This document shows positions 1 through 64,000 of a stretch of 64,000 bases of DNA, piece after piece (within the stretch, counting starts at the first letter, position 1; the number at the start of each line of letters is the position of its first letter). The notes under the pieces were generated by a model, which was not told the DNA's origin, did no database searches, and saw only the letters and a list, made by a program, of their open reading frames with translations. The position numbers and the translations under genes were made by a program. The stretch is from Fimbriosthenelais zetlandica. Its lineage: Eukaryota. Location of the stretch: contig OZ365115.1 in assembly GCA_977030845.1 (NCBI GenBank), positions 6,696,001 through 6,760,000 on the forward strand. Reading direction: 5' to 3'.

Positions 1-2155
1 ATTTATGACATTTGCGCAGCCTCTGGGACAATTAATGGATTCTTGGTTTAAAATGAGACAAACTAAAACTATTTCTAATGAAGTGCAGTGCAATTTTTTT
101 CATTTTTTTTCCATTAACATGCTGTTAAGCAGAGGCTAAGAGTTTCATGTTAAAAGTAATGAGCGCTTTCACTGAAACCCCAAACCCATGTAACAGGACG
201 CACTTACACACGCATCCACACCTAAATGGAAAATGTTATCATTTTTTTCTACTCTTCCACAAAAGCCAGACAGACACATAATATCAACATCTTACACCTT
301 ACAGTAAGTCTGATAAGATTTGCGCACATGTATACCTAATATCACTATCACAAATATCTAAAGGTAAAGTAAATCACAAATTTACCTAAGCTGTAAAATA
401 ACCAGGAGGATTTTACACATCTTAAAACGACATTCATTCTCCAATCAACTTTAATGGTTTCCACTCATGACTTTCATACCAAACTAATAATGTAGTACAT
501 AGATGGGTCTAAATCTTAAATTTCCTAAATTCATGACATACAATTGCTTCATTCTTTCTTTTTACTTGCATTAATATAATACGATTATCAGAAAATTCAC
601 TTGAGGCATAGGTCAAACAATCTACATCTGTAAACCAACATACATTTATATACAAAAATGCCACCCATACTGCCTCACACGTTTCCATCTAAAGGGGAAA
701 ATATACAGGAGATCAAAGAGAAATGTCCTCAGAATTTACATGGCAAACTTGGTAGCTTTCATTAATGCATTTATAAACTTAACATAAGCGTAAAATATGT
801 GATTTTGAAGATCAAAACTTGAGTCAACCTCATCACATAGAACTCAATAATTAGCTACAATTCATAAGCTAACTTAAAGGGGAATGGATAGAAACATTTT
901 TTAAGGAAACTAGTTTTTCTCACTTGCCTACCCCAACTCAACACTGTAGCAAATATGTGGCGCATCACATTTATATACCATCTATACATACATCACCAAC
1001 CAAAAATTAAGTTTCTTAGCCTCACATAGCTTACAATCAAGTTTTCTTCAATTTTGAAAATTCCGTTCCTTTGCTCACGAATTCACTAGTAAGTCTAATA
1101 TGCCAAAAAAGGCAATTCTCTCTATAACAATTTAGTGCTTTAAGTGCAGGATATGATGTACAACATCACAACATTGAGCAAATAGATTGATCAATTATCC
1201 CGATGCCCCATTTAACCTATACAAAAATCATACACCCCTATCAGGCAGATAGCTTCCAAAGATGTCAACTCTATATTGGGACATCTCTTCTTTTTTCGAT
1301 TTTTCGATGTAAGTACAGATTGCTATATGGGATCAGCTTAATGAGGACATCATTTATGCAAGAACTAATTTATAAGCTGTCTTCTGCTAGATCTACATAA
1401 GCCAGGTGTATTGTTTTGCGAGCTTGATCTCGTATTCAGATCCAATTACACAGTGCTATTGTAATATTTAAATATAAAAGATCTTGCTGAACTGAACTAC
1501 AGATACAATCTGTAGCAGCGACATACAGGTCATTTTATAAATATTTACACCTGTAATGATGAGGGGTATCTACTATCTACTATCTAGAAACCAATAATAA
1601 AAGGTCATTCTCACATCTAGATCTTGTTCTTGGTAGCACATGGTCAGTATCGGTAAAGTTAATAAACAGGAGCTGGTGTGGGGACAAGTAGAAGTTTTGG
1701 TAGGCTTCCATCACTGACACCAGAACGAATCATTAATGTGGCCTTAATTAAACACAACTCCCACTTTCACACACAGTTATCTCATCCTTTATCGGGTTCG
1801 TTGTATCCTTAGTCGTTGCCAGACAATTTCCTTTTACAATTTTTTTGGGTTATCTTTTAGCTGGTTTATTTTTCTTTGTATCTTGGTACATACTGAAATC
1901 CCATGACTTGAGTATCCTTTAGTAAGTAGCAGTTGCATTGCATTTGCAACATTATCATTCACTCAGAAAATGATCATGTGATCAATGGCCAGAACCAATC
2001 ACCGACGTAGACACCAGTCACTGTACAGTCATGTAAGTCTCTTTTCCATTAAGTAAGTCCTAGTTTTTGGTCATTGAGCAATCACATGATCCGACCTGGC
2101 CAATCAGCGTACACCTGCCCAGCCCTCATTGCCCAGGAAGGAGAGAGGTCACTGA

Positions 2156-5100
2156 TCAGCTTTCTATGAGTCGGACACTGGGATCAAGGAAGGTAAGAAC
2201 CACCGCCGTTATAAAGAGTGCCACGAGAATCATGAAGCCTTCCGGCTGGCCTAGGAAGCTCCGGATAACCTGGAGACTGTGCTGCAAGAGCCCTGGCTTC
2301 CCTTCAGGGGCGGTGTCCTCCTACAGAAGACAAACAATGATAAGTTCAATGTGTGAGATGGAGGGGTTTGCAGGCTCATGGAGGAGGTGGGTGGTGGGCT
2401 TCCATGCTTCTAGTGGGAGGTCACTCAGGCAACTAATAAGTTGAAGGGACATGCAGTCATCCAGTCATTTCTTATGGCTAAATTTTACATTCTTGCAGTT
2501 GGTAAGGTGTGTCACACCAATACAGCAATGCACCAAAACTCATTCCCAACTCCTTTTGGTAAATTATTCAATATAATCAGCACACTACTTGAGAAATCCT
2601 CGCTACAAATACTAGGTCACTTTCTTTGCAGAACCAAGGTAAACGAAGTCACAACTGCATTCTCAATTTTTTAAAACTAACCTTCCATTTAGGAATCTAA
2701 AATGCTCCTATACTAAAAGACCATTAATTTTTTCTATCAAGGCCATCCGATATAACATGAAACTCTTAGCAGTTAGTAAAACAAAGCCTGGAAAATAGCA
2801 CACTATTTGCTGGCAAATAAAATTAGATTGCAAATACAAATGTATATTAATTAGGCATCATACTATTATTAGTTACCCATGCAAACTTTATGAATTAGTA
2901 GGGGTTACAGCGATAAAATTAATACTGAGTGAAGCTTAGTAAATGTTTGAGACTTACACTAATGATCCCTGATTGCTTCAGGTAGTTGACGAACGTGGGT
3001 TCTTCCTTTGTCAGAACAGGCAAGTACTCTCTCTGATACTTCCTCGTCCACCAGTCTTTAGAATGGTACCTGGAAAAGTTAGAAAAGCTGTTGGAACCGA
3101 AACAAGAATTGTCCCTAATAAGGAAACTAAGGAAGGTTCAAACTCGAGTAGAAAAATATCAAAATTTAATTGTTGGAATTATTTACTATCTGAATAGATG
3201 CAGCACTGCAGCAATGATTCCTAATGAAAATCAAAGTAGGCCAGGCAAAACATGACTTATCAGCAACCAAATCATCATAAAAGGCCTAAAGATGCAGATC
3301 AATAAAAAATCTGCTCTATAGGAAGCAGAGAATCAACATTTCTATGACTGATATCAGTGATAGAAATATAAAAATTCTATAACACTACAGTAAAAGCATC
3401 TGCAGAGTTCAGTGGTACAAAAACTTCTTTAAAGCAAAAGTACTTGTCCACTTTCAAATCATTGGTGGAATTCCAATGGAGCCATTGATGGAACTCTTCT
3501 TTGAAACATCGAAATGAAACATCTTTAAACCAACTGACATTTTTCAAATATCCTGCAACAGAAGGAAAGGAAGTACAAACCTTCCTCCAGCAATCCTGGA
3601 TCAAAAATAAAGATGTGAAAAATGAAAAGATATAACACTAAGAACTTTATAGAGATTGGTTTTGATTAACATTTCGTTAGATTAAGATGTGAAATATATT
3701 TCTTACCTAGGGTTGCTTTTACTGGAGGCAGTAAAGTGATAGTGATAGAGAGATGCTCGTATGTATTTCGGTGGTGCTTCAGGGAACGGATTCTCTCCCA
3801 TCAAGTCAAACACTGAAAGAAGAATATGCACTTGTCATTTTATAAACTGCGTTGTTTTAAATTTCAAAGGACGGACATGGAAGAGAGAGACAGAGGGAGG
3901 GGAGATGGAGATAGAAAGGGAGGGTGATAGAATGGGGTACGAAGGGCGACAGGGAGAGACAGAGACTGAGATAGACTGAAATAGAGTTTTTACCTACCTT
4001 CAGGTTGACCATCGAGGATTCGATAACAGAGGTTTAGGAACCACGGATTGTGCTGGTAGCTTCCAAGCGCAGCAAACCACATCTGCCAGTCCAGACGGGG
4101 CTGATGTGGTGCTGAAAAGGGGCAGAAGAGAAGGAAATGGTTTAGAAATATCTATAACTCCAGACATGACTAAAGGATTGTCGAAATTAATCATACCATG
4201 AATACTATTTAAAGAGTATATCAGTATTAATTCTACTAAATTTATATAATTACAGTGAGGCCTTTTCAGTTTATCAGCAATTACTTTGCACTGCTGTACA
4301 AGAAAGTTTTTGATTGTCTTGAAAGAAAATAAGAGAAGCAGCTTGAAGAACTATGAAGCACCTTACCAACAATACTGGGTTTCTCTGTGACATTGCCGGG
4401 TTTGTACATGAAGTTGTACTCCTTCCAGCCTCCATCCAAACTGTTACTTCCCTCAATGATCACTTCAGGTCTGCCCCCGACGCCGGTCATTCTAAAATCA
4501 TCATGTCATGTTATGGTATATTAGAATCAATATATTATATAATTTCGCTTCAAATTTGGAAGCCAGATTGACACTACAAGGTTAATTAATTACGATTAGA
4601 AATATTAGAAAACGGCACTTGGCTTAGATTGGAAATTCAAAAGTATGGTACAATATACTTGGTAGGGAGACATTGAGGCTACAGATATGTATACATGTAC
4701 AGTATGACAAACAAAGGCCCAAATTCAAATTGACCCGTTTCCAACGAGGTTTCACTAATTCAAAAAGCACCTAGATACCAAAAAGGTACTATAATAGCAA
4801 CCCTCTAACCACTCCTGCATTATCTTAGTACAATTACATGTAAGATTAGAATATAAATTTATAAATATTTCAATTAAGATTCACAGAAACCCAGAAAAGT
4901 AACATCAAGACACTTCTGTCAAAACACATAATTAGAATTGTAACAAGATTTTCAACTTTGGTCAGTTAAGAGAGGTTAGGATCTAATGGCTAAAGATGCA
5001 GGTTAAAGGTCTGAATTATACTGCCAGGGTGATTACATAAGACATTTTTATATCCATGATCTTTAATGTGTAGTTCCATTTTACACTCAAGAGAAATATC

Positions 5101-8100
5101 ATCACATATTCTGTGGACATCTGACAAAGAAGGTAATAGATTCCCCAGGATGTTTCTGTACTTCCCCATGAAATACAAAAAGAATTAATGCCAGAGGCAG
5201 TTGTGTATCCTAAGTTTATGGGGACCCATCCCAGGTTTGAATAAAAATGGTTTGAAAAAAATAAGGATAGGGGTTGGGGGGAAACTACCTCACCAAAGCA
5301 AATTCTACAAAAATCGACAATTAAGCTATAATAAAAAAAAAATAGCCTTAATTATTGCTGACTGCAATCACACTGGCAGCATGCTAGACCAAATTGAAAT
5401 TACATGCAAATTCAAAGTCTCTCCCAGTGTCTTTAGCACAAAGATGGAAGACTACCCGCTGTAGACCGGGCTGCTTGCCTTACCTACGGAAAAGCCCGTA
5501 GGAGCCGGTGAGGACTAGTTTGTCCACTTTTCCATGTAAACCGTGAATGCTCGGCCACAAATTACGGTGGGCATTCTCCTCTATAACAGTGTGCTCAACC
5601 TGTGGGAAACAAGATCAATCGGAATCTGGGTCAAGGTTGGATCAACCAAGGTCAAATCCCGATGCAGCTGCTTTAAAAAGTCTTAAAAAAATTGGTCATA
5701 ACACATCGTGTATGAATACACGAGACGTCACATGCTTTATAGTATGGGGTAGGGTGCAAAAAGGCAAAAAGATAGTCCCTTTTTCATAAAGATGAAAAAT
5801 ACCAAAGATTAGACTTCAAAGAGAAAGTAGAGGACTTTCAAAGGTAAAAATTGATTGTATTTGTAGTTGGTAGTGTGTCACGAGGGGGGCAATACCTCAA
5901 GTTCAAACCAGCAGCAACTATTCCTTGGTTAATCAAGTTTTGGAAGAATAAATCTTATTCTGAGGAAATACCATCTTTTTAAAGATTTATACACCAACTT
6001 TCACATATGAGTTGCACCAAGTCAGTTACGTTTCCAAGGAATATTTGCCATGAGAAATTAATTTAATATAATGTAAATAATTTCAACTGTCATTCGACAA
6101 CGTGATATATTCTGATATTCATGTAGGATGATGTAATATGTGATACTGATTGCGAACAAATTTGAATGTGTTACAGATTTAGTATCCAAGTTAGGTCTGA
6201 GCTTGGTCTACCAATGTCTGATCTCTTGTAAATTATGTCATATGATATGAATATCAGAATACATTTATCACAACAAAACAGCGCAAATCACCCAAACTCC
6301 AAAGATGGGGAAAATTTGTGTGAGAGTGAAAGGGAAAAAATTGGAAAAATGAGGGATCAGTCAAAGTATTTTGCTTAGACCAACTGGCTGTGTATACCTC
6401 CTAAAGAGTCCATATGCGCTTGTCAACCGGACTGGTCGTCCGTATGAATGAAGCCGGCGAGCGTAGGATGGAATCATGGAGCTAGCACTTTTGTCTACCT
6501 GAACATGGGGAATCTGCAGGGCAAGGACACATGGTGTCACAGAGTGTGTGCAAATAGAGAAAGATTTTTAATCCTACGGATTATAAAGAGGAATACAGCA
6601 AAAAAGCTTGTCTGGCTTTTTTGACTTAACTTAATAAATATTGATACATGATCTAAAGGAGGGATTCTGAGGTTCTAGAAGAGTAGGTGGGGTTCCTTAT
6701 GAAACTAATATTTAATAGTAAAAATGCTAGCAAATGTGAGATTGACATCCAATCGTTCTGTTACATTCGAATATAAGGATGTTTTTATTACCACAGTTTG
6801 CTTTCTCTTGTGTGGGAATTTTGATGAATTTTATTTCAAAATATCAAATGAAAACTTGAGGGATTAGCTTACTTCTGAGGGTCTTAAGAAGCCTAATAAC
6901 AGGGCTTAAGTTAATATAAATTTCGGATCCATCCCCAGCATCAGATATTCAGGAGAGATGACTCTCTCAGTGAAGCTAATGTGTTAGCGTCATTTATTAA
7001 GTATGCAATATAAGTCTTTGGTTAAAGTGTGAGAACTGTCTGCGCAGCAAAGTGTATGTATCCGGCCAGCAACCTAGAGGAAGTTTGAGCTCAATTCCAC
7101 ATTAATCTCTACAAATTTCTCTGCCTGCATCTTACAGATTCTATAGATATGAAGTAGAACCTCATCTTAAGTAAAAATGATCGAAGTTAAGTTCTCTTCA
7201 GTTTATTAGAATAACAGAGCTCATTCCTCCTTTGAGGGTTGGTGAAACGTGAAAAAAGCTCAAGTAACACACCAGAAACACAGAAAGGTAGTGCGTGATA
7301 GAACTTTATGAGCAAAGGGAGATATCAGTAGCTGGGAGAAATTCCAGGGTTAAAACTACTTCCATAAGCTCAAGTGATTATAAAAAATGTTAAAAAGGAA
7401 GTCTCATTTGGGGATATTTCTTTCGGAAGAACCAGAAGGTAAAGGGGCTATGTGTTTGAAAGAATGATAATTTTTGAACGATGAGAAAAAAAATCATGGG
7501 CAATAGGGGACTACACTGACCAATGTAAGAGAGAGTTCATACATTGCAAATCAATAGATATGAGACGTTTAGCTTGATATTAATTTCTTACGTAATATAA
7601 ATATAGATGCAGTTCAGTGCAATGGCTAGACGTATACAATCATGCTATTGTCTTATCCATCAATATTTTACGGAAATTAAGTTTTCATTCAAGAGATAAG
7701 AAGCTAATGCCATTTCCATAACAAGTCATACTGCTTATTTGAGAGAAGTAGAGTGGGGAGGCATGTCTATGTATACATTCATGGAACGAAGCCATTTTTT
7801 AATATAAAATGAAAGGAAATGAAAACTTACCAGACTGATGGAGAACATGGCCACTGCAATCGCTCCGAACACCAGCGTGCCAGACGTACCTGTCACTTTT
7901 TTGACCATTCCACGCTCCTTAACCAGGGCTCTGAAACAATACCTCTGGTTAGAAATTCATCCGAATTACAAAATGACTTCAAACTTAACATGAAAACATA
8001 ATAATATTATGGACTTACTTAAGGAGCGACCTAACCATTTCCCACCCGAGTGACAAAGCTCCCATCCATATTGTAATGGGTACAGACAGCTGCAGGAACC

Positions 8101-11100
8101 TGTTGAATTCTTCTGGAGTAAAGGCTGAAAAATTAACAATTAATTCTTAAATCAATCCTAAAATCCCAACTTCACCAGAACAAGCCTAACATCCAATTGT
8201 GTTTGTTTAGATTTTGGTTAAATTTTACCATTAATTCGAAACAGAGATTGGGGAAAAAATTATTTAAGCATAGCTATTTTTCTCACCAACTTTACTCTCT
8301 ATTCTGAATGGGTTGAGGGCCACACGCATGGTGAAGTAGCGGATGGCCAGGTAGGCCAGGCCACCATACACCACGAGGTGAAGGCCGAGTCTTATAAACC
8401 GCCAGAACGGTCCAATCACCGGCAGCTTCTCCGCCTCATCCTCACTTGCTGAAAAAGTAGACACCATTTCCATCATTATCATATCATCACCCAATGCTGG
8501 ATGTATGCTGTTAATAGTGGCCAATGGTTGATAATTGATATGCCGCGAATGTAATATTAATAATATTCTTGGCAACTATCATAATTATTTTTACTTCAAG
8601 TTCTATATATAATTATATTGATTATAGCTCAATAATTTGTCAGAACTAGCAGCATACATTTAAAAAATCATTAAAATCGTTAAGAAAATGAAGGATTAAG
8701 GACCATGAAGCCTCACGTTTTTGTCGTTTTCCCATACAGCTACGGAGGAAGTTATCATCGAGCAGGCTTATACAAAGAGTGACAGTCAGAAGGTTAAAGT
8801 AGTTGTAGTTTCCAGTCAAAATAATCAGCACCTGTAGCAGCAACTGTAAAGACACAAATTGTAGATTTGTAAAAAATATCTTGACTTTACATTCTAATCA
8901 ATCTTAAAACACTGCCTGATTTTCATCCAGTGATCACACGACCAATTATAATATTCCAAATACTCAGGGATCTGTCTATGGCATATGTCGTGTCTCATTA
9001 TGAAGGCCACTTGTCAAATTGAGAAACTTTTATTATGTTTAGGAAATTCTCCAAAATGTTTCAGACTAAAGGAGTACAAATGTACTTTAAGATCGGATGT
9101 AAATATAACCTAGGTTAGAACTCTATAGCTCTAGTATTTATGCTGGATTAAGGCCTTAGACTGACCATTAATGGGTGGGGTGTACTCAGAGATCAAATCG
9201 TAGTTACACAGAACCTGCACTGACCACACCACAGGTCAGTCAGTGGTCAAACTATGAGGGAATGACCAGACCATTCCTCCTTTACCTGTATGGAACTCCC
9301 CAATAATGGATTTGATTTTCAAAACATTGTACCCCAGTGATGTCAATTTATCATGGATTTTCATGTGCCTGCACATCATGGAATAGATAATAATGTGGAA
9401 CTAACGATTGAACAATATTTTCTTTTTTTAAATATTGCGGGCAAGTATATTCTGAAGGAATCTTAAGAGGTGAAGAAAGGCCAACACCCATTGAACTAAA
9501 TCAACTTATAATAAAAACGTTTGATTGATCACTTTGTCAGACTACTCAACCATAAAAGATCAAAGTTCGCATGTTGGATCCTCGCTTAACACCTCAACAC
9601 AAAAGCACTGTCAGAGACGGGGAATTAATCAACGCTAACGTGGATAACAAACGCTAATGACAAACAAGGAACAAACATGAACTTGTACCTCGTCTGTTTG
9701 AGTTGCTACAGACTCAAGTACTTTGGTATCTAAGATCCAAAGAAATGTTACATAAATGTGCTCCTAATTATACCAATAGTAGGTTCTTATTAACAATCTG
9801 TTTCTGGCACTAAATTGATGGTTAGATTTTAGCCATAGCTGGAAAAGAACCTGAGCCATTAGGACTGGACACCTTTCTGTGTCCAAATACATTGGAATAC
9901 CTAAGTTCAGTATACGTTTTTTTAAAGTTAGGCCAGAATTGGATGAGAAACTTAAACAATATGTAAGTACAAATATAATTTTCTCTTTAAATATTTTAGG
10001 TATCGACACTTAGCAATGGGGCAGGCTTGATTAATGTCCTAATACTTGATAGGAATCGCTAAAAATGAAAACATTAAAAAGATTCCATCCATGCCAGTGG
10101 AATAAAGGTGATGTCTTAGTCTAAATCCCAATTTTTGGCTAAGGTCGGCTACTAAAGCCCTCTAGCTTAACTTAAACCTGAAGGAGATGTAGATGGGGGA
10201 ATCTCAAGCCATGAAGGCACTTAGCAGGCATAGTAAGGGTAACTGGTCAAGGGTTAGGGGTTATATGAGGCTAAAATGAAGTATTAAATTACTTAATAAG
10301 GCACTCCTGACATCTGACATGTGCCAAAGAATTATTGACAAAACTTTCGCAAGGTGTGAAGGCAAGGGAAAGGTGTGAGATGTATCATTTCATACTGAGT
10401 GATGCTCGGAGGTGATAGAGTACTCGTCACCAGAAGCTTTCATACAGGACTAGCATAGAGGTGTCAAGGATGCCAAGGTATGTCAAGGAGAAACAGGTGT
10501 GAAAGCATTAGTGCAAATCAAGGATATATATCCCAAGCTATGGTAAAGTAGTAATCAGTTACAACAAATACAACCATGGCGCGGGTAAGACAATTTTCGA
10601 TATTGGCATAGGCCATCAATTATTAATTATATCTTAACAATTTTTTTCAAAAGGCCTTCCGAAATGGGAAGTGACTGTGAAAATTATTATTTTTAATTAT
10701 ATTATAGATTATAACTTCTAAGATTAATTTAAGTTTTACCCTGGTATTCATTGATACGTCTAAATAGTTTCTCCCACCCATTCATATATCCATGAATCAA
10801 TTATTTATATTATATAGTACGACAGTAAGACAATTGTTCATGCATAATTTTGTCCACTCATAGTATAATTCCATGAAAACATTTTTTCAATTTGAAATAC
10901 ATTTTGAAGAAAAGTCTTCCAGTATATTGCCACAAGCAAGGACATGTCACTTGAAGATTATGTTCCACTATGTTTCAGTTTGTATAGAGCAGCCTGTTAT
11001 TGATAAATACCTATTGTTACACTATAAATTGGCCACTCTATGAGTGGTCTCAAGTACAGAGCTGTTCTTAGCAACATGCCTTTACACACGCCACACAGCA

Positions 11101-14100
11101 CACACTATTATCATAAAGTTATACCCACGGCTCGGTAATAGACTTAGCGCTCAAACAGAGGATAAGCCTTAATCCTTGTAACTTAGAGTCATTTTACTCT
11201 AAGTTGTAACTTATATGGCTTAGAGGAATATCTACATTACATACTGGGTCTTATATTCAAGGGAGGAAAGGTAAGGTACATTCCAATCTTGACACACAAA
11301 TCGGCGTCTGAAATTGTTTCATACATATAAGATCAATATTTAAAATTGCTCGGTATTACTGATTTGTCATTAATGGAGTGCTCATCTGCTTGGTGGAACC
11401 AGGACTTCGCTAGACATTTTTGTCTATTATAAATGTGCCAGGTCTGACCTGGAAGGGTTTCACTGTTTGAATGCCTCTATGTCTGTAGGTCTTGGCTAAG
11501 GTTATCTGCACACACACAGAGGGGAGGGATGGACCACCTGTGAACTTTAAGCAGAGCAGCTCCCTCTCAGCAGCCCACCCTTAAACCCTTCTGTTTGCCT
11601 ACACCATGGCAACCGGTCGCTATGGGAACAGACTTGGCTAGTGCCCAGTCATAAGTTATATCCTTGAGTTAGTGCAACAGTTGACTTTCACTGTCAGTTC
11701 TAGACTTATTGATATGGATATTATATACATTCTATGATATATACCACGCCCTATCTCACCCAATAGAGACAGGTCAACCAGGGTCCGATTGAATTATTGA
11801 CCTGCTGAAGGCAATTGGTTCAACCCGAAAATTTCAAAAAGTCCATTGATTTAAATGGAAAATATGGCTGGACTGCTGACCACAGGTCAAATGAAATGAA
11901 TAGTCTTCTCACAAACCCCATTTAAAATTCAAAATCCTGAAAAATGTCCTCTTGGATGATATTTTGGGGACAGGTTCTTGCAAGTCTTATTTTGGTGTAG
12001 CTCCAAGGTTGGGAGGGATAGGATGTGTTTACTGTGGGCCCTGCAGCAAAAAGGTATACACCGACCTGACTTGATTCTTTTTAGTCTTTTATCCAAGATG
12101 GTTTACTCCCTGATACTATTACTGACTGCATCTCCAGTGAACATATTTGAAAATTTCCTCAGCCTTTCCTTGATCGAGGAATATAAATGTCTAATATCAT
12201 TCACATTCTTGCCCCTCTCCACCAGCCTGAATACATGTTGGTGCTGCATACAGAAAGATATATATTTAGAGTATCTTAGGGCAATGTTTTTGCCTCAAAA
12301 TGCACCAAGGGAACGAAGGCCCTCAGTGATATAATGCAAGATAGCCTAAGAGTAACCAAACAATGTATGTAAGGAATGGTAAGATAGTTTACCATCATAA
12401 TCTCTACATACCGAGTACTCACATTTAGAGCGGGAGTTCACCTATACTTTACGGTGAGAAGTATTGGTAGACTGGCCTTGAGATATAAACATTGAATCGG
12501 CCTGACTCTCAGACCTCTCCTGAGAGCCGATATCTCAGGAATGTTTAACATTCACTGACAAGATCTCAAAGGAAAAATACCTTCAGACAAGAGAAATAAA
12601 TTTTCAATTTCTCCATTCATTTGGCTAAAGGCTGCCGTCTCAAAGCAGAGGTTAGATTTTCTGATGATAGCTTGATCGCAAAAACATGTTGCAAATATAA
12701 GAATATATAACAACAAACGAAGAGATCAGAACTAGTAAATGCTACTTTTCAATGCATCTTCAATTCATTCCCTGCAAAGCCCAGCATATTTTGATTATCT
12801 GTGAGATAAAGGCTGTTTCTTCTACCATATTTATTACATAAACAGAAGGTAATCTCACTATACGTGGGTGAGAGGACATGGCAAAATAATCTGGGTCCAT
12901 AGGACAAATATTAGAGAGGCAGAAAACAAGTGAGGCTAGCATGTAAAGAGTGGGATGTTATCAGAAATAACTAGCATCAAATGTAGCACAGAACATTACT
13001 CCTGATACTAAAGATGGCCACGATGGCCGAGGGGTAGAATACATGAGAAATGATGGATAGAAGTGGAACTGAGGTCATGCTCCATGAGGTGCCAGAGAAG
13101 AAAGTTCATAGAAAAATTATTTGTTCGACACTCAGTGTATAGGAACATAGCGTCTACTACTTTGCTGAATTCGGACAGAAATTCTCAAATTTAACCACAT
13201 TTAACTCAATTCTGAACGTTCCACTTCTGGTTAGAGGTACTATCTCATATTTCAAATGACACATATAATTATGGAGACTATTTAGGAACGTGAATAAATA
13301 ATTATAATGCCCAATTCTATCTTTCACATATAAAGGAGAAACCGAACAAATGTTTGGCTTAGTCTGAATGGGGGAGGTTTTTTTAATCTGGGTGTTATTA
13401 TTTAATACCTATTAATAAGGTTCAACCACCAGCTACACGGACTTAATACTTCTATAGGGAGTGACCAATACTTGCCAGGTAACTAAGCAGGGTCGTATTA
13501 AGAGTTTATAAAGGCCTTCTGTACAATATACAACAAAATAAAATCTAGTTCATTCCCAATTCCTGTAGTGGATCCTCCAGCTTTGAAACTCTACTGGATT
13601 TACCCACTAACAATGGATATTTTTGGAAGAAATTACACAAGAAAAGATTGACAGTATATATAGTGATCAATGAGAAATTTCCCGATTGGAGATAGTTGGA
13701 GAATGGAAGTTAACAGTGAATATGTAGTGGTGTACTACAAAGGCTTGTGAAAGACAAGTTGTTTTAGCTCACTCATCACACACACTAACAAGCCTATACC
13801 TCACCCAGGAGAAACTTAAACCCTGGAATCACTGTGCTTAGTTGTTGTTTTTTTGAAATGACAAAATTCATTACCAAACTCTGGATTACATCCCTATATC
13901 CATCAGAAACTGACATTTAAATTTCGTACTAGAAAGACCATGTCTTCTGAGAATAAAAATTGAAAGAATGATATAAAGATACGGAGTGAGAATTGTGATT
14001 GAACAACAGTGGATCTAGTCTATATTCTAAGGGCAAAATGGAGGAACATAGTATACAGAGTGAAACAGAGGTGCAGGAGACTGGAGGAGATAAGGTAAAC

Positions 14101-17100
14101 ATCATAGATTTTTTTGATTGTGAAGGGTATGCAGCTCATCAACATCCCAACTGTTCCTTCCAACCAAATAAATGCAAACTAGATATATGCGTTAATCCTT
14201 CATTGAGACAGCAAATATTCATTTTGTGTGTGTGTGTGTCAACAGTCGATATTAAAACATCCCTGACAAGCCTTCTTAACCATTCCCATTTTGCAGATTT
14301 TAAAACATTTTTGCTTCCAATTTTCTGCTTTTTTGAGCTCATCATTGTTTCGGCATAGCAGAACTAGTTAGCATATATTTACCATGATATTTCACCTTGG
14401 GTGTGTACTTGTGAAGTTATAACACTATTGGGCAGGTTGAGTGAGAGTGTTGGCCATCTGAGTGAGTCTTGAATCAGGAAGTGTCAGTGTGGTACATTAT
14501 ATGAGTACAGGTAGGTAGACTGGTGGGAGTACGTGCCCTATCATCTCACACTACATTCAACCATCCATCATCAGATGTCATTAAAACTTAGCTTGGTGTA
14601 ATTTCACTGATTTTATCTAACCCAAAATAGCTTGAAATCATATCTTTTCAATATCAATTTACAGAATGTGGACTTCAACATTCTGATATGATTCTGGGTT
14701 AGAGCAGAGAAGTTATTTCTTCTATAGCCAGGCCTTTTTCTACTCATATGGTCCTACTCGTCCAATGAATCAAGATTTCAAATGTACTGGTAAATAAAGT
14801 GATCGAAAAAAGTGATCGAATTAAAAATATGTTGACCCTTGCTAACTAAAACAAGTATGGTGATAACATTGATGAGTATATCTAACGTAGATAGAGAGAA
14901 ATGTCTGTGATGGGAGTCTGTGAAAAAAAGTACATTCAAAGAAAAGGTACCCAGAACTGGTAGGACCAGCTGTGTGTCCCAGTAGCCTACCACTGAATCG
15001 ACCTCAATTTCCATTAATAACTTCCTTTTCCAGGCCCTTTGATAACAAGGCGAGTATTGTCAGGTTTTTAAGCATGAAGAGTATGGAGTAGAACCTATTT
15101 ATATCATACACCAGAGCCCCACCTGGTGTCTGGGTGTCAAGTCAGCATAATGAGGGATTCAACCCTAGCGACAGTTACCTGACAACCTGCCCTGCCCTTC
15201 ACTGAAGGTCCTGACACACTAAACCGATCACTGGACTAAGGACCTTAACACACATAGCAGACGATCTTACTTAACATATTAAATAGATGATCTGACATAC
15301 GTATTAAACAAATGTTCAGACAAGGTTAAGTTTGGTATCAGGTTATAGCCAATGGTCGCTCCCTGATAGGCCACGTTAGGAATTTACGGAAAATTTCTAT
15401 TTGAAGAAGGATATTAATAGACAGTACGAGATTTGGGACGCACGGTATATTTATAAAGGATAGATAGACCAGTGTAAGTTATGGATTTAAAAAAGCCAAA
15501 CCATTACAGACCACTGAGTATACCTACTAGAGACCTCATCATAAGAGATGGGAAGAAAAGATTAAAAAATCTATACACAAAGGCAGTATAAACAGCTGGG
15601 GACGGAAGATGAGACGAGAGTCTGAATGGAGAAAAGAAGCAGGAATAAAAGGTTAAGGATTAGGAGGAGTGGGAAGGAAAGATGATGGATTGGTAGGAGG
15701 TACACTAGTCCAGGGTACAATGAGAGTGGGTAACGTCCACACCAGAGCAATAAGATGGAAAATCATGTTGAGCAGACCAGTGGAATTTCTAGAAACTTCC
15801 TGCTCTTTTCATAAATTCATCATTAAAAAATCTTTCAGAATGGCTTCACTTTTCCCATTATAATGCCATTAATGGTCTAGATTTTGAAAAGGGACAGGTT
15901 TCCCCACTCACAGTTACGACTGCTCTCTCCCCTAAAAACATGTTTCGTGCAAATAAACAACAAAATACCTTGCACTGGGGATAGTTAAAGTAGAAAATAG
16001 ACTGCTTAGTACACATTTCAGAGGTGATTGTTTAACATTAGGAACGTCTGGTATCGAGAAGAATTTTGGTTTGTTGCTCATCAGTGAACAAATCTTTCAG
16101 ACCACTTCTGTACCCTTTGCTAATGGCTGAGGAAGGTCAAACAAATAATACTGTGGAAATAAGGCCTTAACACTGAAGAACGGTGCATCTACTTTTGTTT
16201 GGAGGATCCATTTGAATAGTAGGCCTATTAAGTAAGGGCAAAAGCATTAATCACTGAGGTCATTTGTCTGTGCCTCAGTCTTAATCTTTTGGGTTGTTAC
16301 TTTTTGTACACTATACATGTGTAGTATCCGAGGTTTGCAGATTGCAAAACGTTTTGGTATCGAGTAAACTTTGTGAATAATAATTTTGATGAAAGACCCC
16401 AATGCCCAAAATCTACACTTCTCCTGAGTGAAAGTAAGTAGAGATTCTCAGGAATACCTGGGACCTCACAAAAAGACCCTGCATGTATACTTTTTACTAT
16501 TATCATGCAGTAAGTGTAATTTACGTTAGTGGTGTGGTCTGGTTCCTGTTCGTTCCCCAGTATCATGTAAGGAGATGTCAGTTTGTAGGGTTATGTGTTT
16601 AATGTCACCTGTAAACTGTTTATGTAATCATCTGTAAGAGAAAGGCCACTAGTATACTTGGGTATCACTCTCCAAGGAGCTGCTCAACTGTACCCAGCCA
16701 CCTGTGGATGAGAGGGGAGAGAGTGGAGGGAGTAGCTACAGAGAGTAGGTGGAGAAAACTAGGCCAGAAAAGGTGGGAATACAACAAGCAGGTCTAGCAT
16801 TCACAAAGCTTGCCCTAAATTCAAACTGAGGGGACAGGTTTATCATTTACCTGCGTTGGATGCCCTACATGTTTATCTGTCTACAGAAAAAGAAAATTCC
16901 CTGGTTGACTATTGATCATCTCCAAATCTAAATAGGTAATTTGGGAATAAATTATTTTTGGGAAAAATCCTTTTCACATTGATTTCTTTTGCAGGGACTC
17001 CTACCCATCATGTCAACAAGGGCCAACTCTGGGGCTTCCCATGGGGGAAGTGTGAAGAGTGGCAAGTCCGCAACATCAAGTCGATCCAAGTCAAGTAAAT

Positions 17101-20100
17101 CTGTGAAGATGTCGCGGACAGTGAGTGCCGCTGGCTCTTCTGCTCAGTCAGAAGCAAGTGCCATCAGTGGTAAAAAGGCCGGCTCAACCAGTGAGGAGGT
17201 GGACGAGAATGGCTTTGTTCATATTGATATGAACAATCAGGGCCTTACTGCTATTGCCAACAACGTATTTGACCGTAAGTATCACAAAGACTTCCTCTTT
17301 CCCTTGTTTTTATTGTTAACCCAATGTAGTTCTGGTAACATAAATCAGTACGTGCAAGAAAACACAATCAAAATGCTCTAGCAGGCCTGAGTCAACAAGG
17401 AGTTACAGAAATGTCTTTTCTTTATAGGTCAGAAGGTCATGACACTGGATCTGGGATGTAACAACCTACGTACAATCCCTCCATCCATCTCCAAACTACA
17501 AACCCTGAGCCGGCTTTGTGTGTCCAAGAACAGCATCCGCTGTAGCAATGCCAACGACTACTCGGGGCTGCCCACAGAGCTGGCCAGTCTCATACACCTA
17601 GAGGATCTGGATGTGTCTGAATGTAACTTCCCACATGTACCACCAGCCATCTGGAGAATCCCCAACCTCAAGTATCTCAACATCAGCCGTAATAAGATCA
17701 ACATGCTGGTGCCTGAAGTTGGCAACCTCATGAAGCTGACAAACCTCAATGCCCAGTCCACCAATATTTCCACTCTGCCACCTGAAATAGCTTTCTGTCA
17801 AGATTTAGAGGTGCTGCTGCTTTTTGGTAATGTGATTGATAGCTTACCAGAAACCCTCAAGGAGCTGCCAGTACTTCACACACTGGCCATCAACTACCAG
17901 AGCTTCTGCTCTATCTTTGACGCCTATGACATGGATGATCTATTAATGAAAGGACAGATTCCATCTGAGCATATCCCGCAGGTGCTCTTTGACATACCCA
18001 GTTTGAGGGCGCTAAACTTTGAGGAAACGAAAATCAACACATTGCCCGAGAAATGTACAGCTCAACTTGAGGAGTTCTATCTACAGCGCAATTTCCTCGC
18101 CAGAGTTCCTACAATGGTCGCTGACATACTGACCTTGAAAGTCATTGACATCTCTGACAACTTCCTGACTAGTCTTCCTGATGAGCTGGGGCAGTTGAGA
18201 TCACTGGAGACTTTCAGGGCAGATAATAACAAGATTGAGAGCATACCTGTGAGTCTAGGCCACATGGTGTCATTAGAACATTTGTCTCTTGGTGGAAACA
18301 AAATAGAGGTGATCCCACATCAGATAGGACACCTTCTCAAATTGAAATCTTTAGTTCTGGACAGGAACAAGATCATGGATATCCCTGAGACTATAGTTAA
18401 GCTTAAGGAACTCTCCACTTTGGATCTGACATCAAATCAGATAACAGCTTTGCCTATTTGTTTCTATAAGATGACCTCATTACTGAGGGCCCATACCTAT
18501 GACAAGCTGAGCAAAACAGGACTCTGGCTGCATCTCAACCCCATCAAAATCCCCCCGGAGGAAATATGGAAAACAGAAGACCCCAAGAAGATCTTCAAGT
18601 ACCTTAAGAAGCTTGAGATCAAGAGAACTGAGCATCTACAGAGGCAGAAGCTGGTTATTCTGGGCGAGGCTGGCTGTGGGAAGACATCCCTGCTCAACAC
18701 AATGATGACAGGAAAGTCGTTTCTCACAAGTGGACAAGAAGCGAGAACTCAGATGGTGGAACATACAAACTGGACAACAGAAAATGATGTCCCATTCATG
18801 GTCCTGGATATGGGAGGCTCCAATGTCTATCAAAGTGTCTACCCGGTCTTCTTGAACCCTACCAGTTTATACTTTTTGGTATACGACCATCGGAGGTACA
18901 CAAGTCAAAACCACTACAGTGCCATAGGTTACTGGTTGAACCTCCTACAGCTCTATTCACCAGGGGCAATTGTCAAAATCATAGGTACTCAAACTGATAA
19001 TATCAGTGACGCAATTAGTGCTCCAGCGCTTGAGATGATCACAAATGAAATAGACAAGCAGTTGGCTGACAATGACAAGAACCTCCAAACTGAGATAGAA
19101 AAGCTAGAGGAGATCCTGAGTAAGGAAAACATTGAGAAACACTCAGTGAAATATCACCATATGAAATTACAGAAACGCAGGATGGAAAAACTGAGGAAGA
19201 TGCCACTAAGAATTCACGGTGATATAGCTTTGGTTAGTTCAGGTGATGGTATTCCAGGAATCTTACAATTGGTAGAGGAGTTAGAATACTTGGCAGTGGA
19301 CAAAAAGCTTAGACCACAGGGTCAGAGGTTCATCCCAGATAACTGGAAGGGCTTCCGTACCAGTCTGAAGCTGGTGAATGATCATTTTATAGAATGGAAG
19401 CAGATGGAGGCAATGGCCAAGAAACATGGCATCAAGGGCAGTGTTTTAGCAGAGTGTATAGATTTCCTGGTTGACTCAGGAGATATCTTATGGTTCAAGA
19501 ACATCCCAGATTTACAAAGAGTAATATTCCAGAATCCACGCAAGCTGGTTGAGATATTGAGTGCTTTACTCAGGAATGATCTTGATACGTTCCTGAGGTA
19601 CCCAGATAATCTTGTTTTCACCAGTAAAGGCCAATTCACAACAGAGAGCTTCATAGAAGCAAAGGAGGCATTAAGAAAATGGGGTCAGATCTCCAGACCC
19701 ATGCTTCAATGTCTCTGGTTCTATCTCAGACTTGATTATGATGACTTTAATTACCTCTGTGATCTCATACCTCGGTTGGATCTTTGTTATTGCATACCTC
19801 AACCAGAGATTCCCTTCAAACAACATGTATTCTATCCACTACTCACTGTGCCTTGGTATGTCACTGACCAGGCGCCTGATGACAAGGACCTACCAATATG
19901 GGATAAGAGCCTACCAAACAACCACATGGAACTGAAAGTGGAATTTATCTTCCCGACACAGTACCCTCAGGGTCTGTTTGAAAGGCTGTCGTGTAGAATA
20001 CACAATTTAGTATCAAATCGCATTGACTGGCAAGATATGATAGTGGCTGTAGTTGAGCAGGGACATGAAGATGAAACAAAAGTCTTGCTACACAGATTCT

Positions 20101-23100
20101 TAGATACCAAGGATTACACACCAGTGATGAGTGTCAAAGCTCGCAGCATGAATCTGATTGCAGCCTCAGATGTAATGAAGGAAATCTGCGGCAATGTTTG
20201 TTATCTTTTACGAGACTATCCTGGCATGATTTGGTATTTCAACTTCACAAAAGTCAATTGCAAAGAAGCATCAGTTGAAAACTGCTTTCCCGAAGGGGCT
20301 TTGCCTTAGCCTTGCCAGCAGCATGATGCGTAATATTATTTTAATTTATGTAGATACAGAAATTAGTTATCTCCTTTGATATGAAATACTAGCATATGTT
20401 GTAACTACTAAAAATTTGTACAGGTGAAGCTGAATAAAGGAATAATAATGGATGACTGCGCACAGCCTGGTCTATTTAATGAGTCTGAATACCATCCCTC
20501 TTCACAGGTGTACACCATTACGTGTATTGTCCCTGCACACATGTTAGTACACTTGGCAAGCAATGATAAACATAACCATTCAGTGTTTTGTAAAGGACTG
20601 TTTGGCTTGGTCGGTGTCAACCCACTGAAGTTAAATGATAGCCTGGTATTTTAGGGAAAAATGTCTTGTTAAAAGTATATATATAATATTATAGTTTATA
20701 GTATGTCCTATATTATGGTATGTCTGTTATGGTCTGCAAATTTGCATAAAATGTCAAAAACATATTTTCACGATAAAGAATGAGTCTCTCTAGCAGTCAC
20801 CAATGTTGCCTTGGAGACTTACCTTCGTCCGACTACAAATATTTTTCTGAATAGTTTGAACATTAACATCCCTGAAATTCTGGAACACACAGATTTCTCA
20901 CTAAATAACTTAAGGTGTCTTACCTGACAGCCGAACGCAAAGAGCCTTTGCGAGCGTACAGGTGAGAAGAAGAGCATAGGAACCACTATCTCAATGAGGA
21001 AGACAGACGCAACGCTTAGCTTCTGGAACCACTCAGGTAATTGGTGGAAATACCAAGACATCGGCGTGGGAATACACTGGAAACATTAGACAATGACTCT
21101 ATTGTAATATCTATTTGATCTTTAAAGATTATGTTAACAACTTACATACATGTAATTATCTTAAACATATTTATTTATTAAAATGAAGATGTTAAAAATT
21201 ATACATGAATATAATATACAAATTATACATGAAAATATTATATTTAAATGAAATATAAACGTACCTGAGTCTCATAATGGTAATTGAGAGCTGTCAGTCC
21301 CCACCATGTGGGACAGTTGCTGGTCAGTTTGACCACTCCTGAGGCGAACATGAGCCTGAAGAGTAGCCACTTGAGTAGCCACATGGTGATGCCGTCGTGG
21401 ATGTGGTGGGAGACGCCGCGCCAACGGAATAAGTTGAGAGGCGCGACTAGGATAGTCAGGAATCCTGTCTCCAGAAGCAAAATGTCCCTACACAATCAAG
21501 AGATAAAGAATAGTGCTATCATCACCTTATAAAATATTATCAATGTGTACTATATCACTGGCTCAGAAAAAAGGTAGTACTTGAAATCATTTAACCTTGA
21601 GAAGTAAAGATAATGCATATACATGTATAAGAAACAAAGACTGATGCTTACCATTGGAACCAGAGAAACGTCTGTCCCACCTAAAATAAAAATAAGATAT
21701 GTAGTATACATTTATGATAGATCATCAATTGAAAAAATTATATGATTTGAGACAAGTCATGCATCTTAGAGATCTGTAAAATGATAAAAGGTAAACGACC
21801 TACCTGGAATAGGGATAGGTAAAAAGCCCAGAGCAATCCAAAAACCAGTGAGTTTCGGAGACCTCTGGTAATCATAGCAGCGAAAGCGAGGATTACCCCG
21901 CCCAGACAGAGAAAGTCCATGCCCGTCACCGTGTCCAGACCCAAGCGGGGCAACAACCGCAACAAAGTGGGCTGGTTAAAGAGCAGGTCACTGAGCGACT
22001 CAGCTTCTGGAGCAAAGAATGAAACCAGGATGAATGAAAACCAAGTCTTCATTTATAATGTAATAATAATAACAGAAAAATTGATATTCTTTCTTGCAAT
22101 ATAGAACCTAGAGATATTATCTATATAATTGGGTTCCATGGAAAATAAATATTTATCTCCAAACCCAGAGGTTAAAAGATATTTTCACAGATTAAAAGTT
22201 GTTTCAAAAGGTTAGTTTTAATTTAGCAAGCAATAAGGAATGAACTTCCCTAAATACAGATTGAGAGGTGGTTACAGGTAGGCTTACCTTTTTGGACGAC
22301 GAGTTTGGCTGGTAGGATGCCATTATCACCGTAAAGTCCTATCAAATTAAAAAAAAAAATTAGAAATCTATCTTTTATGGAAGCAGACGATTCCATCAGC
22401 TGATCGAAATTTGGCTTGCTTCCCAATACACAATTGGAAGCCTGCCAGCATTAGGTTTGTAGCAAGTTATGAAAGGGCATCTAACCTAAGCCAGATTTGT
22501 CAGACAGAATGTCAACTTCCAGTCTGGAGTAAGGAGCCGACGTCTAATTTATGTTTACCGGTACCCGTATACATGTAATTACTATCCTTCAAGAAGTTTT
22601 TCACATGACTGAATACACACAGACACAGTAGCCTCTTGGACTTGACATGTCTTGCAGCAATTTACTACTTTATTATTTTTTCTGAACAAAATTTGCCTCC
22701 CATAGTCATAGGGTCATCTTTCTAATTTACTGGATAGGCCTATAGACGCTTAATTTACCCACAGACTAACCTGGTTTACCTTACAAATCACACTTTAAAA
22801 AATTGTATGTGGTTGATGAAGCCTTTTGGTTTTGCTATTAAATTATGTGTGGCATTGTTATTACAGAATATAGCCTATGTATAGGCTACCGGTACCTAGC
22901 CAGTGTAGCCTGCAGGGAATAAATCAGGCCTATATTAGGCCTAGTCTCAGACCAACGTTATTATAACTAAAGTAATTACTATGTTTGTTCATTTATTGAA
23001 ATCTGACAAAGAATATCATGGCCAGATAGGGTCATGTCCACGACCTGACCATGGGCAGTCCGGGGGAGGCGGGGCAGGTTGTCGGGCATTGACCCCAACA

Positions 23101-23474
23101 CAGTCGGTAGGACCTGTAGGCTGAACACACTGGTACAAGGACGGGAAACCACAGCAAAACAATGAGCCTCTTCCTTGGAAGAGATTGTGTTGCACCGACA
23201 TCCGCCAAGCAAGTGATGTACAGAATTAGCCCTGCACAGGCTATATAAAACATAGCGGAGGGGTCGAGGGAGAAGGAGGAGTTGATGGAACTCAAGAGGG
23301 ATGCTGAGAACAGCTGTAGATGGGGGATGGGGAGGGCAGGAAATCAGCGGGTAGGAGGAGCAAGGAGGCACCCAACCTACCTGGGATCTGCACGAATAAA
23401 GAGCTGAATGCAAAGAGGTAGATGACGGACATGCACCAAAGGAAGAAATCTCGGGTCATCCGTATTTCTCCCAT
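2156..23474 (-). CDS. LMF2: Lipase maturation factor 2 (ER multi-pass membrane protein), 16 coding exons, ~661 aa
   Basis: Phase-consistent GT-AG exons: 23474-23381, 22338-22288, 22006-21804, 21680-21652, 21487-21265, 21076-20924, 8843-8717, 8448-8287, 8124-8019, 7930-7831, 6513-6398, 4491-4367, 4111-3998, 3812-3707, 3069-2958, 2320-2156 (1986 nt, 662 codons). LMF-family motifs: [96 protein letters not shown]. The N-terminus [20 protein letters not shown] is LMF2-type. Confidence 0.95.
11600..11629. promoter_or_regulatory. Tandem RFX X-box-like motifs
   Basis: TACACCATGGCAAC (11600-11613) and GTCGCTATGGGAAC (11616-11629), 2 bp apart. Both resemble the X-box GTTGCCATGGCAAC and lie in a GC-richer patch of LMF2 intron 6. 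Confidence 0.5.
14038..14094 (+). CDS. Candidate upstream coding exon of the nested Roco gene ([19 protein letters not shown])
   Basis: ATG at 14038 with a 57-nt open frame ending AAG|GTAAAC (phase 0). This is in frame with the acceptor TTTTGCAG|GGA at 16995 that leads into MSTRANSG. Confidence 0.4.
14225..14238. repeat. (TG)7 microsatellite
   Basis: Direct reading. Confidence 0.9.
17010..20309 (+). CDS. MFHAS1: LRR-Roc-COR Roco protein, MFHAS1-like (no kinase domain), ~1048 aa, nested antisense in LMF2 intron 6
   Basis: Exons 17010-17274 (GAC C|GTAAGT) and 17428-20309 (TATAG|GT), phase 1/1. Ser/Lys-rich N-terminus, then a long array of LxxLxLxxNxL repeats. Roc domain: P-loop [14 protein letters not shown] and GTQTD, with a charged helical insert as in MFHAS1. 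COR-like segments [25 protein letters not shown] and [19 protein letters not shown] ~120 nt after the stop. The symbol denotes family resemblance; orthology is untested. Confidence 0.88.
20805..20818. promoter_or_regulatory. X-box-like motif downstream of the Roco gene
   Basis: GTTGCCTTGGAGAC; its reverse complement GTCTCCAAGGCAAC is one mismatch from GTCTCCATGGCAAC. Confidence 0.45.
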
Positions 23475-23802
23475 CTTTGGTTTCTCTGTCTGGGAAAAAC
23501 TAAGGATGTAGTGGTCGCCGGAGCAGGTAATCCTACACCGGGAGGGATTGACGTGTCCTTCCTCGCCTTCTGGAGCCCAAGAACACCTCTCGGAAAAAAA
23601 TACTCCAGAATATAGTCCCTCACAAAAACACTGTCTATACAATATTAAAGGATTTGGTTCCTAATACAAGACACACATTATATTAAGCTACTGTTAGTGA
23701 AGTTATATAAACCTTTCTTATTGACTGTCAAAGCAAATTTAATAAATATATACGGAGATGAGTCGCGCAAGGTTACAAAATAGTCGGAGGGGTTCAGGTT
23801 AC

Positions 23803-24081
23803 GTTGCTGATTCGTCGAAAATTATTCCAGGCTAAAGATATCCAAAGTATTATGTTCCCATAATTAAATCTGATTTATTCATATTATTATAGATTCCAAA
23901 TTCTATATTGCAATGTAACCAAAAGAATTATAATATCTTGAATGGAAAAAAATCATGAACAGCGGTGCCTACTATTTTGACCAATCACAGTCAGCTTTCT
24001 ATTCACTGCGAGCCTGAGTCCAATGTTTTGGAAAATGCGCGGGTTTTCCGAAAGCGGTCACAAAAATATCAATAAAAGCAG
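23803..24081. promoter_or_regulatory. Bidirectional promoter shared by LMF2 (-) and NCAPH2 (+), including their short non-coding first exons
   Basis: Minus-strand donor AAC|GTAACC at 23803 with acceptor at 23489 just before the LMF2 ATG. Plus-strand donor CAG|GTATGT at 24081 with acceptor at 24375 before the NCAPH2 ATG. CCAAT boxes at 23981 and 24020; CpG-containing GCGCGGG at ~24038. Confidence 0.65.
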
Positions 24082-24394
24082 GTATGTCTCAAGATATGTA
24101 AATCTAAATTATATCCAGTAATACTAGGGTAGTCTACAGCCATGTAGTGTACTTCTGATATAGTTTGATTAATGTTGGGGCTTGGAAAACCACAATAATC
24201 CCTCATTTGGTTGTGCACGGTGACGGCCTGGCCGTGCTCGGGCGAGGGGTAGCCCGAGGCCGAGGGCCCGGAGGGGTGCTTTGCATTGGTCTAGGTGTGT
24301 ATTGACCTTGTGTCTAGAATGTATGATACTGATTTATGAATTGGAAATAATTTACTTGTCCCTATATTATGTAGGTGAAGCAAGTATTTCCAGT

Positions 24395-27300
24395 ATGGCG
24401 GCGGGGGATATTGACACACGTTTTAGTCATCTGCTAAAACCGATTCGAGATCTTACCAAGAATTGGGATGTGGACATTGCTGCTGAATTAGAGGAATACC
24501 TTGAAGAGGTGAGTATTTTCTATAATTTTCTCTTATTTATTTACTTGCTTTCCAAATGTCATGTAAAAATGATTAACCTTAGATACATTTTTAATAGAAA
24601 GGTTTTTTCTTCACAAAAATTATGGCAGCTCAGCAGGGCTCCACTCAAAGCTATAATATTATATTATTAATTATGTAAATAAATAATATGCATATTATAC
24701 TGTCACAGAGGTGCGATATCCTATAGGCTACAGCCAGTATAACCAGCCCTATAGCCGAGGTAGCCTATATTATAATGTGTGTATTCGGAACCCACCACCA
24801 GCTACGCGGTTTCGAGGCACAGGACTAGTCTTAGCTTTTACACAGTGACACTCAACAGAAGTGTGCGTGGGGTGGGGGTTAGGTACTTGGAAGAGACACC
24901 GGGGTAGGGGTACTCGTACCATCCTTTAGGCAGTGTGTGTCTATAGAAGGGGAGGGGGGAAGGTTGGTGTTGTGAGGGGGGGGGGGGGGGGGGGGATACA
25001 CGGAAGAGTCACTAGGGGGAGGGTGAGAGCCTACTCGTAGAAAATCAGGGAAGCGTGTAGCAAACTCCAGGGGAAAGCTAAGGGTCGGTGGGTGGGGGGT
25101 GTTAATTAATTGGCTGTTGATTGGTTCGAGGCACAGGACACTCACAGGCCTTAGCTTTCACACTTACTGCAGAGGCTCTGCCGTTCGCCGATTGGATAGT
25201 GTTGGTGGGGGAAGGTTTAGTGTGAAGAGGACTCAGGTACCAGGGTAGTGAGAGTACCTATTAGTAGGTTGGGCGGGTGTGGAGGGGGGCTGGGTTAGTT
25301 GGGGTTGTTACTGATCGTAGCTAGTGCTGGGTTCGAGGTATAGGACAGGCCTTAGCTTTCACACAAGCAGCAGAGGCTTTGCTGTTACTATTGGAGAGGA
25401 AGTGGTGGTGGTGTGTGGTGTAGAAGTGTGTGTGTGTGGGGGGGGGGGGGGGGTAGTTTGGTAGGAAGCTACAAGCCAACCATTCCACACGGGCCTCTCA
25501 ACCCTACCCACACTGTCCCCTCTATCCCTAACACCCCCTCCTCTCCACTGCCCAATGGTCAACTACAATCACTGGTGCAGGGTTAAATCATTAAATCTCA
25601 GGGGTCAATAACTAGGAACGATCATTAACAGAATAGGTCTACAAGTGGCCAATAATCCACCGGCCAAAACACAGCAAAATTACCCCCCATCCCACCCAAT
25701 GCTTCTTTCCTTTCCATATAGCTTATGGGGAGCCATAATTGGCCTTGCTAAGCCTATACTGATATATTGTCTTCATTTTTTCACTTCAGATAGAGAGTAT
25801 CACCATTACTTTTGACAATGGGATGACCTCCATGAACTTTGCTGAAGCTGCTCTCCTAATCCAAGGTTCAGCATGTGTCTACAGCAAAAAGGTAACTTTA
25901 TAACATTAGCTGTTTTCCAGTTTAATGTTACTTCCCTTTGTGAATTTTAACATGCCAGTACGCTTTAGCTTTTCGGGTATCTATCATACCGGTATTTATT
26001 TATTTTTTTCTTATAGGTTGAATACCTCTATTCTATGGTTTATGAAGTACTCCAAACATTACAAAGTAAAAAGTAAGTAATTTTCATGGTCTATTTCATT
26101 GCCGTAAATGTGTATTGTATGTCTATTTGATTCTCTCAGTTTTGTCTGTATTTTGTGTGGTATTTAAACAAATAAATATGATCATTCTAGGAAACAAGTA
26201 CAAGGTTCTATTGGTCAGGATGGGCAGGATAATGATGAGCCAGCAGGAGGAGATACAGAAGAGGATGTAAGTTTCCGGTATTCTACTAGTTAATAAACAG
26301 TCCTCCTCTTATTTAGGCTATAGGCAATACTTACTAGATATAGGATAACATGTATTTATTTTTACTGATTCAATTAACCTTTAAGTTTTTCTTTCATTTT
26401 TCAGTTTCTATCGCTGGACGACATCAAGGAACATGGCAACATTGATATGAAAAATGATGACGAAAACAACATGAGTGTAAGTTTACATCGCTTCTAATAT
26501 AACTATATTCTGAAACATTTTAAATTTATTTTTATGAAATATTCAATTTATTATTAGTTTAATTGTATGTGGGGAAAATGTTTGCGCTGTCCACCGCGTG
26601 ATTATGTATTTTAGTATTCATTCAAAATCTCTTGTAGTTGGTAAAAACTATTCCCCGGACGCCAATGGCATTGATTAAAATGGACGATGCAGCGAAAGGG
26701 GAAAATCCACTATTAAGGTAAAGGTGTAATGTACTATTTTAGAGAATAATTTACTTTCTGTCTATTCTTTCTTTAAAATCTAAAGTATTCAAAGATATAA
26801 TAGACAATATTATATTGAATAATTTCATGAGGCATTTTCTCCATAGAATCTGATATGTGACAGGCTTATGAATTAGTTACAAAGTTTTAATGTTTGAAAA
26901 TAAAATAAATTGTACCATCCCTCTTTCCCATGTAGCCATACGGGAGAAGTGTTGGGGAATCGGTTTGACTTCAGAGTGAACACAAGTACCACTCACCGTA
27001 GCGGGATGTTGTTACTGGACCTGGCCCACCTCTCTCTACTGGAGAACTCCTTCCTGAACAAACCCAGCTCTACACCATTCCATCCTCCACACCGTCAGTT
27101 TGCTCTCCTTAATATTCACACCACCATTAGCCTGCAATCAAATATTTTCATTCATTATTTATTAAATAAGAAATAAAAGATCCTCTAGTCATCCCTTGAT
27201 CATACAAATACGTGTATCAAGAAATTGATGAGCATGGTTTAACCTACTTGCAAGAAATTAAAAAAAAAAATTTGAGTTTTCATAAATGTATGGTTAAATT

Positions 27301-30137
27301 CACTTCTCTTAGGACTGTTTTGTTAATTTGTCTTTTGTTAATTTTAATACAGAAGCAAGAATAGGGGCGGAAGAGCGTGAGAATGAAGGAGTAGGGGGCG
27401 ACATACAAATGGACGAAGGTGTACCCGTCGATATAAGCAGTAAGTTTTCAAACTTTTATGTCGGTCAAATGATTAAAAATATATTTGAAAATCCCAAATT
27501 GCAGCTTTCCTATTATACGGAATTTAACTACACATGGCTGATTATAAACTACTTTTTGCAGTGGATGACAATGTACCTGCTTTTGACATGGACTCTGATC
27601 ATCAAGATCTGCCTCTACCAGAAGATGACGGACTGAATGATCCACCAGTAAGTAATGTACCTAATGCATCTAGGAACCAGTTTATAACAAGTTTTTTTAT
27701 GTCTATAAACCTCTACACATAGTTTTCTCAGAATTTTAAGATCCATAAATTACAAATCGTTAATGGAGACGCCTGTTGCAGCAAAGTCCATATGAAACAA
27801 ATGTAATTTGAATTTTCTTGTAAAATACAAAGTTTTTTCGCTTTCCTTTCTAGATTGAGAGACGAGAACTTCGCGCGAGGAAGGAGCGATTACCAGCTGT
27901 AACAGCTAAACCAGTAAGTGTAATCACACAACAATTTTTAATGTGATCATTATGATAGTCTAACATACCGCTGAAATCAGATCTTTGTCTCTTACTTCAT
28001 TGTTACTATTATGCGGAATTCTTCCTTTTTAAAGCAATCTGATCCATGGAAAATAGTGGATCCACACGAAGCAATATCTACCGTAAATAAACCATTCAAA
28101 AAGGGTAAGTTGAATAGAATTGTTTAACACATAGAATTTAATATCAAGTAAAAGTCAAATTAAAAAATATATATGGATACTGTTTCTTGTATTCTCTTCA
28201 CACAAAAATATCACTTGTTAATTGAAATGTTTTTCCTTTTTCAGCGAAGACTTTCCGATTGCCTAATACATTGGGGACAGAAGCAACTAATAAAAAGAGA
28301 AAAAGAAAGAAAGAAACTTTACCAGGTCAACTACAACCTATCACTGAGTTCTTTGCTCAAGCATGTAAGTCCATGAAAAACTTCCAAAATGTATTATTTC
28401 CAAAGTCAAAACAACCTTATCTTAGTATCACAAATTTAAAAAAATAAAATAAAATATAAATTTATGATATTACAGTTTACTCGGCCTCTTCCCGCTTCCC
28501 AAGCAATCCCCTCAAGGCGCCGTCCTTCCCAGAGTTTGAACAATTATACTGGAAGGAGTTCCAGAGGCGGCAAGCCAAAATCAGGCGAGACAAAAAACAA
28601 CTGGTAGGCTAAACTTTACTTATCAGTACTTATAATCTCAGGGAAAGATTGTTGTATAAATTATTGCTTTCCTTGTTAGCCTAAATATGTAAAGAAAATT
28701 TAATTTAATTTTAGGCCAATGAAGGGCGGTTGGAAGAGTTGGCAGAGCAGGAAGCCTATGAAGATGAGGCAGAACCATTTGCCCAAGGTAAGCCACACGT
28801 TTCTGTAAATTTACTAGCTACTTTAATTAGTACTTGCAGATATATTGATGGGTTTTTGTCAGCATGTGTGACTTTTCACAGTATGAAACTTGTCTTGGTT
28901 CAATAGGAGGAGTTGAAGACGATGATGATGGAGATTTTAATCCACCAGATGTCGCCCCGGACATGGATTTTGCTGCTGGTGATAACGTAACACCCGACCC
29001 CTTCAGCAACACGAGTAAGAACTAATGATTAATTCTTTATCTTTGCTGCCGTATGAACGAGTCATTATTTAATATTTAAACTGATAATTTATTATACTTA
29101 CATGAAAATAAGTTTTTTTTATTTTGTTTTTCAGTGATCGCAAGTGCCCCAATCATTACTTCTTACGAAGACCTGATCCGGCAACAAGTTGTAAGCATAA
29201 ATTATTTCTCCCCTTGATTTTTTTCCATTTCATTTTTAGTACGAAAATCTAATAAATTAATTGATTAATTTTACCAAATTTATTAATCACAGGATGGGTA
29301 CTTAGCCAGCGCCCAGCAATACGCTCATGTCACCGACCTGACAAAACGTGTGGCGGAATGGGAGGAGAAAATTCTACCTGTACTCGCCGAGGAGGTAAAA
29401 TTACTTTATATCATTATCTCCAAAGTATTCACATAGGCTAATTTCTTATTTAAAAAAAAACTATTGAATTTTTAAAAAAAACTACAATATTGAAAAAATA
29501 TTCTTAGTCTCATTTCAAGTACCTACATAACATTGTTTAATCATTTTACAGGATACACATCAGCCATTTGATATCCATAAATATGGGACGTCGGTCATGG
29601 ACAAATGTCCAGCGAAAACTAACGAAAAGGATAAAAGCAAGAAAATATCATTCAGAAAAGTGGTGGAAGGGAAACCAGCCTACGAGGTGTGCCGGCTATT
29701 CCTGGCTACACTCCAATTGGTAAGCATAACTCGTGCACATGTTCCAGTTTCCACATTTATGTCCTTGAATTTTATATTCATTTTTCAAATTGAAAATCTT
29801 TGAATTCTGCACTGGTCAAAAATGTTTAGTGGCCTTAACCTAATGAGGAATAGAAGGACTGGGTAGGAATTAAATCTAATATTTGAGCATACAATAGTTA
29901 CATGCTTAGTCTAGAAGTCCTTAAATTTTATCATGGAAGATAATGCAGTTAATTACATTTAATGAATACGTAATAAACTATTGATATTTTATCCTATTGC
30001 AGGCTAATAATTATAACGTAGAAATAGATGCCAAGGGTCAATTAGAGGCTGCAGTCGACACCATGACAGTTAAACTACTCTCTACAAAACGACATTACGA
30101 TGAGCTTAAAGAATATCAAGCACCGTCTCTATCTTAA
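24395..30137 (+). CDS. NCAPH2: Condensin-2 complex subunit H2 (kleisin beta), 19 coding exons, ~616 aa
   Basis: Exons 24395-24508, 25790-25891, 26017-26072, 26191-26266, 26405-26476, 26638-26717, 26936-27093, 27353-27439, 27562-27647, 27854-27913, 28035-28104, 28245-28364, 28476-28603, 28715-28787, 28907-29014, 29135-29190, 29293-29394, 29552-29719, 30003-30137 (1851 nt, all phases consistent). Signature motifs: [103 protein letters not shown]. Confidence 0.96.
24808..25452 (+). repeat. Degenerate G-skewed repeat (3 copies of GGTTCGAGGCACAGGAC...TTAGCTTTCACAC) with poly-G tracts, in the first NCAPH2 coding-region intron
   Basis: Copies start at 24808, 25123 and 25330. Long G runs at ~24975-24995 and ~25438-25452. 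Confidence 0.75.
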
Positions 30138-31040
30138 TATAGAACATTTAGAAATTTGTAGATTATATTCTGGAAATTTTGGGGTAGGAATTTAAGGGGA
30201 TATTTAAATCACACACTATAGTTTTTGTCCATGGTAATTGAGAATGGATTGAGGGTAACTTCATGAAAAACTTTTGTTGTTTTGGTCCCAGATCGAAAAC
30301 AAAACCCGGAAAGTTGTACATAAACAGATGTATATAGTGTACATGTAGGCATGATTAATAATCGCTCATAACTCATATGCACAGGTATATTAATCTTGAT
30401 TCAATTATTAATTGTAAACAAAAGTATCATCAATATTCTTAATTTCTTTCTTTCAAGAGCACAGATTCATTGCATGTGCCAAAAATAATAATACCCAACA
30501 GGGGTTGTGGTAACTTCTGAACATTAATGACTTATAAAATCAATATTAAATCCTAAGATATTCACTGTTAATACAATGCTATTTGTAGAATATTTTATTT
30601 ACTTCTTTAGAAGTACTTTTAGTGAATCTCTCTTTAGATCAACGTCTCATGAGTGGTCTTAATTATAATAACGGCTGAGCGCTCTTATATTTTTATTTGA
30701 ATTATATTTATATGTTAGGGAAATGTAATACTGACACGCAATATTAAATATGTCCTTTCTGAAGAGCACAGATATCTATATAGTTACATATGTACAATGT
30801 GTATATCTTATGTGTGGATCTCGGCATCACACAAAACTGCTAACTTTAAAATTAAAATAAATTTTCTAAAACAAAACTACCTTTTTGTATCAAATATACC
30901 TAAGTGTGTCACCAGCCACCAGCTGAATCGGATCAAACTTTTAAAACTAAAATAAAAAGCATTGATCCTTCCATCCTTACATAAATTGGTTATGAGTGAG
31001 TAAAACAGCTGACCTGCCGTGTCAGAGACCACACAGACTC

Positions 31041-31112
31041 TGCCGTGACCAGGATTCGAACCTGGGTTGTCTCGGCCACAACGAGAAGTACTAACCACTA
31101 TACGATCACGGC
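31041..31112 (-). tRNA. tRNA-His (anticodon GTG)
   Basis: GCCGTGATCGTATAGTGGTTAGTACTTCTCGTTGTGGCCGAGACAACCCAGGTTCGAATCCTGGTCACGGCA (72 nt). Acceptor stem GCCGTGA/TCACGGC, anticodon stem TCTCG/CGAGA, T stem CCAGG/CCTGG, intact A and B boxes, and a TTTT pol III terminator ~35 nt downstream. Confidence 0.97.
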
Positions 31113-34100
31113 CTACCTGTCAGCTGGTAGAGAGGCTACCTCGCTCGCCTCTCTATTGACTTCTATGGCCACTTTAGTCCTAAGGCCAGGAATATTAGTA
31201 CAACTTGGACATGTGGAATTGTAATGTGTGAGAAACAAGACAAGACAAACCACATATACATTCAGAAAATTCTCATATTAGCAGGGTGAAATAAATTATA
31301 CGGGATCAATTTTAGCCCATGAAATATTAATTCAAAATGAGCAAAACTATCTCTACTTTGGAGTACCCAATATTTTAGTTTCTTTAGACAACATAAGTCA
31401 ATTTATAACTGGGTTATAAAATGGCTCCAATAGAAAGTTCTTTTTAAGTCCCGCATTGTTTAATTATATGACCGCGTTTTTTCCTCTGGGGACAAGCAGA
31501 GATTAGAGGTGGGATGTTTCACCGACGCTTGTTTGATGTGGGTGAGGGTATAGATCTACCCTCATCTCCAAATACACAAACACAAAAGGTAAAGTGGAAA
31601 TATGAACCAGGAAATTTTAGTATATCACGGCCTTTCACAGTATGTATAACATATGGAAAATGTAGAGGGTTTTTTTTGCAGTGGGGTATGGAAAGTTAAT
31701 TTCCTAGGTTTTGAAATTCTTTTACTATTAAAAAGGAGAATATATACTGGATATAGACCTATTTTGTGTATAGCCAGAACCCATAAAGGTAGATATAAAA
31801 GGTCTAAGAGGCCACATAGAGAGTCTGATTTCAAATAAGGGTTATTTGCACACACTGGTTCCGTGTAGGCTTTGGATCATTTCATGTGGGAGCTTCTTAG
31901 GCACGACTTAAAACAACCCTACGACCGCAGACATCACAATGGTAGGCTTGTTCATATCCGAGCAAAGAATTCAAATAATTTTGTGAGAAATTCAATTAAG
32001 TAAATCACGGTTTCCAAGACAAAAAGTCACCCTTTGAATAAAATATTTTAAAGATAAAAGGGTAAATCAGTTTTCGCCCTGAACATCTGACTATTTTGAA
32101 TAAAATATTGACCTGATGAATTGGTTCAAGTCTAACTTTTGGCATGGATCCTGGTAGAGTACCCCTCGGTAGTGACGAGTGGGGACTCGTGACATTTGTT
32201 TAGTAGGAGGGTTCCTGAGCGACCAACCTGTACCAGGTGTGCACACCCGGGGAACAAACCATGAACACCTGAAAACACAGGACTCATATATACAACTAAT
32301 TACAGGTAGGTCCTATTGATATTACAATAATTCTAAATATTACTTTAATGAAAAGATCATGAGAAGATAGATAATTAAAATCAGCATTTATCAAAGTGCA
32401 CCCATGTCTGTTTTTCATTCAATGGACTAAGGCAATTGACTAGTTTAAAATAACCAGTATGAAAAGGGTCAAAACAATGCCCCCAGAACAACTAGAGCCA
32501 ATACGTCAGCTTCGTGTCATATTTTAAAGCGACCGGACAATATCAATTTAAATAGTTTCAACAAAAAATCACAGAAGATCAAGTGCATTTATAAGCAGTC
32601 ACTTGTCAAGTGTAATGAACGCGCATGACTTATAATATGTTTCAGCTAAATTCCTCGAATTACAGTGACCATAAAAGGCTGGTACTGGCTACCCCCTACT
32701 CAGCCTCATCCCCTGGAAAGTCAATGGATTAAGAAGGCTTTAAAGCATTAAATTTAAGGGTTATTCCAATTTCATCTTCAGGTTTTTTTTATACTTGGGG
32801 AAGTAAATGTGGTTTTATGATTGGGTCAGTCATAGAACATGTTAAACTTTCTAGTGGTTTATCTGTTGTTAATATTTAACATTATAAATTTTAAGTTTAT
32901 TTGTCTATTGAGGATTTAAAAAAAATATATTTAAACCTAAACTTTAGGTGGGAAGATTACTGTCTGGCTACACAATGAAGCATTTCAGTGTATTTTATGG
33001 AGTAAATCAGACAGTGTAATGAGTACTTAACATACACTGGTTTCACGGTCTGCTGCTCTCATCTCTGGATTTCCTTTATCACAATACACTGTACCTAGTT
33101 CAGCCACAGATCGTGATTCAACTTTTAAAAAGTTCACTCTCTCCTGTTTCCTGGTGGCTCTTCCAAATTAAAAATACTGTAGTGGAGACACTTTTAGCTC
33201 CTGTCCTATAAGAACCCCCTTCCCCCACCATCGTATTTGTTACTGTATAGAGATGTTTTTTAAAAACTATTTCATGCTGCAACGATGCCCGCCAATGATG
33301 ACACACTTCAGTGATGGCTGGTGCCTGGACTCTCGCATTTCTTCAGCATGAGGGGTTTCTTTTATAAAATCAAGGATAAAATCACTAGACTATATCACTA
33401 ATAATATATGTGCTGGTGGAAAATCATTCTATAACGTATAGAATATCTACATTAGCTAGAAATCAACTTAATAATTGATGCATAAAATAAAAATTACTAA
33501 AACTTCAGCGGTCGAGGAAACGGATGACTCATTCACAATTTACCTTTGCTTTGGGAACCGTGGATAATATTCCATTTGAAAGTTATATATTATACAAAGG
33601 GGGATCGAAAGATTCCAAACTTTTACATATGAAACATTATAGATATATATTCAAACTCGGGTGGACTCTAAAGCCTCAGATACTGTTGGTAGAATAACTA
33701 GTTTTTAATCCTCATTTCACCCAACAAGTATTTTATGGGATGGGTGTATTCAAACACCCCGTCTGTGGAACTAGCACTAGTCCTCATTGGAAGAAAATTC
33801 AAGGCTATTTGAGAAGCAAACATCGATACATATAGGCTTATGGAGGACCCACAGAGTATAAAAATTCCACCTTATTTGATTTGGATTTTCTATCCCACAG
33901 TCTTAAAACATGGAGCAAATAATGCTGGTACTTTCTGCAAGGTTGTATTATATACCAGGCCGTCTAGTAATACATAAGCAGTAGATTTTTTTTAACTTCT
34001 CCTTTTCTAGTGCTGGTGGAAATCCTCTCATTGTTAACAGGTTTTTGGCAGGTAGACAAGTGTCTTCGGTTAAATATTCAGGATTGTCTATGTGCACGTT

Positions 34101-37100
34101 TCCTTCTAAAGTTGGTTTGACGTAATCTTTTGTAGGACACATTCTAGTTCCAATTTTTTTTTTTTTTTTTTACAAACTTTGCTCTGATGAATACCTTTTT
34201 GAGCAGAAATATTGGACAAGTTTCATAGAGAAGGTTCCTATAGGAGGCTATATTACATGTTTTTGAGCTTCCCATACTGAAATCATCCTTCCCTCCATAC
34301 ACAAGAATACATTTTAATATTTTTTTCTTTTTAACCATTTACATATCTTTCTGAGCTATACCTTTGTTGTAATAAGCTTTCAAGTAAATGCCTATAATGC
34401 AATGTAAGAGTCAAGAGTCAAGTGTTCTGCCTGTGCATGCAAGGAACATGACTTTTGTTTCAATCAAATTCCTCTAAAACAAAGAGCCATTTGAGATGGG
34501 AAGAGGAGCAGGTCTTTTGATTGAATGGATCTCTAGGTAGTCTCTAACCCTGAGGTCAGAAGGTAAAGACTAACACGGAATTACATACACACTGCAAAAA
34601 ATATTTTTTAGGAGAAATTGTTAACAAGGTTTTAGAGACGGTATTGAAGGAAACCCCATGATTAAGATATTAACATCTGTAAAGTGGATATGGAAAGGCC
34701 AAAGTGAATAGCATGTTGAGGGAAGATATCAGAAATTAAACCAATTTATCCGCTGATATATTTATATTTAAACTGGACTGAAGTAGCTTATCCTTAAAAT
34801 GAAAGTAACTAATTTTGCTAATTATCAATTAAAATGAAGGAATTAAAGCGGTAAATTATACAAGCTTCTAGGAGTGTAGAGACAAGTCAACCTGTTTCCT
34901 GTATGTGATTTGTTTACTGTGTAGCTGGGCAAATTCAATAACAAAAGCATGGCATAGTTCTCCCATATAGCAAATAAAGAGAAGCCTTTACATGCCGGTA
35001 GAACTAGAGGTCTAGATATATAAACCTCTCCCCGCCCTCTATAACAGGTGCCTCATCTCCCAACCAAAGGACGATCAAGTGGTGGGCAAGATCTGACAGG
35101 TCTGTGTCTGTATCATCCTAAAACGCACATTGGAATAATCATTGGAATAATCATTTTCAAGAGGAGATACTATACTTTCTTGAGATCCGGGAGTAGAGTG
35201 GTTGAATTGAGCTCGACTTAAATATTTACTTTAATAATTATTGAATCTTTTACTGGAATCAATTTCAACTGGACTGGACACGGATGTTTGGTAGGAACAG
35301 CTAAAATCTGATCAGTAGTATTTTTATATCAAGGTATAGTTTACTGTACTTTTAGTTTTGCTGCATGTGTTTATTCCTTTAGGGAAACATCCTTCTTTTT
35401 CTCAGAATGACATAATCATCCCTCCTAGCCATATAGTACATTCACCCTCCCTTTTTTTATTTCATTTTCATTGCTTTTATACCTTTCTAATTTACTTCCG
35501 TGCTTCCGTCTTCCTGCCATCCCACCTCAGGTCTTCAGGAAGTAAAGTTTAAGCAAAGATATAAATTGTTATATTCTTCCACTTAACAACCCGGATCCCA
35601 GGACAAGACTTGTATTATACAATTAAGTATATGCCTTCCTTAAAATGACAAAGAACAAGCTATATTATTCTACTGACAGTCTTTGTCTGAATAGAACAGG
35701 AATAATATATATATTTAATATAATAGTAGGTATTTTATTAGTTTAAACCTTGCCAAAAGTTGAAAAGGAAACACTGCTTGCCACAGCTGATAGCAGTGAG
35801 GTATGAAAAAATCAGACAGTGCAATGGATGCGTCAGCCAAAAATTGGGAATGATTCGATATGGATGGCTAATGTTTAATGAATCTTTAAGATTTAATCCT
35901 TTATACACGACCGAATATCACACATAAAAATTGTTTTTCCACGTTTTTAATTGAAATATTTTTGCAAGTACAAGTATCTTACAGACATGCCATTTACGCC
36001 CAATTACCCATTGGAATAATTGGGAGAACTCTTTCCATACTGGGAACTATTTAGGCCTAAATTAAATGGCCTAAGAGTTAGGACTAAGAATGAAAAAAGA
36101 TATAGTGTGTTGCATCGATCTGTCGGTAATTTTATGGGTGAAAAGATTTACTTTTCACCTGCATGCATGTAACACATCGTGTAAAATCATTTATGATTGA
36201 TTGCATTTTCTTCAATATTTTTTTTACTTAAATGACAGATTCTCTTGTGAACACAATGTAAAAAGCTGTGCCCCTTCTCGCTGTACACACAATAGGTACA
36301 GACGGGTGTCACTGACGTGCTTGCAATGTCCAGTAGCAGCTGGACTTGGTGGTCACTCACTGACCATCCAGGGCCTTAAAGGTGTGTGGTCAAAGTGGGT
36401 GACAATGTGGTGGTTGGTCAAGGACCTATCTACTCTACACCTTACACACACCTTCAGGCTCTCCTGCTCATGTTAAATACATCACAAATGCTAATATTGC
36501 ATGTTCTTCACTACTTCTCTGTCTTACAAGATCTTCCATCATTGTACTCTTCAAAATACTACAGAAACATCTCATAAGCATTTGCAGCTTACACAGGAGC
36601 ATAACAATCAAAATTCAGCTAGTTATCTTTGGGTTGTTATACCACCTTGTTCCAATGCCAATAACTACCCATAAATAAGAAAAATATATCTGAATCTATT
36701 TAGTCCAAAAGTCAGGCCTCTTTTCGCTCTGCCCACCTTCCACCCATGGACAAATTTGTGATTCCCCCACTTTAAACAAAAAAATTTTTCTTGTCTCCAA
36801 TACAGTATGTGTCCAGAGCAAGATTCTTTTTTAAATGTAAAACAAAATTCATCAATATTCAAGTAAGAAATACAAAAGCACTTTTATTAAGCGCACATTC
36901 AAATGTAACATTGAGCAACAACCAATAAATTCTAGAGAGAAATACCTAGCTTTAACACAGTGTTTAGATTGTGGCCCAACACTAAAGGCCTGCCCCAGAT
37001 GGTCTGTGGCCTGTGTATGCAACCTGTGCCCATTCCTCAGTAGTAGCCAACACATTTTGTTCTCACACAGGTCGACCCCCACCTGCTCATCCAGTAGTGT

Positions 37101-37558
37101 CAGGGATCCACTCATGTAACCATTAATGTGGAGTGATAATGGCCATGTACTGCTAATCTGAGCCCAATCAATCTAATTGCCTTATACCAATTGGCTGAGC
37201 TCATTGCTTGTGGAATACATGTGACTGATATGGATTATTTTAACCTTCAGGTGTGTCTGGGTTCTCAATGTGGATCAGTGGAGCTGTGTCAATCAGGTCT
37301 ATAGCAGGCTAGAACACAAGGTAAGAATATATACCACTATTTTTAAATATTTATTTTCTTGGATAGCAAGTGCGCGAAAGCCTATTAGTCCTATATAGCA
37401 ACATTATCAACACAAAACCAACATTCTAGCATTCTTAGTACCTTGACTATATCTCCCATGGCAAATCACTTTCTCGTATCACAAAAAAACTTAAGAACAA
37501 CCATACGATGTTAACAGAAAAAAAGTATAATCTAAATTTAATTATTTTCAGAATTAAA

Positions 37559-47554: not shown

Positions 47555-50500
47555 CACATTTATTCCCTATTCATACCTTTGTGACACCACCTGGAACAAA
47601 AAGGTTATACGTTTCATTTCCTACCCACAAGGGTTTGCAGGAAGTGCAGGTCAAGAAGGGTCAGATACGGTCGCATTGAAGTGGGGACCTCGCTCTCTGT
47701 CTATGTTGTTCATATGAACCAATTATTTATTATAACCTTTTTATCGGTGGAGTTTAAATGGTAGGTCTATGTCTGGGCCCATTATATGTGACTGAGATTG
47801 ATTCTCTCATTCATATCCCTCATTTCCCCCTAGAAACATCGCTATGTCCCCTTCTCTTCCGCTCTCTCCCCATACATCCATGATAAACATGCTACTCGGT
47901 GCACTAGCATGTGATTACATGTTTCTAGCAGCACCAACACAACTACAACTGCCCCAAAACAACACACTGCCTCCTCCTGCTACATCTCTAGTCATAATAT
48001 ATCTAGACACACACCCACACATATACAGAACCCAACCTATCTATATTTATGTGCAACACATCACATAGATTCACATCAGTTCCTCAGAGTGCAAAAGGAC
48101 AACAGTTTTTGTTAGTGTAAAGCACCTCTTCTCTTCTGAGACACCTTTACCAATGATGATATATGTGCACACACGTTAGCACTGGGCGTGTGATCTTCTG
48201 TAGAGAGCGAGAAAGCTTTGGATGGGCCGGTGCCAAAATTATGATATCATCCTTTAACATGTGACTCAACAGGAGTGGAAGAGAGCTATATACTCCAAGT
48301 GCTATAGGTGTAGACCACATACAAACCCACAAAGGGGCCATTCATGTGCTAATATTCACCCAGAGTGGGCATGGAACGCAATGGCATAAATATTAAGGGG
48401 GATTTACTGTTGCAACAAACTCTACAGAGACATTATGGATTGACCGGAATCGGATGCAATCTAACTGAGGTAAATATTTTCTATTATATTTACCATCTTA
48501 AGTTAATTTAAAAAAGAAATTGACTATACATTAAAATGAAATCTGTTGGAAATAACAATACATGGAACAAATATATTATATGGTTGTCAGAACTGAATTG
48601 ACATTTTCCAAGGGTTGTGCAATTCCCTTAATCACAGTGCCAACTCTCATTTCTTTAAACTTCACTTACACATGCACTTACTCGCCTTGGAAATATCAAA
48701 ACTGGATTACAACTCTCAAAGTGTCCCGTCCCTCCAGCCTGCCTTCAGTCCACATCTCCACCCCCAATACTTCCATTTGCACAACCTAGAATCCCACATG
48801 TGCTGGCTCTGTACATTGGACTTTCTGTTAAAAAATAATTTATGGATACTTTAAGGATTATCTAAATGACAGCCTTGTAGGACTTTTCCAAGGTGTTGAA
48901 ATATAAAACAGCCCTCATCTGAAGTTATATAAAGGAACACTTCAGTGTTTTACAGGTTTATATTTATATTTAAGGAATATCGTATTTGACAGGGGCCAGA
49001 TGTTTAGGTGAGGTGTAGGTAGGTGTTTTCTTGAACAGGTGTGTGTATGATACTAACTTGAACTGTTACCTTGAATCTCACTTGTACACTGTCATCACAG
49101 TCAAACACTTGGTACGTCAGTATCCTTCTGATCCCCTCCATGAATTTTTTTGAACTGGCAGTGGTTTTAGGAGAGGAAACAAATGATCCATCTATTTTTC
49201 CTGAATAAAGCCACATAATGATTGTGGAATATTAATGTCCATTTATTTGTTAAAAAAAACAAATATTAAATTCAGGGCATAAAGACAGCAGTTTATATTA
49301 AGTTTATGAATTATTTTACGTCTGGATTTGTAATTGGAGGGTAAGGCCAACGTATCGGCCAAGTCGTCTTTGAGGGAGGAACTACAACAATACTTTTTAA
49401 AATTATGGTTCTAAATGATAGCTAATGAGTCCTGTGAGGAATTGACCTGAGTTAATATAATGCATTACATGCATGGTGTCAGGACCTGGGTCTACCTGTC
49501 TACCAATCCTCCCCCAGGTGTGTTTACCTGGGAGATGCTAAATAGGTAGGCAGCGTTTGACCCGGATCTCTGACCTTGCCTGGCATCTTTACATCTTTTG
49601 ATAGTTAAAATCTGTTGGAAGTCCAACATTTTTGGCCGAGGGATAATTCTTTGGCAGAATCTTTGAGCGCAACTTATATAAAGGCATATAAGATAAGCAT
49701 AAGGAAACCTCATTCCTAAAGAAGATTTGGGTTTAAAAAATTTATGAAAGTCTTGTTTGTGAGTAGGAAACTAGTAGGAACGTTGTCTGGAAGGGTGAGA
49801 GAGATATACTCAAGGAGTCTAGTGTCTTCTCGTGTTACGTTTAGTAGACTGAACACATATGAAAACATTCAGTGGTGGGAAATGTTCTGAAACGAGCGGA
49901 AAGTGTGCTATAATAGTTAACTTATGGTATATTCCTTAACATGAGAGTATAAATATAATTAGGGGGCGACCCGAGGGGTAGGGGCAAATTTATGAAAAAC
50001 AGAAAAATGTCCAACTAAACCTATAAAGACCATGATAAAGGAAATGAAAGGGATGTACGGAAAGTAAACAAAATGTAATAAAGGGAGAAATTAAACGCAG
50101 AGAAGATGGATGTGAAACATCGAATACATTTATAGGTTTTTAAATGTCCTCACTGTGGGTAACATTATACATTAATTAAAGAATTAAAAAGTTTATATTT
50201 CAACCTTGTCATGACATTTGATTGACCCATTTACCCAGACAATAGACCAGGGTACCAGAACATATATATGCATACATAATTTGCACATGTACAGGCCCTC
50301 CCTTACTTCTCTGGCATGGTTTCCACCAAGATCTAGTTCTCTCACTGCTCACTGTGTGGCTACTTGCCAATGCCCTCAGGCACTAACAGACCTATGGGTA
50401 TTAGTGTGAATGAAGGTTTGATCAGTAGTAATCGAGCGGGAAAAGTGGAAGTTGAGCAATGCTTGTTCACTTCTCAAGGTTAAATAGTTGTGGTTTTGTT

Positions 50501-50706
50501 CTTCAATGACATAAGAGCTCCAAGGTTGGGCACACATATTTATTATACATTCTTTTATACACAGATAGACCTACTGAGTTTCTATAGAATGCGGGCCTAG
50601 ACAGCCAACACTAACACTGACACCATGTCCAGGCATATATGAACCCCTAATGTTGATCAATGTGCCAACGTCATTGTCTCACTCAATCATTATAATACAC
50701 ATTGGT

Positions 50707-50928
50707 TCAGGCATTTCCTGTGACGTCATTGTCCTTGACGCCGTGTTTTTCCTGGATGAGAGACAGGAGATATTCTGCACGGCTCGGTCTCAAAGTGGTA
50801 GCGATGAGGTAGAAAAAGATGAGCATCACTACGACGAGACCAATGACGTGTTTCCGCTCGTTAACTAATGACAGCCAGTCCCTGAAACTGGCCCTCTTTG
50901 TGACAGTTTCTTCCAAAGGCAACGTCAT
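50707..50928 (-). CDS. Single-pass membrane microprotein (73 aa)
   Basis: AGAATG start (A at -3), visibly GC-richer than the flanks. One hydrophobic helix VIGLVVVMLIFFYLIAT preceded by basic ERKH. AATAAA ~160 nt after the stop (plus-strand tttatt at 50539-50544). Confidence 0.6.
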   Translation of the reverse strand: MTLPLEETVTKRASFRDWLSLVNERKHVIGLVVVMLIFFYLIATTLRPSRAEYLLSLIQEKHGVKDNDVTGNA

Positions 50929-53565
50929 TCTTTATCTTGTGTTTCTAGTTGGCTTTGTGATGGTTTATGCTGCGGAATATTTGTTTAGTCTCTGTCCTAT
51001 GCTCCGATTGTAGAGTTTTATCTTGATAATGTTCTCCTATCGGGATTATTATATTTAAATCCAATGTATACATTTGACAGTAGGCCTATATTGAACAATA
51101 CTGAGCTCATATAGTTAGGGTCTATCCAAAGTAGGTTATAGGCTATAGCTCTTAAATCCCAAAATATTGGTCCTCATTGCTCTAGCTATGGAGACGAATG
51201 AACTATATAATAATGATGCCCTCATAAATGACACCTGTCCGCACGAATCGTGTCCACCTTTTGTAGAACACGCAATATTGGATAACAAAATTGTCCATAT
51301 GACTGGCCATATGTGAATAATGTTCAGCTGTTTCAGATAGGCTATGCCTATAACCAGGCCTACATGTAAGACTGATTAATGCATTTAGGCCTATTTTCTT
51401 TTTGAATACTAAACTGCAGGAATGTAAAAAAACAGGAGCTTGTGTTTTTATTCTGCAGCTTAGACCATCCTCGGGAGTTGTGGTATCCATGGATACCCAT
51501 GTCTGTGGTATGATACATGCTGTGTTACATCCCTCACATACTGGGGTTGTCATGCCAACTGTCAAGTTGGTGCAATTTACCTCCCTTATTGATGTTCACA
51601 CCGGGTACCTGAGAACACAAATGTGAGTTAGGGAATGCTGAGTATATCTAATTCATTACCCATATGTATTAGGTATAAATTTAAAAGCTAAATACATATA
51701 TACATCTTAGTTCTTTACACTCCCGGGTCATTCAGCATTAATGCTGGGGGTTATTAAAAGATATGGCCATTCACAATATAAAATATATCCCTGGGATGCA
51801 CCCAAAGTAAAGATGAAAGAGTTAAATCACAATTTGGATGTATTTATATTGTACTTTAATTATAATGCTGGCTTGCTTGAACCCATTTCACAATTGCTCT
51901 TCCCCATATAACATTAAGCGCTTTATTAGCAAACCTGAACAAAAAGCTGTACTTCACTAGGCGATAACTAATGGATCTTTTGAGGCACGTGCCCCAGGCC
52001 TTGGAACGTTAATTACAACATGGAGATTGAGCTCAGAGGGGAGTTATATTCTTTGTCCCTGAGGCCCTAATTCAAATCTGTCACACGCTTAACCACGTTA
52101 TGTGATGTGGTTTGCACCTTTCCGAAATTTTTCTTTGAGTACACTTAGGTTGAAAGGCCAATCTTTTTGCAATATGCCACTGTGGGGGTCCATATTTCAA
52201 ACTTATGATAAGCTACCTATTTTAATATATTATTATTGTCTCGAACAGTTTCAGTCAACGATCAGGAAGCAAGTCCACATTACTTTTATCCGCTCTTGCA
52301 TACCTCTCTAGTCTCTGGGCTGGTGATACCTCTTGATTTCCAAGGAATTTATCACTGAGTGAATACATGAGTACACCCCATGGTTCATATTTAGTATATG
52401 AAAAGATCTAGCATGGATCATCCATGGATGAGATCCTTGAGATATATTTTAAATTTCCATCTACATCTAGTAAATTTGCTTAACCTCATTCATTTGAACT
52501 TACAAGATTCGTGGTGGTTCAGGGAAGTGTGACATTGCTAGTAACAGTGAGCATATTTGCACCCACTATTCCAGACAACTGGTTGGGTAATGTTGATACA
52601 AAACTATTGCAGTTGGAGCATTCATATGATGCGTGTGAAGTACAAATAGAATGTCAGAGCAAGCTTCTGCTACATTAAGTGAAGTTTATGTTAGACATGG
52701 GTTGGTGGTTCTAACGCTATATACAAAGACAAATATTATTTCATACACTTAACCTATAATAGTAATATTCCTTCTCAATTTGCCGAGTACATAGAAAGAA
52801 AACCTCATATCGTGTTTCAAATTTAAACATCAGTCTTGTTCTTTGAATGAGATGTGATTTCTTGGTAAGAAAGAGAATTGTATTTAATTATATAAGTTAA
52901 AAAAAAAGACTAAGCAAAGTATTAGAACCATATGCTTATTTCTAAGCCAGGCCCCATATAGAAATGAGCCTGTATTAGCGGTGATTTCTTGGTAAAATCA
53001 GCAATAGTATGTATACTTAAGGGGACATGTATACAACCACGTCCTTTGTTCCCAGTATTCCCCCACATCACACATCATCACTATGGTAATGTTGGTAAAC
53101 CACAAAAACACAGCTGCTCACATCACAATCTCCAGGCAACCTGCCAAAACCAACTTAATTCAGACCTTGAATTGTGTTATCACACTTTTTGTGTCTCTAT
53201 TATGTATTGTGGTGTTGCCAACTGTGCCTTAAAGGCTTAATCATCATGGGGTCAACTGGTATGAAGATAGAACATTTTTACATTGGAGGTTCATTGCGTC
53301 ACTGGAATTCTCAGAAAAGTAGGACGGTGTCATTCATTTATTTATTAAACGGATAGGTATACCATTATGGGGACACCTATAGTCTTCACCCTATCTTATA
53401 CCAAAGGTATAATGGTCTTGTGACAGGCTAGATACTTTCTGTCTGTGGGACAAGGCTATTGGGCTAGCTGCTATAGCAAATCTTTACCTAGGGAACCTTC
53501 TGAACCTTCTTACATGTTACATTTCCATGTTGGAGGAAATCTGCTTAGATCAGGGAGTTCACCTG

Positions 53566-53593
53566 TCAAGGTCAGAGGTCACCTTCAAGGTGA
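53566..53593 (+). promoter_or_regulatory. Nuclear-receptor response element cluster (perfect DR1 overlapping an extended TCAAGGTCA half-site)
   Basis: TCAAGGTCA-G-AGGTCA-CCT-TCAAGGTGA, with another half-site AGTTCA at ~53556. Confidence 0.4.
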
Positions 53594-54263
53594 CAGATCT
53601 CGCCCCAGGCATTTCATGGCGTAATTACGAGGCTACAGGTGGCTCTCTATACTTCCTGGGGTGAAGCAGAACCCTTGTCTCAATGTCTGGTCTCAAATTC
53701 GGAGGTGATGACCAGGATGGAATGTGTTAATTAATATTCACTGGTCCTTAACATCTGTAGCGAGTAGATTATGCTTACAATGTGAAAGGCACTGTCAATA
53801 AATATTCTCAATTTCTCTTCTGTATTAACTTCAAGGCCTTGGCTATCTCAAGGTTCAGCTAAGAATTGACATTGATGTGAGGCGTTCTCCAGAGGCATTC
53901 TGCAACCTGGTAAAGATAGAATGGGAAGGGTTATAGTACTCTGGAGGGGAAATGGATCTGTTTCGTGTTTCGAAACATTTTCAACCCATCAGCAGCCTCC
54001 ATATGCTTCCAACAATTTGCACTTAGCAATTGGCTGTAAACGACCATGGCAGGTTAAACTGTTCTTCTTTGGAACTAAGTTTTAGTAGATATATGACAAA
54101 TTTTACACTGAAACTTGGCCAGGTTTCAACCGTTTTATTTGGGCCTGGAGCCGCTAAGCTGCATTTGAATTGGCCAAAGCATTTAGCAAAGGGCAAAAGT
54201 TTGGGTAAAAATGTGGAGTGATATAGAACAGATTCAAATGAGGATAAAAATCTTGATTTCTGA

Positions 54264-54308
54264 TGACTCATCGCCTGAGTCAGCTGCTTTGGACTATGGG
54301 TCACGTGG
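54264..54308. promoter_or_regulatory. Paired AP-1 sites plus E-box
   Basis: TGACTCA-TCGCC-TGAGTCA (54264-54282) and GTCACGTGG (54300-54308). Confidence 0.35.
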
Positions 54309-57300
54309 CATCAGGGGTGAAGGCCAATGAGATAGAGGTCTTTTAAGCTATTTAAGTCAAAGTTTATATCCTTGAAATAACCTATATCGTAAATGCGCAT
54401 CGATAAGGTTTAGGTCTCTGAGCACATGAGACTGTTGAGATCATTGCTTGGATATATTTGATCAAAAAACCTGTATATAGAATTTAATTTAATCTGAGGT
54501 TGTCAACTTTTTAAACCTTATACACCACAGCAATGGAGAGGCACGGTAATTTAGAAACCTCGATTATAGGAAAATACATGTACCTCTGAATGCATGCCTC
54601 CGTCGAAGCTTTCTTGACACGAACCTTTTATGTATGTCAGTGTGAGCCACACCTACATAGACTGGGAGGCATATTTTCCTCCAGGTTCACAGGTGAGGGT
54701 ACAGTATGTGTCTTAATACATCCACAAACAAACATACAAGGCTTACAAATAAACTCTCTCTGATCATAGAAAGCCTCTAGAAATACACACCTTCAGAATG
54801 ATGTTGGCATAGCTTTTCTCGGGGCACTCCAAACGTCAGGGTCGGGGATCGCACCTGTTCAGCCCTATTACCAACTTTTAGTATCATGGTAGGCTTTTAA
54901 GACAAATTGCTAAGAGGATAATGATGGTACCTAACGATGTCAATTGAAATTCCCGTCAATCTGTATCAAGGGATTTTCTTAAGATTTTGTTTTCGTTCAG
55001 CGCTGGGAATCCTGGGTTCTGTCGGTGGGGGATATGATGGGAAGACAAACAGGCACTCTATAGTCCCCAGAGGTCTGATTCATGGGTTCCGTTCAGGGGA
55101 CCTCCTACACTGTGGTAGGAAAAACATTATTTGATATAGATATTGATAAGATCATAACACTAACAATGTAAATCTATCTCCGGGGGCGCAGAACCACTAA
55201 GTCAGGAATAGCTATAAGAAAACAGACCTTTATAATTGAATACTACAGTCGGGATGGTTCGATTCTTCTTTCAGAAATCCTATTGAAACATATCTTCATA
55301 GCCAAAAGTGTGATCCCAAGTTCTGTTCTCATTTATTATAATGAAATCTTTCTTAAAAATATTATTAGGGTACATTTTACTAATCTTTAAATATGTTCTT
55401 AAGAGGAAGGCTCAGATTGTTTTGGTAAATACGTTGTATCACCATCTAACCTTAATCTTGTATTGTTTATGAAGCTATTATGAGATATGAGCCTGATGTA
55501 TGACATAATTATAAATAACTTACATATAAATAACATATATACCTCCGGTTGAAGACAGAACCGTATAGATGTTCTTGTGGTTGGTATTTGGGACCACCTC
55601 GGTAAGATAGGCAGGGGGTTCACCTATCTATGTAGGCGTAGGATTCCATCAAGCTTTCTTTTTTCACTTCCCCTTTCTTTTTCTTCCTCTTTTCCCCGCA
55701 TCTTTGCCCTCTCATGCGGTAACCTGAACTTACTTACATATACATCCATCAGATTAGGCCTTACAGAATAATATTGTGCTTCTCTTTAAAGGAGAAAAAT
55801 GGTGCATGGAGATACATAGCTTTAATCAGTTTTTAAACAGTGGATCTATTACCCAAATATAAGCAGTATCCAATTAGCACATGCAAATCTTAATTACCTA
55901 TATACTACCAATTTATTGCATTTATGTTGATATTTTCTCGCCTAAGTGACCTTTTTCTTGCTTGTAAAATTATGAAGCAGTACATCCTTATGAATAATAC
56001 TCCCGCGGGGTAAAGGATATACCTATGCCATACATCGTTTCTTCGGACTTTAAGGAGGGTTGAGGTGCATGGAAACGGTGATTGATGGTCAATCAGGTGG
56101 GGGGAGGTAGGAAAAGTCTGGGGCTCATTTTCAGGCTGCGTATGTTAAAGCAATGTTTGAGAGACCTGTGGAATCCTAGGTTAATACGTTACACAGAAGT
56201 TACAGTGAAAACCACGGTGAAGTGTGATGCAAGTGTAATAGGATCACAATAACATCGATGGCTTTTCGACGAAAAAAGAAAAAAGAAATACTGAGTGAGA
56301 CATATTGTGCCTTCCCCCTGAATGAGAAAAAGTGGAAACATTTTTTCTCGCAGAAAGTGCATTTATATACATGATATAATAAATCATCTTTGTAAATTAG
56401 ATATGACAATTTATGCATGTGAACCACAGTGTGATTCAAAGTGCAATTTCCTGCCTATGACAGTCTATTAATGTGTGCTGTTTTAAATGTCAGGCTTATG
56501 TAGATAGACCTACTGCATGTTCCCCTGCCAACTGTAGTTGAAATATGTACACAGCCTGGCTATGGGTTGGGGTGGCATACATGTCAGATTCACTTTATGA
56601 TAGGTGATTTCTATCTGGTATATATAGTAATTGGTACAAATGTCAAATTTCCTTCAACTTGCTCCTTGGAGAAGTCTGTATAACCCACCAACACAGCAAA
56701 CTCACGACTCCAACAATGGCATTAGAGCCCAAAGGTCAGACTACTGCCTTCTTACAGATCTAAATTCTTCACATGTGTTTTACATATAGGCTGGCAAATG
56801 AAATAGACAGGAGGAAGAGCCCATCTGCTGCCTAAGGTGACTTTTACCCTGCATTAAGGTGGAGATGCACAATGTGATATTTCCAAAGTCACTAAAACTA
56901 CGATTGTAAAAAGTGCACTGACGGTTTTAGGAGATGGAATAGACCTATAGAACGTGAATTGTTATATGAATTTTGTGTTTCGTATTGAATCAATTTAGAT
57001 AAACTTTGCCGATCGAAAAGTATAGGCCTGGGAAGCGTACGAAATGACCAAGGATGGAAGACAGGTTTAAACAAAATGCAACAAAATATTAAGATGATCA
57101 TTACATGATAGTGCTAGATTGTACTGAGGGAAACCTGTACGCATTGTGGTTTTACATTGAACTTTAAACGCTCCTGACACGCACGTGGGTAACCATCCTT
57201 AAAGGTTGAGTGGATAAAATTAAGACAGGGTGAGAAGAAAACAAACACATCTCCTCCAATCGGACTTCATTTTGACCTTTAAGTGGGATTATCTGAAGGT

Positions 57301-58450
57301 CAATTCAAGTTCAGGTACTATCTATAGTCCATGTGCCCTAAAGTTGTCAAATGTGTTCATCCGATTACCATTCCCTTGCATTCCATAATTATGCATTATT
57401 TTTTTGAGTTCATAAAGATGTTATAACAATGCACCAAGCAGTCACAACTCTATTTCGTGCAGTGCAGCACATGCCGCCGCATATAACCGTGTCTAAATTT
57501 GCTATGCATTGCATGTCAAGATAGAAATTTATGACCTGTTCACATCAGATACACACTGTAGTAGACCCTATGAAAAGATGAAGAGAAGGGGTGCTGAAAA
57601 AATGACAGCCATCTGGTAAAATAATGGGAGGATAATTTCAGGAGGGACAGGTGTAATAAGCAATCTGGTGCAACATAGATGATGGATTGTGAGGGATATG
57701 TGGACAAGACAAGAAACACAAGTCATACATACACCCAGATAGCATTAAGACAACAGTGGCGTAAAAACCAGACAGGAGTTCATAATTTGTAAGAAAAACA
57801 GTTTTGGGTGTCCATCAGTTTGAAGTGAAGCAGAACGAGTGAGGCTCAGGGTGGAGATGAAGGAAAGGAAAAGTGACAGCTCGAAGGCTCTCTCATACAG
57901 TAAAACCTATGTTATCTCACATCAATATTATTAACAAAATGAAAATGAATGCAAAATGGCAAATAAGATGACATAATAAAAATAACACCTATCTTAATAT
58001 TATAGGTCATAAGCCAGTTCTTAGGGAATTTTAGCACTGGTTAGCACTCTTGTCAATGGCTACACTAATTGTATAGGACAGGAGCATTGCCATTTGGTTC
58101 AGCTGTGAGAGGCACTTCTTCAGGACGTCATAACTTTACGCAAAAGCCGTGTGATCACGTTGCAAGAAGAAAGGCTGAGACTATTGCAGTGATCCCTGAG
58201 GTGGACGTGTTTCTTGCCAATTTATAGCACATACTACTTTGAAGTGTTTTCCTCAGGGGGTTTCGTCGTTGCATGTCGCAATGCATCTGTATTGTGGGAT
58301 ACACTGGTCGGGCTGAAGGATCCTGAAGGTCACATCAACTGTGCTTAGCTTAGCCAGGAGCTGTTTGCTATATCTGTTTAGGAACCTTTTTTAGCTGATT
58401 CAATCTGTCTTAACCACTACACTTCCAACATCTAAACTTACACTAAGGTC

Positions 58451-58849
58451 CACTTCCGGTGGAGGCAGCTAGTGATGATTGAAATGACTGCACATGGCAT
58501 GGAGTTCAACTTTTTCCTGCTAAAACCATTTTCCCTTAATTTTGGTGTACTTTTACTCTTAAAAATCACATCTTTATCGGGTTCTGCTGAATCTCAAGCC
58601 TCTCGATCTGTCTTGTTTTGACATGGGAAAACTTAGTGTTCAACGCATTAGGGGTAATGTCTTGGAATCATCACCGAGTCTTTTAGTCTTTTATTGGGAA
58701 TGATTGCTCAATTCCTATGCATGCACATTCGGCTCTATAGCGGGGTCTCCCAGCTCTCTCCGCAGACCCCATCTTTCCATTGTGATAATTGACCAATCAG
58801 CACTTAGTTCTGTACAAAATGGCCGCCCTGATGGTTGCCACCTGGCAAA
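58451..58849. promoter_or_regulatory. Promoter-like motif cluster upstream of the Ras-like gene
   Basis: ETS CACTTCCGGT at 58451, CCAAT at 58793, YY1-like AAAATGGCCGCC at 58816, X-box-like GTTGCCACCTGGCAAA at 58834. Confidence 0.4.
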
Positions 58850-60414
58850 TCCAGACAGAGCAATATGTACAACCAGACGCTGGAACTAAAATACATTTTG
58901 CGGTAACGCCTCTAGAGATTCCATAATAAATAATCCCATCTTCCCTCCATCCTCATTCCCATCTCTATTACATGTATAACAATATCAATTAAATTTTAAA
59001 AAAAATGAAAAAGCTTGGCAGTGGCAAATTTCAGCCTTAGTCTGGAACCAAAAAACCACGGAAGACTTTTATTTGTTGGCGCTCCTTGTCAGTGTAAAGA
59101 TGCTATAGGATTGAAAGGAACAAATGGGGAACGACCAGTCAGAAAGAAACGCTATCAAAAACCTAGTGTCAACTGCAGGTGATTGATACCTACATCACCT
59201 ATAATTGAGTGGTCATGGTAACTGATATTTAGTTGGCCACTCTTTACATAGACGACGTTTACAAGCAATAAACGTGGTAATTAAGCTTGTCTCTCACAGT
59301 GTAAGCCAAGCGAATAATAAGCTGAGTCATATGAGAGATGACGTCACAAAAAGAACCACTTAAAGTGTCACCTCAACAGGTGGCAGAAGCACAAGCTTCA
59401 TAAACCTAAAAGTAAGGATGAAATTGTCAGGAGTTCTTAAATGCCAAAGCCACAAGAGCCAGCTTACCTTACTGAGTTTGCTTAACGTTGATCTTTCGCA
59501 TATAAATTCATGACCTTTAAGAATTATGGAATATCATGAACACGGATAATATATCTATGGGTTAAACTCAGAGAGGTTCAAGATCTCGCGTTGGTCACCG
59601 ATCATGAGTGGCTCAAATACTACACCCTGCATTAGGTTCAAATTCAGAGTTAATATACCAAGCATTCATTTCCTTCAACAAGTTACTGATGTTTCTAACC
59701 TCTTTGTACTTTCAGGGGACGGAGTAAAACACCTATTTGTCCCTCAACACTTCCTCTCCATCCTGTGTTCTGATCTATCCCCTACGAGATACGACGAGAT
59801 TACGAGAGACAACGCGAGATAAGCCCCTCACGGAGGCAGCCATGTTGGGAGAAATCTTTTAACATACTGACTGTATGTTTTCCACTTGAGGAAGGGATCC
59901 TTCGACACGTTAAATCAAAACAATCCTTTCGCCTACATCCTGATGATATTTACAAAATAATAGAACTATAATTCATAGTATTGTTAGGACAAGATTGATC
60001 GTCGAAACTCTCATTGCCTAAGGAAATAGTGCTTTGGATGATGCAGTTTGATAGCCGCCAAAATACTGCCTGAATATTTGAGATAAAATATCTTAATGAA
60101 ATTCAACGTGGGGTGAACCCATTTAGATCACCAAACGGATATGCAGACAATAGAATGGTAAGAGAAAATACCATTTTCTCAAGACCCCAAAAACTAGAGT
60201 TAAGAAAATACAGAGCTCTAGTTTTAAAGTGGATTTCATTGCGATAAGCCTCAGTGTCATGTTGACGAAGATGTCCAAGTCACTGAAGACATCAGCAATT
60301 TAAAAGCAATGTGATTGTTCAGACTTCAACATTAGATGTTTCAAATTGTGTACCCACCTCGCCAGATCTTGTGTGGGCGTGGCCTCACACGCTAGTGGGT
60401 GGGGCATTAGTGAC

Positions 60415-63400
60415 ATGTGGTGTGTCAATCAGGCCAGTGGATGTGGCCGGGAGCGACTTCACACTGATAAGGACGAATGGGACAGTGAGTTAAAAATATT
60501 GGTAATTGGTGGACCAGGAACAGGGAAAACAGGTAAAAAAGATTTTGTTTACATAAACTCAATGGTACAATCCCTCATTCTCTTCCTAACTCAATCTCTC
60601 ACCCACCTGCTTGCTCGCTCATTCTCTTCATCACTCGCTCGTATGTTTAAACATATAAACCTACTCTCAATCGCAATCTCTCATTTTCTTGCTCACACAA
60701 TCAATCCTTCACTTGCTCCCCAGGGGCGTAGGAAGCAACTTAATGTAGGGCATCAGACGAATCTATAGGGTATAGATAGACGCGTCTACCGTAGGGATTC
60801 TATAGGATATCAGACGCGTCTACCATAGGGAATCCATATGGTATCAGACGCGTCTACAATAGGGAATCTCTAGGGTATCAGACGCGTCTACCATAGGGAT
60901 AACATCACTTTATTCACGCTGTTAAGGGGTAATAAATTTCCTATTTAAGCGATTATGTATTTGCCTGACAAAAGGTCAGATCTATTTTGAAAGAAGATTT
61001 ATAGTAGGTCATCCTGTGAGGTCTATGGGGAGATGTGGTAGGGGTTGTCAAGTTAATAAGGTACAAGTTATGACCATTTCCCTGCTGTTGTTGGCTTGAA
61101 CCATCATGTGCACAGTGGCATTAACTTAAAATATGATCCTGTACGCGTATTCACACTGGAATTTTCAAATAAGTGGCATTCCCCATGTTCACTTTGTTGA
61201 AATCTTGTGCACTGGCCAATGTTAAGTCCCTTGGATATAAAAAGTGGTTCATCAGGCTTTGGGCGATAGTGTAAATTTTGCATTGTTTAAAGCAGGATAA
61301 ACGACTATAGTTCCTTTTAAACTCAACTTGCACTTGGTCGGAGTTCTATAGTTTGTGTTTTCTGTATTATAATGTTTTCTGTATTGAAAATACTCACTAA
61401 ACTTTTAAATGTTCACTCCAATATTTTTCACATAGTACATGTACTGTCAGCAGCGTTTAGAGCACGTTTAGAGCTAGCTTTTTAACCAAATTTATCTCAT
61501 GTGAAGCGCATAGAAATGAACATGATACTTGCGCTATATAAATGAACTATTACATTACATTACATTACATTATGTTTCTGTAATATCATCTCTAAAGGTT
61601 TCACTGTGTAATTTCCATGCGAATAAATGGATTTCAAACAAACAAACTGATACTATAACAGCTAGAAAATGACAGTCAGATCGAGCTTAATAATCAGTAT
61701 TATAACATAATTACTTGTCATAGGTTTGGAAAATCCCATACATCCTATATTATGGAGTGCAATGAAAGGTGAATGAACTTTTCTCTCAGCTTGCGTCTCA
61801 GGCGCAGGGTTAGAGAAAAGTCGGCGTCTGGAGTACTACCGATCAATCCTTCCCCTCGTCAGTGCATTGCCAGTTATTGGGTTAAAAACCATTGTCGGAT
61901 CCAAGGGTGGTCTAAGATGCCTATTCCATCTCGCCCTTGTTCCAGTTCTCACACATACAATATATATTATAAAACCTACATTGAAAATGTATTAAAGGGA
62001 CGAGGGTGTTGATAATACAATAATTGATTTATTTTTAAATTATGTTATTTTTCTTCCATTAAGTTTGGGTTTCGATATTCATTATCAATTCCTTTATGCT
62101 TGTTTTATTTATTTTCAGTGAAATCTAAAAAAAAGGCACCTATGTGTTCCCCAAACCATATAAAATGTATAGATCACAGTCAGTGTGTGTAGAGAACAAT
62201 ATTGTTTATACAGTGAGTAATTCTGTGTTACTAGAAGTAGAAGACAGTGAGGCCTCGCTGGTGTGGTAGCCATTAGGTTATAGGGCATAAATAATGCTGC
62301 TTCCACCCTGCCTCATCCATCACTCAAATTGGTCTCAGATCTGTGAGAAAAGAGCTCTTGGTCGAAGAGCTAACTTGGCCAGTAAATATGGTGCCATTTA
62401 CTTCTCCAATAAATCCCCTTTGATCACTTGTTAAAAGCTTGATGCTCTAACTTACATCAATTACAATTTGCCATTCAATTTCTTCTTGTCCTGTAACACC
62501 GTGCTGGCCTACGTTTATCTTGACATTTCACCCAAAATTGGAGGAAATTTAGAGCAAAAATGATGTTTCAAGTAGCGACGTGGGAAAGTAATACAATGTT
62601 AAAACAAGCTTGTCTTCTTTCCAGCGTTTTGCAAGAAGTTCTTCCAGGAAAAGTATCCCGAATCTAACAACTCCATCGTTTCCATTTCTTCAGGTACCTA
62701 TTGTTTTTTTAATATTTTATTTGAACGGAGGATTTACCCTCCAGAAATGAATTATATAAATACAGATATTACCATTTCAAGGACTACACATTCACATTAA
62801 CCTTTAGGAATCAAATATAAAATGAAAAGTAATTTAGGAATTCAAATTTCAGAGTCATTCTGTGAGAAAGTAGAGGAAGTGGATGGAGAAGTGGCTATAC
62901 TCAGGATTATTGACATCTCTACAGAATTCCCCGTGAGTTTTATGAAATTTGCAAGAAAGCCTTGTCATGAACACCGGTTTCCTTTTCCCCATCACATAAT
63001 ACGCTATATAGAAATTATTTGAGTTTAATCATGTGTGTGTTTTTTGTGATTTTTCTATAAATTTCTAGATCTCTTGTCCGCAGGCCCGGACGCCGCAGAA
63101 CTGCATGCAGGGGAATCTGAAGAAGATGATCCAGGCAGCAGAAGGGTTCGCATTAGTTTACTCTGTAACCGATAGGAGGAGTCTGGTCATAGTCCACCAA
63201 CTCGTCTCTTACATCCAACATGCCAAGAAGTCCACCGACCTTCCTTTAGTTCTAGTAGGCAATAAAATGGACATTTGGACAGAGCGCTGCATAAGCCGAG
63301 AAGAGGGCCGGAAGTTGGCCTTCGATCTCGGCATTGCCTTCTACGAGACTTCATCGAGACTAGATGTAGGTCACGTGAGCAAAATCTTCCATGACGTAGT

Positions 63401-63575
63401 ACGTCAGATCCGGTGCGTTCGAATGCGCAAGGACTTTGAGAGGAAGCACCAAACACAGCATAAAAGTGTAGAAGAACAAGCATGTAACTTTAGTCGCAAC
63501 ATTATGAGTAGGTTAAGTTTTAGAACTGTCGGCACGAGTTGTCGAAAGAAAACAGAGAGGAAGATGTCACAATGA
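60415..63575 (+). CDS. Atypical Ras-family small GTPase, RERG/RASL11/RASL12-like (~252 aa), 4 coding exons
   Basis: Exons 60415-60532, 62625-62693, 62853-62932, 63084-63575 (759 nt; phases 1,1,0). G1 LKILVIGGPGTGKT; G3 position IIDIST; EGFALVYSVTDRRS; G4 LVLVGNKMD; G5 FYETSSRLDVGHVSKIFHDVVR. No CAAX box. The start codon and exon 2 are the least certain parts. Confidence 0.82.
60752..60899. repeat. 34-bp minisatellite built on the palindrome AGACGCGTCT, in intron 1 of the Ras-like gene
   Basis: Exact AGACGCGTCT at 60778, 60812, 60846 and 60880 (period 34), plus a degenerate copy at ~60755. Preceded by CAGGGGCGTAGGAAGC at 60721. Confidence 0.92.
61550..61572. repeat. (TTACA)4 microsatellite
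   Basis: Direct reading. Confidence 0.9.
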
Positions 63576-64000
63576 CATTAAGCATCATTAAAAGGACTTA
63601 GCCTGCACTGAGGCAAATGATGTAGGACAATTATTATACTAATATCGGAAATAATCTGCAAGTCTTGGATAAATCAGGTTTACAGAAGATATTTTGCTAT
63701 CAAAAAAAAAATGATCTGGGAGGTGATTCTGGAACTTAAATAAAGCATTTTGTGTCCTCCAATTACATTAATTTTGCTTAAATTAGGCCTACACCTTAAT
63801 GGATGTGATGTCTGTCTGCAATTGGTCAACATTGCTATTACTGGCCTGGCTGTAATCCACTGTTCATTTTTCAGAGTCGTTTCTTAAACATTGTGCTCAT
63901 ATTCATTTTTTTATGCAATTGCTACTACCCTGATTGACGTTTGTACATTCCATCCTGTGCACGATATATATTTCCCAGCGCTCTATCTCCCTATTGGTTG

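Follow-up and report, generated by a model that had tools for sequence, protein, structure and literature searches.

A predicted MFHAS1-like Roco gene lies antisense within intron 6 of LMF2 in Fimbriosthenelais zetlandica and in the homologous intron of other spiralians

The window, that is, the whole stretch of 64,000 nucleotides from Fimbriosthenelais zetlandica that was analyzed (64 kb, with no N), contains two genes on opposite strands, one inside the other. On the minus strand, a 16-exon gene for lipase maturation factor 2 (LMF2) was rebuilt from 23474 to 2156 with a junction solver and tblastn as an open frame of 661 aa, and the best canonical splice solution for it was also the unique one. 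On the plus strand, a frame of 1048 aa with LRR-Roc-COR architecture, in two coding exons, lies wholly inside intron 6 of LMF2. Since the second gene is contained within a single intron of the first and both reading frames are intact, the two were classed as a host/nested pair. The coordinates that a first-pass annotation of this DNA had given to LMF2 exons 6 and 7, to intron 6 and to the Roco gene all hold, as judged by open frames and splice borders.

The exons of LMF2 run in descending order on the minus strand. Exon 1 (23381-23474) begins with the ATG at 23474, the only one in frame, and homologues map collinearly onto it. It is followed by exon 2 (22288-22338; placed by junction solver and tblastn), exon 3 (21804-22006; 84% amino acid identity to the relative L001) and exon 4 (21652-21680), a 29-nt microexon with AG/GT borders encoding VGQTFLWFQ(W), a motif kept in each of the five compared LMF2 proteins (P0132 and those of Tubulanus, Owenia, Ptychodera and Parasteatoda). 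Exon 5 (21265-21487) leads to exon 6 (20924-21076), which is open in frame and ends at the donor cag/GTAAGA; exon 7 (8717-8843), preceded by TTTACAG and likewise open in frame, resumes the gene on the other side of intron 6. The remainder comprises exons 8 (8287-8448; junction solver and tblastn), 9 (8019-8124), 10 (7831-7930) and 11 (5484-5599), exons 12 (4367-4491), 13 (3998-4111) and 14 (3707-3812), which carry the LMF1_C domain from its start in exon 12, and exons 15 (2958-3069) and 16 (2156-2320), the last including the stop codon.

The Pfam LMF1 domain (PF06762) continues unbroken across the 12-kb gap, with its positions 6-78 matched at 21262-21486 (exon 5), 77-130 at 20918-21079 (exon 6) and 126-162 at 8742-8852 (exon 7), and LMF1_C (PF25179) follows downstream at 3712-4493, so that both domains are collinear on one strand in six-frame matches. 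Over its entire length the predicted protein aligned with LMF2 from other animals at 50-64% identity, and the proteins that align in this way carry both LMF1 and LMF1_C. A six-frame Pfam search of the genome found exactly two LMF loci (two LMF1 and two LMF1_C matches). In a tree with no named LMF1 protein among its rows, the LMF2 of the window falls inside a starred clade of 23 rows that takes in every named spiralian LMF2 row; the second genomic locus (the C10 paralogue) lies far outside that clade. Supporting the identification is the synteny with NCAPH2, CNDH2_N exons of which lie head-to-head with LMF2 (first match at 24419-24514, plus strand) and which is also the neighbour of LMF2, in the same orientation, in Owenia and Ptychodera. 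Read from its frame and its domains, the predicted LMF2 is one intact gene and not two fragments.

Intron 6 (8844-20923, minus strand, phase 0, canonical GT/AG borders) is 12,080 nt long versus 88-2231 nt for the other 14 LMF2 introns, which bears out its description in the first-pass annotation as an outlier. Its position is common to cnidarian, arthropod and hemichordate LMF2 and is ancient. Beyond the Roco gene the intron holds five ORFs of 78-119 aa with no Pfam match, no Rfam family and two trivial tandem repeats; its DNA is unique in the genome except for one dispersed repeat of ~65 nt, and blastn and tblastx comparisons of the window with L001 found no non-coding conservation within it.

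Coding exon 1 of the Roco gene (17010-17274, plus strand), with its ATG at 17010, encodes a Ser-rich N-terminus and the first LRR, and upstream a 5'UTR exon is suggested by an AG acceptor at about 16994-5. A phase-1 intron (17275-17427), at a position common to the Tubulanus and Littorina orthologues, separates it from coding exon 2 (17428-20309; 2,882 nt), which encodes LRRs, Roc, COR-A and COR-B and ends with the stop codon at 20307-20309. The distance from this stop to LMF2 exon 6 is 614 nt, matching the earlier estimate of ~600 nt. The only AATAAA between the two, at 20433-20438 on the plus strand, is a candidate poly(A) signal, and a Roco transcript using this signal, 124 nt after the stop codon, would stop about 460 nt before reaching LMF2 exon 6.

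Pfam assigned LRR_8, LRR_14, Roc and COR-A to the nested protein. The Roc (Ras of complex proteins) G domain exceeded its cut-off of 27 with 50.1 bits, and COR-A, which follows straight after it, scored 36.0 bits against a cut-off of 35.3. In sequence searches of the PDB the whole protein retrieved mostly LRR proteins, and the Roc-COR part matched the LRRK2 Roc domain with E values down to 7e-10. The C-terminal 565 aa were modelled by AlphaFold (pLDDT 88.6), and the result aligned with the Roc-COR regions of LRRK2, LRRK1 and C. tepidum Roco over ~550-590 columns (E 3e-18 to 1e-14), and Pfam and the model together identify a Roc-COR tandem that includes COR-B. The G1 (GxxxxGKT), G3 (DxGG) and G4 (TQxD; GTQTD) nucleotide-binding motifs are intact and are conserved in those orthologue rows of a 26-row alignment that cover them. 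The frame ends after COR, and its only Pfam families are LRR, Roc/Ras-type and COR, with no kinase or other C-terminal catalytic domain. Given these motifs and the complete Roc-COR module, the protein would most likely act as a GTP-binding switch like other Roco proteins, with its LRRs engaging partners.

Within the Roco family, the closest affinity is to MFHAS1. A Foldseek search of Swiss-Prot models with the Roc-COR part placed Xenopus, human and mouse MFHAS1 as the top three (E 4e-38 to 1.5e-35, TM 0.80-0.82), followed by LRRK2 (E 1e-20, TM 0.56), with DAPK1 at 3e-15 (mouse) and 1e-13 (human); this fold ranking places the nested protein nearer to MFHAS1 of vertebrates than to either LRRK protein (LRRK1, LRRK2) or DAPK1. 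Consistent with this ranking, the nearest named Atlas clusters are MFHA1/MFHAS1. A full-length homologue search gave matches that were mostly spiralian and LRR-driven, and one limited to the Roc-COR region gave eight proteins. Because the Roco tree has only spiralian and bacterial rows, without vertebrate MFHAS1, the orthology rests on the fold ranking, the domain architecture and the naming of orthologues by NCBI. The gene is single copy, with no close paralogue and with a next best genomic match that is only 23% identical. The genome also holds a large expansion of other COR-containing genes. On domain and model evidence, we designate the nested gene a kinase-less, MFHAS1-like Roco GTPase of group 1, whose members have LRR-Roc-COR only, and the predicted single-copy orthologue of MFHAS1; both gene names in the first-pass annotation are thereby upheld by Pfam, the fold ranking, and the LMF2 alignment and tree.

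The vertebrate MFHAS1 (MASL1) proteins have the same LRR-Roc-COR architecture without a kinase. They are similar in length (997-1052 aa, versus 1048 aa here), and Roc begins at ~387-403 in them and at ~residue 495 of 1048 here (~405 of the exon-2 frame). Vertebrate and window genes alike carry most of their coding sequence in one exon. Identity across Roc-COR, however, is only 20-23%, and human MFHAS1 occupies a different genomic context, not within LMF2 (8p23.1; PMC6337361). The links of mammalian MFHAS1 with innate immunity cannot be transferred to the spiralian gene. Much closer are the spiralian genes annotated by NCBI as MFHAS1 homologs (in Tubulanus, Littorina, Lingula, bivalves and gastropods), which align with the window protein over nearly the full length at 34-62% identity. 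Together with it they form one clade whose inner groupings track species groups, the window's own lineage forming a clade of its own. They also share its conserved coding intron and, where checked, the LMF2 host intron, although the Littorina orthologue has extra introns, unlike the window gene.

The comparison of LMF2 intron 6 among genomes, which the first-pass annotation had proposed, supports an old nesting. A Roco orthologue lies antisense in the homologous intron of Owenia (annelid), Tubulanus (nemertean) and Littorina (gastropod), and the phase-1 coding intron of the Roco gene is at one shared position in three phyla. In L001 the same layout was seen on the side of LMF2 exons 1-6, and exon 7 was not found within the 9.3 kb of upstream sequence searched. 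In Lingula, Mizuhopecten, Lymnaea and Ylistrum, contigs of equal length for the two proteins only suggest that they are linked. In Ptychodera (hemichordate), Parasteatoda (spider) and Porites (coral) the homologous intron measures just 0.67-2.5 kb and has no Roco match; one genome was sampled per outgroup phylum, and the spiralian origin of the nest is therefore placed on thin sampling. Among the species with the nest, the intron varies from 8.5 to 24.8 kb, and the Roco stop is between about 0.3 and 5.3 kb away from LMF2 exon 6. The Owenia intron also contains an additional gene of 509 aa that has no counterpart in the window. In Dimorphilus, unlike in the window, the nesting is lost and the Roco gene lies away from LMF2. 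The literature searched gave no description of MFHAS1 nested in LMF2, the only two papers that name both genes being unrelated to it as judged by title and abstract.

That annelid, ribbon worm and snail all have the same pairing in the same intron points to an old inherited arrangement rather than a recent insertion. We consider it likely that this is a host/nested pair of great age, derived from one entry in a spiralian ancestor and kept mainly by lock-in. The Roco gene would have entered the LMF2 intron once, no later than in the ancestor common to these spiralian phyla, dated by fossils to more than about 500 million years ago. Its persistence would be mainly mechanical, a reading with which selection on the arrangement remains compatible: un-nesting would take two breakpoints in one intron that spare both genes, so that dissolution should be rare, and it is seen only in the miniaturised Dimorphilus genome. 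The difficulty of separating the two genes probably explains why the pair is kept, and LMF2 and the Roco gene are probably transcribed independently. The first-pass annotation had predicted mutually exclusive expression of the two, which is not a safe inference given how often co-expression is reported for opposite-strand nested pairs (PMC12274878, PMC11694760).

A different reason for persistence would be selection for the nest itself, with convergent transcription or the Roco promoter modulating LMF2, or with regulatory elements in the intron shared by both genes. The effect might come from divergent promoter activity at the 5' end of the Roco gene, which would produce a short LMF2 isoform of exons 7-16, or from premature termination of LMF2 after exon 6. 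The former is a possible route by analogy with ceh-10/polq-1 of C. elegans, in which a short host isoform is reported to be initiated within the intron (PMC12274878), and in mammals co-expression of nested pairs alters how diverse the host's transcripts are (PMC11694760). An intron and orientation unchanged across at least three phyla would also fit such coupling, but the intron shares no conserved non-coding sequence with L001, its length and the spacing of the Roco stop from exon 6 are both variable, and Dimorphilus keeps the two genes apart. On balance we regard selection on the arrangement as unlikely. The bolder combined proposal is that of a rare genomic change, a nest with a single origin at the base of Spiralia (Lophotrochozoa), maintained because Roco transcription or its promoter shapes LMF2 output. 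We hold it to be quite improbable, although if true it would mean that a GTPase signalling gene and a gene for lipase maturation in the ER have been coupled for over 500 million years.

The nest could also be older than Spiralia, dating to the bilaterian ancestor or earlier, with separate losses in deuterostomes, ecdysozoans and cnidarians. The host intron position shared by cnidarians and bilaterians would allow this, as would the single genome examined per outgroup phylum, and the MFHAS1-type proteins of vertebrates indicate that the gene itself predates Spiralia. Against an earlier nest, at least three independent losses would be required versus one gain, the homologous introns of Porites, Parasteatoda and Ptychodera are short and without Roco, and human MFHAS1 is apart from LMF2, which is on chromosome 22. 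We therefore judge a pre-spiralian nest to be distinctly unlikely, and the entry of the Roco gene in the spiralian ancestor is preferred.

Two origins had been offered in the first-pass annotation, an old nesting and a lineage-specific insertion by retroposition or duplication, and only the former survives. Recent insertion into a large LMF2 intron would accord with a coding region that is nearly one exon of 2.9 kb and with the expansion of other COR-containing genes in the genome, but it is very improbable given that Owenia, Tubulanus and Littorina have the same nest, that no parent or close paralogue was found and that the orthologue tree follows species groupings. Retroposition was rejected because the phase-1 intron is shared across phyla; being ancestral (Tubulanus, Littorina), this intron, together with the absence of a close paralogue from the genome, excludes retrogene status. 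That two LMF fragments or a misassembly placed the Roco gene between LMF2 halves is scarcely conceivable, since the window is free of N, the two halves join into a single Pfam domain and a single open frame of 661 aa, there are exactly two LMF1 and two LMF1_C loci in the genome, and the layout recurs in four independent assemblies of other species (in L001 from one side).

Gene nesting is a common phenomenon, and the majority of nests are young or lineage-specific. The LMF2/Roco pair is an ordinary feature of its kind, of unusual age; it contains no new gene and demonstrates no new mechanism. Kept in one host intron and one orientation across annelids, nemerteans and molluscs, it can serve spiralian phylogeny and synteny anchoring as a clean rare genomic change, and it is a natural test of inertia versus regulatory coupling in the persistence of nests. 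In addition, the MFHAS1-type Roco gene is seen to be conserved and single-copy in spiralians, which offers a tractable invertebrate setting for a human protein that is poorly understood. The nearest known parallels are ceh-10 in polq-1 (PMC12274878) and the LRRTM genes within introns of alpha-catenin genes (PMC3933685): in these, as here, an unrelated host harbours a complete protein-coding gene antisense within a long intron and has long retained it. The LRRTM/catenin nests are reported from most jawed vertebrates (PMC3933685), and the LMF2/Roco pair in several spiralian phyla.

The lipase maturation factor 2 gene (LMF2) that hosts the nest was rebuilt on the minus strand using the LMF2 proteins of other animals as guides, giving a model of 16 exons with the ATG at 23474 and the stop codon ending at 2156. 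Its 661-aa product aligned over the full length with LMF2 proteins, to which it is 50-64% identical, and fell within a supported spiralian LMF2 clade in a tree, with the second LMF locus of the genome (on contig C10) placed far outside. In a six-frame Pfam search of the whole genome, LMF1 was found at just two loci, and in the window the domain runs unbroken on the minus strand across the gap made by intron 6: model positions 6-78 lie at 21262-21486, positions 77-130 at 20918-21079 and positions 126-162 at 8742-8852. Downstream on the same strand is LMF1_C (3712-4493), also present at just two loci in the genome. The two minus-strand LMF2 exons that the first-pass annotation had placed on either side of the nest are open and have canonical borders, and a phase 0 junction of exons 6 and 7 (20924/8843) was the clear best splice solution. 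Intron 6 (8844-20923) is 12,080 nt long, versus 88-2231 nt for the other introns of the gene. Since there are no Ns in the window, misassembly, or the presence of two separate LMF fragments, is very unlikely.

The LMF2 model also includes a conserved 29-nt microexon (21680-21652, minus strand) encoding VGQTFLWFQ(W), a motif kept in every LMF2 protein compared (annelid, nemertean, hemichordate and spider). A look-alike of exon 11 (6391-6513, minus strand), possibly a duplicate of it or an exon used in mutual exclusion with it, is situated in the intron preceding the modelled exon and shares 31-39% identity with the corresponding residues of two LMF2 proteins. NCAPH2 exons are positioned head-to-head with the LMF2 start, as they are in Owenia and Ptychodera, whereas in Tubulanus (L009:21327-26684) NCAPH2 adjoins LMF2 on the same strand, and a local inversion in Tubulanus is therefore indicated.

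The nested MFHAS1-like Roco gene has its open frame in two coding exons on the plus strand (17010-20309), the first running from the ATG to a GTAAGT donor (17010-17274) and the second, of 2,882 nt, ending in TAG (17428-20309), with a phase-1 intron of 153 nt between them. An AG acceptor 15 nt 5' of the ATG suggests at least one candidate untranslated 5' exon farther upstream, and downstream of the Roco stop a single AATAAA, at 20433, occurs before LMF2 exon 6 is reached. Splicing yields a product of 1048 aa, in which Pfam searching identified several LRR families together with Roc at 50.1 bits and COR-A at 36.0 bits, barely above its cut-off, but no kinase domain. The C-terminal 565 residues were modelled with AlphaFold on 26 orthologues, and the model was confident (pLDDT 88.6, pTM 0.87). 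Against the PDB it aligned over ~550-590 columns to the Roc-COR of LRRK2, LRRK1 and the Chlorobium tepidum Roco protein, and because the alignment spans that many Roc-COR columns, COR-B is present besides COR-A. Among Swiss-Prot models the top three matches were Xenopus, human and mouse MFHAS1 (E 4e-38 to 1.5e-35, TM 0.80-0.82), with mouse LRRK2 well behind (1e-20, TM 0.56) and LRRK1 and DAPK1 ranked lower still; the closest named clusters in the ESM Atlas were likewise MFHAS1. The Roco protein has the P-loop, DxGG and TQxD motifs, all conserved across the orthologue rows covering them. Human MFHAS1 is a GTP-binding protein whose hydrolysis of the nucleotide is very low (reviewed in PMC6337361), and by analogy the nested protein would most likely act as a GTP-binding switch whose LRR arm binds partners.

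Within the source genome the second-best match to the Roco protein is only 23% identical; the gene is single copy and not a member of an expansion. At least 56 other COR-A matches were found in the genome (six-frame, Pfam), all outside the window, many clustered on contig C11 at about 0.78-2.84 Mb and others on C19, C13 and C39. They lie mostly in open frames of ~390-500 aa, and these short COR-containing genes are a large lineage-specific expansion with no sequence-level relation to the nested gene.

The best homologues of the Roco protein are spiralian proteins named 'MFHAS1 homolog' by NCBI, and their loci were fetched and both genes mapped in each. The Roco gene lies inside the host intron, antisense, not only in the window (12.1 kb) but in the nemertean Tubulanus polymorphus (8.5 kb), the mollusc Littorina saxatilis (24.8 kb) and the annelid Owenia fusiformis (20.9 kb). 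In the outgroups, sampled as one genome per phylum, the intron gave no Roco match with tblastn: Ptychodera flava (Hemichordata, 2.1 kb), Parasteatoda tepidariorum (Arthropoda, 2.5 kb) and Porites harrisoni (Cnidaria, 0.67 kb). When annotated LMF2 proteins were mapped exactly onto the DNA, the host intron occupied the same position in all, between ...FSFYAQ and (V/I)xLQVxII. In one relative (locus L001) the Roco protein is 62% identical and LMF2 exons 6 to 1 follow directly on its gene's 3' side, in convergent orientation; exon 7 was not found in the 9.3 kb fetched on the opposite side. In the annelid Dimorphilus, which has a miniaturised genome, the Roco gene has different neighbours. Contigs recorded as equally long carry the Roco and LMF2 proteins of Lingula, Mizuhopecten, Lymnaea and Ylistrum, which suggests linkage there as well. 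A Roco tree of spiralian and bacterial sequences grouped the molluscs (gastropods and bivalves), Lingula with bryozoans, and a further clade holding the window, with nested members scattered throughout. In addition, the Roco genes of the window, Tubulanus and Littorina share a phase-1 intron that follows the first LRR. Of the two origins put forward in the first-pass annotation, the nest map across phyla in the same host intron, the Roco tree and the common phase-1 intron led us to reject a recent, lineage-specific insertion or retrocopy, and it is the old nesting that stands. The nest appears to date to the annelid-nemertean-mollusc common ancestor or earlier.

Repeats are nearly absent from intron 6, and no further recognisable gene or RNA was found in it. 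In the 8.2 kb preceding the Roco ATG a single stretch of repeated DNA was found, a dispersed repeat of ~65 nt (about 10618-10705; at least 18 other genome copies, 81-90% identity). The observed/expected ratio of CpG stays low (mostly 0.14-0.35) over the Roco gene and most of the intron (9001-20000), apart from a few 500-nt bins of 0.43-0.60; at the edge next to exon 7 it reaches 0.68, and at the end near exons 5-6 it is 0.52-0.74. The low values would fit germline methylation of a transcribed gene body. In Owenia a second antisense gene (L020:23068-24597, 509 aa), without a Pfam family, shares the host intron with the Roco gene; no counterpart of it was found in the window. Another intron of Ptychodera flava LMF2 (L018:16467-44738), which has grown to 28 kb, contains a gene of 961 aa in antisense orientation that faintly matches DUF6589; it is a separate nest within LMF2, independent of the Roco one and unrelated to it.

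The anatomy and conservation of the nested pair and the fold of the Roco protein are matters of observation; as to its persistence, we infer that the nest would have been kept chiefly since it is difficult to undo without harm to one or other gene. The first-pass annotation predicted mutually exclusive expression of the pair. In C. elegans and in mammals, genes nested on the strand opposite to their host are reported often to be co-expressed with it and to affect its isoforms (PMC12274878; PMC11694760), and a regulatory link between the Roco gene and LMF2, the main rival, is therefore possible. However, no conserved non-coding sequence was found in intron 6 in comparison with L001, and intron length and the spacing from the Roco stop to LMF2 exon 6 differ widely between species, such that a shared regulatory block gains no support from intron content or spacing, though it is compatible with both. 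Neither this nest nor its conservation across phyla was found in the literature searched; the MFHAS1-like Roco gene and LMF2 are each already known, and nested genes are common, with about one-sixth of human genes hosting one (PMC11694760).
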